A stretch of 64,000 nt of DNA. It comes from a virus. Numbering within the stretch: position 1 is the stretch's first letter; each line of letters begins with the position of its first letter. This document shows positions 1-64,000 of this stretch, in pieces. Where the stretch lies: IMG/VR virus record IMGVR_UViG_3300045988_121434, positions 32,001 to 96,000 of that record. One strand, 5' to 3'. Both the position numbers and the translations under genes were made by a program. Under the pieces are notes generated by a model. The model saw only the letters and a list, made by a program, of their open reading frames with translations. It searched no databases and was not told the origin of the DNA.

Positions 1-111
1 CATCAAAGACGGTCGTGTCAGCCCCGTGGTGGCCTCCATGGTGCTTAACCGCTGTTGTCAGATAATTCCTTGCACTGACAAGGCTATTGAAAATCTTGAA
101 AAAATCGAGGT

Positions 112-885
112 ATGGGAGTATTAACGATAAAACAAGTTAAGTCTTTTCTATCGGTGGATGACAGTCAAGACACCGACTATGAAGTTTCCGATGGCAGTGG
201 CTATGGCAGTGGCAATGGCTATGGCAGTGGCAGTGGCTATGGAAGTGGCAATGGCTGTGGCAGTGGCAGTGGCTATGGAAGTGGCTGTGGCTATGGAAGT
301 GGCTGTGGCAGTGGCAATGGCTGTGGCGATGGCAGTGGCTATGGCAAAGGCAACGGCTGTGGCAATGGCTATGGCGATGGCAGTGGCAATGGCAAAGGCG
401 ATGGCTGTGGCGGCGTGAAAGAAATCAATGGGCACGCGGTGTATGTGATTGACAACACGAGAACCATTATAACCTCCACCCATGGCAATGTAGCGCAAGG
501 CTTCATCCTTGAACATAACACGAAATTGGTGCCGTGCTATATTGCCAAGGATAATAATCACTTCGCTCACGGGAAAACATTGCGTGAAGCTTTCGCGTCC
601 CTTCAAGAGAAGCTCTACGACGACAGCACCGAGGAAGAAAGAATACGGGCGTTCAAACGAAAGTTCCCCTCTTACGACACGAAGTACAGCAATCAAGACC
701 TGTTCGTTTACCATCATGTGCTCACGGGCAGTTGCCGCATGGGCAGGGAGTCGTTCGCGAATAGCAGGGGCATCTCGCTTAGCGACAAGACCACCGTCCG
801 AGAGTTCGTCCAGCTCACCAAGGACGCTTACGGTAGCGATATAATCAAAAAGCTGCCAAAGGCTTATGGTCTATCTTGTCTATGA
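112..885 (+). CDS. Gly-X repeat protein with conserved C-terminal domain, function unknown
   Basis: 257-codon ORF. Codons ~28-101 are an unbroken (Gly-X)n run (X = S,Y,N,C,D,K). A non-repetitive ~155-aa domain follows (FAHGKTLREAF, LTGSCRMGRESF). Confidence 0.6.
   Translation: MGVLTIKQVKSFLSVDDSQDTDYEVSDGSGYGSGNGYGSGSGYGSGNGCGSGSGYGSGCGYGSGCGSGNGCGDGSGYGKGNGCGNGYGDGSGNGKGDGCGGVKEINGHAVYVIDNTRTIITSTHGNVAQGFILEHNTKLVPCYIAKDNNHFAHGKTLREAFASLQEKLYDDSTEEERIRAFKRKFPSYDTKYSNQDLFVYHHVLTGSCRMGRESFANSRGISLSDKTTVREFVQLTKDAYGSDIIKKLPKAYGLSCL
193..414 (+). repeat. (GGC-NNT)37 tandem hexanucleotide repeat inside CDS 112..885
   Basis: 37 consecutive GGC-NNT dicodons (GGCAGT, GGCTAT, GGCAAT, GGCTGT and similar). 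It generates spurious ORFs in the other frames and on the other strand. Confidence 0.9.
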
Positions 886-933
886 TAGTCTATCACATCC
901 ATAAAGTCTATTTAGTTTATAACAAAAAAGAAA

Positions 934-1170
934 ATGGAAATATCCGACGACATACAGTTAGGCACGCGCATCACCTTGCAGGTCTCCGAGGGAGGCTGCG
1001 ACGATTGCTTCTTCGCCAAGCTTGACTACGACCTCCGCGTAGATTGCTGCTACCGCATAAAATGCCAGGCCACGCGTCGCAATGATAAAAAAAACGTGGC
1101 ATTCAAATTGGTCGAGGGCAGTGCCACCGAGCCCAACATGCCCATTGAACATAAAAAAACAAAGCCATGA
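934..1170 (+). CDS. hypothetical protein (Cys-containing, 78 aa)
   Basis: ORF in the same orientation as its neighbours; its stop overlaps the next start (ATGA). Confidence 0.45.
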   Translation: MEISDDIQLGTRITLQVSEGGCDDCFFAKLDYDLRVDCCYRIKCQATRRNDKKNVAFKLVEGSATEPNMPIEHKKTKP

Positions 1171-1406
1171 ACAGTAAAAAGCACAATAATAGGGAACAGG
1201 CGATACAAGGGTTCTTGAGGGACTTATGGCATCCCGCCAATGAGCAACCGAAACATTCCAAGTGGATTATGACACAGTTTCTCGACGATGACAATGATAT
1301 TGCCTTTGAGATAGACATTGCCGGGCCTCTTATAGAGTGGAGGGAATATGTCAAGAAGTACAGAATCGTAAAGTGGCTATATGTCGATGACATCTTGCCA
1401 CAGTAA
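1167..1406 (+). CDS. hypothetical protein (79 aa)
   Basis: ORF translationally coupled to the upstream ORF by an ATGA overlap. Confidence 0.5.
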   Translation: MNSKKHNNREQAIQGFLRDLWHPANEQPKHSKWIMTQFLDDDNDIAFEIDIAGPLIEWREYVKKYRIVKWLYVDDILPQ

Positions 1407-1450
1407 GGAGATAAGAAGTTTAACGCCTTCGGGCATAAATGTAAACAATT

Positions 1451-2110
1451 ATGGCATGGTTAGCGGTAGACAAGGACGGTACGGAAAAAGTTTTCGATGT
1501 ACGGCCGTTTAGAGGCAACACGCAGGAAGACAAAGACCACGTGTGGGGGTTGTATGCTGGGGAAGAATACGATAGGTGGTATCCTCAACATGACGAACGC
1601 GAGGATGACACAGGCTATGCTTATTACCGTGGCTACTCGGTAGAGCTGCCCCACGGTACGATAGGCACGCTTATCGGGAAAAAGCTGTCATGGGCGGATG
1701 AACCCGTAGAACTTAAGGAAAAAGCCACAGGCAACAACAAGGTACAATATCAAAAGTGGTTTTGGAGCGACCACATACTCATAACTGATAGCATCAACAA
1801 CGCATCCGTGCAGGTAGCCGTGTTCAACCAGCAGGAGCTAAAAGACGAATATCACGCGGACGCCCTTATTTACGCCCTTTACGTTGACGAATCCTGCCGC
1901 AAGCGCGGCATCGGCAAGGGACTTCTCGAACAGGCCGAACGGCTCGCACATGACCATCACTGCCGCGTGGTGGCTCTCGAATGGGAAGAACAGGCAACCC
2001 CACGATGGACGCTCGAATGGTATCTTAGACAAGGCTATAAAGACACACGGTTAGGGACTGATTGCACCCTGCTTGTTAAAGACCTGCGGAAAGGAGGCAA
2101 CGATGGATAG
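1451..2110 (+). CDS. two-domain protein with C-terminal GNAT N-acetyltransferase domain
   Basis: The C-terminal half has the GNAT motif A (ALYVDESCRKRGIGKGLLEQAERLA). It is a paralogue of the ORF at 8477..8830. Confidence 0.75.
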   Translation: MAWLAVDKDGTEKVFDVRPFRGNTQEDKDHVWGLYAGEEYDRWYPQHDEREDDTGYAYYRGYSVELPHGTIGTLIGKKLSWADEPVELKEKATGNNKVQYQKWFWSDHILITDSINNASVQVAVFNQQELKDEYHADALIYALYVDESCRKRGIGKGLLEQAERLAHDHHCRVVALEWEEQATPRWTLEWYLRQGYKDTRLGTDCTLLVKDLRKGGNDG

Positions 2111-2324
2111 TAACGCGTGTGATAATACCTTAGTTTTCGGTAGTTGCTACATAAGAAGCAGCATCGAAGTTCCCTCTCTGACCGCTGGAAGAGCCAAATG
2201 GAAAGCCTTTTACAGGAAGTTCCCTTGGCTCAAAGGTCAGCCTTTTTACCTCAGACGCTCATGTTACTGGGCAGGTGGCGAGAGGCATCTAAAGGCAATA
2301 AAGATTAAACTCAAAAAGATATAG
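2103..2324 (+). CDS. hypothetical basic protein (73 aa)
   Basis: The ATG overlaps the end of the GNAT gene; the track ORF 2073..2324 has the same frame. Confidence 0.3.
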   Translation: MDSNACDNTLVFGSCYIRSSIEVPSLTAGRAKWKAFYRKFPWLKGQPFYLRRSCYWAGGERHLKAIKIKLKKI

Positions 2325-2731
2325 TTATGGCAAAACCTTACAGAATCAAACACAAGGCAAGTGGATATTGCGACGATGGACAAGATTAGCGAATTGTCAT
2401 ACCTCCACCTCATAGCACAGCTCGAAGAAGAAAACAAGCTCTTGCGAGACGAGGCAAAACACCTACGCCTCACGATTAAGGATTACTTAAACAAAAAAAC
2501 GCATGAAAATCAGACTGGCAAAGAAAATAATGAACACGAGGACAGACCGCCTTGCCCCCTATTGGTATGACAGGTTGGTTGATACCTTGGTAACTCAAAC
2601 AAGAATAGACCATCGAATCAAAAAGGCGGCAATGCTAATAAGCAAGTACAATTACAGAAAATTCAACAAGCAGTAAACTACCTACAGGCTAAAGACCTAT
2701 GGGTTTTACGGCGCTCAATATAAATGATAAT

Positions 2732-3136
2732 ATGAGAACAATTAAATTTCGTGGCAAAGACATCTTTACTGATGCTTGGCGATATGGTGACTTGGTTCAC
2801 AACCAGAAAGTAACAGCAACTGGCTTAGAGCCTCGTACAATGGTTGGTGGGTATGAGGTTGACCCAGAGACTGTTGGCAATAACACTGGACTGAAAGACA
2901 AGAACGGCAAGGAGATATATGACGGTGATATACTCGCCCACAATGGCAAGGTTATCGGTCATGTTGTTGACGGTGTGCGTGGTTACTGCTTCGATGTGGT
3001 GTATGCCAACCCTGTAAGCGAAAGCACATGGTCGTTATATGGAGTCGTTTTTTACGATTATAAAGGCGATGTAGAGATTGTAGGCTCCATCCACGATAAG
3101 GAATGGCAGGAGAAGTTGAATTTACCATCTGTATAG
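2732..3136 (+). CDS. YopX-family phage protein
   Basis: MRTIKFRGKD...NTGLKDKNGKEIYDGDIL matches the YopX signature from memory. The track ORF begins at 2699, but the internal ATG at 2732 fits the family N-terminus. Confidence 0.75.
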   Translation: MRTIKFRGKDIFTDAWRYGDLVHNQKVTATGLEPRTMVGGYEVDPETVGNNTGLKDKNGKEIYDGDILAHNGKVIGHVVDGVRGYCFDVVYANPVSESTWSLYGVVFYDYKGDVEIVGSIHDKEWQEKLNLPSV

Positions 3137-3140
3137 TCCT

Positions 3141-3380
3141 ATGAAAGCAAGAATTAGAAACAAGGTTTTTCGCAATCGGTGGCGAATGAATTACACGCTT
3201 GGGCAGATATTCGAGGCTGCAAGAGGAACGACTCTTTGGATTTATCCGGGCAACGGATATATGTATCATTTGAACTACCACAACGGAAATGTATATAAAA
3301 CCGCACAAGACGACTATGACCATGGTCGTTTTGTGATGGTTAACCGTCGCCCTAAACGTAAGTCTAACCGTCGAACATAA
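3141..3380 (+). CDS. hypothetical basic protein (79 aa)
   Basis: ORF only. Confidence 0.4.
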   Translation: MKARIRNKVFRNRWRMNYTLGQIFEAARGTTLWIYPGNGYMYHLNYHNGNVYKTAQDDYDHGRFVMVNRRPKRKSNRRT

Positions 3381-3394
3381 CAGTATTTATAGAT

Positions 3395-3481
3395 ATGAGA
3401 ACAATTAAGTTTAAGGCTAAGACATTGAAGGATGGCGAATACTTTAAGACTGAAGAAGAAAAGGAGGCCGACAATGATTAA
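3395..3481 (+). pseudogene. 28-codon remnant of a second YopX gene (N-terminus only)
   Basis: It starts MRTIKFKAK, nearly identical to the start of the YopX ORF at 2732, then stops after 28 codons. Confidence 0.4.
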
Positions 3482-3935
3482 AGCAGAAGACCTTAGAATA
3501 GGCGACATTGTGCAGACAAACAAAGACTGCATGTTTCCGAAAGACACATTGTGCATCGTTACCGAAATCCATCCCGACCGACAGTTTAATGACAAAAAGG
3601 GAGTCGTCAGTCTGAAGGCTGTCAACGACGAAGACGACGGTCCCTGGGGGACATGGTGCTGCAACATCGATGGCGTGCCCATCACGCCCGAAATACTTCG
3701 CAATAATGACTTTAAGGAAGAAGTCGAAGGCAAATACTTCACAAGGCCAATCAAAGTCAGAGCAGGCAGTTCCCTTGCCAGATATTTGGCTGTAGAACGA
3801 AAAAAATACGCTTGGGCAATATTCATAAAGTATTACAACGTGACAGGCTATGCACTCTTATGTCATGTAAAGTACGTTCACGAACTACGGCTCGCCCTTA
3901 AAATAGTAAAATTTAATCCGGAAATGAAAGTATAA
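3474..3935 (+). CDS. hypothetical phage protein (153 aa)
   Basis: Track ORF 3432..3935. The ATG at 3474 (MIKAEDLRIGD) is the more plausible start. Confidence 0.5.
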   Translation: MIKAEDLRIGDIVQTNKDCMFPKDTLCIVTEIHPDRQFNDKKGVVSLKAVNDEDDGPWGTWCCNIDGVPITPEILRNNDFKEEVEGKYFTRPIKVRAGSSLARYLAVERKKYAWAIFIKYYNVTGYALLCHVKYVHELRLALKIVKFNPEMKV

Positions 3936-3963
3936 TGTGGATGAATAAGTAAGTAACAAAACA

Positions 3964-4098
3964 ATGACTGACATTAAGATTTCGGTGCATCCGTTTGGCC
4001 ATAAGCTCGAATGGCGAGGATGGGGGGGTAACTTCTCGCCTGCTCTACGAGCCACCGACTACAAATGCCCTCACTGTATAATGATTGAATATGACTAA
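3964..4098 (+). CDS. C5-MTase TRD-like micro-ORF A1 (44 aa)
   Basis: MTDIKISVHPFGHKLEWRGWGGNFSPALRATDYKCPHCIMIEYD. It has an SPALRA..K loop typical of C5-MTase TRDs and contains a G7 tract. Its stop overlaps the next ATG (GAATATGACTAA). Confidence 0.6.
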   Translation: MTDIKISVHPFGHKLEWRGWGGNFSPALRATDYKCPHCIMIEYD

Positions 4099-4225
4099 GC
4101 AACACCCATTCGATGATTTTCATCAGCGCATTCATTGGGACGGCAACTCCATCGGAACCGTTACCCAGCAATGGGGCAATCCTGCGCCGAGGCACGGATG
4201 GCGAATAATGACAGAATATGATTAA
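4091..4225 (+). CDS. C5-MTase TRD-like micro-ORF A2 (44 aa)
   Basis: ...DGNSIGTVTQQWGNPAPRHGWRIMTEYD, ending at the junction GAATATGATTAA. Confidence 0.5.
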   Translation: MTKQHPFDDFHQRIHWDGNSIGTVTQQWGNPAPRHGWRIMTEYD

Positions 4226-4547
4226 CCCTCACACGCCCCGCTACAAGCGCGGCACCATCACCAAGGACGGCAAGCTATACGGACGCTATCCCGACGGTTC
4301 GCTCTACCGCATCTACTCCACCTCTGACCGACCCTTCCTTCAGATTGTTGACCGCAAGGGCGAGACGTTCCTTCGCATACGCCAAGCCACCGAGCAGGGC
4401 TATACCGACTGCCCTTGCCCTGGTGCTGCCGACCTCAGCTATTCCTCCTCGGCTCTAAGGCGCAGCAGGACGGTTGGGGGGGGGGGTAAGCTGGTGAACG
4501 CTCTGACCGCAGCAAGCGGAGGGGCGTGCGTGTTTGTTGAATTATGA
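4218..4547 (+). CDS. C5-MTase TRD-like ORF A3 (109 aa)
   Basis: ...LSYSSSALRRSRTVGGGGKLVNALTAASGGACVFVEL. The GGGG is encoded by a G11 tract (4476-4486). The ORF ends VEL-TGA, overlapping an ATG. Confidence 0.6.
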   Translation: MINPHTPRYKRGTITKDGKLYGRYPDGSLYRIYSTSDRPFLQIVDRKGETFLRIRQATEQGYTDCPCPGAADLSYSSSALRRSRTVGGGGKLVNALTAASGGACVFVEL

Positions 4548-4554
4548 CTTGAAT

Positions 4555-4731
4555 ATGCTTAGAGCAAAGGCAATATCAATAATGGTGAAAAAGGTGGAGC
4601 AGACCATGGTGTTTCAGAACATGCAAGCCAAAGGTCTGATAACGCCTCGCTCGCTTGATGGCGAATGTTTTACTCTTACGTCTGCAATGGGATTAGGGGG
4701 GGCAAACGCCTGTAATAGTAAAGGTATATGA
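4555..4731 (+). CDS. C5-MTase TRD-like micro-ORF A4, C-terminus out of canonical frame at a G7 tract
   Basis: ...GECFTLTSAMGLGG, then ANACNSKGI-stop. With 6 instead of 7 G at 4696-4702 it would read LGGQTPVIVKVYD-stop (4735), ending at the canonical junction TATATGACTAA. The track ORF starts at TTG 4534. Confidence 0.5.
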   Translation: MLRAKAISIMVKKVEQTMVFQNMQAKGLITPRSLDGECFTLTSAMGLGGANACNSKGI

Positions 4732-4859
4732 CTAAATACGACCTCTACCAATATCCTCGTGGCTACAACGACGGAGGTAGATTAGGCACTGACGTTTGCC
4801 CGACCTTGACAATCAATTCGTGGCAGCAAAATGTATTTCTGATTGAAGAATATGAATAA
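4728..4859 (+). CDS. C5-MTase TRD-like micro-ORF A5 (43 aa)
   Basis: MTKYDLYQYPRGYNDGGRLGTDVCPTLTINSWQQNVFLIEEYE. It has a CPTLT loop and ends at the junction GAATATGAATAA. Confidence 0.65.
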   Translation: MTKYDLYQYPRGYNDGGRLGTDVCPTLTINSWQQNVFLIEEYE

Positions 4860-4871
4860 AGCAAAGACAAT

Positions 4872-6200
4872 ATGATCACAAAACTCAATTTCACCGACCG
4901 CACCATCAAGAGCTATGCTATCCGTAAGCTCACGCCAAAGGAGTGTTTCCGCTTGATGGGCGTTCGCGACAACGTAATCGGCACGATGCAGAGCAGCAAT
5001 GCCCAAGCAGCCGAACGTTTGCCCGACTGGAAGGGCAAGGGCAAACCCGAAGACATGGCTATATCTGCCTCACAGCAGTACAAGCAAGCCGGAAACTCAA
5101 TCGTGGTGGACGTGTTGGCCCACATCTACGAGCAACTTTTCTATCCCGCACCGCCCAAGCCCCGCAAGCAGGAACAGCTCACGCTCTTCGCCGACCTTGA
5201 TGACTCGCTGCCCGCCATGCCACCAACAGCCGGAGAACGTGGTAAGGAAAATCTTTTCCTCACCACGTTCTCCGGCTACGACTCGCAGCTCATGGCAGCC
5301 GACGTGCTATGCGAGTGGCATCCCGACTTCCGATGGACATGCGTAGGATGGAGCGACATCGACAAATACGCCTGTCAGATGCACAACCTCGTCTTCCCTC
5401 AGTTTGCCGACTGCGCCCTTGGCGACATCACCAAGATTGACTGGCATGAGGTGAAACGCTCGCTCCATGGGCGCGAGGTTGACATCTTCACCTATTCCTC
5501 GCCTTGCCAGGACATCAGCCAAGCCGGAAAGCAAATGGGACTGAAAGAGGGCAGCGACACACGAAGCGCCCTGCTTTGGCGAGTGGCAGATGCCGTGGAG
5601 GTGTTGCGCCCGAAATATCTCTTGCAGGAGAACGTGGCGGCACTGGTAAGCTCGAAGTTCATGCCCGACTTTCAGAAGTGGCTCGACAAACTCTCCTCGC
5701 TCGGCTATGTGAGCCGTTGGGCGCGACTCAACGCAAAGAACTATGGTGTGCCACAAAACCGCGATCGTGTGTTCTGCATTTCCATGCGCAAAGACGTAGC
5801 CTTCGACTATCAGTTTCCCGAACCCTTCGAGCTGCGCACCCGACTGGAGGACGTGTTGGAAAATGAGGTAGCCGACCGTTATTTCCTAAAAGACGATGCC
5901 GTGAGCAAGTTTCTCAAGGCTAACGACTCCGACAACGCCCTATTCATGCAGTTCGACCTGCCACCGACACACGAGGCAGCGATGTTCCTCAAGACCGTGC
6001 TTCAGATATTCATGGAGCGTCACGACGGATGGGACGAAGGCATTGAGTGGAACGAGAAGGAGCTGAGCTATCGTCGCCCAACCATCGCCCGTCTCTACGA
6101 AAAGTTCAAGGAGAACCCAAAGAAACTGGACGTGGAATATTGGCGCGGCTTTTACAAGATGTTTAAGGAGAATATGGAGAGGAATAAGGATGCGAACTGA
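4872..6200 (+). CDS. circularly permuted DNA (cytosine-5)-methyltransferase catalytic core
   Basis: Motifs appear in the order IX (IRKLTPKECFRLMGV), X (QAGNSIVVDVL), Pro-rich linker, I (LFLTTFSGYDSQ), II (WSDIDKYA), IV (SSPCQDIS), VI (LLQENV), VIII (GVPQNRDRVF). The tail is the usual start of the variable region (LEDVLENEVADRYFL). Confidence 0.9.
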   Translation: MITKLNFTDRTIKSYAIRKLTPKECFRLMGVRDNVIGTMQSSNAQAAERLPDWKGKGKPEDMAISASQQYKQAGNSIVVDVLAHIYEQLFYPAPPKPRKQEQLTLFADLDDSLPAMPPTAGERGKENLFLTTFSGYDSQLMAADVLCEWHPDFRWTCVGWSDIDKYACQMHNLVFPQFADCALGDITKIDWHEVKRSLHGREVDIFTYSSPCQDISQAGKQMGLKEGSDTRSALLWRVADAVEVLRPKYLLQENVAALVSSKFMPDFQKWLDKLSSLGYVSRWARLNAKNYGVPQNRDRVFCISMRKDVAFDYQFPEPFELRTRLEDVLENEVADRYFLKDDAVSKFLKANDSDNALFMQFDLPPTHEAAMFLKTVLQIFMERHDGWDEGIEWNEKELSYRRPTIARLYEKFKENPKKLDVEYWRGFYKMFKENMERNKDAN

Positions 6201-6381
6201 CAACCCACCCGACCGTGTAATCCATATCATAGCTGATATGATTATGGGTGGCAGGTTGCTCACCTGCCCTGCCTCGATGTTCAGTGCAGAACGCTGCAAC
6301 GGAGCCTTTCACGGCATAGCAATAACCATCATGTCGCGCACCGATTGCAGCGACGTGTTCTTTGTAGCAGTAGAATTATGA
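6190..6381 (+). CDS. C5-MTase TRD-like micro-ORF B1 (63 aa)
   Basis: ...NGAFHGIAITIMSRTDCSDVFFVAVEL. The GIAIT loop resembles the HhaI-type loop. The start overlaps the core stop, and the ORF ends VEL-TGA overlapping an ATG. Confidence 0.55.
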   Translation: MRTDNPPDRVIHIIADMIMGGRLLTCPASMFSAERCNGAFHGIAITIMSRTDCSDVFFVAVEL

Positions 6382-6526
6382 AGAAAACCAACCCGTGTCA
6401 CGCAATACAAAATGGGGGGGTACGATTGCGCCTGCAATTACTTCCCACTATTTTAAGGCTGGTGTGCGAGACTTCCTCTTTGCCCTTGCCATACCACATT
6501 GTTGTTTGATAGTAGAATATGAATAA
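6378..6526 (+). CDS. C5-MTase TRD-like micro-ORF B2, frame broken at a G7 tract
   Basis: The ATG frame reads MKKTNPCHAIQNGG. With 8 instead of 7 G at 6414-6420 it continues GTIAPAITSHYFKAGVRDFLFALAIPHCCLIVEYE-stop at the junction GAATATGAATAA. Confidence 0.45.
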
Positions 6527-6671
6527 CAACCCTCGCCCTATCATCCTCGGCTCTTACAGTCCCTCGCAGAACGGCATCATCGTGTCACCACACGGCATAG
6601 CCTTGTGCATAGCCGGGGGAGGTAAGGGTCACGATGTGGATAAACCGAAAATACTGATAGAGTATGACTGA
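6519..6671 (+). CDS. C5-MTase TRD-like micro-ORF B3 (50 aa)
   Basis: MNNNPRPIILGSYSPSQNGIIVSPHGIALCIAGGGKGHDVDKPKILIEYD, ending at the junction GAGTATGACTGA. Confidence 0.65.
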   Translation: MNNNPRPIILGSYSPSQNGIIVSPHGIALCIAGGGKGHDVDKPKILIEYD

Positions 6672-6843
6672 CAAGTATTACATTGGCTGGGTACGCAGCG
6701 GCAAGGACGGCAAGGGCCTCGTAAAGAGCAGACCGCGCAAGCAGATAGCCAATGCCGTGACGACAATGGTCGGAAGAGGTATTGCCGACCCTCGCGACGG
6801 ACTCGGCAACACCACACCGCATATAGTATATGAATTTGAGTAA
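6664..6843 (+). CDS. C5-MTase TRD-like micro-ORF B4 (59 aa)
   Basis: ...RKQIANAVTTMVGRGIADPRDGLGNTTPHIVYEFE. Confidence 0.55.
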   Translation: MTDKYYIGWVRSGKDGKGLVKSRPRKQIANAVTTMVGRGIADPRDGLGNTTPHIVYEFE

Positions 6844-6860
6844 CCCATAAAACAAAAAAA

Positions 6861-7241
6861 ATGGAAAAAGACAAAAACGTAGAGATAGGCCGTGCTCTCG
6901 CCAATTTTGATATGGCCTGTCGCAATTTGGTCAACCTTGTCAACGACCAACTCTTCGAGACCTCCCGCTCACCCTACTGGGTAGCCGACGAGGTAGGAGG
7001 CATCTGCGACTTCGGCGATACCGACTTCCTCACGCCCGAAGAAATGGTGCTCATTCTCGAACACGGCGTCAGCTACGACGACTATGTAGAGTGGCGCGAA
7101 GCCAACATCAAGTATGGCGACACCAAAGGCTACATCAAACTCAAGTCATGGCTCCGCGGATGCCGACACGACCGTGTGGAGGGTGCAAATACCAAGACAA
7201 ACTGCATCGCCCCAGTCCGTGGCCGTGGAGTAATTCGATAA
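6861..7241 (+). CDS. hypothetical protein (126 aa) embedded in the TRD array
   Basis: ORF with a non-TRD-like N-terminal 100 aa. Its 3' end overlaps a cryptic TRD-like frame (7148..7285). Confidence 0.5.
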   Translation: MEKDKNVEIGRALANFDMACRNLVNLVNDQLFETSRSPYWVADEVGGICDFGDTDFLTPEEMVLILEHGVSYDDYVEWREANIKYGDTKGYIKLKSWLRGCRHDRVEGANTKTNCIAPVRGRGVIR

Positions 7242-7266
7242 CAACAGTAACAAAAGACAACCTCCT

Positions 7267-7440
7267 ATGCTACACTTTCGCATAGCAGCCTTTCGAGGCC
7301 GTGACCCCGACAATCCGTCCGACCGCAAGCATCCCTCCTGCGGTCGTTTCCGTCAGCGCATGGAGATAAATGCGTTGGGTACGACCAACACGCTTACGTC
7401 AGTAGGCAAGGATAATATGGCATATATAGAGTATGAATAA
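7267..7440 (+). CDS. C5-MTase TRD-like micro-ORF B5 (57 aa)
   Basis: MLHFRIAAFRGRDPDNPSDRKHPSCGRFRQRMEINALGTTNTLTSVGKDNMAYIEYE. It shows the RGR...NTLTSVxKDN TRD pattern and ends at the junction GAGTATGAATAA. Confidence 0.65.
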   Translation: MLHFRIAAFRGRDPDNPSDRKHPSCGRFRQRMEINALGTTNTLTSVGKDNMAYIEYE

Positions 7441-7582
7441 TCAAACCCCATTCGTGCAACGCCTCTCTCGCCTCTGCCCACGTCGGGGGTACTCCACCGC
7501 CCTGTCCGCACGCTACGACGGATGGGCAGGGCTCTACGACGAGCACGGACAGCACACCATTGTATTGATAGAGTATGAATAA
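7433..7582 (+). CDS. C5-MTase TRD-like micro-ORF B6 (49 aa)
   Basis: ...RGYSTALSARYDGWAGLYDEHGQHTIVLIEYE. The TALSARY loop resembles the Dcm/EcoRII-type TLSARY loop. Confidence 0.6.
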   Translation: MNNQTPFVQRLSRLCPRRGYSTALSARYDGWAGLYDEHGQHTIVLIEYE

Positions 7583-7715
7583 GTACATACAAAATTGTCC
7601 GTCAGGTATCTGTTGCGTTCTGACCTCTCATTACGCAAGAGAAGGATGGGCGAACATAGCAAGCAATACAACATCACAATGCAAAGCACCCACAATATTG
7701 ATAGAGTATGAATAA
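7575..7715 (+). CDS. C5-MTase TRD-like micro-ORF B7 (46 aa)
   Basis: MNKYIQNCPSGICCVLTSHYAREGWANIASNTTSQCKAPTILIEYE. The VLTSHYxxxG loop is similar to that of B2. Confidence 0.55.
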   Translation: MNKYIQNCPSGICCVLTSHYAREGWANIASNTTSQCKAPTILIEYE

Positions 7716-8202
7716 AAATGTAACAAACCCCATAAAAACAACAGAGACAATGAAACCAGAAGAAAACAACCGTATGGAGGCACTTGCCTACATCATAGCC
7801 GACCTAAAGGCAGAGAACATAGAGCTGGTGCAGCGTGTGCATCAGCTTGTGGAGGATTACAACGACGTAGCACGTCAGTTGCGTGGAATGGAGAAGCGTA
7901 AGGACGAAGACCAGTCAAGGCAGACGCTCGGCGAAATGATGCAGATGCGCGACCATTGCGACAAACTGGAGGTTGAAAACAACAATTTGAAGACGTGCTT
8001 GATAGCAGTCAGCTCGTTTCTGCGAGACAAAAATCTGTATATGGCTAATGGCACATTATGTTCTTATGGGTCTGGCAATCCAGAAGTATGTCCTGAGTAC
8101 TGCAAAAAATGTAACTCCTACCTAAGTACTTTAAAGGATGTTGGTGTGGTTTGCAGCAGAAGACTTGCAGAAGCTTCCGTAATTTTTGCGAAGAGTAAAT
8201 GA
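7708..8202 (+). CDS. hypothetical coiled-coil / Cys-rich protein (164 aa) embedded in the TRD array
   Basis: The ORF starts at a canonical array junction ATG. It has a central heptad-like region and C-terminal CxxxC / CxxC pairs. Confidence 0.5.
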   Translation: MNKNVTNPIKTTETMKPEENNRMEALAYIIADLKAENIELVQRVHQLVEDYNDVARQLRGMEKRKDEDQSRQTLGEMMQMRDHCDKLEVENNNLKTCLIAVSSFLRDKNLYMANGTLCSYGSGNPEVCPEYCKKCNSYLSTLKDVGVVCSRRLAEASVIFAKSK

Positions 8203-8360
8203 CACCAACAAAAACCCTCGTAGTCGGCATGATGCAGACGCCACCCTATGACCGCATGTTTGAGCAGAGCCGCCGCGTGTACTCCGCTCAGGGAATATCG
8301 CCCACGCTGCATACACAAGGGGGGGGTGATAGAGAGATTAAGGTATTGGTGGAGCTGTAA
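8199..8360 (+). CDS. C5-MTase TRD-like micro-ORF B8 (53 aa)
   Basis: MTPTKTLVVGMMQTPPYDRMFEQSRRVYSAQGISPTLHTQGGGDREIKVLVEL. It shows the classic RVYSxxGxSPTL..GGG pattern, with GGG encoded in a G8 tract. Confidence 0.7.
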   Translation: MTPTKTLVVGMMQTPPYDRMFEQSRRVYSAQGISPTLHTQGGGDREIKVLVEL

Positions 8361-8476
8361 GAATGTCCGCTCCATATCGCCGACAACACCTATCTTTGCA
8401 CATATCACTGAACGAATGAGACTAACATCGTTTTCATTTGTTTCGTCTGGTGACAAACAAAAACAACATTTCATCT

Positions 8477-8830
8477 ATGATACAACATCAGCATTGGGAA
8501 GACTCCACTCACATACTCATTACCGACGAGCAGCATCATGGCAGCATACAGGTGTTCATCCCCAAGCGCACCGAAGACAAGCCCTTGGATGGCGAGGCTG
8601 ACGCTCTCGTCTATTCGCTGTGGGTGGGCGAACGGCACCGTGGCCGTGGGGTGGCAAAACTCCTGATGGAGACAGCCGAAAGGGAACTGAAGCGCTGCGG
8701 CATAGCGACCGTCGCTATATCGTGGGATGGACGCGACTCTCCCCAATGGGTGTTGCAATGGTATGAAAGGTTGGGCTACGAAGGAAAAGCGTTCGACTAC
8801 CGCTGCTGCACGCTTCTTAAACGGTTGTAG
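8477..8830 (+). CDS. GNAT-family N-acetyltransferase
   Basis: LWVGERHRGRGVAKLLMETAEREL is GNAT motif A. It is a paralogue of the C-terminal half of 1451..2110. The track ORF starts at 8438. Confidence 0.75.
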   Translation: MIQHQHWEDSTHILITDEQHHGSIQVFIPKRTEDKPLDGEADALVYSLWVGERHRGRGVAKLLMETAERELKRCGIATVAISWDGRDSPQWVLQWYERLGYEGKAFDYRCCTLLKRL

Positions 8831-8998
8831 CCAAACAAAAAAACTCATTCCGAAGGCCAAAGGACCGTACTCAGTGTGTCGCATGTCGCCACTCCGTCCA
8901 ACGTATTTAACGGGCTCTGGTGCAGACGAGCGAGGAGAAGGAAAACTCAACCACTGCACATTTCTTTTTATTAACGGATTTATAGAGAATAACGAACA

Positions 8999-10174
8999 AT
9001 GAGCGACTTAAAGATTTTTGCAAAGACCATTGAACCTGAAGCCCAGGAGCAAGTAAGGCAGATGGCAGAGAGCGAGGCTTACCGCGACTGTAAGATTCGC
9101 ATTATGCCCGATTGCCATGCCGGAAAGGAATGCACCGTAGGCACCGTGATTGAGACCCGCGGCAAAGTGGTGCCCAACACCGTGGGCGTTGACATCGGTT
9201 GCGGTATGCTCGTGTGGGATTTAGGCTTTGCCAACATTGATATGGAGATTCTCGACCGTATCATCAACGACAACATTCCAAGCGGATTCAATGTGCATGA
9301 GAAGCGTTTGTCGTCAGAGATGGTTTCCCTTATGCACAATGAAATATGGTGTTTTTTGCCTCCGTGGAAGCAATATTTTGACCTCGACTATGTACTGCGT
9401 TCGCTCGGCACCCTTGGCGGTGGCAGCCACTTTATTGAGGTTGACGTGGACGACGAAGGACGCAAGTATCTTGTAGTACATTCGGGTAGCCGCAATTTAG
9501 GCGTAAAGATATGCCGACATTTTCAGCAGTTGGCATCAAGACAATGCAACAACAGTGAGGAACGTGGACGTATCATTTCCGAACTGAAAGCTCAGGGCAG
9601 ACAGAGCGAGATAAACGATGCGCTGCGCCGGTTGAAACCCGTTTCTAAAGACATGGCCTACATTAGCGGTACCACGCTTGGCGATTACTATGATGCCATG
9701 CGCTTGTGTCAGCATTATGCCGACTTGAACCGTTTTCTTATGGCGCAAACCATAATCAAAGGTCTTGAACTAAAGTCTACAGGTCGTGTGTTCACCACCA
9801 TGCACAACTACATCGACACCTTCGGCATTATCCGCAAGGGAGCTGTGAGCGCAAAGAAGGGCGAGCCTCTGATTATCCCTCTGAACATGCGCGACGGTTC
9901 GCTGCTGTGTACTGGCAAGGGCAACAACGACTGGCTTCAGTCGGCTCCCCACGGCGCAGGCAGACTAATGTCGCGCTCGGCTGCCAAGAAGCAGCTCAGC
10001 ATGGACGAATACCGCCAACAGATGCACGACATCTACTCTACATCGGTATGCGAGGCCACAATCGACGAAGCTCCAATGGCGTATAAGTCGGCAGAGGAAA
10101 TAGAAGCGTTGATAGGCGACACCGTGAACATCGTGAAGCGCATTAAGCCGATATATAACTTTAAGGCGAAGTAA
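8999..10174 (+). CDS. rtcB: RtcB-family RNA 3'-phosphate ligase
   Basis: The 391-aa protein carries the RtcB metal and GMP-site motifs: MPDCHAGKE, GVDIGCGM, GGGSHFIEV, HSGSRNLG, TMHNYI, APHGAGR. Confidence 0.9.
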   Translation: MSDLKIFAKTIEPEAQEQVRQMAESEAYRDCKIRIMPDCHAGKECTVGTVIETRGKVVPNTVGVDIGCGMLVWDLGFANIDMEILDRIINDNIPSGFNVHEKRLSSEMVSLMHNEIWCFLPPWKQYFDLDYVLRSLGTLGGGSHFIEVDVDDEGRKYLVVHSGSRNLGVKICRHFQQLASRQCNNSEERGRIISELKAQGRQSEINDALRRLKPVSKDMAYISGTTLGDYYDAMRLCQHYADLNRFLMAQTIIKGLELKSTGRVFTTMHNYIDTFGIIRKGAVSAKKGEPLIIPLNMRDGSLLCTGKGNNDWLQSAPHGAGRLMSRSAAKKQLSMDEYRQQMHDIYSTSVCEATIDEAPMAYKSAEEIEALIGDTVNIVKRIKPIYNFKAK

Positions 10175-10213
10175 TAACAAATAATATTATTAACAATTAA
10201 AACAAAAACAATT

Positions 10214-10609
10214 ATGACATCAATTATTTCAGCGTTAATCATCATTCTGCTTATCCTGCTGTTTACAATCTTTGCAGCATGGATTGACAAGTTCGGTGCA
10301 AAGCATAAGGAGGAGTTTATCGACGAGACCATTGAGAAGGTCATCGACAAGGTTTCGACAGTTGCTACATCCAAGATAGCAATGGTGTTGGAGAAGTATA
10401 TGACCGGTCCTTGGTATCTTGTGGTCTATACTGCAGCAGAGGGCCAGCCTATCTGGATCTCGAACAATAATATCCGTTCGGTGCACCCCGATGCTGAGAA
10501 ACGCCGACTCGTTGTGAAGCAATTTAATGGCGAGGACATGGTGATTGAAGACGTGGAGAGTTATGACCTCCAGGCTGCAAACGAAATGGCAGACTTCGAT
10601 TTTATGTAA
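10214..10609 (+). CDS. membrane-anchored hypothetical protein (131 aa)
   Basis: It has an N-terminal TM helix. The GPWYLVVY core is shared with the next ORF. Confidence 0.5.
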   Translation: MTSIISALIIILLILLFTIFAAWIDKFGAKHKEEFIDETIEKVIDKVSTVATSKIAMVLEKYMTGPWYLVVYTAAEGQPIWISNNNIRSVHPDAEKRRLVVKQFNGEDMVIEDVESYDLQAANEMADFDFM

Positions 10610-10667
10610 CGATACGCTCCAACTATAGACTTATGGAACATTCAACTATTGGATTGACTTTTTTATT

Positions 10668-11051
10668 TTGGCCGTGGCGCTTTTTGCTATCACGCACCTC
10701 TATTGCGTGTGCAGAGTTTTCAGAAACAAGCGATCACCGCTTCATCAGCAGCAGTTTGCTTCGCCCACGCCGCCTGCACCATGGAACACAAGAGCCGAGC
10801 AAGACCTAACGGGGAATAATGACCCGTGGTATCTTGTTGTGTATGCCGATGTGAACGAAAGAAACTACACAGTTGTTGCAGCAGAGGATATTCTGGATTT
10901 TCAGTTCAGCGGCAAAAGAGGAGAAATGAGAATCCACTGCAAGAAATACAACGGTTTCCCCGACAACACTATGAACTTTGAAAACATACACCATTATGAG
11001 TTTCAGCAGGCTTCGCAGCTTGGAGATTTTTGTTTAGAAGGAAAGGAATGA
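10668..11051 (+). CDS. paralogue of 10214..10609; start uncertain
   Basis: It shares the DPWYLVVY core. The frame has only a TTG start. An upstream ATG at 10633 would join this frame if the T6 tract at 10659-10664 were T7. Confidence 0.45.
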   Translation: MAVALFAITHLYCVCRVFRNKRSPLHQQQFASPTPPAPWNTRAEQDLTGNNDPWYLVVYADVNERNYTVVAAEDILDFQFSGKRGEMRIHCKKYNGFPDNTMNFENIHHYEFQQASQLGDFCLEGKE

Positions 11052-11261
11052 ATGATGAAACGAGATACAGCGAAACTTCTTCAAAAAGCCAACGAGGTGC
11101 TCACGGTGCTTCAGAAAGATGGAGCGATGCGCCCAGCAGACTATGCCGTGGTGCTCGGACTGGTGGCAAACAAAATCACGGAGGCTTGCGTCAGCTATGG
11201 TGAAGATAGGCAAATGGTGGTGGATGACCTTTGCATGGTCGTGAGGAAAATGTGTAAGTGA
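11052..11261 (+). CDS. hypothetical protein (69 aa)
   Basis: ORF abutting the previous stop. Confidence 0.4.
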   Translation: MMKRDTAKLLQKANEVLTVLQKDGAMRPADYAVVLGLVANKITEACVSYGEDRQMVVDDLCMVVRKMCK

Positions 11262-11313
11262 GAACGATTTTAGGATGAATACAATATAGTATGGATTTAA
11301 GTTTAATAAGTAA

Positions 11314-11357
11314 GAGGGATAGCCGTTGCGATAACGCCTATCCCTCGTTTTTCTTTT
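11314..11357. terminator. hairpin terminator between convergent genes
   Basis: GAGGGATAG (11314-11322) pairs with CTATCCCTC (11338-11346), followed by a T-run. It lies between the plus-strand early block and the minus-strand terminase gene. Confidence 0.6.
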
Positions 11358-11370
11358 CATTGTTCGTTGT

Positions 11371-13365
11371 TTATCTGCCGCTCGGCAGCACAAACCAACC
11401 GCCACCGACACGGAAGAACTTGCAACCTAAGTACAGCGTATCGAAGGCATCCGTGAAGTCGGTACGTTGCTGCAGGGGCAGCGTGTCCTCGCTTTCGGGC
11501 TTCTTCTCCTGACTCTTGTCTTTGTGGAATCCCTTGTACGAAATCTGCACCTCACAGAGCTGCATGGCGATGATAAGGTCGGGGTTGTTCGGCTGGTTGA
11601 TGCGGATGGCAGGGTAGGAGAGGTGAGCCAAGCCGTCGTTGATGATCTTGTGCTTTACCTCGTGCTTCTCAGGAGCGCCCATATCTATGGCCGTCACGTT
11701 CCACCCGTGCTTCTCCAACTCTTCAATCACGGTCATATAGAATCGCTCGTCTGACGAAGCGTAGGATGCTCCCTGCTTTGCCGTAGAATCATAGAAATAC
11801 GTCACGTCGCGGTTGATGGCCCGCTTGGGAGCATAATAATCCGAAAAATCGGCTATCAGTTCGCGCAGCTTTCGCTCGTTCTTCACATAAAAACTCTTGA
11901 TAACGTTCAGACATTCCATGCCGTCACGCTCATACATCTGGCCAACCACCAACGTATTAATATTGGCATTATAGTCGAGGGCTATATATAAAGGAAGGGA
12001 GTTGATGCAGTCGGAATCCTGGCGCGAGTCGTTTCGCTCGCCCAACTCCTTGAAGTCGGGTTGATAACTCTCGCTCGTGACTTTCTTTCCACCGATGATG
12101 CCCGACACCTTTTGCGTGGAAAATTTTGCAGACGATAAGGGGTCTATCTCGTCGGGGATATATCCGTGAACATGATCGATGTCGAGGTTGGAGTAAAAGC
12201 CATCGTTTGACTTCTTTACTTTGACGTTGAGAATTGAAATGGCGAAGGTCATCGGAGGCAAATCGCGGCGCATCTGCCTTATGTAATCCTCACCCAAAAT
12301 GTCCACATTGTCGAGCGATGACGCACGGCGCACACAGAAAGCCACACGGCGCAGTTCACGCAGATAGTTTTCAGAGAATTTCTTTGAGCGCTGGAACATC
12401 TGCATCTCGAAATCCTCTTCCGGCGTAATAAGGTATTCGTAATCGTAAATCAGTTCGGCATCCTCCTGCGGAATGAGTTTATAGTTGACAGCCATCTCCA
12501 CCATGCCTTTCGTGACGTGTTGGCCATGGTTGGGCATAATGCGGAACTGCCCCTCATGCTTCATCATCTTCAGAGCCACGGCACGGATCATCGTGCGCAA
12601 CTCCTTCGGTACCACACGCACCGAGTGACTGTTTTTCTTGGCGTTATACAGCAGGTCGTTGTAGCGTATCACCTTGTTGGCGTAATCTTCCAACTGCTCC
12701 TGCACCCATCGGTAGGTCTTGCCTTTGAATGGACCCGTCTCCACCGTCATGTCCAGTTTCTCCTCCTCCTTCTCCAACCACGAACCTTTGGCAGTGAGCG
12801 AGGCATCCGAGAGGAAGCGTGTACTTTTGTACATTGGGTTGTGGTCGGAGAAGTTGATGTCGCCCAAGGGGTGCGTCTGTCCTGAAAGCGCCGGCATCAA
12901 CTCGTCGGTCACTTTCTTGTAAGGAAAGAATCTCGCCTCGTCGCCCACCATGGCCGAGAAGGTGTAAGAGTTGGCAGAGGCGGTCTGCGAGAGGGAGATA
13001 AGCACCCATCCCGCACCATTCGCCAACCAGATGTAGTTGTCGTAGTTCTTGGGTTTGAAGATACTCTCGCGAGCGTGCTTCGGTGGTCGTCCCCAACCGA
13101 AGTGAATGCCCTGCGTAAAGCCGAACATTCGCTCCATGGCCGCCATCGTACTCGGTATGGTCTTGCCGAAGCCCTGCTGGCGCGACACTGCCACCCATGC
13201 GCCGAGCATACCAGGCATGGAGTTGCTTGCCGTCCATACGTAAGGAGCCACCAATCCGTCGGTCTTACCCACACGGCGGGCAGCAATCACTCGCTCATCC
13301 TTGGCTCCCATGTATAGCGACTGCTGCTGGAATTTAGTTAAGTAAATGTTATGTGCTTGCTGCAT
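11371..13365 (-). CDS. terL: terminase large subunit
   Basis: 664 aa with a Walker A-like motif (AARRVGKTDG), a Walker B-like motif (FSAMVGDEA) and a C-terminal nuclease-sized domain. Confidence 0.8.
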   Translation of the reverse strand: MQQAHNIYLTKFQQQSLYMGAKDERVIAARRVGKTDGLVAPYVWTASNSMPGMLGAWVAVSRQQGFGKTIPSTMAAMERMFGFTQGIHFGWGRPPKHARESIFKPKNYDNYIWLANGAGWVLISLSQTASANSYTFSAMVGDEARFFPYKKVTDELMPALSGQTHPLGDINFSDHNPMYKSTRFLSDASLTAKGSWLEKEEEKLDMTVETGPFKGKTYRWVQEQLEDYANKVIRYNDLLYNAKKNSHSVRVVPKELRTMIRAVALKMMKHEGQFRIMPNHGQHVTKGMVEMAVNYKLIPQEDAELIYDYEYLITPEEDFEMQMFQRSKKFSENYLRELRRVAFCVRRASSLDNVDILGEDYIRQMRRDLPPMTFAISILNVKVKKSNDGFYSNLDIDHVHGYIPDEIDPLSSAKFSTQKVSGIIGGKKVTSESYQPDFKELGERNDSRQDSDCINSLPLYIALDYNANINTLVVGQMYERDGMECLNVIKSFYVKNERKLRELIADFSDYYAPKRAINRDVTYFYDSTAKQGASYASSDERFYMTVIEELEKHGWNVTAIDMGAPEKHEVKHKIINDGLAHLSYPAIRINQPNNPDLIIAMQLCEVQISYKGFHKDKSQEKKPESEDTLPLQQRTDFTDAFDTLYLGCKFFRVGGGWFVLPSGR

Positions 13366-13395
13366 TGTTGTTATCCTGATTTTGTGTTGTGTTCC

Positions 13396-13626
13396 TTATT
13401 CGCTGTGCGTCTTATGTCCTACATGCCATTTCTGGCACGTTCTGCACCGGTACACTGTCATGCCCTGCGCCAGTAGCTTCGGGTTCTGGTTGAGATATTC
13501 CCAAGCATCATCCTCGGTCTCGTAGGCCTCCTTCGCCTTCCACGAGTGCTGCTTGCGTGTGTAATGTTCGGGGTCCGGCTTGAACGGCGGCACCTTGTTG
13601 AAGTATTTGTGTCGGTTGTTACTCAT
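13396..13626 (-). CDS. small zinc-ribbon-like protein (76 aa)
   Basis: It carries CRTCQKWHVGH at the C-terminus and lies directly upstream of terL. Confidence 0.45.
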   Translation of the reverse strand: MSNNRHKYFNKVPPFKPDPEHYTRKQHSWKAKEAYETEDDAWEYLNQNPKLLAQGMTVYRCRTCQKWHVGHKTHSE

Positions 13627-13649
13627 GTGTTGTTTTTGTGTTGATTATA

Positions 13650-14423
13650 TTAAAATAGAGAGAGTTGTGCCTGCTCCAACTTGATGCGCTTGCAAGCCTT
13701 GTTGTAATACTCCTTATTGAGCTCGAAGCCGATGAAATTGCGTTTCTCTTTTATACAAGCAATGGCAGTGGTGCCGCTGCCCATGCAGTTGTCTAATATG
13801 GTGTCACCCTCGTTGGAATAGGTACGGATGAGGTACTGAATAAGAGCGACTGGCTTTTGTGTGGGGTGGAAGGTGTCGGCTGAATGTTCCTTATCGAAGC
13901 AGATAATGCTCTTTGGAAATTTTTCGTCTGATACGATAGTAGGCACTTCTTTATGGTCGCCGTAACACCCCCGCTTCAAACTATGAGAACCATCACCCTT
14001 GTGATGGTTTCGTTTATGTGGCGCACATTTTACCATCTGAGGGTTGTAGATAGGTTGCTTCCGATAGAATACTGCAATATCCTCATGCGAGCGCAGAGGC
14101 ATCTTGTTGACATTCAAAAAGCCCGTTGCTCTGTTTTTGCTCCAAATAAGATTATATTTCCAAAGTTTCGGCTGCGACACCATAAGTTGTGCAGTGAACA
14201 TACCTTGACAGAAAAGAATAATCGCTGCATTGTTTTTTGCTATGCGTAGATATTCTTTCCATAATGACTCAAGCGGAATAATGCTATCCCATTTCCCTCC
14301 TTCACTCTGTTTGTTGAGAACACCATACGGCAAATCGCACACGATGCAATCCACGCTCCCGTCTGGAATCCTTTTCATCCCTTCCAGACAGTCTTCGTTA
14401 TATATCTTATTCAGTTCTACCAT
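13650..14423 (-). CDS. DNA methyltransferase, beta-class (N6-adenine or N4-cytosine)
   Basis: Motif IV (DCIVCDLPYG) precedes the SAM motif I (ILDNCMGSGTTAIAC). Confidence 0.85.
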   Translation of the reverse strand: MVELNKIYNEDCLEGMKRIPDGSVDCIVCDLPYGVLNKQSEGGKWDSIIPLESLWKEYLRIAKNNAAIILFCQGMFTAQLMVSQPKLWKYNLIWSKNRATGFLNVNKMPLRSHEDIAVFYRKQPIYNPQMVKCAPHKRNHHKGDGSHSLKRGCYGDHKEVPTIVSDEKFPKSIICFDKEHSADTFHPTQKPVALIQYLIRTYSNEGDTILDNCMGSGTTAIACIKEKRNFIGFELNKEYYNKACKRIKLEQAQLSLF

Positions 14424-14445
14424 GCTTTGTTATTTTGTAAATCTA

Positions 14446-15054
14446 TCAGTTAAACCATTTTATAGCTGTTTCGCCCTTATACCCTTTCTTCCATACGAAC
14501 CATGCGTATGCCGCTGCGCTGCCAACAATAGCATTGAAATCTCCGTTGGGAGCACATTTCAGTCGTGACGAACTTACCCAAACACGAATGGGGGGAGTAG
14601 AACGGAAGAGAGCGCGTCGCGCCTTGCCTTCAAGGAAAGTCAGTTTCAGGAACATCGCCACCTTCTTTCCTTCGGGAATGATGCTCAGAGCCTTCTCCAC
14701 AAACTGCTGCGCATACTTGTAGGGCGGATTGGTCACGATGTTTCCGTCCCACGCCAAGTTGTCTATTGCGAGAAAGTCGGCCACCTCGCCGTAACCTCTA
14801 TCCACAAGGTCGCGGCTCACCACCTCATACCCCGCCTTTTTCAGCACCTCGCTCATGTGCCCCTCGCCACACGAAGGTTCCAATATCCTGCCTTCAAACC
14901 GCTCCAGCTTGCACAGCCATTCCGTCGCTTTCGGCTCTGTAGCGTAATAATCCTCACGCTGCCTATCCGCATCCGTATGGTTGCTTGCGCCCAACGTCTT
15001 GAACACAGCGGCCGAACCGCCTACCCAGTCCTTTCTTTTTATGTTGTTATTCAT
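14446..15054 (-). CDS. DNA N6-adenine methyltransferase, gamma-class-like (202 aa)
   Basis: Motif I (ILEPSCGEGH) is followed by motif IV (IVTNPPY). Confidence 0.75.
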   Translation of the reverse strand: MNNNIKRKDWVGGSAAVFKTLGASNHTDADRQREDYYATEPKATEWLCKLERFEGRILEPSCGEGHMSEVLKKAGYEVVSRDLVDRGYGEVADFLAIDNLAWDGNIVTNPPYKYAQQFVEKALSIIPEGKKVAMFLKLTFLEGKARRALFRSTPPIRVWVSSSRLKCAPNGDFNAIVGSAAAYAWFVWKKGYKGETAIKWFN

Positions 15055-15095
15055 GTTGTGTAGAGTTTTTGTTGCTTATAATGAAAGTTCCAGTC

Positions 15096-15377
15096 TTAGA
15101 AGAATTTTGCGGGCTGACATTCATCGATTAACTTGCGTGTTTCTTCAGCACAAGCAGCCACGCATTTTTCTACTGCTTCTGTGATGTCTTTGATTTGATC
15201 CTCACGCATATTGTTGTATTTATCACAAGTGTCCTCTATTATTTGGTAGAGAGTCTGTTTTTGTAAAGCCTCCATATAGTCCACATACTCCTTGCACGTC
15301 TTGCGCCCTGGCTCCTTTACCCAATCGATGAAGTCCTTCTTCCTGTCCTTCCATGTCTTGATTTTTATTGTTATCAT
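15096..15377 (-). CDS. hypothetical protein (93 aa)
   Basis: ORF within the minus-strand operon. Confidence 0.45.
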   Translation of the reverse strand: MITIKIKTWKDRKKDFIDWVKEPGRKTCKEYVDYMEALQKQTLYQIIEDTCDKYNNMREDQIKDITEAVEKCVAACAEETRKLIDECQPAKFF

Positions 15378-15383
15378 TGTCGC

Positions 15384-15803
15384 TTACATTTTGAATTGTT
15401 TTTTCAAGAAAGTGTTGCTTTTAATAAGCTCTATCATTTCCTCCTCGGAGTGTATTCCTTCCCAAAATACTTCAGTATGCGACCCACGCCTTTCATCATC
15501 TACGGAGAACGGCACGGCATAGTTGGTATATACAACACCGTGATGTTTTATCAAGTGACGACCTGGATTCTTGTAGATGTTATTGATCCACGTCTCGTTG
15601 TCACATTCAGTCCATATTTTACATTCTTTGTGGGTAAGATTTTTGTCGATACCCATAGGATAGTGACCTGCCTTGCCGTTACTTTTGTTCCGAAATAAAT
15701 GATCTTTGCCATATCGTGATTGTTTTATAATTCGCCAAAGTCCAGTTTCATCTGTTGGAATTTCTCGGCATACCATTGTTTGTATGATTTGCCCGAAATC
15801 CAC
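15384..15803 (-). CDS. hypothetical protein (up to 139 aa; start uncertain)
   Basis: The ORF overlaps the 3' end of the upstream gene by 79 nt if the first ATG is used. Internal ATGs are available. Confidence 0.4.
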   Translation of the reverse strand: MDFGQIIQTMVCREIPTDETGLWRIIKQSRYGKDHLFRNKSNGKAGHYPMGIDKNLTHKECKIWTECDNETWINNIYKNPGRHLIKHHGVVYTNYAVPFSVDDERRGSHTEVFWEGIHSEEEMIELIKSNTFLKKQFKM

Positions 15804-16882
15804 CAGTCGTAGATATTTTCCGCTATTTCGTTTTCTTGCTCCTCCGTCAAGCGGTCAGAAGAGGAGCTGGACGAAAACCCTGGGGCTGCGATATTCCGTA
15901 CACCTCTGTTTTGTCTCCAATGTTCCGGGTCTGGATGTTTGATGTAGCCGCCTGTGTCCTGAGCAATCCTCTGACGTTTCTGAGAGGCATCCAGTCCTTG
16001 CGGATGTTCCACCAAATATATTCTCTTTTGAATACCCCCCCCGTTTCGGATAGCCTTAATAGCCTTTATCCAGTTGCGCTTGATATGCGGATAGCGTTCA
16101 TTCTCGATGCGTTTCTGCTTTGCAGACGACATAGGGCAGCCGATGCAGCCGATGCGATGCCATCCCTCGTCGTAGAGCGAGCAATGCGGAACCTTCACCA
16201 CATCGTTAAGAAACTCCCATACGTCCTTTTCCGTCCAATAAATGATGGGTGAAATAAGCAGACTCTCTTTGCCGTGGATGCAGCTTAATGTCTGTTCTTC
16301 ATCAGCATTAGTGATATTCACGCCTTGCTCCTTGGATTTACGGCGAGCACGTTTAGCCTTCAGCTCCTGACGATATTCGTCCAGACCGTCAAGATTGCCA
16401 CTAAACTTTCGGTTATTTATTTCTACCTCATTTCGTTTGGCTCGGCGTGCGCTCTCTGCCTTGCGGATGCCGATTAGCGTTACCTTGCCAGCACCTGCCG
16501 TTTCCTTATATTCAGCGCAACACCAGCGCACACGCATAGTGGGCAGAATCTGCTTTTCTACGGCAATCTGAAAGATAGATTTGCCAGGCTTTAGCAGTTC
16601 CACCTCGGGATAGTTCTTCTTAACGAAACGTATCACTTCGGGTGGATCAACGCTCGTAAGATTCATGTGACCGCGAAATTTCACCCCCGCCAACTGAGTC
16701 ATGTGGAAAAGAGCTTGAGAATCCTTTCCACCACTAAACGCCAAGTAATATCCATTCTCGGCATCATAGTTGAGGGCTATCTTCTCTGCTTTTTGCAGCA
16801 GCTCCACCGAGTGAAGCATCTTTTTTCGCAGTCCTTCCGAAGCTCGCTCCAATGCTTCGGCAAGCGTAATGTCTATATTCAT
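15725..16882 (-). CDS. PP-loop ATP pyrophosphatase / PAPS-reductase-family protein (IbrA-like, with Cys-rich C-terminal extension)
   Basis: It has the SGGKDS PP-loop (YLAFSGGKDSQ) and later RIGCIGCPM. It contains a G8 tract on the coding strand (plus-strand C8 at 16035-16042). Confidence 0.7.
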   Translation of the reverse strand: MNIDITLAEALERASEGLRKKMLHSVELLQKAEKIALNYDAENGYYLAFSGGKDSQALFHMTQLAGVKFRGHMNLTSVDPPEVIRFVKKNYPEVELLKPGKSIFQIAVEKQILPTMRVRWCCAEYKETAGAGKVTLIGIRKAESARRAKRNEVEINNRKFSGNLDGLDEYRQELKAKRARRKSKEQGVNITNADEEQTLSCIHGKESLLISPIIYWTEKDVWEFLNDVVKVPHCSLYDEGWHRIGCIGCPMSSAKQKRIENERYPHIKRNWIKAIKAIRNGGGIQKRIYLVEHPQGLDASQKRQRIAQDTGGYIKHPDPEHWRQNRGVRNIAAPGFSSSSSSDRLTEEQENEIAENIYDWWISGKSYKQWYAEKFQQMKLDFGEL

Positions 16883-16909
16883 GTCTATTCTTAAAAATAT
16901 TGTTGTTAT

Positions 16910-17929
16910 TTATATTCCGTACTTCTTCAGATACCCCTCACACTTGAATCCCTTTCTTGGCATGAAGTCCTTGAAGTCGGTGGTGCAGAATATCATTCGC
17001 TTGTTGCACCATCGGGCCATATCCTTTTGCCATTCGGGGATGACGTGATTTGGATTTGTAGGGTTGCGGTATGGTTGTGCGTAGGCATACACGGCTCTGC
17101 CTTCATGGTTCTTGCGGAAGCGTTGCAGTCGCTCCCACCAGTAGTGTAGACGGTGGTAACATTCTCGGAAGTCGTTCTTTCCGCCTATCATGGTATAGAG
17201 AAAGTATTCGCCACGGAATCCTGCATCATTGATTAGCTTCATGGCTCGTTCACATTCCGCTATCTGTGCCGTGGTGTCGCAACCGAAGCGGATGCGAGAG
17301 TCTATCCATTTCACTTTGCCTAACAGCTCGGCATATTCGGGAGTAACAAGCCGTGCGTCCATCGCCTGATTGAAGTCGATATGCAGACCGAGGTCGATTA
17401 TCTTCTGAAACTGCTTCTTGGCATAGTCGCCCGCCGCAAGAATGTTGTTGTCCATCAGCACAACGTGCGTTTTGCCCTCGATGGCTATCTCCTCTATATC
17501 CATGTACGGGCGGATGAACCCTTCCTTCTTTGGCACCACACACCAGAAACACTTGTTGGGACAGCCCTCGGTCAGTTTGCCGTAAGCATGGTTCTTTGGC
17601 ACCCATGGGAACAACTCGTATAGCGGTTGCAGTCGGTCTATTTCGTCGGGAAGACGCTTATAGATGTCGTAGCCAGTGCCACCCTTCTCCAGTCGGTCGT
17701 ATGAGAACTGGCGAAAGTCGATGTCTGGCGAAAAGTTAAAAACCTTGCTGGCATACAGTATGTCGTAATGAGCATGACAGAAAAGGTCGATAGGTTGCGC
17801 CCATTCCACTTCATCGCCTTGCATCGTGTGTCAACGGGCAATCTTGCCGAGAGCCACGTTAGGGTATATCGTAGCTCCCCATTTCTTTTTGCCGTGTCGT
17901 CCGTCCACGTCTATGAGTCCTATTTTCAT
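16910..17929 (-). CDS. radical-SAM enzyme interrupted by an in-frame TGA at codon 33
   Basis: CPNKCFWC is a CxxxCxxC radical-SAM cluster motif. The track ORF 16910..17824 starts at an internal Met. The same frame continues upstream as MKIGLIDVDGRHGKKKWGATIYPNVALGKIAR-TGA-HTMQGDEVEW. Confidence 0.65.
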
Positions 17930-17951
17930 CTCTATTCTGTTTTGTTTTCAC

Positions 17952-18758
17952 TCATTCCGCATCATCCGTCTTTTCCGAATCCGTCAATTCGCTTTCTTTC
18001 ATGTACCCGTGTCTAATCACATCCTTATCGTCCTTCTGCTCCATGTACTCGAAGTAGTCCGGCTCAGTGTCTTTGCCTACAGCCTGCAGGGATTCCTCTT
18101 CGGCTATATCCCGCATATCCTTTGCCGTAAGACCATACTTGCGGGCCAGACGCAGCTTCTCCTCCTCGGTGTAGTTGATGCGGTCGCGCTTCACGATGCT
18201 CACATCCTGCGTGATGGCAATACGGCTCATATCCGGCATCTCATCGGTAGCGTCCTTCTCTTCCTGAAAGTTGCCATACACGTTGGCTAAGGCTTGCATA
18301 CCCTTATCCACCGCACGATCGTTGTTTTGCTGCTTGCCCGTGCGTATCAACCATTCGGCAGACGAGAGGTACATCGCCTTGTGGCGCGGACTCTCATCGG
18401 TGGTGAAAAAGCGTATCAAGTAGTTGCACACCGTCACATCGTTATTCAACTCCGTCACGGTGCGCGGCTTGATGTTTCCCTCATCATCAATGGTGATATG
18501 CAACGCAAGCACCATGTCTTGCGCCTCTTTGTTGCCCTGTGCCGCCTGATTCATAAACAGCTCGTAGTCGCGTCGAGCAATGTTGCGGCAGACGGTACGC
18601 GGATCAATGTCCTTGTTTTGAGTCCATCGTTTGTAAAACTCGGCGCATACCTGCATACGGTAGCGTTGCTCCAGCTTGGGGAAAGCCGTTTCAATGCTTG
18701 TGCCGTAGGATAGCCATTTGTTGATGCGGGCAAGTGTATTTTCGGTTATTGCTGACAT
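17952..18758 (-). CDS. hypothetical protein (268 aa), first gene of the minus-strand operon
   Basis: ORF with an acidic C-terminus. A small-terminase role is possible from position only. Confidence 0.45.
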   Translation of the reverse strand: MSAITENTLARINKWLSYGTSIETAFPKLEQRYRMQVCAEFYKRWTQNKDIDPRTVCRNIARRDYELFMNQAAQGNKEAQDMVLALHITIDDEGNIKPRTVTELNNDVTVCNYLIRFFTTDESPRHKAMYLSSAEWLIRTGKQQNNDRAVDKGMQALANVYGNFQEEKDATDEMPDMSRIAITQDVSIVKRDRINYTEEEKLRLARKYGLTAKDMRDIAEEESLQAVGKDTEPDYFEYMEQKDDKDVIRHGYMKESELTDSEKTDDAE

Positions 18759-18781
18759 AATAGTTTCTTATTTTTCTTCTC

Positions 18782-18789
18782 CAAAGTTA
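18782..18789 (-). promoter_or_regulatory. Bacteroides-type -7 box (TAACTTTG) for the minus-strand operon
   Basis: The reverse complement of CAAAGTTA matches TAnnTTTG, ~25 nt upstream of the start at 18758. Confidence 0.4.
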
Positions 18790-18867
18790 CTTAATTCACA
18801 ATCCCCCATAAGGACAACCCCCGAACCCCTCACTCTTGTTTGTCCTTACTCCGCACAAGAAACACCG

Positions 18868-18875
18868 TACCTTTG
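18868..18875 (+). promoter_or_regulatory. Bacteroides-type -7 box (TACCTTTG) for the plus-strand tail operon
   Basis: It matches TAnnTTTG, 55 nt upstream of the ATG at 18930, in a divergent intergenic region. Confidence 0.4.
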
Positions 18876-18929
18876 TTGTATAATCAAAACAGGATAACAA
18901 CACAAAAACAAAACTAAGGAGGAGCAGAA

Positions 18930-19508
18930 ATGACCATAAGCAACATCCTTGAACACTGGGCAACGATATACAAGCCCCTGTCGCACAAACCCGAAAGTGG
19001 ACGATTGGAAGATCAGTCGTTTTTCCGCATACGCTATATCGACCTCGAAAACATTTTTTCGCGTAATGCAAATGTTATCCATTCGCCTTGTATGCTGCAA
19101 AGCGTTACCACCACGGGCGAACTCCGCGACGCAAAGAAAGTGGAGGTGTCGCACCAGGTGTGGATGCTATCCAAGGTGAAAGACTCGGCACAGACGCTTG
19201 GCCGTTTCGACGGATTGAAGTTGGAACAGGCGGCCAACGATCTTGTGGAGTATTGCGAGGATTTGGTGTCGTGGTTGCTGGAGGTGAAGCGCACGGGAAA
19301 GTGTCCCAGAACCAACCGATCGTTTGCCGACGACGCGCAACTGCTTGCCGAACTGAAGGCGATTGACGCAGACAGCATTAGTTATGGCGTGGTGCCCGAC
19401 CTCTATTCGGGGCAGTGGCTTATCGCCGGCGTTGACTGGCGCAGCACCAAGCCGCTCTATCGCTTTGGTTGTAACGGCAACGGCAAATACATCACGTCTA
19501 CGGAATAA
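18930..19508 (+). CDS. hypothetical structural-module protein (192 aa)
   Basis: ORF upstream of the tape measure. Confidence 0.5.
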   Translation: MTISNILEHWATIYKPLSHKPESGRLEDQSFFRIRYIDLENIFSRNANVIHSPCMLQSVTTTGELRDAKKVEVSHQVWMLSKVKDSAQTLGRFDGLKLEQAANDLVEYCEDLVSWLLEVKRTGKCPRTNRSFADDAQLLAELKAIDADSISYGVVPDLYSGQWLIAGVDWRSTKPLYRFGCNGNGKYITSTE

Positions 19509-19536
19509 GCGACATAATTGTATCACGACAACGCTA

Positions 19537-19573
19537 CGCCCTATCCTTTATATATATAAGCGAGGGTAGGGCG
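19537..19573 (+). terminator. hairpin (possible attenuator/terminator)
   Basis: CGCCCTATCC pairs with GGGTAGGGCG (one mismatch) around an AT loop. The T-run is weak. Confidence 0.3.
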
Positions 19574-19601
19574 GTTGTCTTTCATGTAAGGAGAAAGGTA
19601 T

Positions 19602-20129
19602 ATGGGTAAGCCTATCAAAAATCCGATGTTCCCTTTTAGTAGGGTAGCGGCACGTTTCTTCCAACAGACCATCAATCAGTTGGAGGTGAACACCATGACA
19701 CAGTGCATCTATCCCAAGGAGGTGTATAATGGCTATGCCGTGGTGAATCAGAAGCGCAAGGAAATGGGAATGTGGCACTCCACGGGCGAAGGTGTGAAGT
19801 CGTTTGCTGGAAAGATTATTGAAGCCGGAGAAAGCGGCAAGGTAACAATGGCTTTCAACTTCAACGAGTATATGCGATTTGCTGAAATGGGTGTCGGTAT
19901 GGGTACGAAATATGAGGATGTGCAGAACACGAAGAAGGCTCGCTTTCAGTCGCGCTATATCAGCAAGTGGAACAGAAAGGAGGGAAGGTCGCATCGCCCG
20001 GCCATCATGATGGAACTTCGACACCTGCAACAGCGCATAGCCAACTATCTTGTGGCCTTCTATGGCTACGAGGGTCAGGTGCGCATGATCAATACCTTTG
20101 AGGAGTGCAGTCCTATCAAAATCATTTAA
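19602..20129 (+). CDS. hypothetical protein (175 aa) upstream of tape measure
   Basis: ORF. Its position is compatible with a tail assembly chaperone, but no frameshift site was seen. Confidence 0.45.
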   Translation: MGKPIKNPMFPFSRVAARFFQQTINQLEVNTMTQCIYPKEVYNGYAVVNQKRKEMGMWHSTGEGVKSFAGKIIEAGESGKVTMAFNFNEYMRFAEMGVGMGTKYEDVQNTKKARFQSRYISKWNRKEGRSHRPAIMMELRHLQQRIANYLVAFYGYEGQVRMINTFEECSPIKII

Positions 20130-20153
20130 CACGAAAACAACACAAATACGAAT

Positions 20154-23100
20154 ATGGCAACAGCTAAAAAAACTCAAATCGTCATTACTGCCAATGCAGC
20201 CGTAGCCAAAAAGGTGATGGACGAACTGCAACAGCGCATTGACGGCATCAAGCAGAAAATGGCTGGTCTTGATGTTACTACCAAGCAAGGACAGCGGGAG
20301 TTTAAGAAACTGGAGAAAGAACTGGTTTCGTATAACTCGGCCGCATCACAAAACGTAACCAACACGGAGCGTATCAGCAAGGCAATGAAAAACTTATCGG
20401 GCACGTCGCTCAACGAACTGAAGCGCGCTCTTTCGGCTGCAAAAAGCGAAATCGGCAAGATGTCTGCCAACGACAAGGGACTGAAACAGATGCAGGGCAA
20501 CGTAAAGGCTCTGCAAGGACAGATAGATAAGCTGACTGGCTCTGTGCATAAGCAGGGTGGGGCATGGCAGACCGCTATGAAGAACCTTACTGCATACGTC
20601 GGTCTTTTTCAAGTTTTCAATGCTATCAAAAATACGGTTACTTCTGCTATCAAGAAGAACTTTGAGTTTTCCAGCTCTCTGACCGATATTCGTAAAGTCA
20701 GTGGCTTGGCGATGGAAGATGTCAACAAGCTTGCTACGGAGTTGGCTAAGATTGATACCAGGACTTCTATCGACGGACTCGCCCAGCTCGCCTATCAGGG
20801 CGCAAAACTCGGTATGGGTAAGTATGGCGTTGAAGGTATGAAGCAGTTTGTAGCTGCTGCCGACCAGATCAATGTAGCCATCGGCGAGGAGATGGGAGAG
20901 GAGGCACTGCCTGCTCTTTCTAAGTTGGTGGAAACAATGGGTCTTATCCCGAAGATGGGTATCGAAAAAGCGATGCTTGCTACGGGGTCCGCCATGTTCA
21001 AGTTGGCATCTACCTCTACGGCCACATCTGGCAATATCGTAGAGTTTGCCAAGCGACTAACGGGTGTATCTCGTACTGCAGGTATCACTACCGACCAGTT
21101 GTTGGCACTTGGTTCTGCATCCGACTCCCTTTTTCTGATGCCGGAAGTAAGTGCTACGGCGATGTCTAAGTTCATTGTAGCCTTGCAGAAGAACCATAAC
21201 CTTATCGAAAAGGATTTGGGTATTCAGCAGGGTACCATCAAGAATATGTATGCCGCAGGTCATGCAATGGATGCTATCGTGATGGTTCTTGAAAAGATGC
21301 GAGATAAGGGTAACATGAATGCCCTGGGTGGTATCTTTAAGGATTTGGGTTCTGATGGCCAGCGACTCGTTACCGCTATGGTAACTATGTCGAAGAACGT
21401 AGATGTGCTGAAGGATCATCTTTACGAGTCGCAAGAGGCATTCGAGGAAGCTACCGCCGTAACAAATGAGTATAAGATGCAGCAGCAAAGTGCCATCGGT
21501 ATTCTCGATAGAGCCAATAACCTTTGGGAGAAGGCTTTTGTCAATCCTGATGGTGTGGAAAGCGTAAAGGCTATGGCACAGGCATGGTACGATATGTCGC
21601 AGATGATATTGCAAAGCCCGGTATTCAAGAATACACTTCAGGCAGCTCTGTGGAGTGTGATTACTGCTTGCAAGGTTTTTGTAACACTTCTCCCTCTTAT
21701 CGCTAATTATGTGGCTGGTCTTGGCATTTATAAAGCCGTCACGTTTCTTTGGGAATTAGGTAAGGCCATAAAAGCTGCTGCAACGGCTCAAATCGCATTC
21801 AACTCTGCTGCAAAAGTAAATCCTTATGTAGCCATTGCAAGTGCGATTGTTACCGCCGTAGGTGTGGTTTGGTCTTTTGTGAAAGCGGATAAAGAAGCTG
21901 CTGCTGCGGAAGCAGAGGCAGCACGCAAAGCTAATGCCTGGAAAGACAAGTTGAAGGAGGCGCAATTACAAACCGATACGCTTACCCGAAAGCTCCACTC
22001 TTATAAAACAACCCTCGAGGCCCTGAATGTATCGCAGAATGCCCGTAATACTCAGATAGCCCGATTCAATCGCGATTTCCGTCAGTATATCTCTAAGTTG
22101 GGTATCGAAATCAAGAGCGTGGGCGATTTGAAGAAGCATTATTCAGAGTTGGCGCAGGAAATTCAGCGTGCTACTTATTATCGTCTTCGTGAGGAAGCCA
22201 AGCAGAATGTAATGCCATCCTATCAGATGGATCGTCTGAACGCAGCTAACCGTATCAAGAAGGAACTTGATAAGCTCGGTTTGTTTGCAGGTGGTTTCAC
22301 CCAGAAGACCGTGATGGATATGTTCAATAAGGGTGCGGGCGCAGGTTGGATATGGCAGCAGATTATCAAGGCAAACGAAAAAGATGCCAAGCAGAATAGT
22401 TTCCGTTTCAACATGAAGACCGGAAATTATACCTATATAGATAAAAATGGAAAGACTGTTAAGGTTAACCCTATTGGCTACAAAGGATTGCTGTCTTCGC
22501 TCGCTCATTTTCAGAACGCAACCAAGCGTGAAACGAATAAGGATAAGGAAATCAATGATTATTTCAATCAAGTAGTTAATCTTGATGGCTATACTCCTTG
22601 GGTAGAAGATACTCCTGGTACACTCGAAAATGAGGCACCCGATAAGGATGCTATCGCTGCTGCAAAGCAGGAGGAGCGTGATCGAAAACGTGCTTGGCGC
22701 GAGGAATTGAAGCAGAAGCAAGACCAGGCGAAGGCTATCATGGACGACGTAGATAACTACTACGACCGTCAGATTAATGCTAAGTTGGCCCAAGCTATAT
22801 CTCTTAATATGGATGAAACCGAGCAGAAGCAGTTTGTTCTTTCTTTGAAGCAAAACAAAGAAACAGCCCGTTCGCAGGTGCGCCTTGCTGTTGCAGGAAA
22901 ACCGAACAAGTGGGAGGATGCAAAGAAGATGATGGTTGCTGATAAGGTGGAACAAGCGGACGAGACGGGTATAGACCTTTCAAAGGATCTGCTTGACGGT
23001 ATATTGAACAACAACATTGAAGGTCTGCGTAAACTTATGGCGGATTTGGGCAAAAATTTAGGCATGTCCATGAACTCCATCACAGCGCAGATTTTTGCTA

Positions 23101-25526
23101 AAGCCACTCGCAGCGAGCAGGAACTTCTGAAGATGCAACTCAAGCAGCAGGAGGCCCGTCGTAAGATTGTAATGGAGCATGATTATACGGGCGTTGTGCA
23201 GCAGAACTCGTATGACAACTTCAACGAAATGGGGTATGCCGCGCCTACGAAGGAGGAGACCACTGTCACAAAAAAGATGGTTGACGGCAAGAAGGTTCTT
23301 GATACGTCAGCTTTTGACAAGCGTAGGAAAGCCATCAAGGACATGTACGAGACAGCTCGCAAGAGTCTTGCCCAGCTCTATACCATTGATGTTTCAACAA
23401 CGGATGGCAAAGGCGTTTTGATGAAAATGCTGTTCGGGAATGACCCTGACGGTATGGCAGCTCGAATAAAGGAGTCGTTGGGCAAAAACGAAGAGAGCTG
23501 GAAGGCTTTTTATCTGAACCTTATCCAGTACTCGGATGAGTATGCCGCAGCCGAGAAGAAGAAGTATGATGAAGCTAAGAAGATCACTGATTTCTGGTGG
23601 TCGTCAAACAAGCGCAATCTTGCCCAACAAGAACGCATACGCAAAATACAGAATGAGAGCAATCTTTTCGGCAAGCGTACAAACCTTCTCTCTAATCTCG
23701 GTCTCGCCAATCTTACAGCCGACCCTGAGATAGAGTTGATGAAGGCCCGTATGCAAGCTGCTGAAGACTATTACGCTTTTGTGGAACGTAATACAAAGAA
23801 CAAGCAACTCATTGACGAAGCCGAGCGAGCTCGCCAGGAGGCAGAGCTGGCTTACGCCAACCAAATGGCAACCGCCATGAGGTCGCGCCTCTCACAGATG
23901 AAGGAACTTGTGCAGCCTATTGAGGATTTCGGTGCAGCCGTTGGTCAGGCACTTGCCGACATGAAAAACGATGCCGACAGCGCGAACGAGGCAATCAAGA
24001 ATGCTCTCAAATCTATGCTTGAGTCGTGGGGTAAGATGGCTCTCAACGATGTGAACACACAGATGTGGAAAGCCATCAATGATGCAGGAGCGAAGAAGGG
24101 TCGCAAGGATGCGCAGCCTGACATACAAGCCGCACGCGATAATGCCAAAAACAACTACACAGACTTTTCTGGTATCGATTGGCATAATTTTGGTACGGAG
24201 AATAGTCCTTTGTGGGTACGCTGGGCAGGCGACCATTATGAGGACAAGTCGGGTTATGCAGTCTATACCAAGGAGGAAGGCACACCCCTGCCTAATCCAG
24301 ATGGCAGTACACCTCAGGCAAACGAGCCGCCAGCCGCCTGGAAAAAGCGTCATCCCGATGGAACGATGGATGACTATAATCGTGAGGTGCAAGGAATAGC
24401 CGGACAGACAGGCGCGGCCGTTGCCGATGTTGCCACTGGTCAGTCGTCACTCGCTGAAGCTGGTGCAGGCGTGCTTGCCGCTGGTGCAAATGCCGCGCTT
24501 AACGCTCCTATTGGTGGAAAGTCGAGCGAAGCCAAGGAGAAGGTAAAGCAACTTAAAGAAGAGAGAAAGCACCAAAGGGAACTTTCCAAGGAGGTAAAGA
24601 GGGGTTCCAAGGAACGCGAGAAAGAAAACAAGAAAGGTGTCGATAACATTACAAAGGACTCGTCAGAAGCCGGCAAGGAGCAAACGAAATTGGAAGAGGT
24701 GAAGCAGAACACCACCAACGCCATTGTTGAAGCTGGTTTAAACACTGCCTTCCAAAAGAAACAGGAGAATGATGCTGCCGTTGTTGAGCAGAGCAAGGAC
24801 ACGGCACAAGCCGAAAATACATTCTCTATCGTTGGCGCTATCGGCAAGTGTTTTGAGTTTCTTGGCCCTATCGCTGGTCCTATCGCCGCCGCTTCTGTCA
24901 TGGCTATCCTTACTGGCTTGATGCAGTGGGGTTTGAATGCGGCCTTTGGCAGCAAGAATAAAAAGAGCAGTTCAAGCACCAGAAATACCAAACTCGTATC
25001 TGGTATGCTTACCTACGACGATGGTAACGTGCAAGACCTGAAGCCGTTTGTCGCCGACAATGGTGAGGTATATTGGGCGGAGGAGCAAAGCGGTGTACCG
25101 CAATCCGGCGTAAACCTCCTAACCAGGCCAACCGCCACCACCATCAACGGGCAGCCATCTCTCGTAGCCGAGCGTGGTCCCGAACTTGTAATAGGCCGTG
25201 AAACCACCAAGGCTATGATGATGAACAATCCGTCCCTCCTGAAAGCCCTTGTCAATTACGACCGCAACTATTCGGGGCGCAACGCGGCCCGCAGAGTATT
25301 TGATGAAGGCAACATTGGCGAGGTTGTCGGTAATCTTTCGTCTGGTGCGTCAGCGACAGACGAGCTTATAAGTAACGCCACCGCAAGCAATGCGGCTCTC
25401 CTGCAAGCCGTAACCGCACTCCTTGCGCGTCTTAACGAACCTATCTCGGCCAAGATTGATATGTATGGTCGTGGCAACCTCTACGACAGCATGACAAAGG
25501 CTAACCAGTTTATGAAGAACAAGTAA
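20154..25526 (+). CDS. tail tape measure protein (1790 aa)
   Basis: It is very long and Ala/Lys/Glu-rich with coiled-coil stretches and internal hydrophobic segments. It has a TP901-type core-like region (IVEFAKRLTGVSRTAGITTDQLLALGSA). Confidence 0.8.
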   Translation: MATAKKTQIVITANAAVAKKVMDELQQRIDGIKQKMAGLDVTTKQGQREFKKLEKELVSYNSAASQNVTNTERISKAMKNLSGTSLNELKRALSAAKSEIGKMSANDKGLKQMQGNVKALQGQIDKLTGSVHKQGGAWQTAMKNLTAYVGLFQVFNAIKNTVTSAIKKNFEFSSSLTDIRKVSGLAMEDVNKLATELAKIDTRTSIDGLAQLAYQGAKLGMGKYGVEGMKQFVAAADQINVAIGEEMGEEALPALSKLVETMGLIPKMGIEKAMLATGSAMFKLASTSTATSGNIVEFAKRLTGVSRTAGITTDQLLALGSASDSLFLMPEVSATAMSKFIVALQKNHNLIEKDLGIQQGTIKNMYAAGHAMDAIVMVLEKMRDKGNMNALGGIFKDLGSDGQRLVTAMVTMSKNVDVLKDHLYESQEAFEEATAVTNEYKMQQQSAIGILDRANNLWEKAFVNPDGVESVKAMAQAWYDMSQMILQSPVFKNTLQAALWSVITACKVFVTLLPLIANYVAGLGIYKAVTFLWELGKAIKAAATAQIAFNSAAKVNPYVAIASAIVTAVGVVWSFVKADKEAAAAEAEAARKANAWKDKLKEAQLQTDTLTRKLHSYKTTLEALNVSQNARNTQIARFNRDFRQYISKLGIEIKSVGDLKKHYSELAQEIQRATYYRLREEAKQNVMPSYQMDRLNAANRIKKELDKLGLFAGGFTQKTVMDMFNKGAGAGWIWQQIIKANEKDAKQNSFRFNMKTGNYTYIDKNGKTVKVNPIGYKGLLSSLAHFQNATKRETNKDKEINDYFNQVVNLDGYTPWVEDTPGTLENEAPDKDAIAAAKQEERDRKRAWREELKQKQDQAKAIMDDVDNYYDRQINAKLAQAISLNMDETEQKQFVLSLKQNKETARSQVRLAVAGKPNKWEDAKKMMVADKVEQADETGIDLSKDLLDGILNNNIEGLRKLMADLGKNLGMSMNSITAQIFAKATRSEQELLKMQLKQQEARRKIVMEHDYTGVVQQNSYDNFNEMGYAAPTKEETTVTKKMVDGKKVLDTSAFDKRRKAIKDMYETARKSLAQLYTIDVSTTDGKGVLMKMLFGNDPDGMAARIKESLGKNEESWKAFYLNLIQYSDEYAAAEKKKYDEAKKITDFWWSSNKRNLAQQERIRKIQNESNLFGKRTNLLSNLGLANLTADPEIELMKARMQAAEDYYAFVERNTKNKQLIDEAERARQEAELAYANQMATAMRSRLSQMKELVQPIEDFGAAVGQALADMKNDADSANEAIKNALKSMLESWGKMALNDVNTQMWKAINDAGAKKGRKDAQPDIQAARDNAKNNYTDFSGIDWHNFGTENSPLWVRWAGDHYEDKSGYAVYTKEEGTPLPNPDGSTPQANEPPAAWKKRHPDGTMDDYNREVQGIAGQTGAAVADVATGQSSLAEAGAGVLAAGANAALNAPIGGKSSEAKEKVKQLKEERKHQRELSKEVKRGSKEREKENKKGVDNITKDSSEAGKEQTKLEEVKQNTTNAIVEAGLNTAFQKKQENDAAVVEQSKDTAQAENTFSIVGAIGKCFEFLGPIAGPIAAASVMAILTGLMQWGLNAAFGSKNKKSSSSTRNTKLVSGMLTYDDGNVQDLKPFVADNGEVYWAEEQSGVPQSGVNLLTRPTATTINGQPSLVAERGPELVIGRETTKAMMMNNPSLLKALVNYDRNYSGRNAARRVFDEGNIGEVVGNLSSGASATDELISNATASNAALLQAVTALLARLNEPISAKIDMYGRGNLYDSMTKANQFMKNK

Positions 25527-25676
25527 CGCTTGTTTCTTTACCTTGTTTAGAAACGTCTGTTCCGTCTGTTTCATCTGGTGACAATAAACATATACCATCG
25601 GATGATGTAGATGAGACAGACGCTTTCCTATTGGTATTCTTTCCTGGAGGTGACGTCCGAGTGCATTTCTCCATTT

Positions 25677-26213
25677 CAAAAGTGCAAACTATGCACTTTT
25701 TGTAACTCGTTGTTTTTATGCACTCTAACCTATCGCTTCGCGCCAAAAGTGCAAAGTTTCGCCTAAATCGGCTACTATGTATATAGTTTTTCGGGTATTC
25801 TTTTATTTCTCCAAAATCAAAATCCCCGAACCTCAAATATAAAGTTAGTAGCATTAACGGCATAGCCTTAAACTATTGATTTTCAATTAATAAAGTAATA
25901 GTGAAAAAAAGCAAGGAACTGCAAAAACGCTGATTTTTGGCTTAAAATGAATACATCTATTTATATGTTTGTTGTCTTTACGCTCCACGTATTTATAAGA
26001 AATAATTAAATTTTTGCACTTTTAATAAGTAAAGAGTTGAAAATCAGAAGAAAAATGCAATTTCTAAATTGCACAAATATGGTACAAAGCATACATTTCT
26101 GTTGCACTTTGGAGAGTGTTTTTGCACTTTGAAGGAAAAAGAATCCTGAAGGTGATTTTCATTTTTGCACTTTTGAGGTGTGTTTTGTACTTCTGTGAGC
26201 CAAAAGTGCAAAG
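25677..26213. repeat. iteron cluster (TTTTGCACTTT / AAAGTGCAAA), putative replication origin
   Basis: About 9 copies in both orientations. Forward copies: 25692, 26011, 26101, 26118, 26161, 26182 (variant). Reverse copies: 25679, 25745, 26202. There is also a TGCAATTT-N2-AAATTGCA palindrome at 26056-26073. The cluster is followed by an AT-rich stretch to 26357. Confidence 0.6.
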
Positions 26214-26357
26214 TTTTCTTTCGTGGTTTTTCATCTTCTTATTTCCATATAATAATTATTAAAAACATAACTAACATATAAAAAATATAACCCAACTATT
26301 GTTTATATAAGTTTTAATTATTAATTTTGCGATACTTAATTGATAAAGTAAGTATTT

Positions 26358-27455
26358 ATGTTCGATGAGTTATGTTCCATATATGCCGATGCGCTTGACA
26401 ATGAAGGTCGATATATAGATCAGGAGACTGGCGAGCGTATCCAGCAAATGACTATCCGGGAGTTTTGTCTGTCGGACAGATGGAAGCCTTGCGTTGAGAA
26501 ACTTCGCGCCATGCGGCAGGAGTTTGGCGACAAGGCGAAGAAGATGCCGGAGTACATAGATACAAAGAAACGGTTGCCCGGAGCCACGTTGAGCGGTCTC
26601 TTCGCATTGTATGATGATGAGTGCATCGCCAAGGATGGCCGCAAGTACATCAAGAAGGTGAGTCGCCGCGAGACCCACCTCCAGCAACACACTGGATGGT
26701 TGGCTATCGACATCGACCTTGCCGACAACAAGCACCTCACCAATTTTGAGAATGTGCGGATGGTGTGTCAGTTTCGTCCGGAAATAGCGTTGCTCATGCG
26801 GTCGTGCTCGGGCGTAGGTTACTTCGGACTTGTGCGGCTTGCTTATCCCGATAGGCACAAGGAGCAGTTCAAGGCATTACTCAAAGAGTATGCAGCTATT
26901 GGCATAATGCTCGACAAGCAATGCGGCAATATCGGACGTGTGCGCTTTGCGTCGTGGGACGAGCAAGCGCATATATACATTAATCCGCAGGCTGTGGCTT
27001 ATAAGGGTGTGGAAACTGAGACACCGCAAATAACACCACGAAGCACAATGGGGTGTTATTCTTCAAATTATATCCGTCATGGTCTTAACCTTGGGAATAA
27101 TCCTTTTGGCAGAAGAGAAACGGGAGTCTTTTGGGAAGATCCGCGAGTGCAAGACCGTTTGATTGAGGTTGTCGTGAAGGCTATGGTCAGTCGCAGGGTG
27201 AATATCACTGAGGACTATGATGATTGGTGCAAGGCAGGTTGGGCGTTGAAAGGACATCCATACGGTGAGCGGTTATTCCATGAGCTTTCGGCTTGCAGTC
27301 AGAAATATAATGCAGTCAATACCACATTGAAGTGGCGGCAACTCGGACAGAGTAACACCGTAACCGGCAATTACTTAATCCACGCTTGCAAGCAGAGCCT
27401 CGGAGAAGGCACTTACAGAGAACTTTGCCGTCAGGTGTGGAATGAACTAAAATAA
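26358..27455 (+). CDS. BT4734/VirE_N-like (primase-polymerase-like) replication initiation protein
   Basis: The pattern LPGATLSGLF ... TGWLAIDIDL ... SCSGVGYFGLV ... IGRVRFASWD matches my memory of the BT4734-like N-terminal domain. It lies directly downstream of the iterons. Confidence 0.55.
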   Translation: MFDELCSIYADALDNEGRYIDQETGERIQQMTIREFCLSDRWKPCVEKLRAMRQEFGDKAKKMPEYIDTKKRLPGATLSGLFALYDDECIAKDGRKYIKKVSRRETHLQQHTGWLAIDIDLADNKHLTNFENVRMVCQFRPEIALLMRSCSGVGYFGLVRLAYPDRHKEQFKALLKEYAAIGIMLDKQCGNIGRVRFASWDEQAHIYINPQAVAYKGVETETPQITPRSTMGCYSSNYIRHGLNLGNNPFGRRETGVFWEDPRVQDRLIEVVVKAMVSRRVNITEDYDDWCKAGWALKGHPYGERLFHELSACSQKYNAVNTTLKWRQLGQSNTVTGNYLIHACKQSLGEGTYRELCRQVWNELK

Positions 27456-27462
27456 ATGAGAT

Positions 27463-27975
27463 ATGCAACTGATAACCATAACAGGCTCCAGTGGGGTAGG
27501 CAAGGACACCGTGGCGCGTATGCTGTCGGAAATGACGGGCATACCTGTGCTGTGTTCCTATACCACACGTTCGAAGCGTGATGGTGAGATGAACGGCAAA
27601 GAGCATTACTTTGTAAAGGAGTGCAATGTGCCACAAAGCGAGATGCTTGCCTATACCAAGTATGGAGGCTATGAGTATTGGACGTGTGTAGACCAGATAA
27701 ATGACTCGGCTATTTATGTGATAGACGAGGACGGAATGCGTGAGTTATACCGTAGGTTTCCACAAATGCCCACCGTGCATATATATGTCAATGCCACTGC
27801 GGAGGACTTACAAGCGCGAGGCATATCGGCGGAGCGCATAGCGCGAGACGCGGACAGGCAGACACTGCCCGAAAGTTTCTATCAATACACCATTCATAAT
27901 GTAGGCACGAAAACGGAACTTAAACGCATCGTGCGCTGCTGTGTGGATTGGATGAAAATGAAGGGATTTTTATAG
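27463..27975 (+). CDS. guanylate-kinase-like nucleoside monophosphate kinase
   Basis: It has a P-loop (ITGSSGVGKDT) followed by YTTRSKRDGEMNGKEHYFV. Confidence 0.7.
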   Translation: MQLITITGSSGVGKDTVARMLSEMTGIPVLCSYTTRSKRDGEMNGKEHYFVKECNVPQSEMLAYTKYGGYEYWTCVDQINDSAIYVIDEDGMRELYRRFPQMPTVHIYVNATAEDLQARGISAERIARDADRQTLPESFYQYTIHNVGTKTELKRIVRCCVDWMKMKGFL

Positions 27976-28063
27976 GTGAATCGCAAGGTATCATGCGGGA
28001 TGAGTACGATATAAGTACGACGTGAGTACAGCATGAGGGGTTATCCACGAAATACAAATTACA

Positions 28064-28420
28064 ATGGCAAAAGCAAGACCGACACCAACCATATCTTCCA
28101 TATCTGGTAAGCTCAGCCGCAGGGACAGGATGTATATCCGTACTAACAGACATACAGGAAGAATTTTTATCGTGTGTGTGGAGAATTCTCATAAAGGTCC
28201 GTGGAGTGAGGCACAGGTTGCCAACCGCAAGCATTTTGCCCAAATCAGTAAGACGGCTTCGCAATGGTTGAAAGACAATGATCCGAAACGCAATGGCGGA
28301 ACCTGCACGACTGAGTACAAGGCTATGCTCCGCAAGTATAATGCACAACACAGGATTGGCAATATATTCGCTTTCGTGGCGAAGCATTATCGTGATGGAG
28401 AGATAATTTCTTTTTTATGA
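28064..28420 (+). CDS. hypothetical protein, paralogue of 61754..62197
   Basis: The two share the motifs ISGKL and AQH(R/K)IGN..(F/S)F. Confidence 0.5.
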   Translation: MAKARPTPTISSISGKLSRRDRMYIRTNRHTGRIFIVCVENSHKGPWSEAQVANRKHFAQISKTASQWLKDNDPKRNGGTCTTEYKAMLRKYNAQHRIGNIFAFVAKHYRDGEIISFL

Positions 28421-28456
28421 TTTACACCCTAAACAATAAATTAAGATATACGAGCA

Positions 28457-29356
28457 ATGAATTTCATACAACCAAAGGTAGAGTGGTGGCAGCAGCAGAC
28501 GATGGCGCAGCACATAGCGCGTGTCGGCAGAATATGCTACAAGAGCCGGGGCAAGGAGCCCGACCCCGAAATGAGCGAGGAGGAACGTGTGGCGTTCATC
28601 AAGAAACGCGACGAGGACAGATGCAAGTCGTTCTGGGAGTCGGGCCATAGGTCGATGTACCGCCATGGCGCGGCATACTTCTTCGTGCCCAACGAAAAGA
28701 AGTTGTATGTGATATATGTGTGGTCGCTGTTGCAGGCCTCGCCATACGTTGATTATGCCGTGGAGGAAAACAAGGTGTGGATAAGTACCAATTTGCAGTT
28801 TCTCAGCGAGCGACCGCAGGTGATGCAGTTGCTCATGCCGTTTGGCGTGAGCGAGGAGGAGTTTATCAAGAAGGCACTGAAGTACAAGTGTGATGATGCA
28901 CTTTGGATATTGCGTATGACCTTCGTTGTTACCACACAGATAAGCACCTCGCGCGAGTTGAACCGCACATCGCCCAATGCCATTGCCGAGCAGAGCACAC
29001 GCTACTGCAACTTAGAGAAGAAAGACGGCGTGCAGATAGCCGAGCCGTATTGGTATGAGACAGGCACACGCTGGCAGCGTTTTCTCTTTAAGGCAGGGTG
29101 CGGCTTGGCATCGTGGATTTACGGCAGACTGCTCAAAGCCGGACTCCGACCGCAGGATGCACGCGGCATTCTCCCGCTTGACACCTATACCGTGGTGGCA
29201 TACACTTACAACCTCTTGGAATGGAAGCATATCCTTGAATTGCGCTTTCACGAAAAGACCGGCAAGGCACATCCCAATGCCCGTTTTGTAGGTGGTGAGA
29301 TACGCCACGCCATTACGGAGCGGATGAAAGAATACATCAAAGATTTTGAGATTTAA
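28457..29356 (+). CDS. thyX: ThyX-like flavin-dependent thymidylate synthase homologue (divergent signature)
   Basis: It has the length and layout of ThyX, with ...AEQSTRY and DARGILPL motifs. The canonical RHRxxS is replaced by ELNRTS. Confidence 0.65.
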   Translation: MNFIQPKVEWWQQQTMAQHIARVGRICYKSRGKEPDPEMSEEERVAFIKKRDEDRCKSFWESGHRSMYRHGAAYFFVPNEKKLYVIYVWSLLQASPYVDYAVEENKVWISTNLQFLSERPQVMQLLMPFGVSEEEFIKKALKYKCDDALWILRMTFVVTTQISTSRELNRTSPNAIAEQSTRYCNLEKKDGVQIAEPYWYETGTRWQRFLFKAGCGLASWIYGRLLKAGLRPQDARGILPLDTYTVVAYTYNLLEWKHILELRFHEKTGKAHPNARFVGGEIRHAITERMKEYIKDFEI

Positions 29357-29385
29357 ACCAAATAGTTGAACGTAAAGCTAAAAAT

Positions 29386-29778
29386 ATGGAACAACTTACA
29401 TTGAACGAATACCAGCAGAAGGCAATGACCACCTGTATGCCCACCTGCAACAACATCGCCTACATGACCATGAACCTCTGCGGAGAGGTGGGCGAACTTC
29501 ACTCCAAGCTCGCCAAGGCTATCCGCAAGGGCAAACTGTTTATCGGTACAAGCGACCGCGACAAGAACGGTGAGCGTATTATGACGCAGACCTTCTACAA
29601 TATGAGTGAAGAGGAAATCAAGGACATTGAGAAAGAGTGTGGTGATGTGATGTGGCAGATAGCCGGTGTGTGCTCCGTGCTTGGTTTTAACCTGGAGAAA
29701 ATTTGCCTACAAAATCTTGAAAAGTTGCAGTCGCGCCAGCAGCGCGGAGTTATTGACGGAAACGGAGACAACCGCTGA
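29386..29778 (+). CDS. MazG-like nucleoside triphosphate pyrophosphohydrolase
   Basis: LNEYQQKAMTT ... GEVGELHSKLAKAIRKG ... ECGDVMWQIAGV matches the all-alpha NTP-PPase pattern. Confidence 0.75.
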   Translation: MEQLTLNEYQQKAMTTCMPTCNNIAYMTMNLCGEVGELHSKLAKAIRKGKLFIGTSDRDKNGERIMTQTFYNMSEEEIKDIEKECGDVMWQIAGVCSVLGFNLEKICLQNLEKLQSRQQRGVIDGNGDNR

Positions 29779-29935
29779 TGGCACGCCGCATCTACAAAAA
29801 AGACTGCCTATTCACAACCGAAGAAATAGACGAGTTCCACGCTATGCTGTATAGCGTGAACACGTCTTCCATTGCCCCTTCTGTGCCTGTTTCGTGGCTA
29901 AAAGGCTACCAAAATTACAGTAGCAAATATTGACA
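29777..29935 (+). CDS. small hypothetical ORF (52 aa)
   Basis: The ATG overlaps the MazG stop (TGATG). It is below the size cutoff of the ORF track. Confidence 0.3.
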
Positions 29936-30023
29936 ATAATAATGATTATGATAAATAAGCCCTTTTACCCATGAGCAAGAAGAATTACACTGAAATAAAC
30001 AAAAAGAAATAACCGTACATACT

Positions 30024-30758
30024 ATGCCCAATATCTATCTGCGCCTTCCCATGAGTCGCTGCCAGTATTTTCGCCACCGCGACCCGTGCCATACGCTTGC
30101 CAAGAACGAGCCTGTGGTGTTCAATGCGTATATGCCGGAATACTTCGCCATGCGCAACTCGCTCACCAATGCCGGGGCTGTTGCGCAGAAGGTGAACATG
30201 CAATGCTTCTCTCACCAGCAATGGCAGAACATGCTGAACGGGCGGCATCCGTTGGGCAGTAACGTAATATTGAACCGCAATCCGAAAGATTATCTTACCT
30301 TTGCGGAGGTGCAGTATCTCAACGGAGCCACCGAATACAGCAAGAGCGACAACGAGGATTATCTTTGCGTGAAACTGCCCACGGAGATAGAGGTGGTTGA
30401 CACCGTGCGAGTGATTACTCCTACGTGGAACCTCGACCGCCACGGCATATACAAGTTGATTGAATTGCTCAACAACGACTTCAAGCGCAGTGTCGTGGAA
30501 TGGGTGCTGTCTACCTTCGATTATTGCACTGCCAACGGCAAGATTATCGCCCGGAGTAAGGCGGCAATGCTGGAGCGTTTTCTTATGCGCTACGGCATAG
30601 ACCCGTCTACGGAGGAGAAGGACAACATGCGCCGCGTGATAGAGCGATGGCTGAAGTCTGAGCACAGTTTCTTCCGCTCATATTCGTGCTTGGATATGCA
30701 GTATGAGGATGGTGGCGAGCGACAGCACCATATCGACGAAATACAATGGTTAAGTTAG
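30024..30758 (+). CDS. hypothetical protein (244 aa)
   Basis: ORF only. Confidence 0.5.
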   Translation: MPNIYLRLPMSRCQYFRHRDPCHTLAKNEPVVFNAYMPEYFAMRNSLTNAGAVAQKVNMQCFSHQQWQNMLNGRHPLGSNVILNRNPKDYLTFAEVQYLNGATEYSKSDNEDYLCVKLPTEIEVVDTVRVITPTWNLDRHGIYKLIELLNNDFKRSVVEWVLSTFDYCTANGKIIARSKAAMLERFLMRYGIDPSTEEKDNMRRVIERWLKSEHSFFRSYSCLDMQYEDGGERQHHIDEIQWLS

Positions 30759-30824
30759 ATATTGTATATGAATGTTAATCATAAGATTAAAGCATGTTAA
30801 AACATATCCCAAATTAGAAATTAT

Positions 30825-31322
30825 ATGATTTTACCCGAAAACTGCAAGGAAATATTCCTCGAAGGCGTGACAGATGCCTATATCTACCCCACGGCAAATG
30901 CCGTGTTGCCTGTGCCGTTTGCCGTGGCGCAGATACTCAGCATGAACAACTGCAAGTTGGGCGATGCGCTCCTGCATATCGCCACAGCCGGAGAAATCTA
31001 CGTTGTGGCGGATACGCTATCGGCGAAGTCTACCTCGGCGAGAAACGGCAATGGCATCGTCTTTTCCCTCGAAATAAGCGCGACAATAATCGAAGACAAA
31101 GAAAATGTGCGTGAAACACGACGAAAAATCGCCATTGAGGGCGATGATTACTATGTTGTGCTGAAACGTGAGGATGGCACTCTCTATCTGTGCTACACCC
31201 TGCCCGGCACATTCGTCTTCAATGCAAGTAACAGCATAACGCAGACGAGCGAGCAAGTGTCGCTCACAATATCCATGAAGTCGATGTCGGACTTCATTCC
31301 TATAACAATACAGGAGAGCTAA
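30825..31322 (+). CDS. hypothetical protein (165 aa)
   Basis: ORF only. Confidence 0.5.
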   Translation: MILPENCKEIFLEGVTDAYIYPTANAVLPVPFAVAQILSMNNCKLGDALLHIATAGEIYVVADTLSAKSTSARNGNGIVFSLEISATIIEDKENVRETRRKIAIEGDDYYVVLKREDGTLYLCYTLPGTFVFNASNSITQTSEQVSLTISMKSMSDFIPITIQES

Positions 31323-31347
31323 GAACTTCTTTTGAATATATGTACGG

Positions 31348-31382
31348 AATGCCGTTACTCGCGAAAGTGGCGGCATTTTTTT
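31348..31382 (+). terminator. rho-independent terminator
   Basis: AATGCCG (31348-54) pairs with CGGCATT (31371-77), followed by a T7 run. Confidence 0.6.
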
Positions 31383-31389
31383 GTCCCTA

Positions 31390-31416
31390 TTTGCGCCAGT
31401 TGCTTTGTTACTTTTG
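31390..31416 (+). promoter_or_regulatory. Bacteroides-type promoter (TTTG ... TACTTTTG) ahead of the head module
   Basis: TTTG at 31390-93 and TAnnTTTG at 31409-16, ~75 nt upstream of the ATG at 31493. Confidence 0.4.
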
Positions 31417-31492
31417 CAGAAGACAATTTTAGGACATTTCCCACAGGTAAAGGGATTGTATTTGGGATAACAACATAAACACAAGTTTAATA

Positions 31493-33127
31493 ATGAAAGG
31501 TCTTTATGAGATATTAACTGAAAAGACATGGATGGTCCGTCCCGATTTTGTTCACGGCATACGCAAGGCTTTGGAACAGAACCTGAACACCCATGCGGCT
31601 TTCAGCAAGCCCGAAAAGCAGTGCGGCTTCGTTACTGCCGTGGCTGCTGACGGCACGGTGTACTACCCGGAGGAATATCAGATTTCCGAGGATGGCAAGC
31701 AGGTGAAGGGCAACTGGGCTTTGGGCTATGAGAAGGAGCAGACATTTCCTTTCGTTTCGGTCTTGACTATCGACGGCCCGATTACCCGCAATGGTGGGGG
31801 ATGCTCGTATGGCTCTATCGATCACCGCGACATGATGATGCGTGCAGCCGACCATCCGCTTTGCTGCGGTCACGTGTTCATCATCAACACACCCGGTGGT
31901 TCGGCATGGGCAAAGAACGACTATCAGCAGGCTATTGACTATGCACATTCCAAGGGGCAGAAAGTTTTGGCTTTTATTGACGGCATGTGCGCCTCGGTTG
32001 GTATGTACCTCGCTGCGCTTTGTGATGAACGCTACTTCATGCACCCGAAGGACGAGATAGGTTGCATCGGCGTGATGGCAGCTTTCTATACCGAGGCAGA
32101 CGGAAGTACCAACAAGTTCACCAACGAGACCTATCATGAGCTTTACGACCCGGAGTCGTTTGACAAGAACCGTAAGTTCCGCGATATTGCCAACGACGGC
32201 AAGACGGAGGCTTTGGTCAAAGAACTTGCCGAGCTTGGTGTGGAGTTCCGTGCCGATGTAAAAGCCGCTTGCCCCAACGCCAAGGACGAGCATCTGCATG
32301 GCAAGGTGTTCAATGCCGAGGATGTTACGGGCATTCTTGTGGATGGTCAGTCAGACTTTATGCTGGTTGTTCAGCGTGCGTTTGCTCTGCACAATGGCAC
32401 GGCACAGCCTATCGAGCGCAACACGCCCAACGAGGAGCCGGAGCCAACGCCCGAACCGAGCAAAGAACCCGAAAACGCAACCAACACAAAAACTTTTATC
32501 AATATGCAGAATTATCCCCTTATCAATGCCGCTTGCGGATTGGAGGCTGGTGAGATTGCCGTGAAAGAGGAAGGCGCGTTTATGAACGCCCAGCTTCTTG
32601 ACAACCTTGAAGCCAACATGAATGCAAGCGCACAGAAGGTGGCCGATGCAGAGCAGAAAGCCACCACAGCGGAGCAGTCTCTCGCGAAATTGCAGAGCAA
32701 GTTTGACGAAATCTCCGCGCAGCTCACAGCAGCCAACGAAGCCAAGGCAGTCGCAGAAAAGGCACTTGCTGACGCAAACGAGGCTCACACCAAGGAAATC
32801 GAAACGCTCAACGCCCAGCACTCCGAGGCCGTAGCCAGGAAGGACGCGGAGATTGCTTCTCTCACTGAAGGCAAGACAAAGGCAGAAGCCGATCTCAAAG
32901 GTGCGCAGGACGCGCTCGCCACAGCCGAGCAGACTATCGTCGACAAGGACGCGCAGATAGCATCGCTCACCAACGAGACGGGCAATGAGCTGGAGGCTGG
33001 CGAAGCTCCTTCCAACAACGGTGAGGGCGCAAAGAAGCAAAACCTCCGCGAGTTCGACCCTTCGCTCTATAAGACTAATACAGAGCGCAAGGCAGCGTTT
33101 GAGCGTTTCAAGCGTGGTGAGGAATAA
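31493..33127 (+). CDS. S49-family (SppA/ClpP-like) prohead protease fused to a coiled-coil scaffold-like C-terminus
   Basis: The peptidase core is INTPGGSAWAKNDY...FIDGMCASVGMYLAALCDERY. The C-terminal ~200 aa is Ala/Glu/Lys-rich coiled coil. Confidence 0.8.
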   Translation: MKGLYEILTEKTWMVRPDFVHGIRKALEQNLNTHAAFSKPEKQCGFVTAVAADGTVYYPEEYQISEDGKQVKGNWALGYEKEQTFPFVSVLTIDGPITRNGGGCSYGSIDHRDMMMRAADHPLCCGHVFIINTPGGSAWAKNDYQQAIDYAHSKGQKVLAFIDGMCASVGMYLAALCDERYFMHPKDEIGCIGVMAAFYTEADGSTNKFTNETYHELYDPESFDKNRKFRDIANDGKTEALVKELAELGVEFRADVKAACPNAKDEHLHGKVFNAEDVTGILVDGQSDFMLVVQRAFALHNGTAQPIERNTPNEEPEPTPEPSKEPENATNTKTFINMQNYPLINAACGLEAGEIAVKEEGAFMNAQLLDNLEANMNASAQKVADAEQKATTAEQSLAKLQSKFDEISAQLTAANEAKAVAEKALADANEAHTKEIETLNAQHSEAVARKDAEIASLTEGKTKAEADLKGAQDALATAEQTIVDKDAQIASLTNETGNELEAGEAPSNNGEGAKKQNLREFDPSLYKTNTERKAAFERFKRGEE

Positions 33128-33200
33128 CACGTTCCCCGACCAACACAAAAACTAAGAGTTCTTTTCATCAAGTATTTAACAACACAAACACAAAAACACA

Positions 33201-34499
33201 ATGGCAAAACTTCCTGAAAATTTTATCGGCACTGAGGCTCTTGAGCATGTAGCCGAGCAGGTTAGCAAGGAAATTCTTATGGGTCCGGGCTATACCGACG
33301 CTGAGGAAATGGACCGCCTCGGTATCGACATCGTGAGCGGCATCCAGTTCAAGCGTACCTTCCACATTTTGCTTCGCAAGGGCGGCACTACTCGCCGTAA
33401 GGATGTTCACACTAAGGTGAACAGCGAGGCTGGTTTCCTCAAGGAGCGCACGTTGACCGTGAAGCTCGCTTGGGATCATTTCACCGACAATGCCGACAAG
33501 TATTGTGAGACGGTATTCGGCACAGATGCACAGGGGCAGTATCCTCTCTCAACAGAGGCTGCTACTGCCGTGCTCACCAACTATGCCGACAACCTTACCG
33601 CTTGCTTGTGGAACGGTGATATTGACCTCGACAAGGGAGGTGAGTCTACTCCTGCCCACGATCAGGCTCTTGCTCTTTACGATGGTTTCCACACCTGCGT
33701 AAAGCACGACATCGAGGATGGCGTCATTAGCGAGGCTAACGGCAACCTTATCCCTTGCGACGCTATCGGTGCTCCTGCCAATACCGACGACACCACTCCA
33801 TACGACAACTTCATCGCTTGGCACCGCAAATGGGATGCTCGTCTTCGCAAGGTGAACACTCGTGTTTACATGAGTGAGGTAACGGCATTCAACATCGCAA
33901 GCGGTTATGCTAATAAGTATCACGGCAACTTCAAGGTGGAGTATGAGCAGGGTGGCAATTTTAAACTGCCTGGTCTGTCAAAGGTAACACTTTGTCCTAT
34001 CGCTGACTTCGGCGAGGGTGATCGCATGTACGCCACTATCGACAAGAACTTTGCATACGGTGTTGATACGCTCAACAACCAGACTTATGTCGGTGTGAAG
34101 GTTGGTACTGATGATGATATGCGTGATGTGCAGTTCCAGGTTCAGTCTATCCAGGGTGCCGGCATCAAGAATCCGTTTAAGTACGCTTTCTGTATGTCTG
34201 ACGGCAACCTTGCTACTACTGAATATGTGGCTGGCGACTACGACAACACCAACCTCGTTGTTACCATCGTTGATACCGACGGCAAGCCTGTAACTGATGG
34301 TTCCGTAACGGTGAACAGCACGAAGTACACTAAGCCTGTTGAGACTACCATCAACCAGGTGCTTACTCTCGTTGCAACTGACGGTTCTACCAACAAGTTC
34401 TCTCACTGGAGCAACGGCAAGACCGAGAAGACTATCTCGCTCACGGCTACAGGCATGAACATGGGTATCACAGCCTTCTTCAAGAAGAACGGCGACTAA
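33201..34499 (+). CDS. major capsid protein with C-terminal Ig-like/decoration domain
   Basis: The 432-aa ORF lies immediately after the protease-scaffold gene. Its C-terminal ~85 aa is a beta-rich module (VTIVDTDGKPVTDGSVTVN...FSHWSNGKTE). Confidence 0.65.
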   Translation: MAKLPENFIGTEALEHVAEQVSKEILMGPGYTDAEEMDRLGIDIVSGIQFKRTFHILLRKGGTTRRKDVHTKVNSEAGFLKERTLTVKLAWDHFTDNADKYCETVFGTDAQGQYPLSTEAATAVLTNYADNLTACLWNGDIDLDKGGESTPAHDQALALYDGFHTCVKHDIEDGVISEANGNLIPCDAIGAPANTDDTTPYDNFIAWHRKWDARLRKVNTRVYMSEVTAFNIASGYANKYHGNFKVEYEQGGNFKLPGLSKVTLCPIADFGEGDRMYATIDKNFAYGVDTLNNQTYVGVKVGTDDDMRDVQFQVQSIQGAGIKNPFKYAFCMSDGNLATTEYVAGDYDNTNLVVTIVDTDGKPVTDGSVTVNSTKYTKPVETTINQVLTLVATDGSTNKFSHWSNGKTEKTISLTATGMNMGITAFFKKNGD

Positions 34500-34532
34500 C
34501 CTCGGCTTTTCATAAAGCTCTATAAATCCTAT

Positions 34533-34585
34533 GGTGGTGGGTAACTTGCCCCGACGGAACATAGTCAACCGCCACCTTTATTTTT
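34533..34585 (+). terminator. hairpin plus T-run after the capsid gene
   Basis: GGTGGTGG pairs with CCGCCACC (one G-U pair), followed by TTTATTTTT. Confidence 0.4.
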
Positions 34586-34614
34586 AACAACACAAACACG
34601 AAAACGATACAATT

Positions 34615-35169
34615 ATGACAGAACAAGTAACTTGCCCACAGCCAGTTGACTTCTTGAACGATGACGAGTGCCTGGAGAATCTTGCAGGTCTTGGCGGCAC
34701 TATCTACATCGGTATCAAGAGTGAGTTGAAGTCTCCGCTTATTGCTACGGAGAACAACTATTCTACACCAGAGTTTGACAGCGGTAAGGGTCTTTTTAAG
34801 GTGCAGTGTAAAGACGACTCACAGCAGATCCAGGGCTCATCTCTCGGCTATCGTAAGGGTTTTGAGCAGACTTGTACTTTCGTACTTGACTCTGTAAATG
34901 CAGCAGCCGGGAAGCTCGCCCGTGCCGTGAACAACCGCGACATTTTTATTATCGCAAAGGATAATAAGGTATCACAGATTATGTACGCCCCAGACCGCAA
35001 AATCAAGTTCGAATCGGGCGGCATCAAGACCGACACGGGAGCCAAGCCGGAGGATGACCGTACAACGACATTCGAGGCAAAACTTTCACCAGTAGAGTTC
35101 CCGAACTATTACGTTACAGAGCCTACTGCTGGTGGTTGGGATTCTCTCCTCGCTAACAAGGGGGAATAG
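34615..35169 (+). CDS. virion-module protein (184 aa), possible frameshift-extended isoform to 35294
   Basis: The ORF is followed by 126 nt open in the -1 frame, up to a strong terminator. Confidence 0.55.
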   Translation: MTEQVTCPQPVDFLNDDECLENLAGLGGTIYIGIKSELKSPLIATENNYSTPEFDSGKGLFKVQCKDDSQQIQGSSLGYRKGFEQTCTFVLDSVNAAAGKLARAVNNRDIFIIAKDNKVSQIMYAPDRKIKFESGGIKTDTGAKPEDDRTTTFEAKLSPVEFPNYYVTEPTAGGWDSLLANKGE

Positions 35170-35334
35170 TCAGCGGGTCTGACAAGAGCGAGACGAAACC
35201 CGCTAAACAATCTCTCGACAATGCTGATGCAGACTTCTTCAGTAGTGAAAGCGAAACAGAAGTAAGCACTACGGCAAAGGAGAGCAAGAAGTAATCGCTC
35301 ACATCTGGAAAAGAAACTTTTGTCCATAAATAGG

Positions 35335-35387
35335 AAATCCCGACATTCTGCCTATATAATATATAAGGTTTGAGTGTCGGGATTTTT
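35335..35387 (+). terminator. rho-independent terminator
   Basis: AAATCCCGACA (35335-45) pairs with TGTCGGGATTT (35375-85), followed by a T-run. Confidence 0.75.
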
Positions 35388-35475
35388 ACGTTCTGTGAGT
35401 ATTAGTATTCTGACGTTTTAATTCTTATATTAGCATTTCTAATACAAAACGATAGCAAGGAGAGATTATTTTCTG

Positions 35476-35483
35476 TAAATTTG
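35476..35483 (+). promoter_or_regulatory. Bacteroides-type -7 box (TAAATTTG) upstream of the LysR gene
   Basis: It matches TAnnTTTG in the AT-rich spacer, 65 nt upstream of the ATG at 35548. Confidence 0.35.
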
Positions 35484-35547
35484 CAATTAGAAATATTATT
35501 TTGATATAAAAATGTAAGTATGGAGAATAACTAAACACTCAGACTAT

Positions 35548-36501
35548 ATGGAACTACGACATTTGCGCTCCTTTGTTTTTGTGGCGGAAACAAAGTCGTT
35601 CAGTATCGCCGCCACCCGATGTTGCGTAACCCAATCGGCAGTAAGCCAGCATATCCGGGCATTGGAAGATGAATTAGGTTGCAAACTACTTATTCGTACC
35701 TCGCACGAAATCAACCTTACAGAGAGTGGCGAAGCTCTCTTGCCAAGGGCTAAGGACATCATCAAGCAGACAGAGGACTGCAAGGAACAAATTAATGCGC
35801 TTAACAACTGCATGATTGGTGAACTGCGTATAGGTATTGGCTCTTTCATCGCTCCTTACGTCAGAATGGCTGCACTCATTTTTATGGAGCGATACCCTAA
35901 CGTGCGTATCAATGCCGATTTCACAAAGGCGCATATCCTTAACAAAACGCTCCGTGCGCACATGATAGACCTCGCCTTTACCATGAACACGGCATATAGC
36001 CACGAGGGTATAGAGTCGCAGCCGTGCATACCATTCTCCGTGTATGCCATTATGCGTGATACCCATCCGCTTTCCTGTTTACCGAAAGTGTCGTATGAGG
36101 ATTTGTTGAAACACCCGGTCATAATGCCCGATGTTGGTGAGCGTGTGTTTGAAACCTGTCAGCAATACATACAGCGCGACCTGTATAAATTGAATATAAA
36201 ATGTGTGATAAGCGACCCCGATGAAGCACTTGCATCCGTGGAAGAAACGAAATGTGTTACGTTCATGACACAGCTCTATTTGCGCCACCACCCTACACTT
36301 GTGGCTCGCCCTATCGTGGGACTTGAACGCCAACTGATGAGTAATGCCCACTGGATGAAGGATGTTCCTATAAAGCGGTCAGCGCAAATTTTCTTGGATA
36401 TAATAAAGAATGAAGTAGTGCCTTATATTTCTGTTATCGAAGAGACGAAAGGCACTTTTACCCCCCCCCCGATAGATATTAGCAATTCTGCCTCACGCTA
36501 A
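35548..36501 (+). CDS. LysR-family transcriptional regulator
   Basis: The N-terminal wHTH is MELRHLRSFVFVAETKSFSIAATRCCVTQSAVSQHIRALEDELG. A ~200-aa substrate-binding-type domain follows. A C10 tract lies at 36461-36470 near the 3' end. Confidence 0.9.
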   Translation: MELRHLRSFVFVAETKSFSIAATRCCVTQSAVSQHIRALEDELGCKLLIRTSHEINLTESGEALLPRAKDIIKQTEDCKEQINALNNCMIGELRIGIGSFIAPYVRMAALIFMERYPNVRINADFTKAHILNKTLRAHMIDLAFTMNTAYSHEGIESQPCIPFSVYAIMRDTHPLSCLPKVSYEDLLKHPVIMPDVGERVFETCQQYIQRDLYKLNIKCVISDPDEALASVEETKCVTFMTQLYLRHHPTLVARPIVGLERQLMSNAHWMKDVPIKRSAQIFLDIIKNEVVPYISVIEETKGTFTPPPIDISNSASR

Positions 36502-36624
36502 AAACGTGGGGCTTTTTTAATGCAAAGATAAGTGGTGCTTATATGCCATACAAGCGTAAGGACACTTAATGAAAAACACTTCCTATCCGCAGAATACTCC
36601 GCTACCTTTGTGGCAAGTTCAATA

Positions 36625-37173
36625 ATGGACGAAACAACACAAATAAAAAACACTATGCAAGTTAAGACTAACGATGGCAACTATGATGTTGCCAGCAAGG
36701 GATTGGGTAACACTGCCCTCGGCTTGGGTATTGCAGGACTGGCTACCAGTCTGCTCGGTGGTGGTGCGTCGCTGTTGGGTATGACGAGAAACGGCAGTCC
36801 GTCTACTGCCAACCCTTCCGACCCCGACGCACGGTTTGTCACCAAGAGTGAGACTAACCTTATCCAGGAGAACTCCACTCTCAAGACAGAGCTCGCCATT
36901 CAGAAGAGTGAAAGCTACACCGACAAGAAGTTGGTGGAGGTAACTCAGTATCTCGATGGAAAAATCCGTCAGGTGGAGAACAAGGTGGATGCCAACAAGG
37001 ATGCACAACAGGCGATCAACGCACAGCAGATGGCATACAATGCGGCAGCAAACGCCAACATCGACGTACTGAAGTCGCAGGTGGCATCTCTTGCGAGTGT
37101 CACCAAGGTGTTCATTCCTTCTACCAACGTATGTCAGACTGGCTGCGGTTGTGGCTGTGGATGCAATCAGTAA
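36625..37173 (+). CDS. membrane/coiled-coil protein ending in (Gly-Cys)4
   Basis: It has a Gly-rich hydrophobic segment (GLGIAGLATSLLGGGASLLG), then coiled coil, with C-terminus CQTGCGCGCGCNQ. The track ORF starts at 36532. Confidence 0.5.
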   Translation: MDETTQIKNTMQVKTNDGNYDVASKGLGNTALGLGIAGLATSLLGGGASLLGMTRNGSPSTANPSDPDARFVTKSETNLIQENSTLKTELAIQKSESYTDKKLVEVTQYLDGKIRQVENKVDANKDAQQAINAQQMAYNAAANANIDVLKSQVASLASVTKVFIPSTNVCQTGCGCGCGCNQ

Positions 37174-37185
37174 TCGGCGGGAGAT

Positions 37186-37608
37186 ATGGACTACACCAAT
37201 TCTCAGATTTTGGCGGCGGTCGTGTCCGAGTGGGCACGGCCGGCCATTTCGCAGATAGCTGCCAGCAACCTTATGCGTTTGCCCATGCTCCAGTCGTTGC
37301 AAGCCACCATCGACTCACTCGGATTGGTGAGCGGTAGTTATGCCCTGCAAAAGGACATAGAACCGCTCATTCAGCCAGTGGTCAACTCGCTCGTTACGCC
37401 TATGCTCGCAAAGTATTTCGGGCAGATACCCGAAGAGAGCATACCGCAAATGGCACACGACGTGGTGGATAAGGTGCGCTACAACGGACCGCTATCTATC
37501 CTTGAAGGCATGATAACCTTTGACGAGGAAGATTTGGATGAATTGGCAGATTTGCTTCAGAAGAACTTGCCTGTCGAAAAGACGGAAGGCTATCAAGTGA
37601 AGAGATAA
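37186..37608 (+). CDS. hypothetical protein (140 aa)
   Basis: ORF only. Confidence 0.5.
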   Translation: MDYTNSQILAAVVSEWARPAISQIAASNLMRLPMLQSLQATIDSLGLVSGSYALQKDIEPLIQPVVNSLVTPMLAKYFGQIPEESIPQMAHDVVDKVRYNGPLSILEGMITFDEEDLDELADLLQKNLPVEKTEGYQVKR

Positions 37609-37710
37609 TCATCTACTACTTACTACGTTTTTTACTACGTAGTAAGCCGTAGTAAGTCATTAATCAAAGCGGCGGCAAGCATCGTCGCTATACTAAAACA
37701 TAAAACGATT

Positions 37711-38139
37711 ATGAACAAACGAACAACCCCGGCTATCATAACAGCCACGCTTGCGGTAGGAGCTACCACCGCAGCACCCTATTACGACATCAACATCACG
37801 CAGCAGCTTTGCACTCCGGCTTGTGTGGACGAGACACCAGTGTTTGCGCCTAAGTTTTCTATCAAGAGTATTGCAAATGTCGGCACTTCGCAGTATATTG
37901 TGGTAGTACATGTTGAAGGAGTGGTGAGCTACATTCCGTGCAACTGCGGCTCATGCTGCACACGCTCGCAAGTAATCTCGCAGGACTTTACCATCCCCGT
38001 GTTCAGTGCGACGGCAATAAGCGCAGTAACCGCTACCGTCGGCACGGCACAGAACGGCATAGCACGCATATCATGTTGCGATTGCTCCCGAACCTTCGTG
38101 TCCGACTGCCCTCTGACGCTTACCATAACAACCGCATAA
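37711..38139 (+). CDS. Cys-rich hypothetical protein with N-terminal signal/anchor (142 aa)
   Basis: It carries CNCGSCC and SCCDCS clusters and a hydrophobic N-terminus. Confidence 0.45.
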   Translation: MNKRTTPAIITATLAVGATTAAPYYDINITQQLCTPACVDETPVFAPKFSIKSIANVGTSQYIVVVHVEGVVSYIPCNCGSCCTRSQVISQDFTIPVFSATAISAVTATVGTAQNGIARISCCDCSRTFVSDCPLTLTITTA

Positions 38140-38141
38140 CC

Positions 38142-38432
38142 ATGACCATGATGATATTGACAGCTCTTGCAGCCATGATAGCGGCAACGCTTATCCAGCA
38201 CCTCGGACTGGCGGAAGCCGTGGCAAAGGTCGTGGGCAAGGTTGCGGCGTGCAATCAATGCTTCACATTCTGGAGTGCGCTCACCTCCCTGCTCTATTGT
38301 CATTGCGATGTGGTCGTGGCTGCGGTGCTATCAATCGTCATGGCATACTTATCCAACTGGTTTGTATTACTGTTGCTCTGTCTGCAACGCTTATTCACTC
38401 GTCTGTATGAAAAAGGAAAAGAAGAAAGATGA
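38142..38432 (+). CDS. small multi-pass membrane protein (96 aa)
   Basis: MTMMILTALAAMIAATLI... has three hydrophobic segments and a basic tail. The track ORF 37938..38432 has the same frame. Confidence 0.45.
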   Translation: MTMMILTALAAMIAATLIQHLGLAEAVAKVVGKVAACNQCFTFWSALTSLLYCHCDVVVAAVLSIVMAYLSNWFVLLLLCLQRLFTRLYEKGKEER

Positions 38433-38547
38433 AAGAAAGTTGGAGGAAGTTTCTTACAACTTTCAACGGTCTAACATATTCGCCACCTTAGTGCCTATAA
38501 TCCCCCGATTTCGGGGGATTTGCCCAAACTGTTAAAAATAAAAGAAA

Positions 38548-39045
38548 ATGAAATATATTCAACTGATAGAACAGGCTCGCACCCACGGCGTAGCCTCCGA
38601 GAAGAAGATGTATGCAGCAATAGAGCAAATGTCGTGCGACCTCTCAACGCTTGAAAACGAGAATCCATGTTTGTACTGGCGTATCATGCGCAACCAGCAC
38701 GCCGTGCTCTACGACCGCCATTATTCAGAGAAGTTTGCCAACCACGATGTGAATCGCCTCATATATAGTAAGATGGATGAGAACGGTGAGCCTGTGGGTA
38801 TGGGCGCACATTGGACTCGCACCCAGGTATTGGAAGCGACAAAGGACATGAAGTTTCACCCGAAAGTGAACGATTGGGATAAGTACGTTGCCTTCAACGC
38901 TATGTATGCTGACCTTTGCGCCAACATGGATGACAAGGAGATACTGAAGGCCGCATATCTTTTCTACTTCTGCGATGCCGACTGGCAGACCGAGGACGAC
39001 TGCACGAAGATATGGGACTACACAGCCCTTCACGCCACACTTTAA
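38548..39045 (+). CDS. hypothetical protein (165 aa)
   Basis: ORF only. Confidence 0.5.
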   Translation: MKYIQLIEQARTHGVASEKKMYAAIEQMSCDLSTLENENPCLYWRIMRNQHAVLYDRHYSEKFANHDVNRLIYSKMDENGEPVGMGAHWTRTQVLEATKDMKFHPKVNDWDKYVAFNAMYADLCANMDDKEILKAAYLFYFCDADWQTEDDCTKIWDYTALHATL

Positions 39046-39204
39046 CCATGATGGATAGGGAAATTTACCCTTTATTTCCCTGTCCTTTCCCTATTCCCTA
39101 ATCGGATTTTTTGAAGCCAGCTTGCGCCACCAGGATAGCCGCAGGTTGGCTTCCGTTGTATAGGGGAAAGAGGGGATTGTCCTTATCGGGGATTTCAAAC
39201 TTAC

Positions 39205-39212
39205 TAACTTTG
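39205..39212 (+). promoter_or_regulatory. Bacteroides-type -7 box (TAACTTTG)
   Basis: It matches TAnnTTTG, 41 nt upstream of the ATG at 39253. Confidence 0.4.
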
Positions 39213-39252
39213 TTTCATAAAAGAATTTTCTCTGCAAACAAAAAGCACAAGT

Positions 39253-40290
39253 ATGGTAAAGAAGATAAACCTCACCCTACCTCGCCACTGGAATCAATGC
39301 ACCACGGAGCAACTTGAACTGATTGCTAACGTGATGCAGGAACAGGTGCGCCGTGTGGACCGCTATCATCCCTTTGATATGCGCAACGTGAAGTTGGCTC
39401 TTTTCTTTGTGTTGGCAGGGATTGAGATAGTGGAAAGTCCTAATCCGCGTGTGTCGGTGGAGGAGCAGTATTACACTTGCCGTTTCACAAAGGACGGCAA
39501 GAAAGGTGAAACATTCTCACTCTACCTTTGGCAGATAAACTATTGGCTTTCGCCTAAGGCCAAGACACGCGACACGACGAGTGCAGAATATATAGCGCAG
39601 GGTGCCGGAATGTTGGATTGGCTCGACCGCGACAGCAACATTCATCTCACCAAGTTTCCGTATCAAGAGATAAAACGAAAGCGGCACGGCAAATGGTTCG
39701 GGCGAAAGAAAGCGTTCCAAGGCGTATTCCCAGATATGGATGGTTTCAGTTGGGCGAAATATCGTTTTGCCTCCGACACAATGCAGAGCTACACCCAAAT
39801 CAGCGACAACTTGATAAGAATGCGAAAAACTGATAATTTTACTGAAACTCAACTCTTACGACAATCCGAAAGCGCAACCCTTGCCAAGGCAATGTTTCTT
39901 GCTACTATATTCAATGCCAAAACGGATTATGTAGACACCAACACAGGCATAGTGAAGCACGATTTTCACTACGAGAGCGACCAATGCGTAAAAAACGCAC
40001 CATACTTCCGCGATTTCCCTGATACTCAATGGCAGGTCATTCTCTTTTGGTGGACTGGGATGATGTACACACTAAGCAAGCGTTTCCCTCATGTCTTTAA
40101 GGTACAAAAGACCAACGTGAAAAAGCCGAGCACGCCGCTTGAGATTTACACGGCTACAACCGCAACCATGCAGAAGTATGCCGGACTGACCGAGGATCAA
40201 GTGAACCATCAATCCTATTCGCTTGTGCTTGAACACCTCGAAAGGTTGAGCAAAGAAAATGAGGAATTGGAAAAGATAAGAAAGAAATAA
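39253..40290 (+). CDS. hypothetical protein (345 aa)
   Basis: ORF only. Confidence 0.5.
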   Translation: MVKKINLTLPRHWNQCTTEQLELIANVMQEQVRRVDRYHPFDMRNVKLALFFVLAGIEIVESPNPRVSVEEQYYTCRFTKDGKKGETFSLYLWQINYWLSPKAKTRDTTSAEYIAQGAGMLDWLDRDSNIHLTKFPYQEIKRKRHGKWFGRKKAFQGVFPDMDGFSWAKYRFASDTMQSYTQISDNLIRMRKTDNFTETQLLRQSESATLAKAMFLATIFNAKTDYVDTNTGIVKHDFHYESDQCVKNAPYFRDFPDTQWQVILFWWTGMMYTLSKRFPHVFKVQKTNVKKPSTPLEIYTATTATMQKYAGLTEDQVNHQSYSLVLEHLERLSKENEELEKIRKK

Positions 40291-40368
40291 TGGCTAACAG
40301 GGTGCGGCACGTTTATTCGTTTGCACAAAGCCACAATTCAACAAACACATAAACAAACAAACTCAACA

Positions 40369-42111
40369 ATGAAGAAAAACAGAGTCAGCAATCTCCAGCA
40401 GTTCCAACAGCGTAGTGCGGAACTAAAGAGCAAAGGCTATGTCGCCGTGAAGCCGGGTGAGTTTACCCCCGTGCGTGGCGATGGCGGCACGGTGTTCTTA
40501 TGGCAAGACTACGTTCACTCGCTGCTCATCCGTGCCGAGGGCAATTCCGTGTCTGGCTGTACATCGGGCAGTGCGGCACGCAAGCAGATTTCTACGGTGT
40601 TTGCCTCCAGCGGTGGCGAGAACCTTGCCAAGCCGCAAGGTGTGGGCACCGACGGACTGGGTTTTATGGAATGGGGTGTGGGCAACCGACTGCCCAACAT
40701 CATTTGGCTTCTCTCCCGAATGTCGCCATTCACGGCAGCCGGTGTGGACTTCATCAAGAAAATATTGGTGGGGCATGGTCCGAAACCAAAATACCACTAC
40801 ACGCAGTATGTTGGCGGCAACATCACCGAGAAGTACATACCGTTTGCAACGGCAGGTGTATTGCTCCGAGGCATGATTGCCGACCTAAAGGCAAAGGAAG
40901 CCGAAGTACAAGCAAACACTCAGCAGAACGCCACCGACGACCCACCGGAGGACTCTGACGAGATGAAGGCTCTGAAACGCGACCTCGAAACATGGCAACA
41001 GACCAACGACTTCCTTCAGCAGTTCATGGCAGATAACGACCTTATGGACACCTACCTTTCAATGGCTGGTGATATGGCTCTCATGTCGCAATGCTTTGTT
41101 GAGCTTCAGTTAAACCAACGCCAACTCAACGACGACGGCAAGCCTGTGCCTACCTCGCAGTGGACGCCCAAGGTGATAGGCATAAAGCCACGCTCCATAT
41201 TCACTACACGACTGGAGCGTATGGATGACAACTACCGCATCAACTACGCCTACACCTCTAACCAATGGCTTGACTCCACACAGATCACTTCGGCCATGAA
41301 TCCGGAGGACTTGAAGATAGCCGCGGTGCCCTATCTGCCCACGGCAACGGCAGTGAAAGACCTTCAGCGTCATGTGCGTGAGGCGCGTCAGGCGCGTGTG
41401 AGCCGCAAGCAACGCCCAACGCGTTTCATCATGTCGCCGCGTGACTTTGGCGGTCCTTACTATGCCGATGCGCTTTGGCACAGCATCTTTGCCGGAAGCA
41501 TTTTTGAGTATGCCTTTACGATTGTGGACGATCGCTTGACGCGCAAGCGTAACTCAAACATCATCGGCAGAGTGATATACATTCACCAAGACTACCTCAA
41601 CGCACTCTTCCGTCAGCAGAGCGACACAGACAAGAAGAAGACGATGGCGCAGATACAGAGCGAAGTGTTCAACGACATCAACTCATGGCTGAGCAATAGC
41701 GACAATGCCGGGCAAGCACTCATATCATCTGTATTTATGGGCCCCGACGGCAAGGAGCACAAGGCATGGGAAATTGTGGAGATAGAGAGCAAAGCCAACG
41801 ACCAAGCCAATGCCGACAAGACCGAGCTTCAGGAAATATCATCCATCATCTTCTTCGCTATGGGTCTTGACTCGAAGCTGATAGGCAACACACCGGGCGA
41901 CGCGACATCATCGGGCGGTACTGACCTGCGCGAGCGTTTCCTCGTCAAGCAAATTCAGTTTGCGCCGTTGCAGCAACTCATGCTCCGTCCGTTGGAAGTG
42001 ATAAGCCAGTTCAATGAGCTTGACCCACACCTGGTATGGGAGACAGACCGCGAAGTATTGACCACGCTTGACAACTCAAAGACGGGGGTGACAAGGCAAG
42101 GGCAGGAATAA
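40369..42111 (+). CDS. putative portal protein
   Basis: ~580 aa, portal-like in size and composition, with a WGVGNRLPNIIW segment. The track ORF starts at TTG 40321. Confidence 0.5.
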   Translation: MKKNRVSNLQQFQQRSAELKSKGYVAVKPGEFTPVRGDGGTVFLWQDYVHSLLIRAEGNSVSGCTSGSAARKQISTVFASSGGENLAKPQGVGTDGLGFMEWGVGNRLPNIIWLLSRMSPFTAAGVDFIKKILVGHGPKPKYHYTQYVGGNITEKYIPFATAGVLLRGMIADLKAKEAEVQANTQQNATDDPPEDSDEMKALKRDLETWQQTNDFLQQFMADNDLMDTYLSMAGDMALMSQCFVELQLNQRQLNDDGKPVPTSQWTPKVIGIKPRSIFTTRLERMDDNYRINYAYTSNQWLDSTQITSAMNPEDLKIAAVPYLPTATAVKDLQRHVREARQARVSRKQRPTRFIMSPRDFGGPYYADALWHSIFAGSIFEYAFTIVDDRLTRKRNSNIIGRVIYIHQDYLNALFRQQSDTDKKKTMAQIQSEVFNDINSWLSNSDNAGQALISSVFMGPDGKEHKAWEIVEIESKANDQANADKTELQEISSIIFFAMGLDSKLIGNTPGDATSSGGTDLRERFLVKQIQFAPLQQLMLRPLEVISQFNELDPHLVWETDREVLTTLDNSKTGVTRQGQE

Positions 42112-42247
42112 GTGATGCGCATAACCTTGACTAAGTGATGCCCATAAGTCAATACAAACAGATATTTCTCCTACTATGTAGGATACGTATCTCCTATTAC
42201 CCAAGAGAAGTATCTCCTGCTATATAGGATAAGTACCTCCCAAAACA
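42110..42247 (+). repeat. six phased 23-bp direct repeat units
   Basis: Units start at 42110, 42133, 42156, 42179, 42202 and 42225. Units 1-2 share AAGTGATGC(G/C)CATAA. Units 3-6 share (T/A)(T/A)TCTCCT and TAGGATA. Confidence 0.7.
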
Positions 42248-42269
42248 ATAACTATGAAACGAACAAAAT

Positions 42270-43328
42270 ATGCTCATAACAACTAATCAAGAATTTCGCC
42301 TTCACAATCCCAGCAACGCTGTGGACGAGGTGAACTTGCTGCAAGGCATAATCGACAATAGCGAGAAAGATTTTCTGCGCGAAAAGTTAGGCGGACCGCT
42401 TTACGACCGCTTGTGTGAGTATTACGCTCAAACCTCACCCGAAAATTTCTTTCTCTCTGTAACCGGCGGAACATACACCGATGACCCTTTCGCCGTACTC
42501 CTGCTCTATGCCCAGCGTGTTATCGTGAATGATGCTCTCACGCGTTATGCCTACCAACAGGCAGTAAGTCTGAATGGCGCAGGTGTGAATATGGCAAGCA
42601 GCGACGACTATGCTTCGGCTTCCGACAAGATGATAGACAAGGCGGTGCAGGGCTACAAAAAAGAAGCCTTTGCCTCGCTCAATGCCTTGCTCGTGATGCT
42701 TGAGGAATGGGCAAAGCAGGTAAATACGCCCATGCCTATCGATGGTCAGGAAACAGGCGAAAGCGTACCGAAAAACGATGATAGCGTACAGAAAGAGGAT
42801 GAAAGCGTACAGAAAACCGCGATATTGGAAATAGTGGACCTTTGGCAGCAGTCAAAGTACTACTACCTGCACGCAAATCTCCTTATCCCTACTTGCACGG
42901 TACTTCAGCGATACCTCGACATCTACGAGAACCGCGACAAGTTTATCCGCCTCTTGCCCGATCTCATCTTCGTCCAAGAGGAATACATCGAGGACGTGAT
43001 AGGCGAAGACATTGTGCAGGAACTTCTCCATGCCGACGACCGCGACCGCCTACTCAAAAAGGTACGCCGCCTCATGGTGTCCTATCTCGAAGAGCGTACT
43101 ACAGTGTTGAGCATCGACAAGACGCGCCGCATCCAGGCTCACAATGAGGGCATATCCCTCAAAGCCTCCGTGCTCGCCATCATTGCCGAACGCAAGAAAG
43201 CGGAAGCCGAAGCGACCGCAAACGAGGACAACATCCCTACCCCATCCACCGACAACAATTCGCAGAACGAAGGATATAAGAATAATCAACCTGGCTCACG
43301 CATGTTCGTGTCGCCGTTGTTGTATTAA
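42270..43328 (+). CDS. hypothetical virion-module protein (352 aa)
   Basis: ORF only. Confidence 0.5.
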   Translation: MLITTNQEFRLHNPSNAVDEVNLLQGIIDNSEKDFLREKLGGPLYDRLCEYYAQTSPENFFLSVTGGTYTDDPFAVLLLYAQRVIVNDALTRYAYQQAVSLNGAGVNMASSDDYASASDKMIDKAVQGYKKEAFASLNALLVMLEEWAKQVNTPMPIDGQETGESVPKNDDSVQKEDESVQKTAILEIVDLWQQSKYYYLHANLLIPTCTVLQRYLDIYENRDKFIRLLPDLIFVQEEYIEDVIGEDIVQELLHADDRDRLLKKVRRLMVSYLEERTTVLSIDKTRRIQAHNEGISLKASVLAIIAERKKAEAEATANEDNIPTPSTDNNSQNEGYKNNQPGSRMFVSPLLY

Positions 43329-43354
43329 AACAAAGAACGAAAATAGAGCTTAAT

Positions 43355-44422
43355 ATGGAACATATAATCGCAACTCTCTCCCCTGCCCTCACCACCCGCA
43401 TGCTCACTGCCGAGCAGCGTGAGGCATTTGAGCAAGGACTTGCCTTGCTGGAGAACGTGCCCAAAGCGCAATCGTTTGTGCGTGACAGCCGACGGTTTAA
43501 GGACTACCATCGCCGTGTGCGTCAGTTACTCACCTACCTGCAAACGCTCGACACCACGTCGGGCAAGTCATTGCCCAAGCGTCGTGTGGGCCGACCCACC
43601 AAGGAGGAGCAAGCCGAATATGCCGAAATGAAGAAGCAGAAGGCATTGCAGGAAGCAAAGGCATCGCTCTTCCCGGAGATAAAACCCGACCTGTTCGTGC
43701 AGCCGCTCACTTACAACGGTATCGTGGCCAACCCCAATGGCGACAGCATCGCCGCCACGATGATGAATCTTCAGCAGGTGAAGCCATTCCTTAGCCGTCA
43801 GCTCCAGGAGCGGGTGAACACCGTGCGCGACCTTCGCAACGAGATGGCTTCCAAGGCAGAGCAAGCCAAGACCATGGCGGAAGCCAACGAGCGCAGTGGC
43901 AGCACGCTCTACACCGAGGAAGAGATAGCCGGACTTGCCACCCGTGCCGTGAAGATAGAGAGCGACATTCTGCCCGCTATCTACATGGCTGTGGACCGCG
44001 AGATGGGCGAGGTGTATCTGCGCCTCAGTCAGCGCACCGGCGACCCCGAATACATCGCCTATGCTGAAAAGTCCTTCAACATCGACCCACAGAAACTGCG
44101 CACGATGTTTAAGCCTTTCTACGAGAAAGCGCAGGAGCGTGACCCACTCTTTGCCCAGTCGATAGCCGACAAAATAGCCGCCGATCGTCCCGAAGTGAAA
44201 GCCGCACGCGAGGCAGCCGCCCAGCACAAGGCAGAAGCCGACGCACTCATCAAGTACATTTGCCGCAAAGACAAGCCCAGCACTAAGGCACGCATCAAAG
44301 GCTTGAAAGAACGCATTGCCAAGCTCCGTGCCGACTACAGCGACATCATCACCGATGACGAGATAATGGGCTACGAGGCGATACTTGCCAAGACGGAAAA
44401 CGAAATGGAAAAGAGCAACTAA
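43355..44422 (+). CDS. hypothetical protein (355 aa), helical/charged
   Basis: ORF. The long antisense ORF 43568..44998 is judged spurious. Confidence 0.55.
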   Translation: MEHIIATLSPALTTRMLTAEQREAFEQGLALLENVPKAQSFVRDSRRFKDYHRRVRQLLTYLQTLDTTSGKSLPKRRVGRPTKEEQAEYAEMKKQKALQEAKASLFPEIKPDLFVQPLTYNGIVANPNGDSIAATMMNLQQVKPFLSRQLQERVNTVRDLRNEMASKAEQAKTMAEANERSGSTLYTEEEIAGLATRAVKIESDILPAIYMAVDREMGEVYLRLSQRTGDPEYIAYAEKSFNIDPQKLRTMFKPFYEKAQERDPLFAQSIADKIAADRPEVKAAREAAAQHKAEADALIKYICRKDKPSTKARIKGLKERIAKLRADYSDIITDDEIMGYEAILAKTENEMEKSN

Positions 44423-44437
44423 ACGACTTTTTGACTT

Positions 44438-45100
44438 ATGGAAGAAAACGTATATCAGATATTCAAGGACGTGTGCAACAAAGCTTGCCACGACCGCCAC
44501 GCCTGCGCCAAAGGTTATAAGCAGATGTTGGCTTCGGAGAACGTGAGTCAGATGATGGCCACATGGCGCGACAACTGGGAGGACGTTGTGGAGAGCAAGT
44601 ATGTGGATGTGATCCGTGGTGAATTGCCCCGGCTCTATCCTGGGCTGAAGGAGGGTATGAATAAGGCTGGCATCTATCTCAACGAGTGCCCCGACAACGC
44701 CAAGAACTTTGTGCGTGTCATCATCACCGACTGCGACGAGCCAGTCAAGATACATGGCGACGCACAGGCTTATATCCTCGGCACGGCAAAAGTCTTGGCT
44801 TTCAACCATGCCCAGGTTTACAACAACCACTACAATGCCGACGTAATGCTCTATGACCATGCTTACGGCAAGATTATGGCTGGCACCGTGAGGGCATACA
44901 ACCGCAGCCGACTGCAATGTTGCTGCGAGGCATATCTGAACGGCAGCGTGCAGTGCGACGCTTTCGGCGGAACAGTTAGGGCGCAAGCCTATCTCCACGT
45001 TAATGCCTATCGCGACACGGCTGTCTATGCCGTAGCCGACAAAGGCATCGTTCTTAGTGGCACATCACAACTAAAACCTATCGAGCAACATGAACAGTAA
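44438..45100 (+). CDS. hypothetical protein (220 aa) with repetitive beta-solenoid-like C-terminal half
   Basis: ORF with a recurring A/V-x-A/Y pattern in residues ~110-200. Confidence 0.5.
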   Translation: MEENVYQIFKDVCNKACHDRHACAKGYKQMLASENVSQMMATWRDNWEDVVESKYVDVIRGELPRLYPGLKEGMNKAGIYLNECPDNAKNFVRVIITDCDEPVKIHGDAQAYILGTAKVLAFNHAQVYNNHYNADVMLYDHAYGKIMAGTVRAYNRSRLQCCCEAYLNGSVQCDAFGGTVRAQAYLHVNAYRDTAVYAVADKGIVLSGTSQLKPIEQHEQ

Positions 45101-47897
45101 GTTAGTTATCCTTGCCGGTGGAAAGCCGATGGCGCTTAACGATGACTTCTCCATCAGCGTTGAACTGAGCAACCCTCTCTTCAACGACACGGAGATGTTC
45201 TCCTATCCCGTCGCGCTTCCGCTTGATGGCAACCGCCATTTTCTCAAGAACATGGACGACACCAATTCCGACCTGCGTCCCGTGAGCTTTGAGCACACGC
45301 CGATGCAAATAATTGCCGATGGTGTGCCGTTTGCCAGTGGCACTGCCGTAATGCAGGAGGATGAAACCGTGGAGGACTCGCTATCGATGAATATTGACGC
45401 GAGCAAGCAGTCGTTTGACGACTTGATTGGCGATTTGAAATGCAATGAGGTGAAGATACCCGACCGCTATAAAGACCAACTGCTGATTGGCGAGAAGATT
45501 GACGAGGTGAATGTGGAGGTCACTTACAGCACAGATGTGGTCGTGAAATATGAGGGCAAGAAAGGCGACAAGAAATTGGGGTCGGTTGGTACAGGCTACA
45601 AGACATCATCAACATTCCATCCCCAAGCTCTTGGTTTCTCCTATCCTGCCCGTTGCGTAGAGAAAGACAGCGTGTCGCATAAGGCAAAGGTCAAGGAAGT
45701 GTGGAGTTATGCGAGAGGCGAGAAACGCAACATACCCGAAGTGGCGCAGTCATACGTCAACGTGAGTGATGCCTATCCCACAAAGCCATTCTGTAACGCC
45801 CGTGTATGTTATGCTCATTATGACTTGGATGATGACGGCAAGACTTCAAGCGAAATTGTGAAGCCTAAAGACGAGAATATTATGCACGAAGACCAGGGAA
45901 AGATATGGGTGCTTGACGCTGATCGCCCGCAGTCAGGCATCTGTTTCTATGTGCTCTTCTTTCTGGATTGTTTGTTTGAGAGTCTTGGCGTGTCTTTCAA
46001 CAAGGATGCACTGCGCAATATTGGCGACTTCCGCCGTCTTTGTTTCTTTACCACAAAATGTGCCTACGACACAAAGCCGTTGTATGTTGGTTCAACTTAT
46101 AATGAAAAAGACCCAGAAGTTATTGCTGGAAAGAAAAAGGCCGGTGACATCAAACTTGGTTATTTCCAAAAGCAGATAGAGAGCAAGAAGCAGTCTGACT
46201 ACGACAACCTTTTCGAGGACGTAAACGATTGGCTGGAAAGCCGTGGCTGTGGTGGCAAGCTCTCGCTCGAAAATCCTGTGGATAAGACCATGCAGGAAAT
46301 CGAATACTATGATGTGATTTACAAGTTTGTTACGAAGTTGGACCCCCGTTTCCCCAATTCTTCCTATAAGACTACTGAGGTGGAGCAGGTGAAAGAAGGC
46401 AGCAAGAAGCACGTTGTGGTCGGCAAGGACAAGGTTGCAAGCATTACCACAAAGTCTACAATCACCATGGCGCAGATGAGCGCAAGCATTGTTCAGATGT
46501 TTGCCAATGAGCAGAACTTTCCGGACGAAAATGTTTCCACCATCATTGAGTCGCTTGAAAATCAGTTTGGCATTAAGTTTTATTACGATTACGAACAGAA
46601 GAAGGTGACGGCTTATCTTGTTCGTGATGTGTTCCGCAAGCAGAACCCACAACCGCGTACGTTCTTTGCCGAAATACATAGCATATTGCCAATTAGCGAG
46701 AAGATTACTGGTGTGCGTGTTGGCTATTCGGCAGAAAGCGACAGCAAGGAGCAGAAGCAGAATATCACTAAGGGCGTGAAGGACTATAACACCGATTACG
46801 ACTATGTAGAATATCCGCAAGATCGCACCGTGACAAACCTTGAGTATCGTGACATTATCCACCAGGTCTACAATAATCAGATGAATGTGTTTGTGGATAA
46901 ATCAACGGGTAACAAATATCGCGTGAAGATTGATTCGGACTTTTCCTCTGCCGGCGACATGGATCCCCGCTTGTTTGAGGTGGGTGCTTACAAGGGTGTT
47001 GAAATGGGTGATTGCTCTACGCTTAATGAGGATTTCGTGCAGGAATTTAAGTCAGACTTTGTTCCGGTCGGCATGGTGGACGTCAACTATTATAATGCGC
47101 TTGCCGCCACTACGGGGCAGACTTGCTTTACTGACTCAAACAATCAGCCTACCGATGGTAGCGGCATTGAGGGGTATATGGCAAGTGCCGTAAATGGCAG
47201 TAAGGCGCAAACCATCATGGCGGCTTTCTTGGATGAAAGTATGGAACATGAGTTTGTGAAGCAATATATCAAAAATCCGCTTTCTTCTCAAGTAGCAGAT
47301 TTCTACGTCACGGAGGAACTTTCGCTTGTGGAGTCGTACAATCCTTCTAATACAGACGACGGCAATTCGCCACTTCAGAATTACGACTGGGGCAATGCCA
47401 TAGCCATTATGCGCGGTGGTGGCGCGGATTCTACGCACGAGGCTTTTGATTACAACTATGATGGCTTCGGCAATAGCAAGTGGCGCACCACCGTAGGCGA
47501 GTATGCCCTTACCACCGACTCTGTTGACCAATACGGCAACGTGTATGATTATAATGGTACTGCGTCCGGCATAGGCAACGAGGAACGCTTCTCCCTCAAA
47601 CCTCGCGCTTGGGTGCAGCCGGAATGGGCGGATGCTCCATTGGTAGTGAGTGATCCGCTTATCAAGGACCGAGGTTATTTCGATACCTTTATGATTGACT
47701 ATGCCTATTTTCTTCTGCATCGTCACAAGTACCGCATCCGCTGCACGGCTTCCGTAGCGCAGATAGCCGACATACCTAACCATTGGAAAGAATGGTGGCT
47801 GATAGACGGCAAGAAGTGTCTTATCAACAAGGTAAACACCGACATCAGCGTAAAGGATGGAATGGGCGAGGTGGAACTTGAAGTGTATAGTATATAG
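45090..47897 (+). CDS. large virion structural protein (935 aa), putative distal tail/baseplate component
   Basis: The call rests on its size and its position upstream of the fibre gene. Confidence 0.5.
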   Translation: MNSKLVILAGGKPMALNDDFSISVELSNPLFNDTEMFSYPVALPLDGNRHFLKNMDDTNSDLRPVSFEHTPMQIIADGVPFASGTAVMQEDETVEDSLSMNIDASKQSFDDLIGDLKCNEVKIPDRYKDQLLIGEKIDEVNVEVTYSTDVVVKYEGKKGDKKLGSVGTGYKTSSTFHPQALGFSYPARCVEKDSVSHKAKVKEVWSYARGEKRNIPEVAQSYVNVSDAYPTKPFCNARVCYAHYDLDDDGKTSSEIVKPKDENIMHEDQGKIWVLDADRPQSGICFYVLFFLDCLFESLGVSFNKDALRNIGDFRRLCFFTTKCAYDTKPLYVGSTYNEKDPEVIAGKKKAGDIKLGYFQKQIESKKQSDYDNLFEDVNDWLESRGCGGKLSLENPVDKTMQEIEYYDVIYKFVTKLDPRFPNSSYKTTEVEQVKEGSKKHVVVGKDKVASITTKSTITMAQMSASIVQMFANEQNFPDENVSTIIESLENQFGIKFYYDYEQKKVTAYLVRDVFRKQNPQPRTFFAEIHSILPISEKITGVRVGYSAESDSKEQKQNITKGVKDYNTDYDYVEYPQDRTVTNLEYRDIIHQVYNNQMNVFVDKSTGNKYRVKIDSDFSSAGDMDPRLFEVGAYKGVEMGDCSTLNEDFVQEFKSDFVPVGMVDVNYYNALAATTGQTCFTDSNNQPTDGSGIEGYMASAVNGSKAQTIMAAFLDESMEHEFVKQYIKNPLSSQVADFYVTEELSLVESYNPSNTDDGNSPLQNYDWGNAIAIMRGGGADSTHEAFDYNYDGFGNSKWRTTVGEYALTTDSVDQYGNVYDYNGTASGIGNEERFSLKPRAWVQPEWADAPLVVSDPLIKDRGYFDTFMIDYAYFLLHRHKYRIRCTASVAQIADIPNHWKEWWLIDGKKCLINKVNTDISVKDGMGEVELEVYSI

Positions 47898-47919
47898 ACC
47901 AACACAACACAAAAACATC

Positions 47920-49008
47920 ATGGCAAGAAAAATAACACTTACATCCGGCTCTGTGTTCAACGGTAACCCTATCACGTTTCAGGTGCAGCCGAATGTCATT
48001 ACCGGCACGGACAGCAACAAAAATACGACCTACCCATCCTTTCATCGCGTCATCATGGAGGTAACGTGTGGCATGAGTGGTGGCGACTATGAGGTGATAA
48101 AAATGTCTGCACCCGTGGAAAAGGAAGAAACCTCGGAATCCAATGTCGTGCAGATAGACATATCATCTGCCTTGCGCACCTTTCGCGACAGCTACGAATA
48201 CTCGGCACAGCCCACGACTTATCCCTTGGTGAAATTCTACTTGAAAGCGTATGATGAGTATATGCTCGACGGAGTGGTAAAGACTATGGGCGAAATCATC
48301 TATCCTGCCAAGGCAAACGACAATGACGAGCAGCCGGTGTATTGCACCATATTTGGTGGATATTCCGACTTCGACCGCCTTATGTCCAATGGCTCAAAGG
48401 AAACAACCATCTTGTCGCGCAAACCCATATCCGCCCCGCATCTCGCTTTCGTGGGCGAGCAAATAGCCTATACCCCATCCTACACCACGGCGCAGACTTT
48501 GCTCGCCAGCGGCAACCTCGCCCAGCCGGAGTCGAAGGTAGTGACCATATTGTCTGAAGGCCTACAGACCATAGGCGAACAGGTCATCTATGCTCTGCCA
48601 TCCACGGAAGCTGATACGCGCCAAGTATTCCGCTTTATCAACTCGTTTGGTGTGTTGGAGAGTATCAGTGTGCCTCGCGTGTACAGCAAGAAACTCGCAG
48701 TAACTACCAATAGATATGTATTGTCGCGGCAGGAAACATTCAGTTCTTTCAGTCGTGCGTCCATCAAGAAGCAGAACAACAAGGAGTCATGGCTATTCCA
48801 AACCGACCCGCTGACAGAGGAATGGCTTGAATGGTATCTGCATGAGTTTCTCATGTCCGAACACATCTGGATAGACATCAACAGCCGTTTCATTCCTTGC
48901 ACCATCTCCCCAGAGGAAGAAACCACCTTCCTCACCCGCACCGAACAGAACGCCATGACCATATCATTTACCGCTCAGCTCGACATCAACGGCTGTCCGC
49001 TTATATAA
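47920..49008 (+). CDS. virion structural protein (362 aa)
   Basis: Track ORF 47857..49008. The ATG at 47920 avoids overlap with the previous gene. Confidence 0.5.
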   Translation: MARKITLTSGSVFNGNPITFQVQPNVITGTDSNKNTTYPSFHRVIMEVTCGMSGGDYEVIKMSAPVEKEETSESNVVQIDISSALRTFRDSYEYSAQPTTYPLVKFYLKAYDEYMLDGVVKTMGEIIYPAKANDNDEQPVYCTIFGGYSDFDRLMSNGSKETTILSRKPISAPHLAFVGEQIAYTPSYTTAQTLLASGNLAQPESKVVTILSEGLQTIGEQVIYALPSTEADTRQVFRFINSFGVLESISVPRVYSKKLAVTTNRYVLSRQETFSSFSRASIKKQNNKESWLFQTDPLTEEWLEWYLHEFLMSEHIWIDINSRFIPCTISPEEETTFLTRTEQNAMTISFTAQLDINGCPLI

Positions 49009-49060
49009 CCGATATTTCTGTTTTCATTTATACATTTTCGTCAAAGCCTCGTATCTCTTT

Positions 49061-52000
49061 ATGGCGCGTGGCTTTATCATGTCCGTACCTTTAAATCATC
49101 TTTTCGTAACTTTGCTATCAGAAATTTACGACATGACACAAGCTACAGAAAGAGACTATTGGATTTCGCCCAATGCGTTTTACATTGAACTGAACGCGAT
49201 GGGACTGCCCGACTACATACAAGCATCGTGTGTGAGTGGAGCCAAAATCCTTGTCTATATAAAAGACATCATTTCCTACGACGCGGGCCACAACTATAAG
49301 CGTTGGACGCTGCAAGCCTCGCCTACAGTGTTCAACACTCACACTGCAAAATATGTCTATGCCGCCGTCCCTCGCTCGGATGACGGCACAAAGAACGCTT
49401 TTATCGTATTTCCGTCTGAAGAACTCGATGTTTACGGCAAGAACGTCGCAGGGCAACAAATCGGCTCTGAAGAATATTATTATGTATTCCTGCAAGGCAT
49501 TATTACATCTTCAGGCGACAACGGAACAGAAAACCGCGATTGGCAGCAGCGAGTGTCCTCTGGTTTGCTTGCATCCGACGAAGCAATATCCGCCACTGGT
49601 ACAGAAACAGAATGGTACAAGTATTCTTCAGTGGATGGAATTGTTACGTTTCTGAAGAATTTGACGATGAAGGTCGGAACCTTGTTTCGTAATCTTTTTG
49701 TAGAAACGCTAACCATCGTTAGTGGTGGTAAAATAGCTTTTGAGAACCAAGGAGAAATTGAAGGTATTGCAGACAATTCTACTTCGGTAAGCTCCACCAA
49801 TCGTATTGTCACACCGAAATTTCTTGACGATAATACTTTGTCAAGCGTGAGCGATGATACAGCGCAGGGCTTGATAACCTTCGCCAAGGGCTTAATTTCC
49901 GAGATGCTCGCCCAGCTGAAGGGCGGTGCGACATTCGGGAAAAGCGGGTATAAGTTCGACAAGGACGGCAACGTGGTGGTTGACGCGTTAAGCTCGCTGG
50001 CGTTTGACGAGGCACTGGAGAGGGGCTTCGGGGTGACGAAGAACTCGCGGGGGAAATACACGCTGTCGGTCACGGACTTGATGGTGTGGGGCAGGGCGGT
50101 GTTCAACTCGCTGGAGATAAGGAAGCTCTATGCCGTGGGAGGCAACGTGTACCTGAGCGGCGCGAGCTCGAAGATTGTGAGGGCGGTGCCGGTGAAGAGG
50201 GCGACGGGTACGGGCACGACCGAGAATGGCGACGCGAGCGAAACGTGGGTGGCGTGCGCTGAGGGCGACGCTGACTGCGAGGGATGGAAGTGCTACACGC
50301 TGAACGATGACGGCACCACGGCGACGCAGAACGGATGGAGGAAGTATGACCAGGCGAAGTGTCAGACGTTTGACATTGAGGCAGGGGCGCATGAGGGCGT
50401 GAGCAACACTTTCTACTGGCGACTGGTGGCTGACGTGTCCACGAAGAACGAGACGATAACGGAGACGCGGACGGAAACCTACGTGGATGATGACGGGGTG
50501 ACGAAGACGCGCGAGGTGACGGTGGACTTGTACGACGGCAAGAAGTTTGGCTGGGTGGTGCTGTCTAAGACGGACTGCGAGAGCGCGGGCAACGACGCTC
50601 CGAAGGCAGGGGACACGATAGTGCTGGACGGCCACAGGATGTTCGCGAGCGGTGACGCTGATGGGCGTGACCAATACAACGACGAGAGCCGCACGAACGT
50701 GATGATGCTGGAGACAACGGGCACGGAGAATGGCACGTTACCGAGGATAGTGGCGTTGACTGGCATCGTGGACTACAGGCACTGGGACGGCGTGAACCAA
50801 TACTCGAACACAGTGTTCATACTGTCGCCCAAGGAGGTGGTGTTCGTGTCTTCGAGCTTCAAGTTTATGAGCGCGAGCGGCGACCCGATAACCTTAGTGA
50901 ACTTCCGTGGTAACTGGGCAAAGGATACGGAATACCGCTACTACGACCAAGTGAGCCACGGCAACGCGATATGGACGTGCATAGTGAAGAAAGGCGATAC
51001 GACTAACGCGGAACCGAGCGACACCTCTACAGATTGGAGGAAGGAGATTAGCGGCGGCAAGGGTGAGAAAGGCGACAAGGGAGACCCTGGAACCCCCGGC
51101 AATGGCATTGACCGCGTGGAGACAAGGTTTTTCGCGTGGAAGTCGGACAAGTTTGGCACGGGCTTCAACTCCGACAGGGTGTGGGAAGATGGCAGCACGA
51201 CGATGCCTGACGACTTCAGCGACGACTTCCCGTGGCTGTGGCAGGTGACGAGGACGTATTACACCAACGGAACCGACGTGCTGGGCGAGGCCGTCTGCAT
51301 AGGCTATAAGGGCAAGGACGCGGTGACGTATGGGGTGCAGGTGACACCTTACCTTGACCCGTTAAGCAGCGGGAAGACAGACCCTGGCATACAGATACAG
51401 TTCACGAGGACGACGGGCGCGACGGTGGAGACTTTCACAAACGTGACGAAACTCGGTGGCTTGGTGATGGTGTACGTTGACGGCGTGTATCACGTGGACG
51501 CGACCAACTGGATCAACAGTGGCAATGACAAGATAGTGTTTTCCCACTTCCCCATTGACAACACCTCGACCGACAAGACGCTTGGCACGGCGAGCACGAT
51601 AGGCATAGAGCTGTTGGTGAACAGTAGCGTGGTGGCTACCGCCAACTACGCGAACGGCAAGCAGGGCGCGGACGGCAAGGGCGCGCTGGAGATAAGCGTA
51701 TACCCCGACACCCTCGTTTTCGACACGGACGATGACGGCATCGTGCCAAGCGGGACGAGCAAGAGGGCGACGATAGCGTGCTACCGTGACGGCAAGAAGG
51801 TGACAAACGTCGATTATGCCCTCATGGAGGGCGGACACCCCGACTGCGACGCGTCAATCTCGGCATCGAACGGCACGGCGACCGTGACAATCTCGAACAT
51901 TGCCGAGGCCGAGACCTACGGCGTGAGCAAGACGAGCGGCACGGTGGAGGTGCAAGTGTATGACAAGGACAAGGGCAGGAACTACTTCCCCATGGTGAAG

Positions 52001-54334
52001 TTCACGGTGAACGTGGCCAAGTTCAACGGCGGGCTGAAGGCCGACAACAGGAAGTTTGAGAGCGCGTATAACTACCTTACCAACAACGGCAATAGCACCG
52101 ACTTCTCATATTATGAGAGCCATATCAAGCAGACGGCCAAAGAGATAAGCCTGAAGGTGAGCGAGAAGTCAGTGGGCAGAAGAAATATGCTTGTGGGAAG
52201 CGCGTGCCGTAAATACGGGGACGGATTTAAGTACATGAGCGGTTCGGAGACGCGGTATTATGATGGCTATCCGTTAGAACAGATAGAGATAAACAGTGGC
52301 ATTGATGGCGTTAATTGCATCCATTGCCGCACTAAACGGACAGGAACGGACAGTTATCACTTGTCTGGTTTTAGCTGGAATGGTATTTCGCCACAAGGCA
52401 ACATCAAGTTGGAGAAGGGGAAGAACTATGTTCTCTCGTTCTATGCCAAGACGCCTACACCAAATGATATTTATTTCATTGCGGAAGTTCTATACCAAGG
52501 TTCCAAGATAGACACTTCTCGCCCTGCTGGATATGATGGTCCTACAGGCTATAGCACGACTTTTTCTGTATCAGAAGCCAATAAGTGGGAATTGTTTACC
52601 GTGAAGGTTTCTGTTCCATCTGATGCTCCGTATGAGTATGAAGAGATAAATATCTTCGCGAGGGCGGCGAGCGACTTTTTCGTTGACGGCTATATCTGCA
52701 AGCCAATGCTTGAGGAGGGCGAGGAGTATAATGGCTGGACGCTCTCGGAGCAGGACTATGACTACGTGGGCGGTAACCTGCTGGACGGCACGGGCACGCT
52801 GACGAAGACGGGAAACGTGGAGGTGCTGGACGAGACGACCGTGACGCAAGGCGGCTACAACAACGAGAGCGCGAGCGTGAAAGCGACACTCCTGCCTACC
52901 ACGGTAGTTGGCGACTTCCTGCAATACTCCACGAAGGACATGGGGCTGAAAGTCGGCGAGGACTGCGTGCTGTCGTTCTACGCGAGGGCGGCGAGCGACT
53001 ACGCGCACGGCGGGCTGCAATGCTATTTCTACTCTCCAAGCACGGGAAACGTCATGACGGAAAGCAGTCATGAGAAGTTAGATTTCTTGTATAATCCAGC
53101 CGATGGGGACTTGCACACCCACATCACGCCGACGACGGCATGGAAACGCTACTGGGTGCATTGGAGGCCGATGGGGAACGTCCCACAATACATACTGTTC
53201 CGCTTGCTGAGACCCGGCACGTACAAGGAGAGCTACGACCCATCCACGAGCTACAACGTGGGAGACGTGGTGGTGTATGGCGGCACGTACTACGTGTGCC
53301 AGAAGGCCGGGTCGGGATATGAGCCCGGCGCTTCGAGCTACTGGGAGGCGACGGAGTTCGCGATAGAGATTGCCCGGCCGAAACTTGAGGTGGGCGCGAC
53401 GATGACGGAGTGGACTGAGAAGCGGACCGACATGGTGGACAAGCGCGCGCTGTTCGCCACGGGGATAGACATAGAGAACAAGAATATAACGCTGACGGCG
53501 GACCATACCTACGTGAGGACGAACGACGGCACGCCGACGGTGATGATAGACGCTGACGGCAACCTGACCATGAAGGTGAACGCGGACATGGTGAACGTGT
53601 CGGCGACGCACAAGTTGAGCATATTGGGCAATGGCTCGATGGTGGTGGACATGGACAACTTCAAGCTGGACGCGAGCGGCAACGCCTCGTTCAAGGGTTC
53701 CATCGAATCGACAAGCGGGCGGATAAGTTTCTTAACGTTCACGGATAGCGGAATGTACAGTGCCACGTCGTCGTCCGATTGGGGCTTGGGGCTCATGAGC
53801 ACCAACATAAGCGTGAGGGGCACCCCTGGCGGCAGGCATTCGCTGGTCTGCCTTGGCAACGGGAAAGTCGACGCGACTGGCGGCGATGCCAACACGTACC
53901 CCAAGTCGCTGGTGGATGGCCAATACGTGAACTACTGCAACCTGATACAGGTGAAGGACGGCGGCACAGGCAACGGCAGGGACGCTGCGGCATTGGGCAT
54001 AGAGACGGATGGCGACTTCTGCCTTAGCGCGATGGGCGGTCTCAGTCACTTGCAGGGGTTGGCGTTGGACGCTTCGACGACGACAAACGGCTCCTCCCCC
54101 AACAGGACGCTGTTCCTCTGTTCGGGCGGCCACTTCACGATGCCATCTAACCCTAAGGACGGCCAACTGGTGATAGTGATACAGACAAGGGACAGAATTG
54201 ATTTTAACGGCAACGGACATGGGTTCCAGAGTGGCACATATAATAGCCTAAGCTTTACTTCCGATTCCGCGGGGCAATGGTCTTTATTTTATTACCATAA
54301 TGGGGTTTGGTATACGATTTATATGACTCGTTGA
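49061..54334 (+). CDS. tail fibre / receptor-binding protein (1757 aa)
   Basis: It has a collagen-like triplet run (GGKGEKGDKGDPGTPGNG) and two tandem CBM-like beta-sandwich modules (YVLSFYAKT / CVLSFYARAASD). It is mosaic in composition. Confidence 0.75.
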   Translation: MARGFIMSVPLNHLFVTLLSEIYDMTQATERDYWISPNAFYIELNAMGLPDYIQASCVSGAKILVYIKDIISYDAGHNYKRWTLQASPTVFNTHTAKYVYAAVPRSDDGTKNAFIVFPSEELDVYGKNVAGQQIGSEEYYYVFLQGIITSSGDNGTENRDWQQRVSSGLLASDEAISATGTETEWYKYSSVDGIVTFLKNLTMKVGTLFRNLFVETLTIVSGGKIAFENQGEIEGIADNSTSVSSTNRIVTPKFLDDNTLSSVSDDTAQGLITFAKGLISEMLAQLKGGATFGKSGYKFDKDGNVVVDALSSLAFDEALERGFGVTKNSRGKYTLSVTDLMVWGRAVFNSLEIRKLYAVGGNVYLSGASSKIVRAVPVKRATGTGTTENGDASETWVACAEGDADCEGWKCYTLNDDGTTATQNGWRKYDQAKCQTFDIEAGAHEGVSNTFYWRLVADVSTKNETITETRTETYVDDDGVTKTREVTVDLYDGKKFGWVVLSKTDCESAGNDAPKAGDTIVLDGHRMFASGDADGRDQYNDESRTNVMMLETTGTENGTLPRIVALTGIVDYRHWDGVNQYSNTVFILSPKEVVFVSSSFKFMSASGDPITLVNFRGNWAKDTEYRYYDQVSHGNAIWTCIVKKGDTTNAEPSDTSTDWRKEISGGKGEKGDKGDPGTPGNGIDRVETRFFAWKSDKFGTGFNSDRVWEDGSTTMPDDFSDDFPWLWQVTRTYYTNGTDVLGEAVCIGYKGKDAVTYGVQVTPYLDPLSSGKTDPGIQIQFTRTTGATVETFTNVTKLGGLVMVYVDGVYHVDATNWINSGNDKIVFSHFPIDNTSTDKTLGTASTIGIELLVNSSVVATANYANGKQGADGKGALEISVYPDTLVFDTDDDGIVPSGTSKRATIACYRDGKKVTNVDYALMEGGHPDCDASISASNGTATVTISNIAEAETYGVSKTSGTVEVQVYDKDKGRNYFPMVKFTVNVAKFNGGLKADNRKFESAYNYLTNNGNSTDFSYYESHIKQTAKEISLKVSEKSVGRRNMLVGSACRKYGDGFKYMSGSETRYYDGYPLEQIEINSGIDGVNCIHCRTKRTGTDSYHLSGFSWNGISPQGNIKLEKGKNYVLSFYAKTPTPNDIYFIAEVLYQGSKIDTSRPAGYDGPTGYSTTFSVSEANKWELFTVKVSVPSDAPYEYEEINIFARAASDFFVDGYICKPMLEEGEEYNGWTLSEQDYDYVGGNLLDGTGTLTKTGNVEVLDETTVTQGGYNNESASVKATLLPTTVVGDFLQYSTKDMGLKVGEDCVLSFYARAASDYAHGGLQCYFYSPSTGNVMTESSHEKLDFLYNPADGDLHTHITPTTAWKRYWVHWRPMGNVPQYILFRLLRPGTYKESYDPSTSYNVGDVVVYGGTYYVCQKAGSGYEPGASSYWEATEFAIEIARPKLEVGATMTEWTEKRTDMVDKRALFATGIDIENKNITLTADHTYVRTNDGTPTVMIDADGNLTMKVNADMVNVSATHKLSILGNGSMVVDMDNFKLDASGNASFKGSIESTSGRISFLTFTDSGMYSATSSSDWGLGLMSTNISVRGTPGGRHSLVCLGNGKVDATGGDANTYPKSLVDGQYVNYCNLIQVKDGGTGNGRDAAALGIETDGDFCLSAMGGLSHLQGLALDASTTTNGSSPNRTLFLCSGGHFTMPSNPKDGQLVIVIQTRDRIDFNGNGHGFQSGTYNSLSFTSDSAGQWSLFYYHNGVWYTIYMTR

Positions 54335-54414
54335 CTATGGTAGTCAGATGCTTGGCAACGATATACGTAACGGAATAGACAATAACAACGATAACGATTA
54401 AAGACAAAGAAATT

Positions 54415-54711
54415 ATGAAAAAGGTTTACAATGTGTTTAAGAGTATTGGTGAGTGGCTGGCAAAGGCAGGGGCTGACAGGTACTTGCACTTATTGGCTGG
54501 CTTGGTGATAGCCTTCTTCACGGCCATGCTGATGCAGGGCGTGGCTGGCGAGGGACGCTGGACGTGCGCTGGCTTCGCCTTGATGGTGACAGTGGTGGTG
54601 GGCATCTTGAAGGAGGTCGCCGACCAGACCTATGAGGGCGAGAGCGACGCGCTGGACTGGGCTTTCACGTGCATTGGCGGCGTGATTGGTTGCGGGTTGT
54701 GGATGATGTAG
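54415..54711 (+). CDS. small membrane protein (98 aa), holin-like
   Basis: It has three hydrophobic segments and lies in the lysis-proximal region. Confidence 0.4.
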   Translation: MKKVYNVFKSIGEWLAKAGADRYLHLLAGLVIAFFTAMLMQGVAGEGRWTCAGFALMVTVVVGILKEVADQTYEGESDALDWAFTCIGGVIGCGLWMM

Positions 54712-54797
54712 ACCCCTCCCTTAGAGTGAAGGACGAAGAGTGAAGAATATAGAATCGTGAGAACGAAAAGAACGATAACGACAATAACAGGTAAGGC

Positions 54798-55394
54798 ATG
54801 ACGATGGGCAGCTCGGTATTACAGACAAGTTTCTTGACGGGGAACAGCGTGCATACAGGGGTAAGAGCTTTCGGCATGACGTTGTTCTCCTCGGAGATAA
54901 CGCAGATGCTGGCGGACTCTAAGTGGATTTGGATAGCGATAGGCTTGCTATGTATGCTCGACTTCCGCTTCGGCTGCAAGGAGAGCAGGCTAAGGCGCGA
55001 CAAGGCGTTAAAGCAAGGTGACAAGGTGCTGGCGGAGGTGTATAAGTTCCACCGCTCGCGGGCGTGGCGGCGTAGCCTGAACAAGTTTATTGACTACCTC
55101 ATGCTGATGATGGTGGCGGAAGCGATAGGCGCTGGCTTTCTGCCGCTCGTGGGCATAAACTACATCTTCGGCGCGTGGGTCGGCGGCGTGATAGCCTGCC
55201 TGTGCGAGATCAGCTCCATAGGTGGCCACTTCCTCTACATACACAACGTGAGGATAGAGAAGCGCACCATCAAGGGGTATCTGATGGCTTTTGGCAAGGG
55301 TTTCGCCGTGGCGTTGGCAAGGCAGAAAGACCCTGCCATGGGCGAGGCCGTGGAGGAGGCGTTCGAGAAGGTGGGAAAGGAGAAGGAAAAGTGA
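54798..55394 (+). CDS. membrane protein (198 aa), phage-holin-family-like
   Basis: It has several TM segments, including FIDYLMLMMVAEAIGAGFL and VIACLCEISSIGGHF. Confidence 0.4.
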   Translation: MTMGSSVLQTSFLTGNSVHTGVRAFGMTLFSSEITQMLADSKWIWIAIGLLCMLDFRFGCKESRLRRDKALKQGDKVLAEVYKFHRSRAWRRSLNKFIDYLMLMMVAEAIGAGFLPLVGINYIFGAWVGGVIACLCEISSIGGHFLYIHNVRIEKRTIKGYLMAFGKGFAVALARQKDPAMGEAVEEAFEKVGKEKEK

Positions 55395-55457
55395 GGAATC
55401 AATGTGGGTAGACGACAGACTTTTATAGACTGGATAGACTTAATTAAAAAACTTGAC

Positions 55458-56765
55458 ATGAAAAGGATAGTGAGAGGTAATGACTTCACCATGAGGATAC
55501 CCGTAGTGAAGATAGTTGAGGGCGAGAAGGTGGCGTTCCCGTTGCCGGGCTGTACCGACATCGTGGTGAGGTTGTGCTCGGCGTACAGGCGGCTGGAGCT
55601 GGCTCACACAATAGACGCGAAAGAGGACAACGTGATTGTGGCGAGGGTCGAGGGAGACCAGATACCACTGGGCACTTACGCGCTGGAGGTGCGCGGCAAA
55701 ATCTTCGGCAACGACTGGCGAAGCAACGAGTATGAGCAGGTGGCTATCGTTGACAGGAACGCTGACGCCGACACGGAGCTGGGCGAGACCGACGAGGGCG
55801 AGAACTCGGTGGAGATGGACACGGCTGTGGTGGTGCTGCCGCCTGACAGGGAGCTGGAAGCGCTGGTGAAGGAGGCGCAGGCGAGCGTGGAAAGCATAAC
55901 GGGAGCGGTGGATAAGGCAGAATCTGCCGTGACCAACGCCGAGAAAGCCGTGAAAGAGGCAGAGAGGATAGACATAGACCTGCGAGGCACGGACTTGGAA
56001 ATAACACGCAAGAGCGGCGAGAAGAAGGGGTTTGACCTCTTGCAGCTGAGAGGCGAGCAAGGGCCACAAGGTGACAAGGGTGAGAAGGGTGAGAAGGGCA
56101 ACGCGTTCACTTACGCCGACTTCACGCAAGAGCAGATTGCGGCATTGCAGAAACCTGCCAAGGATGTGGCGAGCGAGGTGGAAGCCGCGGAAGAGAAGAG
56201 AGTGGAGAATGAAGCGGCAAGACAGGAGGCAGAGAAGAAGCGTGAAGCTTCCGAGGTAACTCGCACGAGAACGGAAACGGAGCGCGAGACCAACGAACAG
56301 GCACGACAAGCCAGCGAGACGACAAGGCAGACTGCGGAAGAGAAGCGAGAGGGCGACACGGCGACGGCGATAGCGACGATGAAAAGTGATACGTCCGCAG
56401 CCGTGAAGACCATGCAGGACGCTATGGTCTCACTGAATAAATACATGGACATAGTGAAGCTGCCCGTGGTGGAAACATTGGCAACGAACGTAGTCGTGGC
56501 TATGAGGGCTAATAAGGTGTATCGCTTCACCTTAGGAAATGAGCTGGAACTTAGTCTCAGCGCGCCCGATGACAAGACCGTGACCAATGAATACCAAGGC
56601 AGTTTCGACACGGGCGACGTGGCTCCAGCCGTGACATGGCCTGAAGGCGTTGTGTGGGATGCAACGCCTAATATTGGAACGAACTCACACGTTGAATTCA
56701 ATATCAGATATACAGGAGGCAAGTTCTTTGGAGTAGCATTAGCGTGGGACTTGCCGACGAAATGA
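55458..56765 (+). CDS. collagen-like / coiled-coil fibre protein
   Basis: It has an N-terminal Ig-like region, a GEQGPQGDKGEKGEKG triplet run and a long charged coiled coil. The track ORF starts at GTG 55404. Confidence 0.6.
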   Translation: MKRIVRGNDFTMRIPVVKIVEGEKVAFPLPGCTDIVVRLCSAYRRLELAHTIDAKEDNVIVARVEGDQIPLGTYALEVRGKIFGNDWRSNEYEQVAIVDRNADADTELGETDEGENSVEMDTAVVVLPPDRELEALVKEAQASVESITGAVDKAESAVTNAEKAVKEAERIDIDLRGTDLEITRKSGEKKGFDLLQLRGEQGPQGDKGEKGEKGNAFTYADFTQEQIAALQKPAKDVASEVEAAEEKRVENEAARQEAEKKREASEVTRTRTETERETNEQARQASETTRQTAEEKREGDTATAIATMKSDTSAAVKTMQDAMVSLNKYMDIVKLPVVETLATNVVVAMRANKVYRFTLGNELELSLSAPDDKTVTNEYQGSFDTGDVAPAVTWPEGVVWDATPNIGTNSHVEFNIRYTGGKFFGVALAWDLPTK

Positions 56766-56945
56766 AAAACACGATAAGGCAATAGACATGAGAACAGACA
56801 TGAGAGGCAAACTCTACAGAGAAATTCTGCCGCCGGGATATCAACGGCTGGCATACATAAGAACAGAAAGGGAATATAGTGGCGGTATGCAATATAAAAT
56901 AGCGATAGTGCCCGCCTTCGCTTCGCTTGAAGGAAGGAGGGCGGC

Positions 56946-57494
56946 ATGAGATGTGAGCGCAGGAAGATAATGGGGAACGTGCTTGATGCACCTGTTAGGT
57001 GGAAAGATAAGGAGGTGGCGACATACCTTGCGAGAATAAAGGTAACGACTCGCCGTCAAGCGATGGCGAGTAATGATAACTTTTACGCGGCTTTCTCCTC
57101 TAACTCGAAGCTGCGGTGGTTTCCAGAATTCAAGTGGTTCGTGGGTGTGAGGAACCTGTTACGATACGCTTTCCGATACTGCCCGAACCTGGAGGAGATA
57201 GAACTGCCGAAGAACTTGACGTTCATAGGCGCGCAATGCTTTGACGGCGACAAGAAGCTTGGGCCTGACTTCGTGATTCCCGTCGGGGTTGCGGAGATAG
57301 ACTGGTACGCTTTCCATGACTGCACGGGCATCAAGAGGATGAAAGTGCTGAACCCTATACCACCAACGGGCACTGGCGATCCATCCGCGGTGACACAGTT
57401 CTATGTGCCAGATAAAAGCGTGGAGGCGTACCAGGCAGCGAGTGACTGGAGCAAAATGGCGGACAGGATTCACCCATTGAGCGAGTGGGCGTGA
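56946..57494 (+). CDS. BspA-type leucine-rich-repeat protein
   Basis: FRYCPNLEEIELPKNLTFIGAQCF ... IDWYAFHDCTGIKRMKV matches the LRR_5/BspA pattern. Confidence 0.65.
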   Translation: MRCERRKIMGNVLDAPVRWKDKEVATYLARIKVTTRRQAMASNDNFYAAFSSNSKLRWFPEFKWFVGVRNLLRYAFRYCPNLEEIELPKNLTFIGAQCFDGDKKLGPDFVIPVGVAEIDWYAFHDCTGIKRMKVLNPIPPTGTGDPSAVTQFYVPDKSVEAYQAASDWSKMADRIHPLSEWA

Positions 57495-57562
57495 AGAGGG
57501 ATGAGTGAAGAGTGAAGAATCTTTGAGGACGAGATGGGCAATCATAATTAATACTTAAAAAC

Positions 57563-58087
57563 ATGACAGGGAAATGGATAAAGGACGGCGTTTTCGCCGA
57601 CATGACGATGGAGATTAATGGCAGGATGGTGAGCAACCCGACTGACGAGATGCTGCGCGAGGCTGGGTATGAGCCTTACGTGCCAAGCGAGAAGGAACTG
57701 CTGGCTCAGGCCAAGGAAACCAAGACGCAGGAGATAGAGCGATACGACATCTCTGACAAGGTTAATGGCTTCAAGCTGAACGGCACGGTGTTTTGGCTGG
57801 ACAAGGCGACGAGGGTCGGGTTGATGAACTCGACGGAGATAACGAAAGCGGCAGGGCAGGAGACGACCGACCTGTGGATGGGCGACGTGAAGCTGACGAT
57901 ACCCTGCGACACGGTGATTAAGCTGCTGTCGGCTATAGAGCTGTACGCGCTGGAATGCTTCAACACGACGGCAAGGCACAAGGCTGAGGTGGCTGAGCTA
58001 AAGACAGTGGAAGAGGTTGAGAAGTATGACATTAAGGAAGGCTACCCGAAGCAGCTGGAGATAAACCTATCCGGGCTGGATAGGTAA
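57563..58087 (+). CDS. hypothetical protein (174 aa), DUF4376-like tail-fibre-associated domain
   Basis: The segment NGTVFWLDKATRVGL...LWMGDVKLTIPCD resembles that domain from memory only. Confidence 0.4.
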   Translation: MTGKWIKDGVFADMTMEINGRMVSNPTDEMLREAGYEPYVPSEKELLAQAKETKTQEIERYDISDKVNGFKLNGTVFWLDKATRVGLMNSTEITKAAGQETTDLWMGDVKLTIPCDTVIKLLSAIELYALECFNTTARHKAEVAELKTVEEVEKYDIKEGYPKQLEINLSGLDR

Positions 58088-58656
58088 TGTCAATAACAAC
58101 GGTAACAATAAAAAAACAGGAGGCAGAAAAGATGCTGGCAAGTGAATTAGTTAGCCTTTTCGGAAAAGGAAAGGAAAGGCAGATATTCGAGATAGTGAGA
58201 ACCATGAACCCATTGATGGCGGAATATGGATTCAATACGGTGAGGAGACTGAGATACTTCCTGGCGCAGATTGGGCACGAGAGCGCGGGGCTGACGTACA
58301 CTAAGGAGATAGCGTCGGGCAAGGCGTATGAGGGCAGGAAAGATCTTGGGAACGTGTATGCCGGTGACGGGGTGAAATTTAAGGGCCGTGGCTACTTGCA
58401 GATTACTGGCAGGAAGAACTACACGCTGCTGCAAGCGGACACGGGAATACAGTGCCTTGAGTGCCCTGAGCTACTGGAGCGGCCGAAATACGCGATACTC
58501 TCGGCCTTGTGGTTCTGGAGACGGAACAACCTGAACATCTACGCGGACAAAGACGCTTATACGGCTCTCACCAAGCGGATAAATGGCGGCACGAACGGCA
58601 TGGCCGACCGCTTGGCGTGGCTGAAGAAGGCGAACAGCTGCATATCGGAGGTGTAA
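58087..58656 (+). CDS. endolysin, glycoside hydrolase family 19 (chitinase-like lysozyme)
   Basis: FLAQIGHESAGLTY ... KFKGRGYLQITGRKNY ... RINGGTNG are GH19 catalytic-region motifs. Confidence 0.85.
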   Translation: MSITTVTIKKQEAEKMLASELVSLFGKGKERQIFEIVRTMNPLMAEYGFNTVRRLRYFLAQIGHESAGLTYTKEIASGKAYEGRKDLGNVYAGDGVKFKGRGYLQITGRKNYTLLQADTGIQCLECPELLERPKYAILSALWFWRRNNLNIYADKDAYTALTKRINGGTNGMADRLAWLKKANSCISEV

Positions 58657-58686
58657 AGAAAATAAATTTTTATAGACAAGATAGAC

Positions 58687-59301
58687 ATGAACAAGAAAGA
58701 GAAAAACAATATTGTCGGGGTGATGGTGGCGGCGGTGTTCGTTGGCTTCTGCCTTGGGGCTGGGCTGGCTAACCACTGCAACCACCATTCGCGCGACGGC
58801 AAGGGAAAGGTGACTGTGGACACGGTGACGGTGAGGGACACGGTGCGAATTACGGAGCCCAGTGCGGCGGACAGCGTGGTGACGGGGGTGATACGGGTGC
58901 CGGTGGCACTCCCCACTGAACCGACCGTTCCCAAAGCAGAGATAGAGGTCTTTGAGCCGGGCCGCTTGTCTGAGGTCATGGACGGACATGCGGTTAACAA
59001 AGGTGGCTCAGAGGCGCAGGAAACGGGCAAAAATGCACGGGAAGACACGGTATGGGCCGTTGTACCTCGGACGCAGAAGCGATACGTGGACAGCACGTAC
59101 ATGGCGTGGATTAGCGGATATGAGCCGAGGCTGGACAGCATTGAGGTATATCAGAAGACAATGGTTGTAACGAAGAGCGTAGAGGGGAGAGGAAAGAGTA
59201 AACGCTTCAACGTGGGGCTGACAGGTGGCTTCGGGTATGGGGTGTTCACGAGAAAGCCAGACGTGTGGGTGGGCGTGGGATGCACGTGGAGAATGTTTTA
59301 G
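58687..59301 (+). CDS. membrane-anchored protein (204 aa), possible spanin-like lysis accessory
   Basis: It has an N-terminal TM helix and lies immediately after the endolysin. Confidence 0.4.
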   Translation: MNKKEKNNIVGVMVAAVFVGFCLGAGLANHCNHHSRDGKGKVTVDTVTVRDTVRITEPSAADSVVTGVIRVPVALPTEPTVPKAEIEVFEPGRLSEVMDGHAVNKGGSEAQETGKNAREDTVWAVVPRTQKRYVDSTYMAWISGYEPRLDSIEVYQKTMVVTKSVEGRGKSKRFNVGLTGGFGYGVFTRKPDVWVGVGCTWRMF

Positions 59302-59384
59302 TTATGATGGAAGAAGCTCTTTGAGGGCGATAGGCCTTTGTAGACTTTATAGACTGATATAGATTTTTAAGGCAAAACAAGATT

Positions 59385-59906
59385 ATGATGATTTCGATTA
59401 TAGCGTTTGCGGTGCTGGCCGCGTATTTGGGCATTATGGCATGGAGGTTCGGGCTCCCTGAAATGGTGAGCGACACGTTCTATCAGCTTGAGGGCTGGAG
59501 GAAGAACGCTGGGTTCGTGTTCTCCATGGTGATGATGTGCAGCGCGCTCGTCATGCTGCCCGTGATGCTGGAGTCAGGCGGCGCGCAACCGCTGGCGTTC
59601 CTGGGCTGCGTGGGGCTCATGTTCGTGGGCGTCGCGCCTAACTACTGCGACAGGGACACGTACCCGGTACACAAGGGCGGCGCGATGGTTGCGGCCATTG
59701 GCTGCGTGGGCTGGGCGACGAGCGTGAACTGGTGGCCTACGGTGCTGGTGGCGTCCATGTACGCGGCGTATGTGGCCGTGGCGGAGGCGTACAAGATTCT
59801 TGATAACGTGTGGTACATGAGCAGGGGCAAGACGTACTTCCACAGGCTCTACTGGGCCGAGGTGGCAGGGTTTGTGGACGTGTGGCTGACGCTGTGGACG
59901 GAGTGA
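59385..59906 (+). CDS. polytopic membrane protein (173 aa)
   Basis: It has five or six hydrophobic segments. Confidence 0.5.
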   Translation: MMISIIAFAVLAAYLGIMAWRFGLPEMVSDTFYQLEGWRKNAGFVFSMVMMCSALVMLPVMLESGGAQPLAFLGCVGLMFVGVAPNYCDRDTYPVHKGGAMVAAIGCVGWATSVNWWPTVLVASMYAAYVAVAEAYKILDNVWYMSRGKTYFHRLYWAEVAGFVDVWLTLWTE

Positions 59907-60080
59907 GGAAAGGAAAGAAGAGGAACGAAGAGAAGAGGAAAGAAGATAGGCATGGTGGCCAAAGGTAAAAGAGATTATTCAGGATAACGTATTTGATTTA
60001 GTTTTTGGTTTTATTTTTGAGTAAAAGGTTAATTAAACAGATGAGGGGTCAGCCGTCGGGAGACGGCTGGCTTCTCGAAG

Positions 60081-60118
60081 CCGTGGCAAACCGTGAGGGT
60101 CTGTCACGGTTTTGTTTC
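60081..60118 (+). terminator. rho-independent terminator ending the late operon
   Basis: CCGTGGCA (60081-88) pairs with TGTCACGG (60102-09), followed by TTTTGTTTC. A second hairpin precedes it: CAGCCGTC-GGGA-GACGGCTG (60050-60069). Confidence 0.6.
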
Positions 60119-60209
60119 TGGGATATAATAGATGGTTGACAGGTGGAATGGTGGTAGGAAGATTGTTTGGAAAGAGTGAAAGAATTTAAGTAAAATATTT
60201 CGGAAAAAG

Positions 60210-60241
60210 TTTGTGGCATAGAAATATTTTCCGTATCTTTG
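60210..60241 (+). promoter_or_regulatory. near-consensus Bacteroides promoter with no downstream ORF
   Basis: TTTG (60210-13), a 20-nt spacer, then TATCTTTG (60234-41). Confidence 0.5.
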
Positions 60242-60807
60242 TGGATATAAAGAACTCTCTTTTAGTGAATTAATGTGTAAAGGCTAAAGTTGTATAAGTA
60301 ACAAGGGACTTGGACAGGTAGCATTCCTTCTTTCTGAAATATCTAATAATAATTCAGAGGAGCTACTTGTCAACGTGGTTAACGCGAGTGCTGTGACAGC
60401 ACGAGAGACTGCGGTTTTGGTTCATATTGATTAGAAGGTTAAAGATTGTTATGATTTTAACGATTATGTAAATGTTTCTTGAGTTATGTGGTTAGAGAAC
60501 CAGCGGATGCCGTTCTTGTCGTGACAGACAGGGACGGCACGAGTGTTTTTAGGCGTGGATGTTGGCTTTGGCGAGGAGTGTATGGACATGATGACTGGCG
60601 GGACGTTATGTCCTTGACGACGTGGTAGCGAGCGCAGTCGGTGTGTTCGTGGCATTCGTAGTGGTAAAATGGGATTTGTATGGTAGTAATGGAAAAGGCT
60701 CGCTATCCTCACGGACAACAAGCCTAACAAAACATTTTAATATTTTTAGATTATGAAATCTAAAAGTATTTGCAAAGTTATGTGTTTTTTGCGAGATACG
60801 CAAATTT

Positions 60808-61395
60808 TCAGTATTTCAACATTCCATTGTAGATGTAGCCGGTGTAAGTGATGTTGACATTACGGGCGTAGTCGCCGTTTTCCTCTGTCAGTTCATCGGC
60901 ATGGAATTTCACTGTGTATTTCGGGTGGCTGTATCCGTCGGTCTCGCCGAGGTATTGTAGTTCTACCCAGGCTCCCTTGGCTATTGTCCCAGTCTCGTCT
61001 TCGTCATACCCGACACGGAGTGTGTTTTTCACGTATTCTTTCCACTGATTGAATCCGTCTATATTAGCCGACACGTCAGCTAACTTATAACGACCGCTTT
61101 CATGGTGTTTTACGGGTGTGTCCTTGATGATGAAGGAAACGATGTAGTAGTCGGTCTTTGTGTTTCCGACCATGGGGTCGCTGCTCATTGTGTACGACTC
61201 CCAGCCATACTTGTTTACCTCACAGCTTGCGTCTTTCACAACCTTGCTTTTTACCATTGAGGCGAAAGGCGACTCCACGGGTACATACGCTTCTTCTTCG
61301 TCACCATCACTTCCTCCGCAGGCGGTCATCCCCGTGCCAATGCCTATGATGCAGAGGGTGATGATGAGCCAGTTCTTGATTTTTGTTCTTTTCAT
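60808..61395 (-). CDS. lipoprotein (195 aa)
   Basis: It has a signal peptide with a lipobox (IGIGTGMTAC-GGSDGDEEE). Confidence 0.7.
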   Translation of the reverse strand: MKRTKIKNWLIITLCIIGIGTGMTACGGSDGDEEEAYVPVESPFASMVKSKVVKDASCEVNKYGWESYTMSSDPMVGNTKTDYYIVSFIIKDTPVKHHESGRYKLADVSANIDGFNQWKEYVKNTLRVGYDEDETGTIAKGAWVELQYLGETDGYSHPKYTVKFHADELTEENGDYARNVNITYTGYIYNGMLKY

Positions 61396-61753
61396 AGTCT
61401 CTAAAAAACCGTTTGATGAATTAATAATATGTTTTTACTTTCGTACTTATGTACTTTAATACGTTAGTTCTTTTTGTGTTTTTTTGTGTCTTCTGTTGTT
61501 CTCTCCTCCCCACCATGTCCGATGTTTCACGCGCGTTTTTGTACCTTTATTAGTGAAAAGTTCGAGGTGTCGGACTGGATGCGGAATCATAGAGCAACCG
61601 TAAAGGACGCGTAAAGGACGCATAGAGCACGCTAAAGGCTGTTTTTAGGCCGTTTTCGGCTGTTTTCTTACCGAATGTTTCACGATTTTCGTTGTCCGCC
61701 CATGCCCACGTTTTCCAGTAATTCTTTTATTCACACCTTAAACCAATATCAGT

Positions 61754-62197
61754 ATGGCAAAGGTTACTTTTTCAACGGACATTCAGTCCATTTCGGGTAA
61801 GTTGTGCTCCAAAGAGGGCGTGGTTTACAGTGTTAATCAACAGACGGGCAAGACCTACCGTTCCGACCGTCACGGTTATTCCGACCCTAAAACTGAAGAG
61901 CAGCAGACCATCCGCGCCACCTTCAAGAAGAAGGCGCAACTCGCCTCTGCATGGTGGAAGCAGAACCGCCCGTCCGACAAGTCAGCCAAAGGCACGGAGG
62001 CTTACCTCTCCGTGATGAAGGCGTACAAGGCGCAGCACAAAATCGGCAACCCCTACAGCTTCATGCGCTCCCTCGTCACCGACGACCTCAAGGTCGTGCT
62101 CTCCGGCAACGACATCACAGGTGGCGTAACCACAGGCGGCTCCACCACGGGTGGCGGCAGCGGCTCAACGGGCAATTCAGGCGAGGTGGACGGATAG
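61754..62197 (+). CDS. hypothetical protein, paralogue of 28064..28420, with Gly/Thr-rich tail
   Basis: It shares the ISGKL and AQHKIGNPYSF motifs. The C-terminus is GGVTTGGSTTGGGSGSTGNSG. Confidence 0.5.
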   Translation: MAKVTFSTDIQSISGKLCSKEGVVYSVNQQTGKTYRSDRHGYSDPKTEEQQTIRATFKKKAQLASAWWKQNRPSDKSAKGTEAYLSVMKAYKAQHKIGNPYSFMRSLVTDDLKVVLSGNDITGGVTTGGSTTGGGSGSTGNSGEVDG

Positions 62198-62261
62198 TCC
62201 GTCATTTCGCTAATGCGGTCATTTCCCACGGTAGGCACACACGGGCTTGCCGTGGGATTTT

Positions 62262-62621
62262 TTATTCTTCGGGCAGCAATACCACGCCTACGCGGACCTT
62301 TGCTCCACAATGAGGGCAGAAAGCGGTGGTGTTGACGGTGGACTGCGTTTCCTCTTGTGTATTGTTTTCTTTCTCCTCTTTTTCTTCGTTGAACAAAAGA
62401 GTGTTGCTTTCAGGATTTGCTGAACCGTCTATTGGGTAAAACAGGTCGGTAATGTCACATTCCAGCTTCTCGCAAAGGTCTTCCAACCGCCTTACCGTAG
62501 GATTACCCTTGATATAATTCTGAATGATGTTCTGCGTCTTTAGGTCGAACTTCTGGCAGAAAGACGTAATAGTATAACCACGCTCTGTAATGGCGCGACG
62601 GATGTCTATTTTCGTTCTCAT
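62262..62621 (-). CDS. XRE-family HTH regulator with C-terminal zinc-ribbon
   Basis: The HTH is ERGYTITSFCQKFDLKTQNIIQNYIKGNPTVRRLEDLCEKLECDITDLF. The C-terminus carries FCPHCGAKV. Confidence 0.75.
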   Translation of the reverse strand: MRTKIDIRRAITERGYTITSFCQKFDLKTQNIIQNYIKGNPTVRRLEDLCEKLECDITDLFYPIDGSANPESNTLLFNEEKEEKENNTQEETQSTVNTTAFCPHCGAKVRVGVVLLPEE

Positions 62622-63322
62622 ATATATAATTGTATTATTTTGGTTGCAAAGTTAGTTTATATATTTGTATTATGCGAGTATTTTGCAAAATTAATTATTG
62701 TATATATTTATTTTGCATAGAATTATGTGTTTTTGGTCTATTTGTGTCGCTTTTATGTGTATCGTTTATCGAGAACTTGGATAGAATACGTTTGGTTTTC
62801 CTCGTCAGAATTAAATATCTACCCCTATAAATAGCTAATAATCAACGCTTTAACCAACACGCCACTTTGCGAAAGCTCACCCAAAAGGAGCACCTAAATA
62901 ATTGATAATTAGAGCAATCGCATCCCTAAACTCCACCCCGAAACCTCGATTCAGAAGCAAGACTGCCCGCCGCGCTGAGGAGCCTTGCGTGCCCCCGCCA
63001 GCGTGTCCGGCTGTGAATATGCGGGCGAGGCTGTCAGGATGGCAGCCACCACCAGCCACCAGGGAGGAAGCCACCAGCCATTAAGGGAGGAACACCACCA
63101 GAACCGCAACCTTATATATAATAAGGTATGCAATTATATCTATTTGCAAATAAGTGTAAACAAATCATATATATTTGTTTAAGGAAGTTAAAAACAAATA
63201 TATACAATAACTTTTTAATCGAAATATTTGGTTATTACAATTATATGTAGTACCTTTGCAACTGTAAAACAAAACAATAACATAAAGCTGGGGGCAACAG
63301 TTTAAAATTCCGCATTAAAACA

Positions 63323-63676
63323 ATGAATAAGCAACAAATTAAAGTTATGATCGCACTTGCAGCGATCGCAATGGCTAACAAAGAAGGCTTTACCGTGGAC
63401 GCTGCCAACTTGCAGCCGGTGACAAGCGGCTACGCTGTAGCCGTTGCAGATACTCAAAACTCGTTCGGCTTCGAGGGTTTGGCAAACGTCGTTAAATACG
63501 TTAGCGCACATCCGGAAATTAACGCTTTTGGCGGTTGGTACAATAGCGAAAATAATATGTATTATTTTGATGCTATTGTAATAGTTAACGATTTAGAGGC
63601 TGCTAAGGAGTTAGGCCGCGTTAATAAGCAAATAGCAATTTTCGATCTTGCAAACTTAAAAGAAATAAGATTGTAA
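63323..63676 (+). CDS. hypothetical protein (117 aa)
   Basis: ORF transcribed divergently from the XRE gene. Confidence 0.5.
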   Translation: MNKQQIKVMIALAAIAMANKEGFTVDAANLQPVTSGYAVAVADTQNSFGFEGLANVVKYVSAHPEINAFGGWYNSENNMYYFDAIVIVNDLEAAKELGRVNKQIAIFDLANLKEIRL

Positions 63677-63736
63677 GTAATAACCGGGACCGGCGGCGCC
63701 GGTCCTTACATCTAACAATAATAAAATACTTACATT

Positions 63737-64000
63737 ATGATTTATAACAAAGAAATAAACGGGGTAAAATTTACGTTTGTTTGCGAGTCTTGGAGAGCTT
63801 GTAACAGTTGGGGACACGAAGTAACATTATATAAAAATGATACTTTCAGAGTAGGCCGGGCAAAGGTACGCTATTACAATAGAACGTGGGAATGTTACCA
63901 GTACCAGAGAGCTATAAAAAGCGTTATTTATAACGCTATCGAAGAAATAAAAGCGGTTGCAAAAAAGGTGTTTTTAACTTTGCATAACTACAAAGTTATG
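63737..64000 (+). CDS. hypothetical protein, 3'-truncated by the window end
   Basis: MIYNKEINGVKFTFVCESWRACNSWGHE... The frame stays open to the last base of the window. Confidence 0.45.
   Translation, partial: MIYNKEINGVKFTFVCESWRACNSWGHEVTLYKNDTFRVGRAKVRYYNRTWECYQYQRAIKSVIYNAIEEIKAVAKKVFLTLHNYKVM

What the first reader, a model, noticed from the sequence alone, without database searches (positions are those of the whole stretch)
3964..8360. One C5-methyltransferase core flanked by 13 free-standing TRD micro-ORFs: candidate split, modular multispecific anti-restriction methylation system
Seen: a single ORF (4872-6200) carries every catalytic C5-MTase motif. It is flanked by 13 short ORFs of 43-109 codons, five upstream (3964-4859) and eight downstream (6190-8360). 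Each reads like one isolated target-recognition domain. Each has a variable N-part and a recognition-loop motif: SPALRA, CPTLT, SPTLHTQGGG, GIAIT, TALSARY, NTLTSVGKDN or xxLTSHY. The loop is often followed by GGG. Each ends in a conserved terminal strand, (I/V)(L/V)(I/V)EY(E/D) or V(F/L/A)VEL, and then a stop. Established: in C5-MTases the TRD lies between motifs VIII and IX. Bacillus phage enzymes (SPR, phi3T, rho11s, H2) are multispecific because several ~40-50-aa TRDs sit in tandem within one polypeptide. M.AquI shows that a C5-MTase split in the variable region can assemble from two chains. Inference: here the TRDs are not fused but are individually terminated and re-initiated micro-proteins. 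One core could then pair in trans with a library of recognition modules and methylate many different sites, giving broad protection from host restriction systems. I am not aware of a described MTase with stand-alone TRD peptides, or with this many TRDs.
Basis: partly seen in the sequence, partly recalled or inferred. Interest (0 to 1): 0.92.

Follow-up and report, generated by a model that had tools for sequence, protein, structure and literature searches.

The report
Split multispecific phage cytosine methyltransferase
A gut-phage operon encodes one DNA cytosine methyltransferase that lacks its own DNA-reading domain, next to thirteen tiny genes that each encode one such domain, several with a slippery run of Gs; this probably lets the phage methylate many different sites, and switch them individually, to escape host restriction enzymes.

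Summary
ORF 4872-6200 is an intact C5-methyltransferase. It is circularly permuted (motifs IX-X, then I-VIII) and has no target-recognition domain (TRD). Thirteen 43-109-codon ORFs flank it on the same strand, joined by overlapping stop/start codons.

They are real genes: dN/dS is 0.08-0.26, against 0.14 for the core. They are TRDs: ten window ORFs and one remnant match the variable region of canonical C5-methyltransferases (E 1e-4 to 1e-12). These include giant fused enzymes carrying at least five of the same modules in tandem, and the Bacillus phage phi3T/H2 enzymes.

Relatives exist with one module fused to the N-terminus of the permuted core, and others with the core itself split in two. 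More than 80 phage genomes carry such arrays (median 12 modules, about 22 families).

Two window modules are out of frame at such runs. Near-identical genomes differ almost only in these tract lengths. Most junctions carry stops in all three frames.

Assembly of peptides and core in trans is inferred, not shown. No published description was found. I rate it a new variant of multispecific phage methyltransferases.

The parts
3964..4098 (+). TRD micro-ORF T01 (44 aa, family F11, ..SPALRATDYKCPHCIMIEYD). Contains a G7 run at 4022-4028 and is in frame.
   Evidence: Best hit P0267 residues 337-369 (its variable region), E 5.5e-12. dN/dS 0.175. The tract varies from 6 to 11 among loci.
4091..4225 (+). 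TRD micro-ORF T02 (44 aa, family F24, ..GTVTQQWG..IMTEYD).
   Evidence: P0289 residues 404-438, E 3e-9. dN/dS 0.084.
4218..4547 (+). Long TRD micro-ORF T03 (109 aa, family F7, ..RIRQATEQGY..RRSRTVGGGGKLVNALTAAS..VFVEL). Contains a G11 run at 4476-4486 and is in frame.
   Evidence: P0299 residues 481-534, E 3e-11. 202 homologue clusters, all stand-alone and 86-154 aa. Truncated OFF alleles are common. dN/dS 0.106.
4555..4735 (+). TRD micro-ORF T04 (family F32, ..CFTLTSAMGLGG). It is out of frame at the G7 run 4696-4702. As it stands it ends at 4731 (..ANACNSKGI). With one more G it would end QTPVIVKVYD at 4735. Its ancestral start (ATG ACT TGA at 4544) is also broken.
   Evidence: In-frame orthologues in L030 and L007. 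The frame-corrected sequence hits P0301 residues 410-434, E 9e-6.
4728..4859 (+). TRD micro-ORF T05 (43 aa, family F8, ..DVCPTLTINSWQQNVFLIEEYE).
   Evidence: P0261 residues 238-284, E 4e-9. dN/dS 0.233.
4872..6200 (+). Catalytic core (442 aa). Circularly permuted C5-methyltransferase in the order IX-X, linker, I-VIII, then a helical C-terminal extension of about 90 aa. It has no TRD.
   Evidence: PF00145, E 2e-51. Alignment to M.HhaI and M.MpeI. dN/dS 0.141.
6190..6381 (+). TRD micro-ORF T06 (63 aa, family F0a, ..FHGIAITIMSR..FFVAVEL).
   Evidence: Homology at family level only. hhalign F0a against F0b gives 75% probability. F0b members match the N-terminal fused TRD of P0297 and P0366 (E 7e-8).
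6378..6526 (+). TRD micro-ORF T07 (family F10, MKKTNPCHAIQNGG / TIAPAITSHYF..CLIVEYE). It is out of frame at the G7 run 6414-6420 and needs G8.
   Evidence: In-frame orthologue in L030 at 6496-6645. Family F10 hits P0314 residues 380-423, E 8.5e-7.
6519..6671 (+). TRD micro-ORF T08 (50 aa, family F2, ..GIALCIAGGGKGHDVDKPKILIEYD).
   Evidence: P0314 residues 261-298, E 2e-4. H2 methyltransferase residues 327-353, E 4e-4. dN/dS 0.096. Found in 75 loci.
6664..6843 (+). TRD micro-ORF T09 (59 aa, family F3, ..QIANAVTT..PHIVYEFE).
   Evidence: P0272 residues 7-55, E 6e-7. This is the N-terminal fused TRD of a permuted enzyme.
6861..7241 (+). Unrelated 126-aa gene (X10) inserted into the array. Not a TRD.
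   Evidence: No methyltransferase hit. No Pfam or PHROG family. Its homologue sits directly upstream of the core in L057 and L066.
7178..7285 (+). Remnant of a 14th TRD (family F1b, GGCKYQDKLHRPSPWPWSNSITTVTKDNLLCYTFA). Its N-terminal half was replaced by gene X10.
   Evidence: Full-length orthologues in other loci, e.g. L002 at 7404-7586. P0345 residues 360-377, E 1e-4.
7267..7440 (+). TRD micro-ORF T11 (57 aa, family F4, ..TTNTLTSVGKDNMAYIEYE).
   Evidence: P0386 residues 274-316, E 9e-12, with 18 hits in all.
7433..7582 (+). Micro-ORF T12 (49 aa, family F6, ..GYSTALSARYDG..TIVLIEYE). Called a TRD from position, size and terminal motif only.
   Evidence: No homology to fused enzymes. dN/dS 0.143. 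Found in 65 loci.
7575..7715 (+). TRD micro-ORF T13 (46 aa, family F17, ..CCVLTSHYAREGW..TILIEYE).
   Evidence: P0349 residues 302-330, E 2.5e-4. hhalign F17 against F10 gives 96% probability.
7708..8202 (+). 164-aa coiled-coil and Cys-rich ORF (X14), in the same overlapping ORF chain. Not a TRD; role unknown.
   Evidence: No methyltransferase hit. Only sub-threshold Pfam matches. A homologue precedes the T15-type ORF in L001.
8199..8360 (+). TRD micro-ORF T15 (53 aa, family F1a, ..RRVYSAQGISPTLHTQGGGDREIKVLVEL). Contains a G8 run at 8319-8326 and is in frame.
   Evidence: tblastn finds 21 phage records; every annotated feature with a functional name under a match is a DNA methyltransferase, including phi3T, SPbeta, H2 and rho11s. 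It aligns to all three H2 modules (E 3e-10, 2e-6, 3e-3). 47 hits among the 150 representatives.

Best explanation
This is a multispecific phage C5-cytosine methyltransferase built from separate parts.

The parts. One polypeptide (4872-6200) carries the catalytic and cofactor motifs in permuted order and has no DNA-recognition domain. Each of about 13 co-transcribed micro-genes encodes one complete TRD module of 43-109 aa. These are the same units that related enzymes carry fused in tandem.

Proposed mechanism (inferred). The micro-genes are translated by termination-reinitiation at overlapping stop/start codons. Each peptide docks non-covalently on the core. Its conserved C-terminal strand (hhhEY[ED] or VxVEL) would lie beside the core's N-terminal strand that leads into motif IX, completing the small domain. 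Each peptide would direct 5mC to its own short sequence. Phage DNA would then be protected from many host Type II restriction enzymes.

Second layer (inferred, less certain). Many modules encode their Gly-rich loop with a poly-G tract whose length changes quickly. Single modules would therefore switch on and off. Junctions carrying stops in all three frames would keep a frameshifted module from disturbing the translation of its neighbours.

What is shown: gene structure, conservation, homology to TRDs, absence of a TRD in the core, fused and further-split relatives, and tract polymorphism.

What is not shown: translation, complex formation, methylation specificities, and the switching rate.
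For: The core is permuted, catalytically intact and TRD-less.

The micro-ORFs are under purifying selection: median dN/dS 0.08-0.26 in 13 families, against 0.14 for the core. T03 homologues form 202 clusters, all free-standing and 86-154 aa.

TRD homology:
- Window ORFs hit the variable regions of canonical enzymes at E 1e-4 to 1e-12. The two non-TRD ORFs serve as negative controls and hit nothing.
- Fifteen families hit, always between motifs VIII and IX.
- Fused enzymes P0378, P0314, P0349 and P0299 carry 4-5 of these modules in tandem. Their module borders coincide with the stop/start borders of the micro-ORFs.
- T15 matches the phi3T, SPbeta, H2 and rho11s enzymes.

Architectures in relatives:
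- N-terminal TRD fusions to permuted cores exist: P0297, P0366, P0252, P0272.
- In L087 and L088 the core is split into a IX-X piece of 117 aa and a I-VIII piece of 329-330 aa.
- 30 of the 150 nearest representatives contain motifs I-VIII only.
- A more distant phage, L083, also has free modules upstream of a permuted core.
- In L057 the modules are 4 kb away from the core.
- Arrays occur in 81 loci, with a median of 12 modules and family-specific positions upstream or downstream of the core.

Structure. The AlphaFold2 model of core(113-442)+T15+core(1-100) has pLDDT 83.9 and pTM 0.81. The T15 segment scores 71-91. Its last strand is followed by the core's N-terminal strand. TM-score to M.HhaI is 0.79-0.82, normalised to M.HhaI length.

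Poly-G:
- All five G runs of 7 or more in the window lie in the array.
- GGG is used in 9 of 13 Gly-Gly pairs in TRD ORFs, against 3 of 56 in other genes.
- Tract length correlates with frame among loci, while a G7 run inside the core never varies.
- ON, OFF and interrupted alleles each have hundreds of member sequences.
- L041 and L042 have 0 substitutions in 11.3 kb but three TRD poly-G length differences. All four indels between L001 and L002 are in TRD poly-G tracts.

Junctions. 63% of 737 junctions have stops in both other frames, against 8% in control windows. 416 have the 8-nt overlap ATGAxTAA.
Against: - There is no direct evidence of translation, peptide stability, binding to the core or methylation.
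- No multimer prediction was possible. The one good model is a designed covalent chimera with a canonical alignment, so it shows compatibility, not trans assembly.
- Family profiles of T03 and T08, and T15 alone, find no solved methyltransferase.
- T12 has no detectable TRD homology. T06 and T07 have it only at family level.
- In the P0297/L083 lineage a cis-fused TRD coexists with free ones. This raises the question of how free modules would gain access to the core.
- GGCC, the site I expect for the phi3T-like module T15, is under-represented in this genome (observed/expected 0.37). That is not expected if the site were reliably protected.
- Poly-G length differences between assemblies could partly be homopolymer errors. 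No reads were available.
Confidence: 0.72

Rival explanations
1. Cassette reservoir. Only a module fused to, or lying next to, the core is used. The other micro-ORFs are a store of alternative TRDs, moved into the expression site by recombination between the conserved junction repeats.
For: About 21-nt junction repeats occur in 8 copies, with up to 18 identical bases. Module order and content differ among genomes. Relatives with one fused TRD plus free ones exist.
Against: - Every module has its own ATG, stop and overlapping coupling to its neighbour. Every module is under purifying selection over its whole length.
- The window core has no fused TRD and no expression site.
- Modules lie on both sides of the core, and families keep fixed sides.
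- All repeats are direct, so recombination would delete cassettes rather than exchange them.
- No recombinase gene lies nearby.
Confidence: 0.1
2. Recoding. Ribosomes shift frame at each junction and make one long fused multispecific enzyme, as in the canonical relatives.
For: Successive ORFs sit in successively shifted frames with very short overlaps. Fused relatives carry the same modules in tandem.
Against: - There are two different junction types, ATGAxTAA and TTATGA, and neither has a slippery heptamer.
- Some junctions have spacers of 12-25 nt, and unrelated genes sit inside the array.
- Stops occur in all three frames at 63% of junctions.
- The core lies in the middle of the array.
- No known RNA element is present and no tRNA gene.
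Confidence: 0.06
3. Decay or artefact. The locus is a broken, formerly fused multispecific methyltransferase, or the stops are assembly errors.
For: Two modules are frameshifted and one is truncated in this window. Homopolymers are error-prone.
Against: - The same ORF boundaries recur in 81 loci and in hundreds of independent assemblies.
- dN/dS is as low as in the core.
- Each module begins with ATG.
- The module borders are not at homopolymers.
Confidence: 0.03
4. The micro-proteins are TRD-derived but now do something else. They might regulate or inhibit the core or host methyltransferases, or bind DNA on their own.
For: No functional data exist. The peptides are very small. T12 and some other families have no detectable TRD homology.
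Against: - The recognition-loop motifs (TL/TLT, GGG) and the terminal strand are conserved as in working fused TRDs.
- The only partner lacking exactly this domain is encoded in the same operon.
- Natural fusions to that partner exist.
Confidence: 0.07

Closest known systems
Multispecific C5-methyltransferases of Bacillus phages (SPR, phi3T, rho11s, H2, SPbeta)
   Same: One catalytic core serves several TRD modules of about 40-50 aa. They are phage-encoded and used against restriction (review PMC12707154). Module T15 is homologous to their modules, down to the ..KIAVEY-type end.
   Different: In the Bacillus phages 2-3 modules are fused in one polypeptide in canonical order. Here 13 modules (up to about 20 in relatives) are separate genes, the core is permuted, and many modules carry poly-G tracts.
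Naturally split C5-methyltransferases: M.AquI (alpha/beta) and M.EcoHK31I (alpha plus a small beta supplying motif IX)
   Same: The active enzyme is assembled from separate chains, and a small chain completes the small domain (PMC5944983; PMC2836561). The L087/L088 relatives have an AquI-like split of the core as well.
   Different: Those enzymes have two chains and one specificity, and the TRD stays covalently attached to conserved motifs. Here the TRD alone is the free chain, cut on both sides, and many alternatives share one core.
Circularly permuted C5-methyltransferases (M.BssHII, M.Alw26I, M2.Eco31I, M.Esp3I, M2.BsaI; 'Type H')
   Same: Motifs IX-X precede I-VIII (PMC5944983). Relatives P0297, P0366, P0252 and P0272 have exactly the Type H order TRD-IX-X-I-VIII.
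   Different: In the window the N-terminal TRD of Type H is detached. The polypeptide starts 16 residues before motif IX.
Type I restriction-modification specificity subunits (HsdS) and phase-variable methyltransferases (phasevarions, hsdS shufflons)
   Same: It would work alike: specificity is supplied by an exchangeable separate subunit, and repeat or recombination switches change the methylome (PMC12707154, PMC7672463).
   Different: The protein families are unrelated (N6-adenine enzymes, large S subunits). Those are cellular systems paired with a nuclease. Switching there acts on one gene, not on a dozen independent micro-genes.
Hypermutable poly-G tracts of Campylobacter phages
   Same: Phage genes with poly-G tracts. 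I recall that these create phenotypic diversity. This comes from my own knowledge; the papers listed were not read.
   Different: As I recall, those tracts sit in receptor-binding genes, not in methyltransferase specificity modules.

Membership tests
C5-cytosine DNA methyltransferase (PF00145) | Conserved motifs I, IV (PC), VI (ENV), VIII (QxRxR), IX and X | tested here: met
   PF00145 at E 2e-51. Alignment to M.HhaI and M.MpeI covers I-VIII, IX and X. C100, E141-N142-V143 and Q183/R185/R187 are invariant in alignment A3.
C5-cytosine DNA methyltransferase (PF00145) | A TRD between motifs VIII and IX in the same polypeptide | tested here: not met
   M.HhaI residues 199-270 have no counterpart in the core. 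The TRD-like sequences lie in separate ORFs.
Circularly permuted C5-methyltransferases (Type H, M.BssHII-like) | Motif X precedes motif I | tested here: met
   Core residues 17-86 carry IX-X and residues 130-331 carry I-VIII.
Circularly permuted C5-methyltransferases (Type H, M.BssHII-like) | [quoted passage not shown] | tested here: not met
   The window core starts 16 residues before motif IX. Relatives P0297, P0366, P0252 and P0272 do meet this feature.
Multispecific phage C5-methyltransferases (SPR/phi3T type) | Several different TRD modules serving one catalytic core | tested here: met
   There are 13 modules from about 12 sequence families and one core. T15 is homologous to phi3T and H2 modules.
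Multispecific phage C5-methyltransferases (SPR/phi3T type) | Modules arrayed in tandem within a single polypeptide | tested here: not met
   Each module has its own start and stop, and this is conserved in 81 loci.
Multispecific phage C5-methyltransferases (SPR/phi3T type) | Each module confers methylation of a distinct target sequence | not testable with these tools
   Needs 5mC mapping after expression.
Split (heteromeric) C5-methyltransferases (M.AquI / M.EcoHK31I type) | Activity requires association of separately translated chains | not testable with these tools
   Inferred from the TRD-less core and from the three-piece relatives.
Split (heteromeric) C5-methyltransferases (M.AquI / M.EcoHK31I type) | [quoted passage not shown] | tested here: not met
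   The free chains here are TRDs alone, with no conserved motif. Literature.
Phase-variable (contingency) loci with simple sequence repeats | Homopolymer within the reading frame whose length sets the frame | tested here: met
   The window modules T04 and T07 are out of frame at G7 runs.
Phase-variable (contingency) loci with simple sequence repeats | Tract-length polymorphism among otherwise near-identical genomes | tested here: met
   L041/L042, L001/L002 and L054/L055. ON and OFF alleles are both abundant.
Phase-variable (contingency) loci with simple sequence repeats | High-frequency reversible switching within a clonal population | not testable with these tools
   No reads or lysates were available.

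The most novel reading that the evidence does not exclude
The array is a combinatorial, individually switchable specificity library. Each 45-60-aa TRD peptide plugs into a shared TRD-less core. Each peptide has its own poly-G on/off switch. The junctions, with stops in all three frames followed by a restart codon, insulate neighbours from a switched-off module. A phage population would then sample many methylation repertoires. This would balance escape from Type II restriction against exposure to methylation-dependent (Type IV) restriction, and would spare the limiting core for the useful modules.
Probability: 0.4. Interest if true: 0.92.

Novelty: new variant of a known kind. Interest (0 to 1): 0.85.

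Why it matters
If the peptides work in trans, this would be the first natural C5-methyltransferase I know of whose sequence specificity sits on free, exchangeable subunits of about 45 aa. It would also be by far the largest set of specificities served by one core: 13 here and about 22 families across relatives.

The system is abundant in human-gut phages. The core has thousands of homologues, on contigs of 90-105 kb.

It offers a direct route to the TRD-to-sequence recognition code: one core with dozens of natural plug-in modules. It also suggests plug-in programmable cytosine methyltransferases.

The poly-G layer would add an epigenetic bet-hedging mechanism on the phage side of the restriction arms race.

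Tried and rejected
- Nucleotide search of 3900-8400 against GenBank phages: no match.
- tblastn of T03 against the same collection: no match.
- Profiles of T03 and T08, and T15 alone, against PDB sequences: only chance hits.
- AlphaFold2 of a T15+core fusion without an alignment: useless, pLDDT 34.
- The 24-bp perfect palindrome in the core linker (5228-5277) was considered as a regulatory or recombination element. It is unique to this genome. It gives only a sub-threshold miRNA-model hit.
- Sigma-70 promoter and terminator scans were at background level.
- Stop-codon reassignment or suppressor tRNA was considered. No tRNA gene is present, and the long ORFs of the window are open in the standard code.
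- Host assignment failed. Only MAG bins were found, Prevotella for the closest relatives and unrelated taxa for others.
- Apparent TRD-less genomes: L057 has modules 4 kb downstream. L066 has none within the 5 kb held, which stays unresolved.
- Palindrome statistics did not help to assign specificities.
- The paper on exact TRD size (Trautner 1996) is not held.

Full report
**What is in the sequence.**

On the + strand, 3964-8360 is an unbroken chain of short ORFs around one long ORF. The long ORF (4872-6200, 442 aa) matches PF00145 at E 2e-51.

Against solved structures, the core aligns as follows:
- residues 157-331 align to M.HhaI 35-198 (motifs I-VIII);
- residues 17-34 align to M.HhaI 271-288 (motif IX);
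- residues 65-86 align to M.HhaI 294-315 (motif X);
- nothing aligns to M.HhaI 199-270, its target-recognition domain (TRD).

The core is therefore circularly permuted (IX-X, linker, I-VIII, then a helical tail of about 90 aa). It is catalytically intact and lacks a TRD.

Most end in hhhEY(E/D) or VxVEL. The next ATG usually overlaps the stop, as ATGAxTAA or ATGA.

- Two ORFs inside the chain are unrelated (6861-7241 and 7708-8202).
- A truncated 14th module lies at 7178-7285.
- Two modules are out of frame at G7 runs (4696-4702 and 6414-6420). Intact versions exist in relatives.
- No TRD-like sequence occurs elsewhere in the 64 kb.

**Are the micro-ORFs genes?**

The best 120 are 88-93% identical and many lie on contigs of roughly 90-105 kb. 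I fetched 80 IMG/VR loci.

Clustering all short + strand ORFs gave about 22 families with the terminal motif. Loci carry a median of 12 such ORFs, up to 20. Families keep to one side of the core. F7, F8 and F11 are upstream; F2, F4 and F6 are downstream.

Median pairwise dN/dS is 0.08-0.26 in 13 families, against 0.14 for the core. T03 has 202 homologue clusters in the 5.8-billion-protein collection. The 120 listed are all 86-154 aa and have no Pfam domain. The split state is thus the conserved, selected gene structure.

**Are they TRDs?**

Narrow family profiles found nothing in the PDB. Three other tests were positive.

1. T15 by tblastn finds 21 phage records. Every annotated feature with a functional name under a match is a DNA methyltransferase. 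They include the classical multispecific enzymes of phi3T, SPbeta, H2 and rho11s. In phi3T the match covers residues 290-328, between motifs VIII and IX. In H2 it aligns to each of three tandem modules (E 3e-10, 2e-6, 3e-3), and one module ends ..PKIAVEY, like the micro-ORFs.

2. An exhaustive search of 1.84 billion 50%-identity representatives with the core gave the 150 nearest relatives. These were sorted by whether they carry both core parts and in which order:
   - 97 are canonical, with variable regions of 36-494 aa;
   - 21 are permuted;
   - 30 carry motifs I-VIII only.

   BLASTP of 677 distinct micro-ORFs against these 150 gave hits for 15 families (E 1e-5 to 3e-14), always inside the variable region. 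Window ORFs T01, T02, T03, T04, T05, T08, T09, T11, T13, T15 and the remnant hit directly. T06 and T07 hit at family level. T12 does not hit. The two unrelated ORFs do not hit.

3. Some canonical relatives are giant fused multispecific enzymes with the same modules in tandem. P0378 carries F4, F7, F1, F11 and F20 in a row. P0314 (777 aa), P0349 and P0299 are similar. Their module borders (..GVMEVI|PLNTD..) coincide with the stop/start borders of the micro-ORFs.

**Evidence bearing on assembly in trans.**

- Permuted relatives P0297 and P0366 have an F0-type module fused to the N-terminus by 8-9 residues, followed by MIAQIN.., the equivalent of the window core's MITKLN.. start. P0252 has two fused modules, and P0272 has a T09-type module. 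This is the 'Type H' order known from M.BssHII and others (PMC5944983).
- In L087 and L088, close relatives of the window phage, the core itself is in two ORFs: a IX-X piece of 117 aa and a I-VIII piece of 329-330 aa. In L087 these are separated by an inserted 185-aa gene that looks like a homing endonuclease from its sequence (not searched). Modules lie on both sides. Non-covalent assembly therefore appears to be a family trait.
- A more distant phage (L083, whose core is about 98% identical to P0297, itself 44% identical to the window core) also has 4-5 free modules upstream of a permuted core.
- In L057 the modules lie 4 kb from the core.
- AlphaFold2 without an alignment failed.
- A canonical-order chimera, core(113-442)+T15+core(1-100), was modelled with 71 relatives in the alignment. 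It gave pLDDT 83.9 and pTM 0.81. The catalytic part scored above 94, T15 scored 71-91, and the C-terminal tail scored 45-79. T15's last strand is followed by the strand formed from core residues 11-19.
- That model superposes on M.HhaI at TM 0.79-0.82, normalised to M.HhaI length.
- The chimera shows compatibility only. It was designed in the canonical order and is covalent.

**A second layer: poly-G.**

- All five G runs of 7 or more in the 64-kb window lie in the array.
- GGG makes up 9% of Gly codons in long genes, and 3 of 56 Gly-Gly pairs there start with GGG. In the TRD ORFs 9 of 13 do.
- Orthologous tracts range from 6 to 11 (once 22) among loci, and frame follows length. For T03, G8 and G11 are in frame and G6, G7 and G9 are out. 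A G7 run inside the core of 11 relatives never varies.
- T03 alleles truncated right after the tract have 179-593 member sequences each. Intact alleles, and alleles with an interrupted tract (GNG, RRG), have 379-823.
- L041 and L042 have no substitution in 11,314 nt but differ at three TRD poly-G tracts and one poly-C tract.
- L001 and L002 have 14 substitutions and four indels, all in TRD poly-G tracts.
- L054 and L055 have one substitution, two TRD poly-G indels and one poly-T indel.
- Without reads I cannot exclude homopolymer assembly error. The pattern is nevertheless that of contingency loci.

**Junctions.**

Of 737 micro-ORF 3' ends, 63% have stop codons in both other frames within the last 27 nt, against 8% of control windows in core genes. 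416 have the 8-nt overlap. Codon choice in the terminal strand is skewed: ATA is 64% of Ile codons against 26% in the core, and TTG plus TTA are 75% of Leu codons against 24%. A ribosome arriving in any frame therefore terminates at the restart codon. I read this as insulation of neighbours from a frameshifted module. AT-rich, unstructured start regions would explain part of the bias as well.

**Rival explanations.**

- A cassette reservoir is unlikely. Every module has its own start, coupling and selection. The repeats are direct. Families keep fixed sides of the core. There is no expression site.
- Programmed frameshifting into one polyprotein is unlikely. There are two junction types without slippery sites, spacers and foreign genes inside the array, three-frame stops, and no known RNA element or tRNA.
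- Decay or artefact is excluded by conservation and dN/dS.
- A different function for the peptides cannot be excluded, but nothing supports it.

**Comparison with what is known.**

[quoted passage not shown] Seven literature searches found no description of free-standing TRD arrays.

The system fails the 'single polypeptide' criterion of the multispecific family and the 'two chains' pattern of the split enzymes. It would work like both, combined. I rate it a new variant of a known kind.

Confidence:
- that the ORFs are TRD modules of a TRD-less core: about 0.95;
- that they act in trans as specificity subunits: about 0.7;
- that poly-G gives functional switching: about 0.4.

Noticed in passing
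window 1-64000: CTAG is completely absent from the 64 kb (0 observed, about 92 expected from a maximal-order Markov model). GATC (observed/expected 0.26), GGCC (0.37) and CCGG (0.51) are depleted. GCGC (0.88) and CGCG (0.82) are not. Several 6-mers are absent or nearly so: ATGCAT, CAATTG, CATATG, GATATC, GGCGCC. So strong restriction-site avoidance coexists with the methyltransferase system.
   Followed up: partly
window 5228-5277: A 24-bp almost perfect palindrome (96% complementary, 2-nt loop) lies inside the core gene, in the linker between motifs X and I. It is unique to this genome; 5 of the 77 loci scanned have a 12-bp version. It looks like a template-switch copy of the downstream LFLTTFSG codons. 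It gives a sub-threshold miRNA-model hit only.
   Followed up: yes
window 6861-7241; L057 and L066 4657-5004: A 115-126-aa gene of unknown function has replaced the N-terminal half of one TRD in the window. In L057 and L066 it overlaps the start of the core by 4 nt, and no TRD lies nearby. It could be unrelated cargo or another partner of the core.
   Followed up: partly
L087 4447-5004: A 185-aa gene sits exactly between the IX-X piece and the I-VIII piece of the split core. It looks like a homing endonuclease from its sequence; no family search was run. In L088 the same split exists without the insert.
   Followed up: no
L083 5038-5226: In a distant relative, a TRD-like ORF (..AVTLTTAHHYAGN..GVLIEYK) lies in another reading frame inside an insertion within the core gene.
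   Followed up: no
window 13650-17824 (- strand): A second group of DNA-modification-type genes: an N6/N4 DNA methylase (13650-14423), a PAPS-reductase-like protein (15725-16882) and a weak radical-SAM match (16910-17824).
   Followed up: no
window 16035 (C8) and 36461 (C10); L041 10171: There are other long C homopolymers outside the array. A poly-C tract downstream of the array in relatives also differs between the otherwise identical L041 and L042. These could be further variable tracts or error-prone sites.
   Followed up: no
window 1451-2110, 8438-8830, 8999-10174: Two GNAT acetyltransferase genes and an RtcB RNA ligase gene flank the methyltransferase operon.
   Followed up: no
window 7708-8202: A 164-aa coiled-coil protein with a Cys-rich C-terminus is translationally linked into the TRD chain. 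In L001 a homologue likewise directly precedes the T15-type module. Its role is unknown.
   Followed up: partly

What the first reader, a model, noticed from the sequence alone, without database searches (positions are those of the whole stretch)
4022..8326. Long poly-G tracts concentrated in the TRD cassettes; two cassettes are out of frame exactly at a G7 tract
Seen: five of the seven G/C homopolymers of 7 nt or longer that I found in the 64 kb lie in this 4.4-kb locus. They are G7 at 4022-4028 (A1), G11 at 4476-4486 (A3), G7 at 4696-4702 (A4), G7 at 6414-6420 (B2) and G8 at 8319-8326 (B8). There are also G5 tracts in B3 (6615-6619) and B6 (7485-7489). They encode the Gly-Gly(-Gly) that follows the recognition loop, whereas GGC appeared by eye to be the more common Gly codon in the genes I read elsewhere. 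A4 reaches its canonical ..VIVKVYD-stop junction only with 6 G. B2 reaches ..CLIVEYE-stop only with 8 G. Inference: slipped-strand length variation could switch individual specificities on and off, as in contingency loci. The alternative is homopolymer sequencing error. A T6 tract at 10659-10664 also looks one base short for a neighbouring gene, which makes the error explanation a real possibility.
Basis: partly seen in the sequence, partly recalled or inferred. Interest (0 to 1): 0.6.

Follow-up and report, generated by a model that had tools for sequence, protein, structure and literature searches.

The report
Hypermutable poly-G switches in phage methylase cassettes
A gut phage carries about a dozen tiny genes that each give a shared DNA methylase a different target sequence, and runs of G inside them gain or lose single bases so readily that closely related phages have different cassettes switched on or off, probably a bet-hedging defence against bacterial restriction enzymes.

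Summary
Five of the window's seven G/C homopolymers of 7 nt or longer lie in 4022-8326. All five are G on the coding strand of small target-recognition-domain (TRD) ORFs that flank a TRD-less, circularly permuted C5-methyltransferase core (4872-6200). A1 (G7), A3 (G11) and B8 (G8) are in frame. A4 (G7) and B2 (G7) are out of frame at the tract.

Comparison with 80 related phage loci gives a contingency-locus signature:
- G4-5 tracts are in frame in 201 of 215 cases; G6 or longer in only 49 of 135.
- Two loci with no substitutions over 13.3 kb differ only at four G/C tracts.
- 19 of 34 G/C tracts of 7 nt or longer differ between near-identical pairs, against 3 of 29 A/T tracts.
- GGG is the first codon of 41% of Gly-Gly pairs in cassettes, against 2.5% in other genes.
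- Cassettes are under purifying selection (dN/dS 0.16).
- A G7 tract inside the core is invariant in 11 of 11 loci.

Sequencing error is therefore unlikely to be the main cause, but no reads were available. That switching changes methylation specificity is inferred, not shown. Verdict: a real, new variant of SSR phase variation, sitting in what looks like a split multispecific phage methyltransferase.

The parts
3964..4098 (+). TRD cassette A1 (44 aa, ends ..IMIEYD). G7 tract at 4022-4028 encodes GWGG. In frame (ON).
   Evidence: Orthologues carry G4, G6, G7, G8, G10 or G11; G8 is the commonest and gives an immediate TAA stop.
4091..4225 (+). TRD cassette A2 (44 aa). No long G tract. Its ATG overlaps the A1 stop (tATGa).
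4218..4547 (+). TRD cassette A3 (109 aa, ends ..VFVEL). G11 tract at 4476-4486 encodes VGGGGK. In frame (ON).
   Evidence: L081, otherwise identical, has G10, which is OFF. Orthologues carry G6-G9. Truncated OFF forms are abundant in the public protein collection.
4555..4735 (+). TRD cassette A4. G7 tract at 4696-4702. Out of frame (OFF): as read it stops at the TGA at 4729-4731. It needs G6 or G9 to reach ..VIVKVYD-TAA at 4735.
4728..4859 (+). TRD cassette A5 (43 aa, ..CPTLTINSWQQNVFLIEEYE). No tract.
4872..6200 (+). C5-cytosine methyltransferase core. Circularly permuted (motifs IX-X, then I-VIII). It has no TRD of its own.
   Evidence: PF00145 at 2e-51, matched in two stretches. Motif order read from the translation. 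The de-permuted construct without a cassette still leaves the profile gap.
6190..6381 (+). TRD cassette B1 (63 aa, ends ..VAVEL).
6378..6526 (+). TRD cassette B2. G7 tract at 6414-6420. Out of frame (OFF): the ATG at 6378 reads to a stop at 6509. It needs G8 to reach ..CLIVEYE-TAA at 6526. A GTG at 6395 is a possible alternative start in the downstream frame.
6519..6671 (+). TRD cassette B3 (50 aa). G5 at 6615-6619 encodes AGGGK. ON.
   Evidence: Orthologues carry G6-G10 at this site.
6664..6843 (+). TRD cassette B4 (59 aa, ends ..IVYEFE).
7267..7440 (+). TRD cassette B5 (57 aa).
7433..7582 (+). TRD cassette B6 (49 aa). G5 at 7485-7489. ON.
   Evidence: Orthologues carry G6-G9.
7575..7715 (+). 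TRD cassette B7 (46 aa).
8199..8360 (+). TRD cassette B8 (53 aa, ..GISPTLHTQGGGDREIKVLVEL). G8 tract at 8319-8326. ON.
   Evidence: Aligns to the M.MpeI TRD segment GIGPTLTASGAN. Public homologues show ON forms and two out-of-frame tails that start at the Gly run.

Best explanation
The poly-G tracts are real simple-sequence contingency switches.

Where they sit. They lie in the Gly-rich DNA-contact loops of stand-alone TRD mini-genes (43-109 aa). These genes are chained by overlapping stop/start junctions (tATGa) on both sides of a TRD-less, circularly permuted C5-methyltransferase core. The phage is about 93 kb, siphovirus-like, from the human gut, and probably infects Prevotella.

What is shown. 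The tracts gain and lose single G residues far faster than the surrounding sequence changes. Each +/-1 change moves the cassette ORF between a full-length form with the canonical ..EY(D/E)/..VEL end (ON) and a truncated form (OFF). In this window A1, A3 and B8 are ON, and A4 and B2 are OFF.

What is inferred. The change arises by slipped-strand mispairing during phage DNA replication. Each TRD peptide docks in trans between the C- and N-termini of the permuted core and gives it one target specificity. The set of ON cassettes then decides which motifs the phage methylates. Phage populations would thus hedge between protection from classical restriction-modification systems and avoidance of methylation-dependent restriction, or of competition among TRDs for the core.
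For: Enrichment.
- 5 tracts where 0.155 are expected (P = 6.5e-7).
- In 585 intact cassettes from 81 loci there are 65 G runs of 7 nt or longer. Back-translating the same proteins with background codon usage gives 2.4 on average (maximum 7).
- GGG is the first codon of 41% of Gly-Gly pairs in cassettes, against 2.5% in other genes.

Instability.
- G4: 75 ON / 9 OFF. G5: 126 / 5. G6: 4 / 21. G7: 12 / 27. G8: 30 / 25. G9: 1 / 11. Fisher p = 1.6e-31.
- Every OFF allele counted is restored by a single +/-1 G.
- L041 and L042 have 0 mismatches in 13,314 nt and 4 indels, all in G/C homopolymers. These switch A1- and A3-type cassettes from ON to OFF.
- All 4 indels between L001 and L002 are in cassette G tracts.
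- The window and L081 have 0 mismatches over 12.1 kb and differ only by G11 versus G10.
- In near-identical pairs, 19 of 34 G/C tracts of 7 nt or longer differ (6 of 6 at 9 nt or longer), against 3 of 29 A/T tracts and 0 of 10 G/C6 tracts.

Selection controls.
- Cassette dN/dS is 0.16, against 1.4 in the +1 frame.
- A G7 tract inside the core gene is G7 in all 11 loci that have it, and the core ORF is full-length in 10 of them.

Independent assemblies.
- B8 and A3 homologues from ENA, Logan and NCBI assemblies include many clusters that diverge exactly after the Gly run. Examples are P0186 (593 member sequences), P0170 (348) and P0172 (326).

TRD identity.
- The construct core(I-VIII) + cassette + core(IX-X) gives one continuous PF00145 match over profile positions 23-322, at 192.9 bits. 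Without a cassette the score is 177.1 bits in two stretches.
- B8 aligns to the TL region of the M.MpeI TRD.

Prevalence and precedents.
- 55 of 70 loci with full flanks carry at least one tract-frameshifted cassette.
- Poly-G tracts are known in Fletchervirus receptor-binding genes and in a BPP-1 methylase gene, and contingency loci in T2/T4 (PMC12633550).
- C5-methyltransferases that work as two polypeptides or as complementing fragments are known (PMC3404938).
Against: - No read-level data, so heterogeneity within one phage population is not shown.
- The longest tract (G11/G10) is in a range where short-read consensus calls can be unreliable.
- The ON fraction for tracts of 6 nt or longer (36%) is close to the 1/3 expected if tract length drifts without selection. 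Adaptive switching is therefore not shown and is hard to tell apart from tolerated loss.
- Some B2-type cassettes are out of frame with interrupted tracts (L005, L011), which looks like decay or use of an alternative start.
- The window has one non-G/C frameshift in an ordinary gene near 10659.
- Action of the TRD peptides in trans, and any specificity change, are untested.
Confidence: 0.65

Rival explanations
1. Homopolymer sequencing or assembly error. The true phage has one tract length per site with every cassette in frame, and the differences among records are consensus mistakes.
For: - The window and L081 differ only by G11 versus G10.
- The window has a one-base deficit near the T6 tract at 10659 relative to its relatives.
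- Reads could not be inspected.
Against: - Frame loss begins at G6-G7, lengths that short-read consensus normally resolves.
- G5 tracts are stable: 126 ON against 5 OFF.
- A/T tracts of equal length rarely differ: 3 of 29, against 19 of 34 for G/C.
- The G7 tract in the core is invariant in 11 of 11 loci.
- The same OFF forms recur in records with SPAdes-style scaffold, MEGAHIT-style k141 and Logan contig names.
- L081 agrees with the window on the out-of-frame G7 at 4696 and 6414.
- Error cannot explain the GGG codon bias, 41% against 2.5%.
Confidence: 0.1
2. Tolerated decay, with no adaptive switching. The tracts really are mutable, but they are a mutational by-product in redundant, individually dispensable cassettes, and OFF alleles are simply loss-of-function variants on the way to pseudogenes.
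For: - The ON fraction of tracts of 6 nt or longer is 49 of 135, close to the neutral 1/3.
- Some cassettes are locked out of frame with interrupted tracts (L005, L011).
- Deletion derivatives that lack the whole core exist.
Against: - The cassettes show strong purifying selection (dN/dS 0.16).
- The OFF alleles counted carry no second lesion and are restored by +/-1 G.
- Uninterrupted tracts are about 27-fold over-represented relative to synonymous expectation. Any GGA, GGT or GGC substitution would stabilise them at no protein cost.
- Tracts persist in lineages whose cores are only about 70% identical.
Confidence: 0.2
3. Expression-level recoding. RNA polymerase slippage or ribosomal frameshifting on the G run yields full-length TRD from genomically out-of-frame alleles, so tract length tunes dosage rather than switching ON/OFF.
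For: - Homopolymers are known slippage sites for polymerases (general knowledge).
- In some cassettes both neighbouring tract lengths give ORFs with canonical ends from different starts. An example is L071 position 7511 (G7) versus L075 position 7510 (G8).
Against: - No conserved frameshift stimulator was looked for or seen.
- Known bacterial transcriptional slippage mainly uses A/T runs (general knowledge).
- This mechanism would not explain the DNA-level length polymorphism, which is observed directly.
Confidence: 0.05

Closest known systems
Poly-G tracts in Fletchervirus (Campylobacter phage) receptor-binding genes; Sorensen et al. 2021, as cited in PMC12633550 and PMC12823448
   Same: - Phage-encoded G7-G11 homopolymers inside ORFs.
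- +/-1 slippage gives ON/OFF subpopulations.
- Several tracts per genome.
   Different: - Those tracts are in receptor-binding proteins and affect adsorption.
- Here they sit in methyltransferase target-recognition mini-genes of a gut siphovirus-like phage, and would affect epigenetic protection rather than host recognition.
Contingency loci in T2/T4 and other phages, and the poly-G tract noted in a methylase gene of Bordetella phage BPP-1 (PMC12633550)
   Same: - Homopolymer repeats in phage genes produce reversible frameshifts as bet-hedging against host defence.
- BPP-1 is a single precedent for a poly-G tract in a phage methylase gene.
   Different: - The T-even loci are mostly A/T runs in single genes such as agt and rIIA.
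- The BPP-1 tract was not studied further.
- Here up to about five tracts per genome are concentrated in an array of interchangeable specificity modules.
Bacterial phase-variable methyltransferases: phasevarions such as Mod genes with repeats, and Campylobacter Type IIG cj0031 with poly-G (PMC4889913, PMC6902483)
   Same: Repeat-mediated ON/OFF switching of DNA methylation specificity.
   Different: - Those switch a whole enzyme, or one HsdS or Mod allele, in a bacterial chromosome and act on gene regulation or defence.
- Here the switch acts on separate TRD peptides of a phage C5 enzyme. In most lineages the catalytic core carries no variable tract.
Multispecific C5-methyltransferases of Bacillus phages (SPR, phi3T, rho11s, H2; from my own knowledge of the Trautner-group literature)
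   Same: - One catalytic framework serves several TRDs of about 40-50 aa, each with its own target.
- A phage anti-restriction role.
   Different: - Those TRDs are fused in tandem inside one polypeptide and are not phase-variable.
- Here each TRD is its own ORF, the core has none, and many carry hypermutable tracts.
Two-polypeptide and permuted C5-methyltransferases (M.AquI, M.EcoHK31I, fragment complementation: PMC3404938; engineered circular permutants: PMC5944983; M.BssHII from my own knowledge)
   Same: - C5 enzymes tolerate splitting in or near the variable region.
- They tolerate the IX-X-I-VIII motif order.
   Different: - Known natural cases have one fixed partner.
- None has an array of about 10-15 alternative TRD-only peptides.

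Membership tests
SSR contingency locus (phase-variable gene) | A homopolymer or short repeat lies inside the ORF (or promoter), at a length above the slippage threshold | tested here: met
   G7, G11, G7, G7 and G8 lie inside cassette ORFs.
SSR contingency locus (phase-variable gene) | Repeat length is polymorphic in steps that are not multiples of 3 among otherwise near-identical genomes | tested here: met
   - L041/L042: 0 mismatches, 4 tract indels.
- L001/L002, L054/L055 and window/L081 show the same pattern.
- 19 of 34 G/C tracts of 7 nt or longer differ in near-identical pairs.
SSR contingency locus (phase-variable gene) | A length change toggles the reading frame, and OFF alleles have no other lesion (reversible in principle) | tested here: met
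   86 OFF alleles are each restored by +/-1 G, and G4-5 controls are 93% ON.
SSR contingency locus (phase-variable gene) | Length heterogeneity within a clonal population, with a measured high switching rate | not testable with these tools
   No reads or cultures. The G11/G10 difference between the window and L081 is suggestive only.
SSR contingency locus (phase-variable gene) | The repeat is maintained beyond what the protein sequence and codon usage require | tested here: met
   - 65 G runs of 7 nt or longer observed, 2.4 simulated.
- GGG first in 41% of Gly-Gly pairs, against 2.5% elsewhere.
C5-methyltransferase target recognition domain | The sequence fills the gap between motif VIII and motif IX and carries the conserved T-[LIV] element | tested here: met
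   - The de-permuted core plus cassette gives a single PF00145 match over positions 23-322 and gains 7-16 bits.
- B8 aligns to the M.MpeI segment GPTLTASGAN.
- T-L-like motifs are visible in all cassettes.
C5-methyltransferase target recognition domain | It confers sequence-specific methylation | not testable with these tools
   Needs expression and m5C mapping.
Multispecific phage C5-methyltransferase (SPR/phi3T type) | Several TRDs lie in tandem within one polypeptide, between motifs VIII and IX | tested here: not met
   - Each TRD is a separate ORF with its own ATG and stop.
- The core has no TRD.
- Homologues of B8 and A3 in the 5.8-billion-protein collection are all 47-154 aa and none carries a precomputed Pfam domain, so none appears to be embedded in a methylase.
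- The in-frame A5-TAA-core arrangement is not conserved.
Phasevarion (phase-variable regulatory methyltransferase) | A bacterial methyltransferase whose switching changes host gene expression | not tested
   The element is phage-borne: it has a tape-measure protein, a head protease and a tail fibre. A regulatory role was not examined.

The most novel reading that the evidence does not exclude
A phage-encoded methylation system that is variable in combinations. One TRD-less, circularly permuted C5-methyltransferase core is served in trans by 10-15 stand-alone TRD mini-proteins drawn from a pool of about 26 families. Many of these carry their own poly-G switch, so a single phage lineage continuously generates up to 2^n different methylation repertoires as bet-hedging against both classical and methylation-dependent restriction. 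The stop/start/stop junction (TATGANTAA) would reset the reading frame after each cassette, so that one OFF cassette does not silence the next.
Probability: 0.45. Interest if true: 0.85.

Novelty: new variant of a known kind. Interest (0 to 1): 0.72.

Why it matters
If true, phages use localised hypermutation to vary their epigenetic armour, not only their receptor-binding proteins. They would do so one specificity module at a time, which is a new layer in the contest between restriction systems and phages.

The locus would also be a natural, modular test bed for C5-methyltransferase specificity. It offers dozens of 45-60 aa TRDs that may work with one common core, which could be useful for engineering targeted methylation.

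Practically, gene callers and assemblers will mis-annotate or break these loci. The second record of this phage (L081) has a 100-N gap across the B cassettes. Consensus genomes also hide the real population state.

Tried and rejected
- Stop-codon readthrough fusing a cassette to the core. In the window A5 is in frame with the core across a single TAA (..EYE*SKDNMITKL). In relatives the spacer length changes the frame (L016 versus L024). Rejected as a conserved mechanism.
- The tracts as a mere by-product of Gly-Gly-Gly coding. Rejected by the back-translation simulation and the codon counts.
- Generic homopolymer error. A/T tracts and G5-G6 tracts are stable in near-identical pairs.
- Near matches in cultured-phage GenBank records. 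None for the locus DNA. The core protein has only hits below 60% identity, to ordinary methylases.
- Literature searches for this architecture, or for phase-variable phage TRDs. They found only the precedents cited and no description of this system.
- AlphaFold model of a cassette-core fusion.
- Pfam scans of single cassettes. No hits, because they are too short. The de-permuted constructs were needed.


Full report
**1. Observation**

The tracts are G7 4022-4028, G11 4476-4486, G7 4696-4702, G7 6414-6420 and G8 8319-8326, with G5 at 6615-6619 and 7485-7489. The only other G/C runs of 7 nt or longer in 64 kb are C8 at 16035-16042 and C10 at 36461-36470. First-order Markov simulations expect 2.3 G runs of 7 nt or longer per 64 kb and 0.155 in this locus. 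Poisson P(>=5) is 6.5e-7, and no simulated 4.4-kb stretch held more than three. All five tracts are G on the coding strand.

**2. Anatomy**

The ORF at 4872-6200 is a C5-cytosine methyltransferase (PF00145, 2e-51).
- Its motif order is IX-X (..RKLTPKECFRLMG....QAGNSIVV..) followed by I-VIII (..FSGYD....SSPCQD....QENV....QNRDRVF..). It is therefore circularly permuted, and it has nothing in the position of a target recognition domain.
- On both sides lie 13 mini-ORFs of 43-109 aa (A1-A5, B1-B8). They end in ..(I/V)EY(D/E)-stop or ..VEL-stop, and most are chained by tATGa stop/start overlaps.
- Two non-TRD ORFs lie among the B cassettes, X1 at 6861-7241 and X2 at 7708-8202.

The mini-ORFs are the missing TRDs.
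- I placed a cassette between the core's motif VIII end and its motif IX start. The two-stretch Pfam match (177.1 bits) became one continuous match over profile positions 23-322, at 192.9 bits with B8 and 184.1 bits with repaired A4.
- B8 (..RRVYSAQGISPTLHTQGGG..) aligns to the TRD of M.MpeI (..YVYNINGIGPTLTASGAN..).
- Homologues of B8 and A3 in a 5.8-billion-protein collection are all small stand-alone proteins of 47-154 aa with no precomputed Pfam domain, so none appears to be part of a full-length methylase.

The cassettes are coding and constrained. dN/dS is 0.16 over 2,107 pairs, against 1.4 when the same pairs are read in the +1 frame.

The phage has a tape-measure protein, a head protease and a tail fibre. 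A second record is 93 kb long. MAG bins that contain relatives are mostly labelled Prevotella.

**3. Frames in the window**

- A1 (G7), A3 (G11) and B8 (G8) are intact.
- A4 with G7 ends ..GLGGANACNSKGI at the TGA that overlaps the A5 ATG. G6 or G9 gives ..GLGG(G)QTPVIVKVYD-TAA. Orthologues have 9 nt here.
- B2 from ATG 6378 with G7 terminates at 6509. G8 gives ..NGGGTIAPAITSHYFK..CLIVEYE-TAA at 6526, as in L030 and the interrupted 8-nt versions of L035, L033 and L006.
- One detail needs correcting. The Gly run follows the T-L motif only in A4, B3 and B8, and precedes it in A1, A3, B2 and B6.

**4. Comparative test**

Eighty related loci, with cores 70-95% identical, were fetched from IMG/VR. 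Nearly all carry G tracts in their cassette regions.

Orthologous tracts vary in steps that are not multiples of 3. In the A1 family G4 occurs 6 times, G6 7 times, G7 7 times, G8 16 times, and G10 and G11 once each. Copies interrupted by a synonymous A, T or C keep an in-frame length in nearly all cases; exceptions include two B2-type copies (L005, L011).

I classified every tract by whether the native, -1 or +1 length gives an ATG-to-canonical-end ORF:

| Tract | ON | OFF |
|---|---|---|
| G4 | 75 | 9 |
| G5 | 126 | 5 |
| G6 | 4 | 21 |
| G7 | 12 | 27 |
| G8 | 30 | 25 |
| G9 | 1 | 11 |

The difference between G4-5 and G6 or longer is significant (Fisher p = 1.6e-31).

Near-isogenic pairs are the clearest evidence.
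- L041 and L042 have no substitutions in 13,314 nt and four indels, all in G/C homopolymers. These take the A1- and A3-type cassettes from ON to OFF.
- All four indels between L001 and L002 are in cassette G tracts.
- Over twelve close pairs, 19 of 34 G/C tracts of 7 nt or longer differ (6 of 6 at 9 nt or longer), against 3 of 29 A/T tracts and 0 of 10 G/C6 tracts.

A second assembly record of the window's own phage is L081 (ENA ERZ28569356). It is identical over 12.1 kb except for G10 instead of G11 in A3, which makes A3 OFF there. It agrees on the out-of-frame G7 in A4 and B2.

Across 70 loci with full flanks, the median is 9 intact cassettes and 1 tract-frameshifted cassette. Fifty-five loci have at least one OFF cassette. 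There are about 26 TRD families.

**5. Is it selected or just tolerated?**

GGG is rare in ordinary genes of these phages, at 7% of Gly codons and 2.5% of first codons in Gly-Gly pairs. In cassettes it is the first codon of 41% of Gly-Gly pairs. Intact cassettes contain 65 G runs of 7 nt or longer. Back-translation with background codon usage gives 2.4 on average and 7 at most. The window alone shows the same bias: 10 of 14 against 3 of 76 (p = 4e-8).

A G7 tract inside the core gene of L070-L080 is G7 in all 11 loci, and 10 of the 11 core ORFs are full-length. This argues against random consensus error and for selection keeping the core in frame.

On the other side, the ON fraction of long tracts (36%) is what unconstrained drift of tract length would give. 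Adaptive bet-hedging is therefore the favoured reading, but it is an inference.

**6. Independent confirmation**

Protein clusters from ENA, Logan and NCBI assemblies contain ON forms (..TLHTQGGG[DNH]xEIKVLVEL..RTVGGGKLVNALTAASGG..VFVEL). They also contain many forms that diverge exactly after the Gly run into the two alternative frames (..GGGKSRDKGINRTIKTI..GGVIER..RTVGGVSS..RTVGGGVNW). Some of these clusters have hundreds of member sequences. The record names indicate several assemblers: scaffolds with N gaps, k141 contigs and Logan contigs.

**7. Mechanism**

Shown:
- The tracts are hypermutable in length relative to their surroundings.
- Each +/-1 change toggles a constrained TRD ORF.

Inferred:
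- Slippage occurs during replication.
- TRD peptides complement the core in trans. This is plausible because natural two-polypeptide C5 enzymes and fragment complementation are known (PMC3404938), and because the permutation places both core termini at the TRD site.
- The ON set defines which motifs are methylated.
- The benefit lies in balancing protection from restriction-modification systems against methylation-dependent restriction, or against competition among TRDs for the core.

The junction TATGA(A/C)TAA carries a stop in two frames and the next start in the third. A frameshifted ribosome that reaches the junction therefore usually stops there, as A4 does in the window. This may limit polar effects. 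I did not quantify it.

**8. Rivals**

- Sequencing error (about 0.1) is disfavoured by the length threshold, the G/C specificity, the invariant core tract, agreement between records and the codon bias.
- Tolerated decay without adaptive value (about 0.2) fits the 1/3 ON fraction and a few locked-OFF copies. It does not fit the maintenance of uninterrupted tracts against free synonymous stabilisation.
- Recoding at the RNA or ribosome level (about 0.05) is untested.

**9. Comparison with known systems**

The closest precedents are:
- poly-G tracts in the receptor-binding genes of Campylobacter Fletchervirus phages;
- the T2/T4 contingency loci and the unstudied poly-G tract in a BPP-1 methylase gene (PMC12633550);
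- bacterial phase-variable methyltransferases;
- the multispecific C5 enzymes of Bacillus phages.

This locus fails the defining feature of the last family, because its TRDs are not tandem inside one polypeptide. I found no description of phase-variable, stand-alone TRD cassettes in the searchable literature. I rate it a new variant of a known kind (SSR phase variation), sitting in an architecture that itself appears undescribed.

**10. Verdict**

Interest is 0.72. The decisive experiments are read-level tract counts, and methylome mapping of the core plus individual cassettes.

Noticed in passing
window 4973-4992 and 8219-8238; L089 8102-8121; L090, L091: A 20-nt direct repeat (18 of 20 identical) links the core just after motif IX (..NVIGTMQ) to the start of cassette B8 (..LVVGMMQ). 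Several public contigs carry the exact deletion product, an 80-aa ORF made of core residues 1-38 plus B8 residues 11-53. These contigs lack the whole core and the B cassettes. One of them is a 72.7-kb scaffold with no Ns in the 16.2-kb stretch read around the junction.
   Followed up: partly
L057, L059, L061, L065, L030 near locus position 6062 (core motif IX, ..KLTPPECF..): In one sub-lineage the core gene itself carries a poly-C tract. C8 is in frame (L057, L059). C7 is frameshifted (L061, L065). L030 has C7 plus an inserted A and is also frameshifted. The whole enzyme may be phase-variable there.
   Followed up: partly
window 16035-16042 and 36461-36470: These are the two other long G/C tracts in the window. 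C8 is G8 on the coding (-) strand of a PAPS-reductase-like gene (15725-16882, ..RNGGGIQ..) and is in frame. C10 encodes ..TPPP.. ten residues before the stop of a phrog_3736 gene (35548-36501); +/-1 would change only the C-terminal tail.
   Followed up: partly
window 10633-11051: A small, probably membrane, protein gene is split. Relatives L046 and L036 read MEHSTIGLIVWILAVAL.. through this point, while the window is one base short near the T6 at 10659-10664. L081 has the identical sequence. A TTG at 10668 could start a shortened product.
   Followed up: partly
proteins P0178, P0173, P0183; window cassettes A3, B6, B4: Public assemblies contain chimeric cassettes joined at or beside the G tract: the A3 N-terminal part plus the B6 C-terminal part (in two frames), and A3 plus B4. 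The G runs may act as microhomology for recombination between cassettes, or these may be assembly chimeras.
   Followed up: no
window cassette junctions, e.g. 4090-4098, 4727-4735, 6518-6526, 7432-7440: The junction motif TATGA(A/C)TAA holds TGA, ATG and TAA in the three frames. Upstream ribosomes stop there in two frames, and the third frame is the start of the next cassette. This could act as a frame reset in an array prone to frameshifts.
   Followed up: no
window 4857-4874: A5 is in frame with the core across a single TAA (..EYE*SKDNMITKL..), and a 7-codon mini-ORF (MNKAKTI) bridges them with ATGA overlaps. The in-frame relation is not conserved in relatives.
   Followed up: yes
L081 7839-7938, corresponding to window 6710-7767: The second record of this phage has a 100-N scaffold gap across B4 to X2. 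The repeated cassette junctions evidently break short-read assembly.
   Followed up: yes
L041 11171 / L042 / L039 11636: A C7/C8 tract about 4 kb downstream of the core also varies between otherwise identical loci. Its context (..GCAGCCTACCCCCCCAATTG..) has no counterpart in the window, and its gene was not identified.
   Followed up: no
window 6861-7241 and 7708-8202: Two non-TRD ORFs sit inside the B cassette array. One is a 126-aa protein with no family match. The other is a 164-aa coiled-coil protein with a Cys-rich C-terminus, chained to B7 and B8 by ATGA overlaps. Their roles are unknown.
   Followed up: no

What the first reader, a model, noticed from the sequence alone, without database searches (positions are those of the whole stretch)
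4872..6200. Circular permutation of the C5-MTase core (motifs IX-X precede I-VIII)
Seen: the ORF begins with motif IX (IRKLTPKECFRLMGV) and motif X (QAGNSIVVDVL). A Pro-rich linker follows (YPAPPKPRKQEQ...). Then come motif I (FSGYDSQ), II (SDIDKYA), IV (SPCQDIS), VI (QENV) and VIII (QNRDRVF). It ends in the usual entry into the variable region (LEDVLENEVADRYFL) without a TRD loop of its own. Established: the canonical order is I-VIII, TRD, IX-X. Permuted natural examples are rare; M.BssHII is the one I recall. Inference: the permutation leaves both ends of the chain exactly where a TRD normally inserts, which is the geometry needed to accept a TRD supplied in trans. The upstream micro-ORFs sit where TRDs precede motif IX. 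The downstream ones sit where TRDs follow motif VIII. This looks like a tandem duplication of a multispecific gene that was then trimmed.
Basis: partly seen in the sequence, partly recalled or inferred. Interest (0 to 1): 0.7.

Follow-up and report, generated by a model that had tools for sequence, protein, structure and literature searches.

The report
Phage methylase with detachable recognition peptides
A gut phage encodes a rearranged cytosine DNA methylase that has no DNA-recognition domain of its own, flanked by about fourteen tiny genes that each encode one such domain, apparently giving the phage a switchable toolkit for disguising its DNA from many host restriction enzymes.

Summary
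ORF 4872-6200 is a C5 cytosine methyltransferase. Residues 1-110 match the end of the Pfam model (motifs IX-X) and residues 111-442 match its start (motifs I-VIII). It has no target recognition domain (TRD), and no second IX-X segment exists in the 64 kb.

The permutation itself is a known kind (M.BssHII type). The surroundings are the new part. About 14 co-directional micro-ORFs of 43-109 aa flank the core.
- They are 47-57% identical to single TRD units inside the variable regions of conventional multi-TRD methyltransferases.
- They are under purifying selection (dN/dS 0.03-0.4).
- Each typically starts at an ATG that overlaps the previous stop by 8 nt. The Tyr codon that creates this ATG is TAT 179 times and TAC 5 times.
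- They recur in different orders and numbers in more than 80 related phage genomes, and also in a distant GC-rich phage.
- All five G runs of 7 or more in the window lie in these cassettes, and their length varies between genomes in step with reading frame.

Best explanation (about 0.6): a multispecific anti-restriction methylase whose TRDs are free subunits that can be switched on and off. Assembly in trans is inferred, not shown. Rating: new variant of a known kind, of high interest.

The parts
3964..4098 (+). TRD cassette U1 (family F4, 44 aa, ends IMIEYD). Contains a G7 tract at 4022-4028.
   Evidence: The family recurs in 28 or more loci. It is 55% identical to residues 568-605 of the 750-aa methyltransferase P0273. 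dN/dS is 0.15.
4091..4225 (+). TRD cassette U2 (family F7, 44 aa, ends IMTEYD). Its ATG overlaps the stop of U1 by 8 nt.
   Evidence: It is 54% identical to residues 404-438 of P0289, the last TRD unit before motif IX in that protein. dN/dS is 0.08.
4218..4547 (+). TRD cassette U3 (109 aa, large TRD type, ...ATEQGY...RRSRTVGGGGKLVNALTAA...FVEL). Contains a G11 tract at 4476-4486.
   Evidence: It is 47% identical to residues 481-534 of P0299. Homologues are present in 63 loci. G-runs of 5, 8 or 11 are in frame (28 copies) and runs of 6, 7 or 9 are out of frame (14 copies).
4555..4731 (+). TRD cassette U4 (58 aa from the first ATG, CFTLTSAMGLGG motif). Contains a G7 tract at 4696-4702.
   Evidence: Homologues are present in 17 loci. 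The T-L motif is read directly from the sequence. The start codon is uncertain: the ORF listing gives TTG at 4534.
4728..4859 (+). TRD cassette U5 (family F1, 43 aa, CPTLT motif, ends LIEEYE). ATGA overlap with U4. A TAA stop and four codons separate it from the core ATG, in the same frame in this genome only.
   Evidence: phmmer matches inside P0306, P0289 and P0261. dN/dS is 0.24. The in-frame relation is not conserved.
4872..5171 (+). Core, N-terminal module: beta-hairpin (residues 2-15), then motif IX (IRKLTPKECFRLMG) and motif X (AGNSIVVDVL).
   Evidence: PF00145 profile positions 270-322, E 4.9e-8. AlphaFold secondary structure.
5172..5246 (+). Core, Pro-rich flexible linker that joins motif X to motif I. 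It includes a 24-bp palindrome at 5228-5277 that is unique to this genome.
   Evidence: pLDDT is 50-68 for residues 100-125. The palindrome is described.
5247..5890 (+). Core, catalytic domain: motifs I (FSGYDSQ), IV (SPCQDIS), VI (QENV) and VIII (QNRDRVF).
   Evidence: PF00145 profile positions 23-225, E 5e-43. Foldseek top hits are M.HhaI, M.MpeI and M.HaeIII, E 6e-16. The catalytic residues are invariant across permuted relatives.
5891..6200 (+). Core, C-terminal extension (about 105 aa: helix, strand, helical bundle). Not a TRD; function unknown. A docking platform for TRD peptides is a conjecture.
   Evidence: pLDDT about 90. No Pfam family. The first part (YFLK..V.KFLK.N...) is conserved in permuted relatives at 40-50% identity.
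6190..6381 (+). Micro-ORF D1 (63 aa, ends VAVEL). It overlaps the core stop by 11 nt. TRD-like, but not verified by homology.
   Evidence: It is conserved in 35 loci at about 92% identity. No phmmer link to the other families was found.
6378..6526 (+). TRD cassette D2 (family F11), frameshifted at a G7 tract (6414-6420). One more G would restore MKKTNPCHAIQNGGGTIAPAITSHYF...LIVEYE.
   Evidence: Intact relatives read MKTTKPLHAIQMGGGTIAPAVTSHYFKAGVRDFLFALAIPHCCLIVEYD. dN/dS is 0.10.
6519..6671 (+). TRD cassette D3 (family F0, 50 aa, ends ILIEYD). -8 overlap with D2.
   Evidence: 58 or more loci. dN/dS is 0.08. A homologous cassette is present in the distant phage L085.
6664..6843 (+). TRD cassette D4 (family F5, 59 aa, ends IVYEFE). 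-8 overlap with D3.
   Evidence: dN/dS is 0.18. phmmer matches inside P0272 and P0340.
6861..7285 (+). Uncertain region. ORF 6861-7241 (126 aa, no family) overlaps, in another frame, a TRD-like cassette ending ...PWSNSITTVTKDNLLCYTFA* (an ATG at about 7148 to 7285 would give about 45 aa).
   Evidence: The cassette frame has homologues in 69 loci. It resembles SNAITTVTKDNLLMQE in the fused relative P0252 and the L085 ORF 3203-3391. Frame relations were read.
7267..7440 (+). TRD cassette D6 (family F8, 57 aa, TNTLTS motif, ends YIEYE).
   Evidence: It is 57% identical to residues 338-382 of P0313. dN/dS is 0.17.
7433..7582 (+). TRD cassette D7 (family F2, 49 aa, STALSARY motif, ends LIEYE). -8 overlap with D6.
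   Evidence: 49 or more loci. dN/dS is 0.12.
7575..7715 (+). TRD cassette D8 (family F6, 46 aa, CCVLTSHY motif, ends LIEYE). -8 overlap with D7.
   Evidence: phmmer matches inside P0314, P0307 and P0349. dN/dS is 0.28.
7708..8202 (+). ORF X2 (164 aa). The sequence suggests a coiled coil followed by a Cys-rich tail; this was not computed. Not a TRD. It is joined to the array by the same -8 overlap. Function unknown.
   Evidence: No Pfam or PHROG family. Homologues are present in 48 loci.
8199..8360 (+). TRD cassette D9 (53 aa, RRVYSAQGISPTLHTQGGG motif, ends VLVEL). ATGA overlap with X2. Contains a G8 tract at 8319-8326.
   Evidence: All 144 homologues found are 47-90 aa and free-standing. phmmer matches inside P0376, P0387 and P0338 among others.

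Best explanation
The block 3964-8360 is one co-directional module that encodes a multi-subunit, multispecific DNA cytosine-5 methyltransferase used by the phage to protect its DNA from host restriction enzymes.

The 442-aa core carries all catalytic motifs in permuted order (IX-X, linker, I-VIII). It therefore has free ends exactly where a TRD normally sits, and it has no TRD. Each of the roughly 14 micro-ORFs encodes one TRD unit of 43-109 aa. Each is translated separately, mostly by termination-reinitiation at an ATG overlapping the previous stop (TATGAnTRA).

Each peptide is proposed to dock non-covalently on the core, probably by pairing its conserved C-terminal hydrophobic-hydrophobic-E-Y-D/E strand with the core's N-terminal hairpin that precedes motif IX. 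That would give a holoenzyme with that peptide's sequence specificity.

Cassettes are gained, lost and reshuffled between genomes. Poly-G tracts inside several cassettes change length and switch individual specificities on or off.

Shown: the permutation, the absence of a TRD in the core, the TRD identity of the micro-ORFs, selection on them and on their start codons, the combinatorial arrays, and the link between G-tract length and frame. Inferred: assembly in trans, the docking mode, methylation of many distinct sites, the anti-restriction role, and within-population switching.
For: (1) Pfam and PDB alignments show IX-X before I-VIII with the TRD segment missing. The AlphaFold model is confident (pLDDT 88, pTM 0.80) and has an exposed N-terminal hairpin. 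Foldseek returns M.HhaI, M.MpeI and M.HaeIII.
(2) The catalytic residues (PC, ENV, QxRxR, RK..E, GNS) are invariant across relatives. Core dN/dS is 0.18. All 77 cores examined have an in-frame stop 1-49 codons upstream, so the TRD-less state is stably maintained.
(3) The micro-ORFs match single TRD units inside the variable regions of canonical enzymes of 350-777 aa, with phmmer E down to 1e-13 and 47-57% identity. In P0314, about nine tandem units end in ...GVMEV|IPLNTD..., which is exactly where the micro-ORFs end and begin.
(4) Relatives carry a TRD fused in frame to the same permuted core: P0297 and P0366 read ...YFISLEHNKDRKEQT-MIAQINVK..., against ...FLIEEYE*SKDN-MITKLNF... in the window.
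(5) All 18 cassette families have dN/dS of 0.03-0.40 at dS up to about 1.
(6) The Tyr codon that creates the overlapping ATG is TAT 179 times and TAC 5 times, against 315:264 and 219:290 in the background. The -8 overlap occurs in 105 adjacent pairs.
(7) Arrays differ in content and order in 84 of 85 loci, and families F3 and F1 occur on either side of the core.
(8) A distant GC-rich phage (L085) has the same design.
(9) All five G>=7 runs of the window lie in cassettes, and their length tracks frame: 5, 8 or 11 in frame, 6, 7 or 9 out of frame.
Against: There is no direct evidence of physical association. No methylation data are available. No free TRD subunit of a C5 methyltransferase is known, so there is no precedent. 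It is unclear whether peptides of 43-50 aa fold and bind stably, and about 14 peptides would compete for one core. D1, X1 and X2 in the array are not demonstrably TRDs. The micro-ORFs have no Pfam, PHROG or PDB match on their own. G-tract length differences between assemblies could in part be homopolymer assembly errors.
Confidence: 0.6

Rival explanations
1. The micro-ORFs are a silent cassette library. Specificity changes when recombination moves a cassette into an expression site fused to the core, as in pilS/pilE or hsdS shuffling. The free peptides themselves do nothing.
For: Cassette order and content differ widely between genomes. Fused TRD-core proteins exist in distant relatives. The junctions share about 20 nt of similarity (family D1).
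Against: None of the 77 cores in this clade carries a fused TRD. Silent cassettes would not need their own ATG, yet TAT is selected 179:5. Whole-ORF purifying selection holds in every family. Junction conservation falls on second codon positions, so it is protein-level rather than a DNA site. The junction repeats are direct, so recombination between them would only delete, and no arm-flanked invertible segment was found. The neighbourhood was not searched for a recombinase gene.
Confidence: 0.1
2. The cassettes are joined covalently during translation, by programmed +1 frameshifting or bypass at UAUGAnUAA. This would give a conventional single-chain multispecific enzyme or a poly-TRD protein.
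For: Successive cassettes are usually in the +1 frame relative to the previous one. The covalent multi-TRD form exists in relatives. U5 is in frame with the core in this window.
Against: The junction has no slippery sequence by inspection. What is conserved is an ATG, which is the signature of reinitiation. Distance and frame between the last upstream cassette and the core vary from 1 to 49 codons. The core-to-D1 junction is a different, 11-nt overlap. Non-TRD ORFs interrupt the array. No known recoding RNA element was found by Rfam.
Confidence: 0.08
3. The TRD-derived peptides have a different job. They might be decoys or inhibitors that bind host restriction or modification enzymes, or DNA. 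The TRD-less core would then be non-specific, or would use an unknown partner.
For: No test of association was possible. The micro-ORFs match no family on their own. The core has an uncharacterised 105-aa C-terminal domain.
Against: The peptides are homologous to bona fide TRD units, with the T-L type motif retained. They are strictly syntenic and translationally coupled with the core in two distant phage lineages. The same units are covalently attached to the same catalytic domain in relatives.
Confidence: 0.1
4. The region is the decaying wreck of a multispecific methyltransferase gene, broken by frameshifts. The permuted ORF is an accidental fusion.
For: Some cassettes are frameshifted or truncated, for example D2 in the window and several copies elsewhere.
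Against: dN/dS is 0.03-0.4 in all families and 0.18 in the core, at dS of 0.3-1.0. The architecture is conserved in the 120 listed homologues, all 438-458 aa at 88-93% identity, and in 80 IMG/VR loci. Start codons are conserved. Breaks cluster at poly-G tracts with period-3 behaviour rather than at random positions.
Confidence: 0.04

Closest known systems
Multispecific C5 methyltransferases of Bacillus phages (M.SPRI, M.Phi3TI, M.Rho11sI, M.H2I; Trautner and colleagues, from my own knowledge), and the metagenomic multi-TRD enzymes P0314, P0338, P0289 and P0386 found here
   Same: They are phage-encoded. One catalytic scaffold serves several short, self-contained TRD units, each with a T-L type motif. 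The window's micro-ORFs are homologous to such units, and their ends match the unit boundaries.
   Different: In those enzymes the TRDs are covalently linked in tandem between motifs VIII and IX of one unpermuted chain. Here every unit is its own ORF, the core is permuted and has no TRD, and the units carry poly-G switches.
Natural circularly permuted C5 methyltransferases (M.BssHII, M.Alw26I, M2.Eco31IC, M.Esp3I, M2.BsaI; 27 in REBASE; PMC5944983)
   Same: Motifs IX-X precede I-VIII, and the break lies in the variable region.
   Different: Those enzymes keep their TRD in the same chain (mostly Type H: TRD-IX-X-I-VIII) and have one specificity. The window's core starts after the TRD position.
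Split C5 methyltransferases M.AquI (alpha/beta) and M.EcoHK31I, and engineered fragment complementation of M.SssI, M.MpeI and M.HhaI (PMC5944983, PMC3404938; M.EcoHK31I from my own knowledge)
   Same: [quoted passage not shown]
   Different: Those are two-piece enzymes in which each piece carries conserved catalytic motifs. Here the detached piece would be the TRD alone, in many alternative versions.
Type I restriction-modification HsdS specificity subunits and phase-variable Type I/III systems (PMC3874165, PMC7383803)
   Same: It works like them: a separate, exchangeable specificity subunit for a common methylase, translational coupling of the genes, and simple-repeat or shuffling-based switching of specificity.
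   Different: There is no homology. Those are adenine N6 methylases, HsdS has two TRDs joined by helical spacers, and they are cellular defence systems rather than a phage counter-defence.

Membership tests
C5 cytosine DNA methyltransferase (PF00145) | Catalytic motifs IV (PC), VI (ENV) and VIII (QxRxR) | tested here: met
   SPCQDIS, QENV and QNRDRVF are present. Profile positions 23-225 match at E 5e-43. The residues are invariant in relatives.
C5 cytosine DNA methyltransferase (PF00145) | AdoMet-binding motif I (FxGxG) and motif X (GNS[VI]) | tested here: met
   The motif I variant FSGYDSQ is shared with canonical relatives (FAGYGSQ in P0314). AGNSIVV matches profile positions 270-322. The Pfam match starts at profile position 23, so part of motif I lies outside the aligned stretch.
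C5 cytosine DNA methyltransferase (PF00145) | A TRD in the same polypeptide, between motifs VIII and IX | tested here: not met
   Profile positions 226-269 are unmatched. The chain begins 15 residues before motif IX. After motif VIII it carries a helical extension without a T-L motif.
Circularly permuted C5 methyltransferases (M.BssHII type, Type H) | Motif X precedes motif I, and the break lies in the variable region | tested here: met
   The criterion is taken from PMC5944983.
Circularly permuted C5 methyltransferases (M.BssHII type, Type H) | The TRD is retained at the N-terminus of the permuted chain | tested here: not met
   The core starts MITKLNFTDRTIKSYAIRKLTP. All 77 cores have an in-frame stop 1-49 codons upstream. 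Distant relatives P0297, P0366 and P0252 do retain a TRD.
Multispecific phage C5 methyltransferases (SPR type) | Several independent TRD units serve one catalytic domain | tested here: inconclusive
   About 14 TRD-unit ORFs lie next to one core, and they are homologous to units of covalent multi-TRD enzymes. That they serve the core is inferred.
Multispecific phage C5 methyltransferases (SPR type) | The TRD units are contiguous within one polypeptide | tested here: not met
   Each unit has its own ATG and stop. The frames differ, with -8 overlaps.
Multispecific phage C5 methyltransferases (SPR type) | Methylation of several unrelated target sequences | not testable with these tools
   This needs methylome data or expression experiments.
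Split (heteromeric) C5 methyltransferases (M.AquI type) | Activity requires two or more separately encoded polypeptides | not testable with these tools
   It is inferred from the lack of a TRD in a conserved, selected core. No complex model could be made.
Phase-variable (contingency) loci | A homopolymer tract lies inside the coding sequence | tested here: met
   G7, G11, G7, G7 and G8 tracts are present. All five G>=7 runs of the 64 kb lie in cassettes.
Phase-variable (contingency) loci | Tract length is polymorphic, with in-frame and out-of-frame states | tested here: met
   For U3, runs of 5, 8 or 11 are in frame (28 copies) and runs of 6, 7 or 9 are out of frame (14 copies). For F4, runs of 4, 7 or 10 are mostly in frame (19 of 20) and runs of 8 mostly out of frame (15 of 16); F4 runs of 3, 5 and 6 are mixed.
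Phase-variable (contingency) loci | Reversible switching within one population | not testable with these tools
   This needs read-level data. The assemblies give only consensus sequences.

The most novel reading that the evidence does not exclude
This would be the first natural C5 cytosine methyltransferase that takes its DNA specificity from free, interchangeable peptides of about 45 aa. It would be an HsdS-like specificity-subunit system for 5-methylcytosine. A phage would carry a library of about 14 such subunits, individually switched by poly-G slippage, and reshuffle them between genomes to track the restriction and methyl-dependent restriction repertoire of its hosts.
Probability: 0.5. 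Interest if true: 0.9.

Novelty: new variant of a known kind. Interest (0 to 1): 0.8.

Why it matters
For C5 methyltransferases, recognition and catalysis have so far been found either in one chain or in two halves that both carry catalytic motifs.

A natural system in which a TRD of 43-60 aa is a free subunit would have three consequences:
- It would show that a TRD unit is an autonomous folding and docking module, and would give a tractable system for the structural question of how multispecific enzymes present alternative TRDs to one active site.
- It would provide a compact, programmable scaffold for targeted or multiplexed 5mC writing: one core plus small peptides.
- It would reveal a widespread counter-defence strategy in abundant human-gut phages (more than 7,900 homologues of the core at E <= 1e-5).

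In that strategy, cassette shuffling and homopolymer switching would let phage populations balance protection from classical restriction against exposure to methylation-dependent restriction. It would also mean that short ORFs of this kind, routinely discarded or labelled hypothetical, determine phage methylomes.

Tried and rejected
- Megablast of 3900-8500 against GenBank phages found no match. tblastn of the core found only hits below 60% identity. The terminase search showed only remote relatives among Bacteroidota phages.
- Pfam and PHROG scans of the micro-ORFs found no family.
- A profile of the 8199 cassette family and single cassettes (F2, U3) searched against PDB sequences gave only chance hits or nothing. 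Specificities therefore could not be predicted.
- The word-indexed search with cassette 8199 found only free-standing proteins of 47-90 aa. The link to long enzymes came only from a local phmmer search against the representative set.
- AlphaFold of the fused relative P0252 left the TRD part at pLDDT below 40.
- The IMG/VR scan with P0319 found nothing.
- The read-through fusion of U5 to the core was rejected, because frame and distance are not conserved.
- Stop-codon reassignment was rejected, because long ORFs are intact under code 11.
- A DNA recombination site at the junctions was judged unlikely, because conservation falls on second codon positions.
- The Rfam hit (mir-3155, below the gathering score) is simply the 24-bp palindrome.
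- The promoter and terminator scans were at or below shuffle expectation.
- My first count of intact against broken cassettes was inflated by cross-family hits and long query variants. I do not rely on it.
- Seven literature searches found no description of free TRD subunits of C5 methyltransferases. The library is incomplete, so prior description cannot be excluded.
Full report
**Setting.** The window comes from an uncultured gut phage of about 100 kb. The terminase has only remote relatives among Bacteroidota phages. Contigs that carry the same methylase are 90-109 kb long, and some are binned with Prevotella genomes. Binning of phage contigs is unreliable, so the host assignment is tentative. 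Nothing in GenBank phages is close.

**The observation.** ORF 4872-6200 (+, 442 aa) matches PF00145 at E 2e-51 in two stretches. I scanned the two parts separately.
- Residues 1-110 match profile positions 270-322 of 324 (motifs IX-X; E 4.9e-8, above the curated cut-off).
- Residues 111-442 match positions 23-225 (motifs I-VIII; E 5e-43).
- The TRD part of the profile (226-269) is unmatched.

phmmer against PDB gives the same swapped order relative to M.MpeI. An AlphaFold model built on 37 sequences is confident (mean pLDDT 88.2, pTM 0.80). It shows these elements in order:
- an N-terminal beta-hairpin (residues 2-15);
- the IX-X helices;
- a low-confidence Pro-rich linker (about residues 100-125);
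- the Rossmann-type catalytic domain (127-306);
- a helix, a strand and a helical bundle (341-436).

Foldseek returns M.HhaI, M.MpeI and M.HaeIII as best matches (E 6e-16). The alignments cover about 220-270 columns, as expected when a sequence-ordered aligner meets a permuted chain. No other IX-X or I-VIII segment exists in the 64 kb. The permutation is therefore real.

About 105 well-predicted residues follow. They are not TRD-like and match no family.

**Is the permutation new?** No. Slaska-Kiss et al. (PMC5944983) list M.BssHII, M.Alw26I, M2.Eco31IC, M.Esp3I, M2.BsaI and 22 further REBASE entries. [quoted passage not shown] What differs here is that the chain starts after the TRD position. 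More than 7,900 proteins match the core at E <= 1e-5, and the 120 listed are 438-458 aa long at 88-93% identity. In 77 related loci the core always has an in-frame stop 1-49 codons upstream, and its dN/dS is 0.18. The catalytic residues are invariant out to relatives at 40% identity. A TRD-less but selected catalytic core is thus the stable state of this lineage.

**The micro-ORFs.** On the same strand, tightly packed, lie these ORFs:
- five upstream: 3964, 4091, 4218, 4555 and 4728;
- eight or nine downstream: 6190, 6378, 6519, 6664, possibly about 7148, then 7267, 7433, 7575 and 8199;
- two non-TRD ORFs among them: 6861-7241 and 7708-8202.

Most end in hydrophobic-hydrophobic-E-Y-D/E. The next ATG overlaps the stop by 8 nt (TATGAnTRA).

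In 84 further loci, the ORFs ending in this motif fall into about 18 recurrent families. With this strict filter, 84 of 85 loci show at least one cassette. Content and order differ from genome to genome, and families such as F3 and F1 occur on either side of the core.

**Are they TRDs?** On their own they match nothing in Pfam, PHROGs or PDB. The word-indexed search with cassette 8199 returned only free-standing proteins of 47-90 aa.

The exhaustive representative search with the core supplied the link, in two ways.

First, it found permuted relatives at 41-50% identity that have 63-75 extra N-terminal residues (P0252, P0263, P0297, P0366). In P0297 and P0366 a TRD-like segment runs in frame into the conserved core start (...YFISLEHNKDRKEQT-MIAQINVK...IRKL). 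In the window the equivalent stretch reads ...FLIEEYE*SKDN-MITKLNF...IRKL.

Second, a local phmmer search of all cassettes against the 143 long representatives gave matches down to E 1e-13. All of these lie inside the variable regions of canonical enzymes of 350-777 aa. Pairwise BLASTP of window cassettes gives 47-57% identity over 35-55 residues.

P0314 (777 aa) carries about nine tandem units whose boundaries (...GVMEV|IPLNTD...) coincide with the ends and starts of the micro-ORFs. In P0289 the unit homologous to window cassette 4091 is the last one before motif IX (...RKIIEP-SF-RIRKLTP). The micro-ORFs are therefore single TRD units of the kind found covalently linked in multispecific enzymes.

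**Are they expressed as separate proteins?** Three results say yes.
- Every family is under purifying selection in its own frame: dN/dS 0.03-0.40, mostly 0.08-0.25, with dS up to about 1.
- Junction conservation falls on second codon positions, which points to a protein constraint rather than a DNA site.
- The Tyr codon that creates the overlapping ATG is TAT in 179 distinct junctions and TAC in 5. Tyr codons elsewhere run 315:264 in long ORFs and 219:290 inside the same micro-ORFs. The synonymous choice that preserves the start codon is therefore strongly selected, which is the signature of termination-reinitiation.

The -8 overlap occurs in 105 adjacent pairs. The in-frame relation of cassette 4728 to the core in this window is not conserved. 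This argues against read-through.

**Generality.** A GC-rich phage from IMG/VR (L085, 57% GC) has a core only about 44% identical to the window's. It also has a run of TRD micro-ORFs with -8 overlaps and ...IEYE ends directly upstream of a permuted core. One of these is a homologue of window family F0. L086 suggests further split arrangements. The design is not a quirk of one lineage.

**Poly-G switches.** All five G runs of 7 or more on the + strand of the 64 kb lie inside cassettes, at 4022, 4476, 4696, 6414 and 8319. Orthologous tracts vary from 3 to 11 G between genomes.
- For the 109-aa cassette, tracts of 5, 8 or 11 keep the two halves in frame (28 copies). Tracts of 6, 7 or 9 do not (14 copies).
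- For F4, tracts of 4, 7 or 10 are mostly in frame (19 of 20) and tracts of 8 are mostly out of frame (15 of 16). F4 tracts of 3, 5 and 6 are mixed.
- The window's own F11 copy (6378-6526) is off by one G at a G7 tract, compared with intact relatives.

This is the pattern of slipped-strand contingency loci. Homopolymer assembly errors could contribute, but they are unlikely to explain a third of copies.

**Mechanism proposed.** A TRD-less permuted core has free ends at the TRD slot. Free TRD peptides dock there, one at a time, and give many specificities. I infer three steps: docking of the conserved terminal strand on the core's N-terminal hairpin, an anti-restriction role, and bet-hedging against methylation-dependent restriction through the G-tract switches.

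Precedents make the biochemistry plausible. [quoted passage not shown] Permutants with termini in the variable region are active (PMC5944983, PMC3404938).

I could not test association. I put this explanation at about 0.6.

**Rival explanations.**
- A silent cassette library used by recombination does not explain the selected start codons or the absence of any fused core.
- Covalent joining by frameshifting lacks a slippery site. The variable distance to the core and the conserved ATG also argue against it.
- A different role for the peptides, such as decoys or inhibitors, cannot be excluded. It ignores their homology to TRDs and their synteny with the core.
- Gene decay is contradicted by the selection tests.

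**Origin.** In Bacillus phage Deep Blue, three methyltransferase genes abut without a gap. One tblastn segment there runs from IX-X of one gene into I-VIII of the next. This is the kind of precursor from which loss of a stop codon would create the permuted order.

**Literature.** Seven full-text searches found no description of free TRD subunits or micro-ORF TRD arrays for C5 methyltransferases. The library lacks most subscription papers, so prior description cannot be excluded.

**Verdict.** The permutation alone is a new member of a known kind. The whole system is more than that: a TRD-less permuted core, with a shuffled and phase-variable library of free TRD units. I rate it a new variant of known kinds (multispecific, permuted and split C5 methyltransferases), working like a Type I specificity-subunit system. 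Interest 0.8.

Noticed in passing
window 5228-5277: A 24-bp inverted repeat, 96% complementary with 2 nt between the arms, lies inside the core gene. The codons for AGERGKEN are the reverse complement of those for LFLTTFSG (motif I). It is unique to this genome: the 84 other loci have stems of 12 bp or less there. It also causes a spurious sub-threshold Rfam hit to mir-3155.
   Followed up: yes
window 16035-16042 and 36461-36470: These are the only other long G/C homopolymers in the 64 kb. The first is a C8 run (G8 in sense) inside minus-strand ORF 15725-16882, which looks like a PAPS-reductase type protein by eye. The second is a C10 run near the 3' end of ORF 35548-36501. Both are possible further slippage-prone sites.
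   Followed up: partly
window 35548-36501: This ORF looks like a LysR-type transcriptional regulator (N-terminal HTH: MELRHLRSFVFVAETKSFSIAA...). That is unusual cargo for a lytic-looking phage genome. The call was made by eye only.
   Followed up: no
window 112-885: This 257-aa ORF has a long N-terminal low-complexity region of GSGYGSGNG(C) repeats, followed by an ordinary-looking domain. The opposite strand and other frames give mirror-image repeat ORFs.
   Followed up: no
window 7708-8202: This 164-aa ORF is joined to the TRD array by the same -8 overlap on one side and an ATGA overlap on the other. From the sequence it looks like a coiled coil followed by a Cys-rich tail. Homologues are present in 48 of the related loci. 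It matches no Pfam or PHROG family, so its role in the module is unknown.
   Followed up: partly
window 6861-7285: Two overlapping frames occur here. One is a 126-aa ORF found in only 8 loci. The other is a TRD-like frame, ...HRPSPWPWSNSITTVTKDNLLCYTFA*, conserved in 69 loci. The N-terminal part of that TRD family (as seen in L085 and L075) seems fused to the 126-aa ORF, with a frame change near GGAGGG. It may be another switched or rearranged cassette.
   Followed up: partly
L085 5038-5226: In the GC-rich relative, a complete TRD-like micro-ORF (...CAVTLTTAHHYAGN...GVLIEYK*) lies in an alternative frame inside the core gene. In the core's own frame the same DNA reads as an in-frame insertion of about 65 aa between conserved motifs. 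It appears to be a cassette inserted into the core itself.
   Followed up: no
L086 3941-5168: This is a different split layout. A 342-aa ORF carries motifs I-VIII with one TRD fused at its C-terminus (...SPCHTAGHGNEPKIIEY...). It is followed by a separate 85-aa ORF with two TRD-like units ending ...PKIIEYEY. The contig ends before any IX-X segment could be seen.
   Followed up: no
L095 (Bacillus phage Deep Blue KU577463.1, 73536-76485): Three abutting C5 methyltransferase genes of 420, 341 and 222 aa lie here with no or 1-nt gaps. The last two may form a split enzyme. IX-X of the first gene runs directly into I-VIII of the second. This is a possible precursor state for a permuted gene.
   Followed up: partly
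window 1451-2110, 8438-8830 and 8999-10174: Two GNAT-type acetyltransferase ORFs and an RtcB RNA ligase flank the methylase module, which suggests a counter-defence neighbourhood. The acetyltransferase call for 8438-8830 rests on a PHROG hit. The Pfam labels for the GNAT and RtcB genes come from related loci. The call for 1451-2110 was made by eye.
   Followed up: no
P0246 (329 aa): This relative is 57% identical to the core. It starts at motif I, carries the same C-terminal extension and lacks the IX-X module. It is either a fragment or a further split in which IX-X is encoded separately.
   Followed up: no
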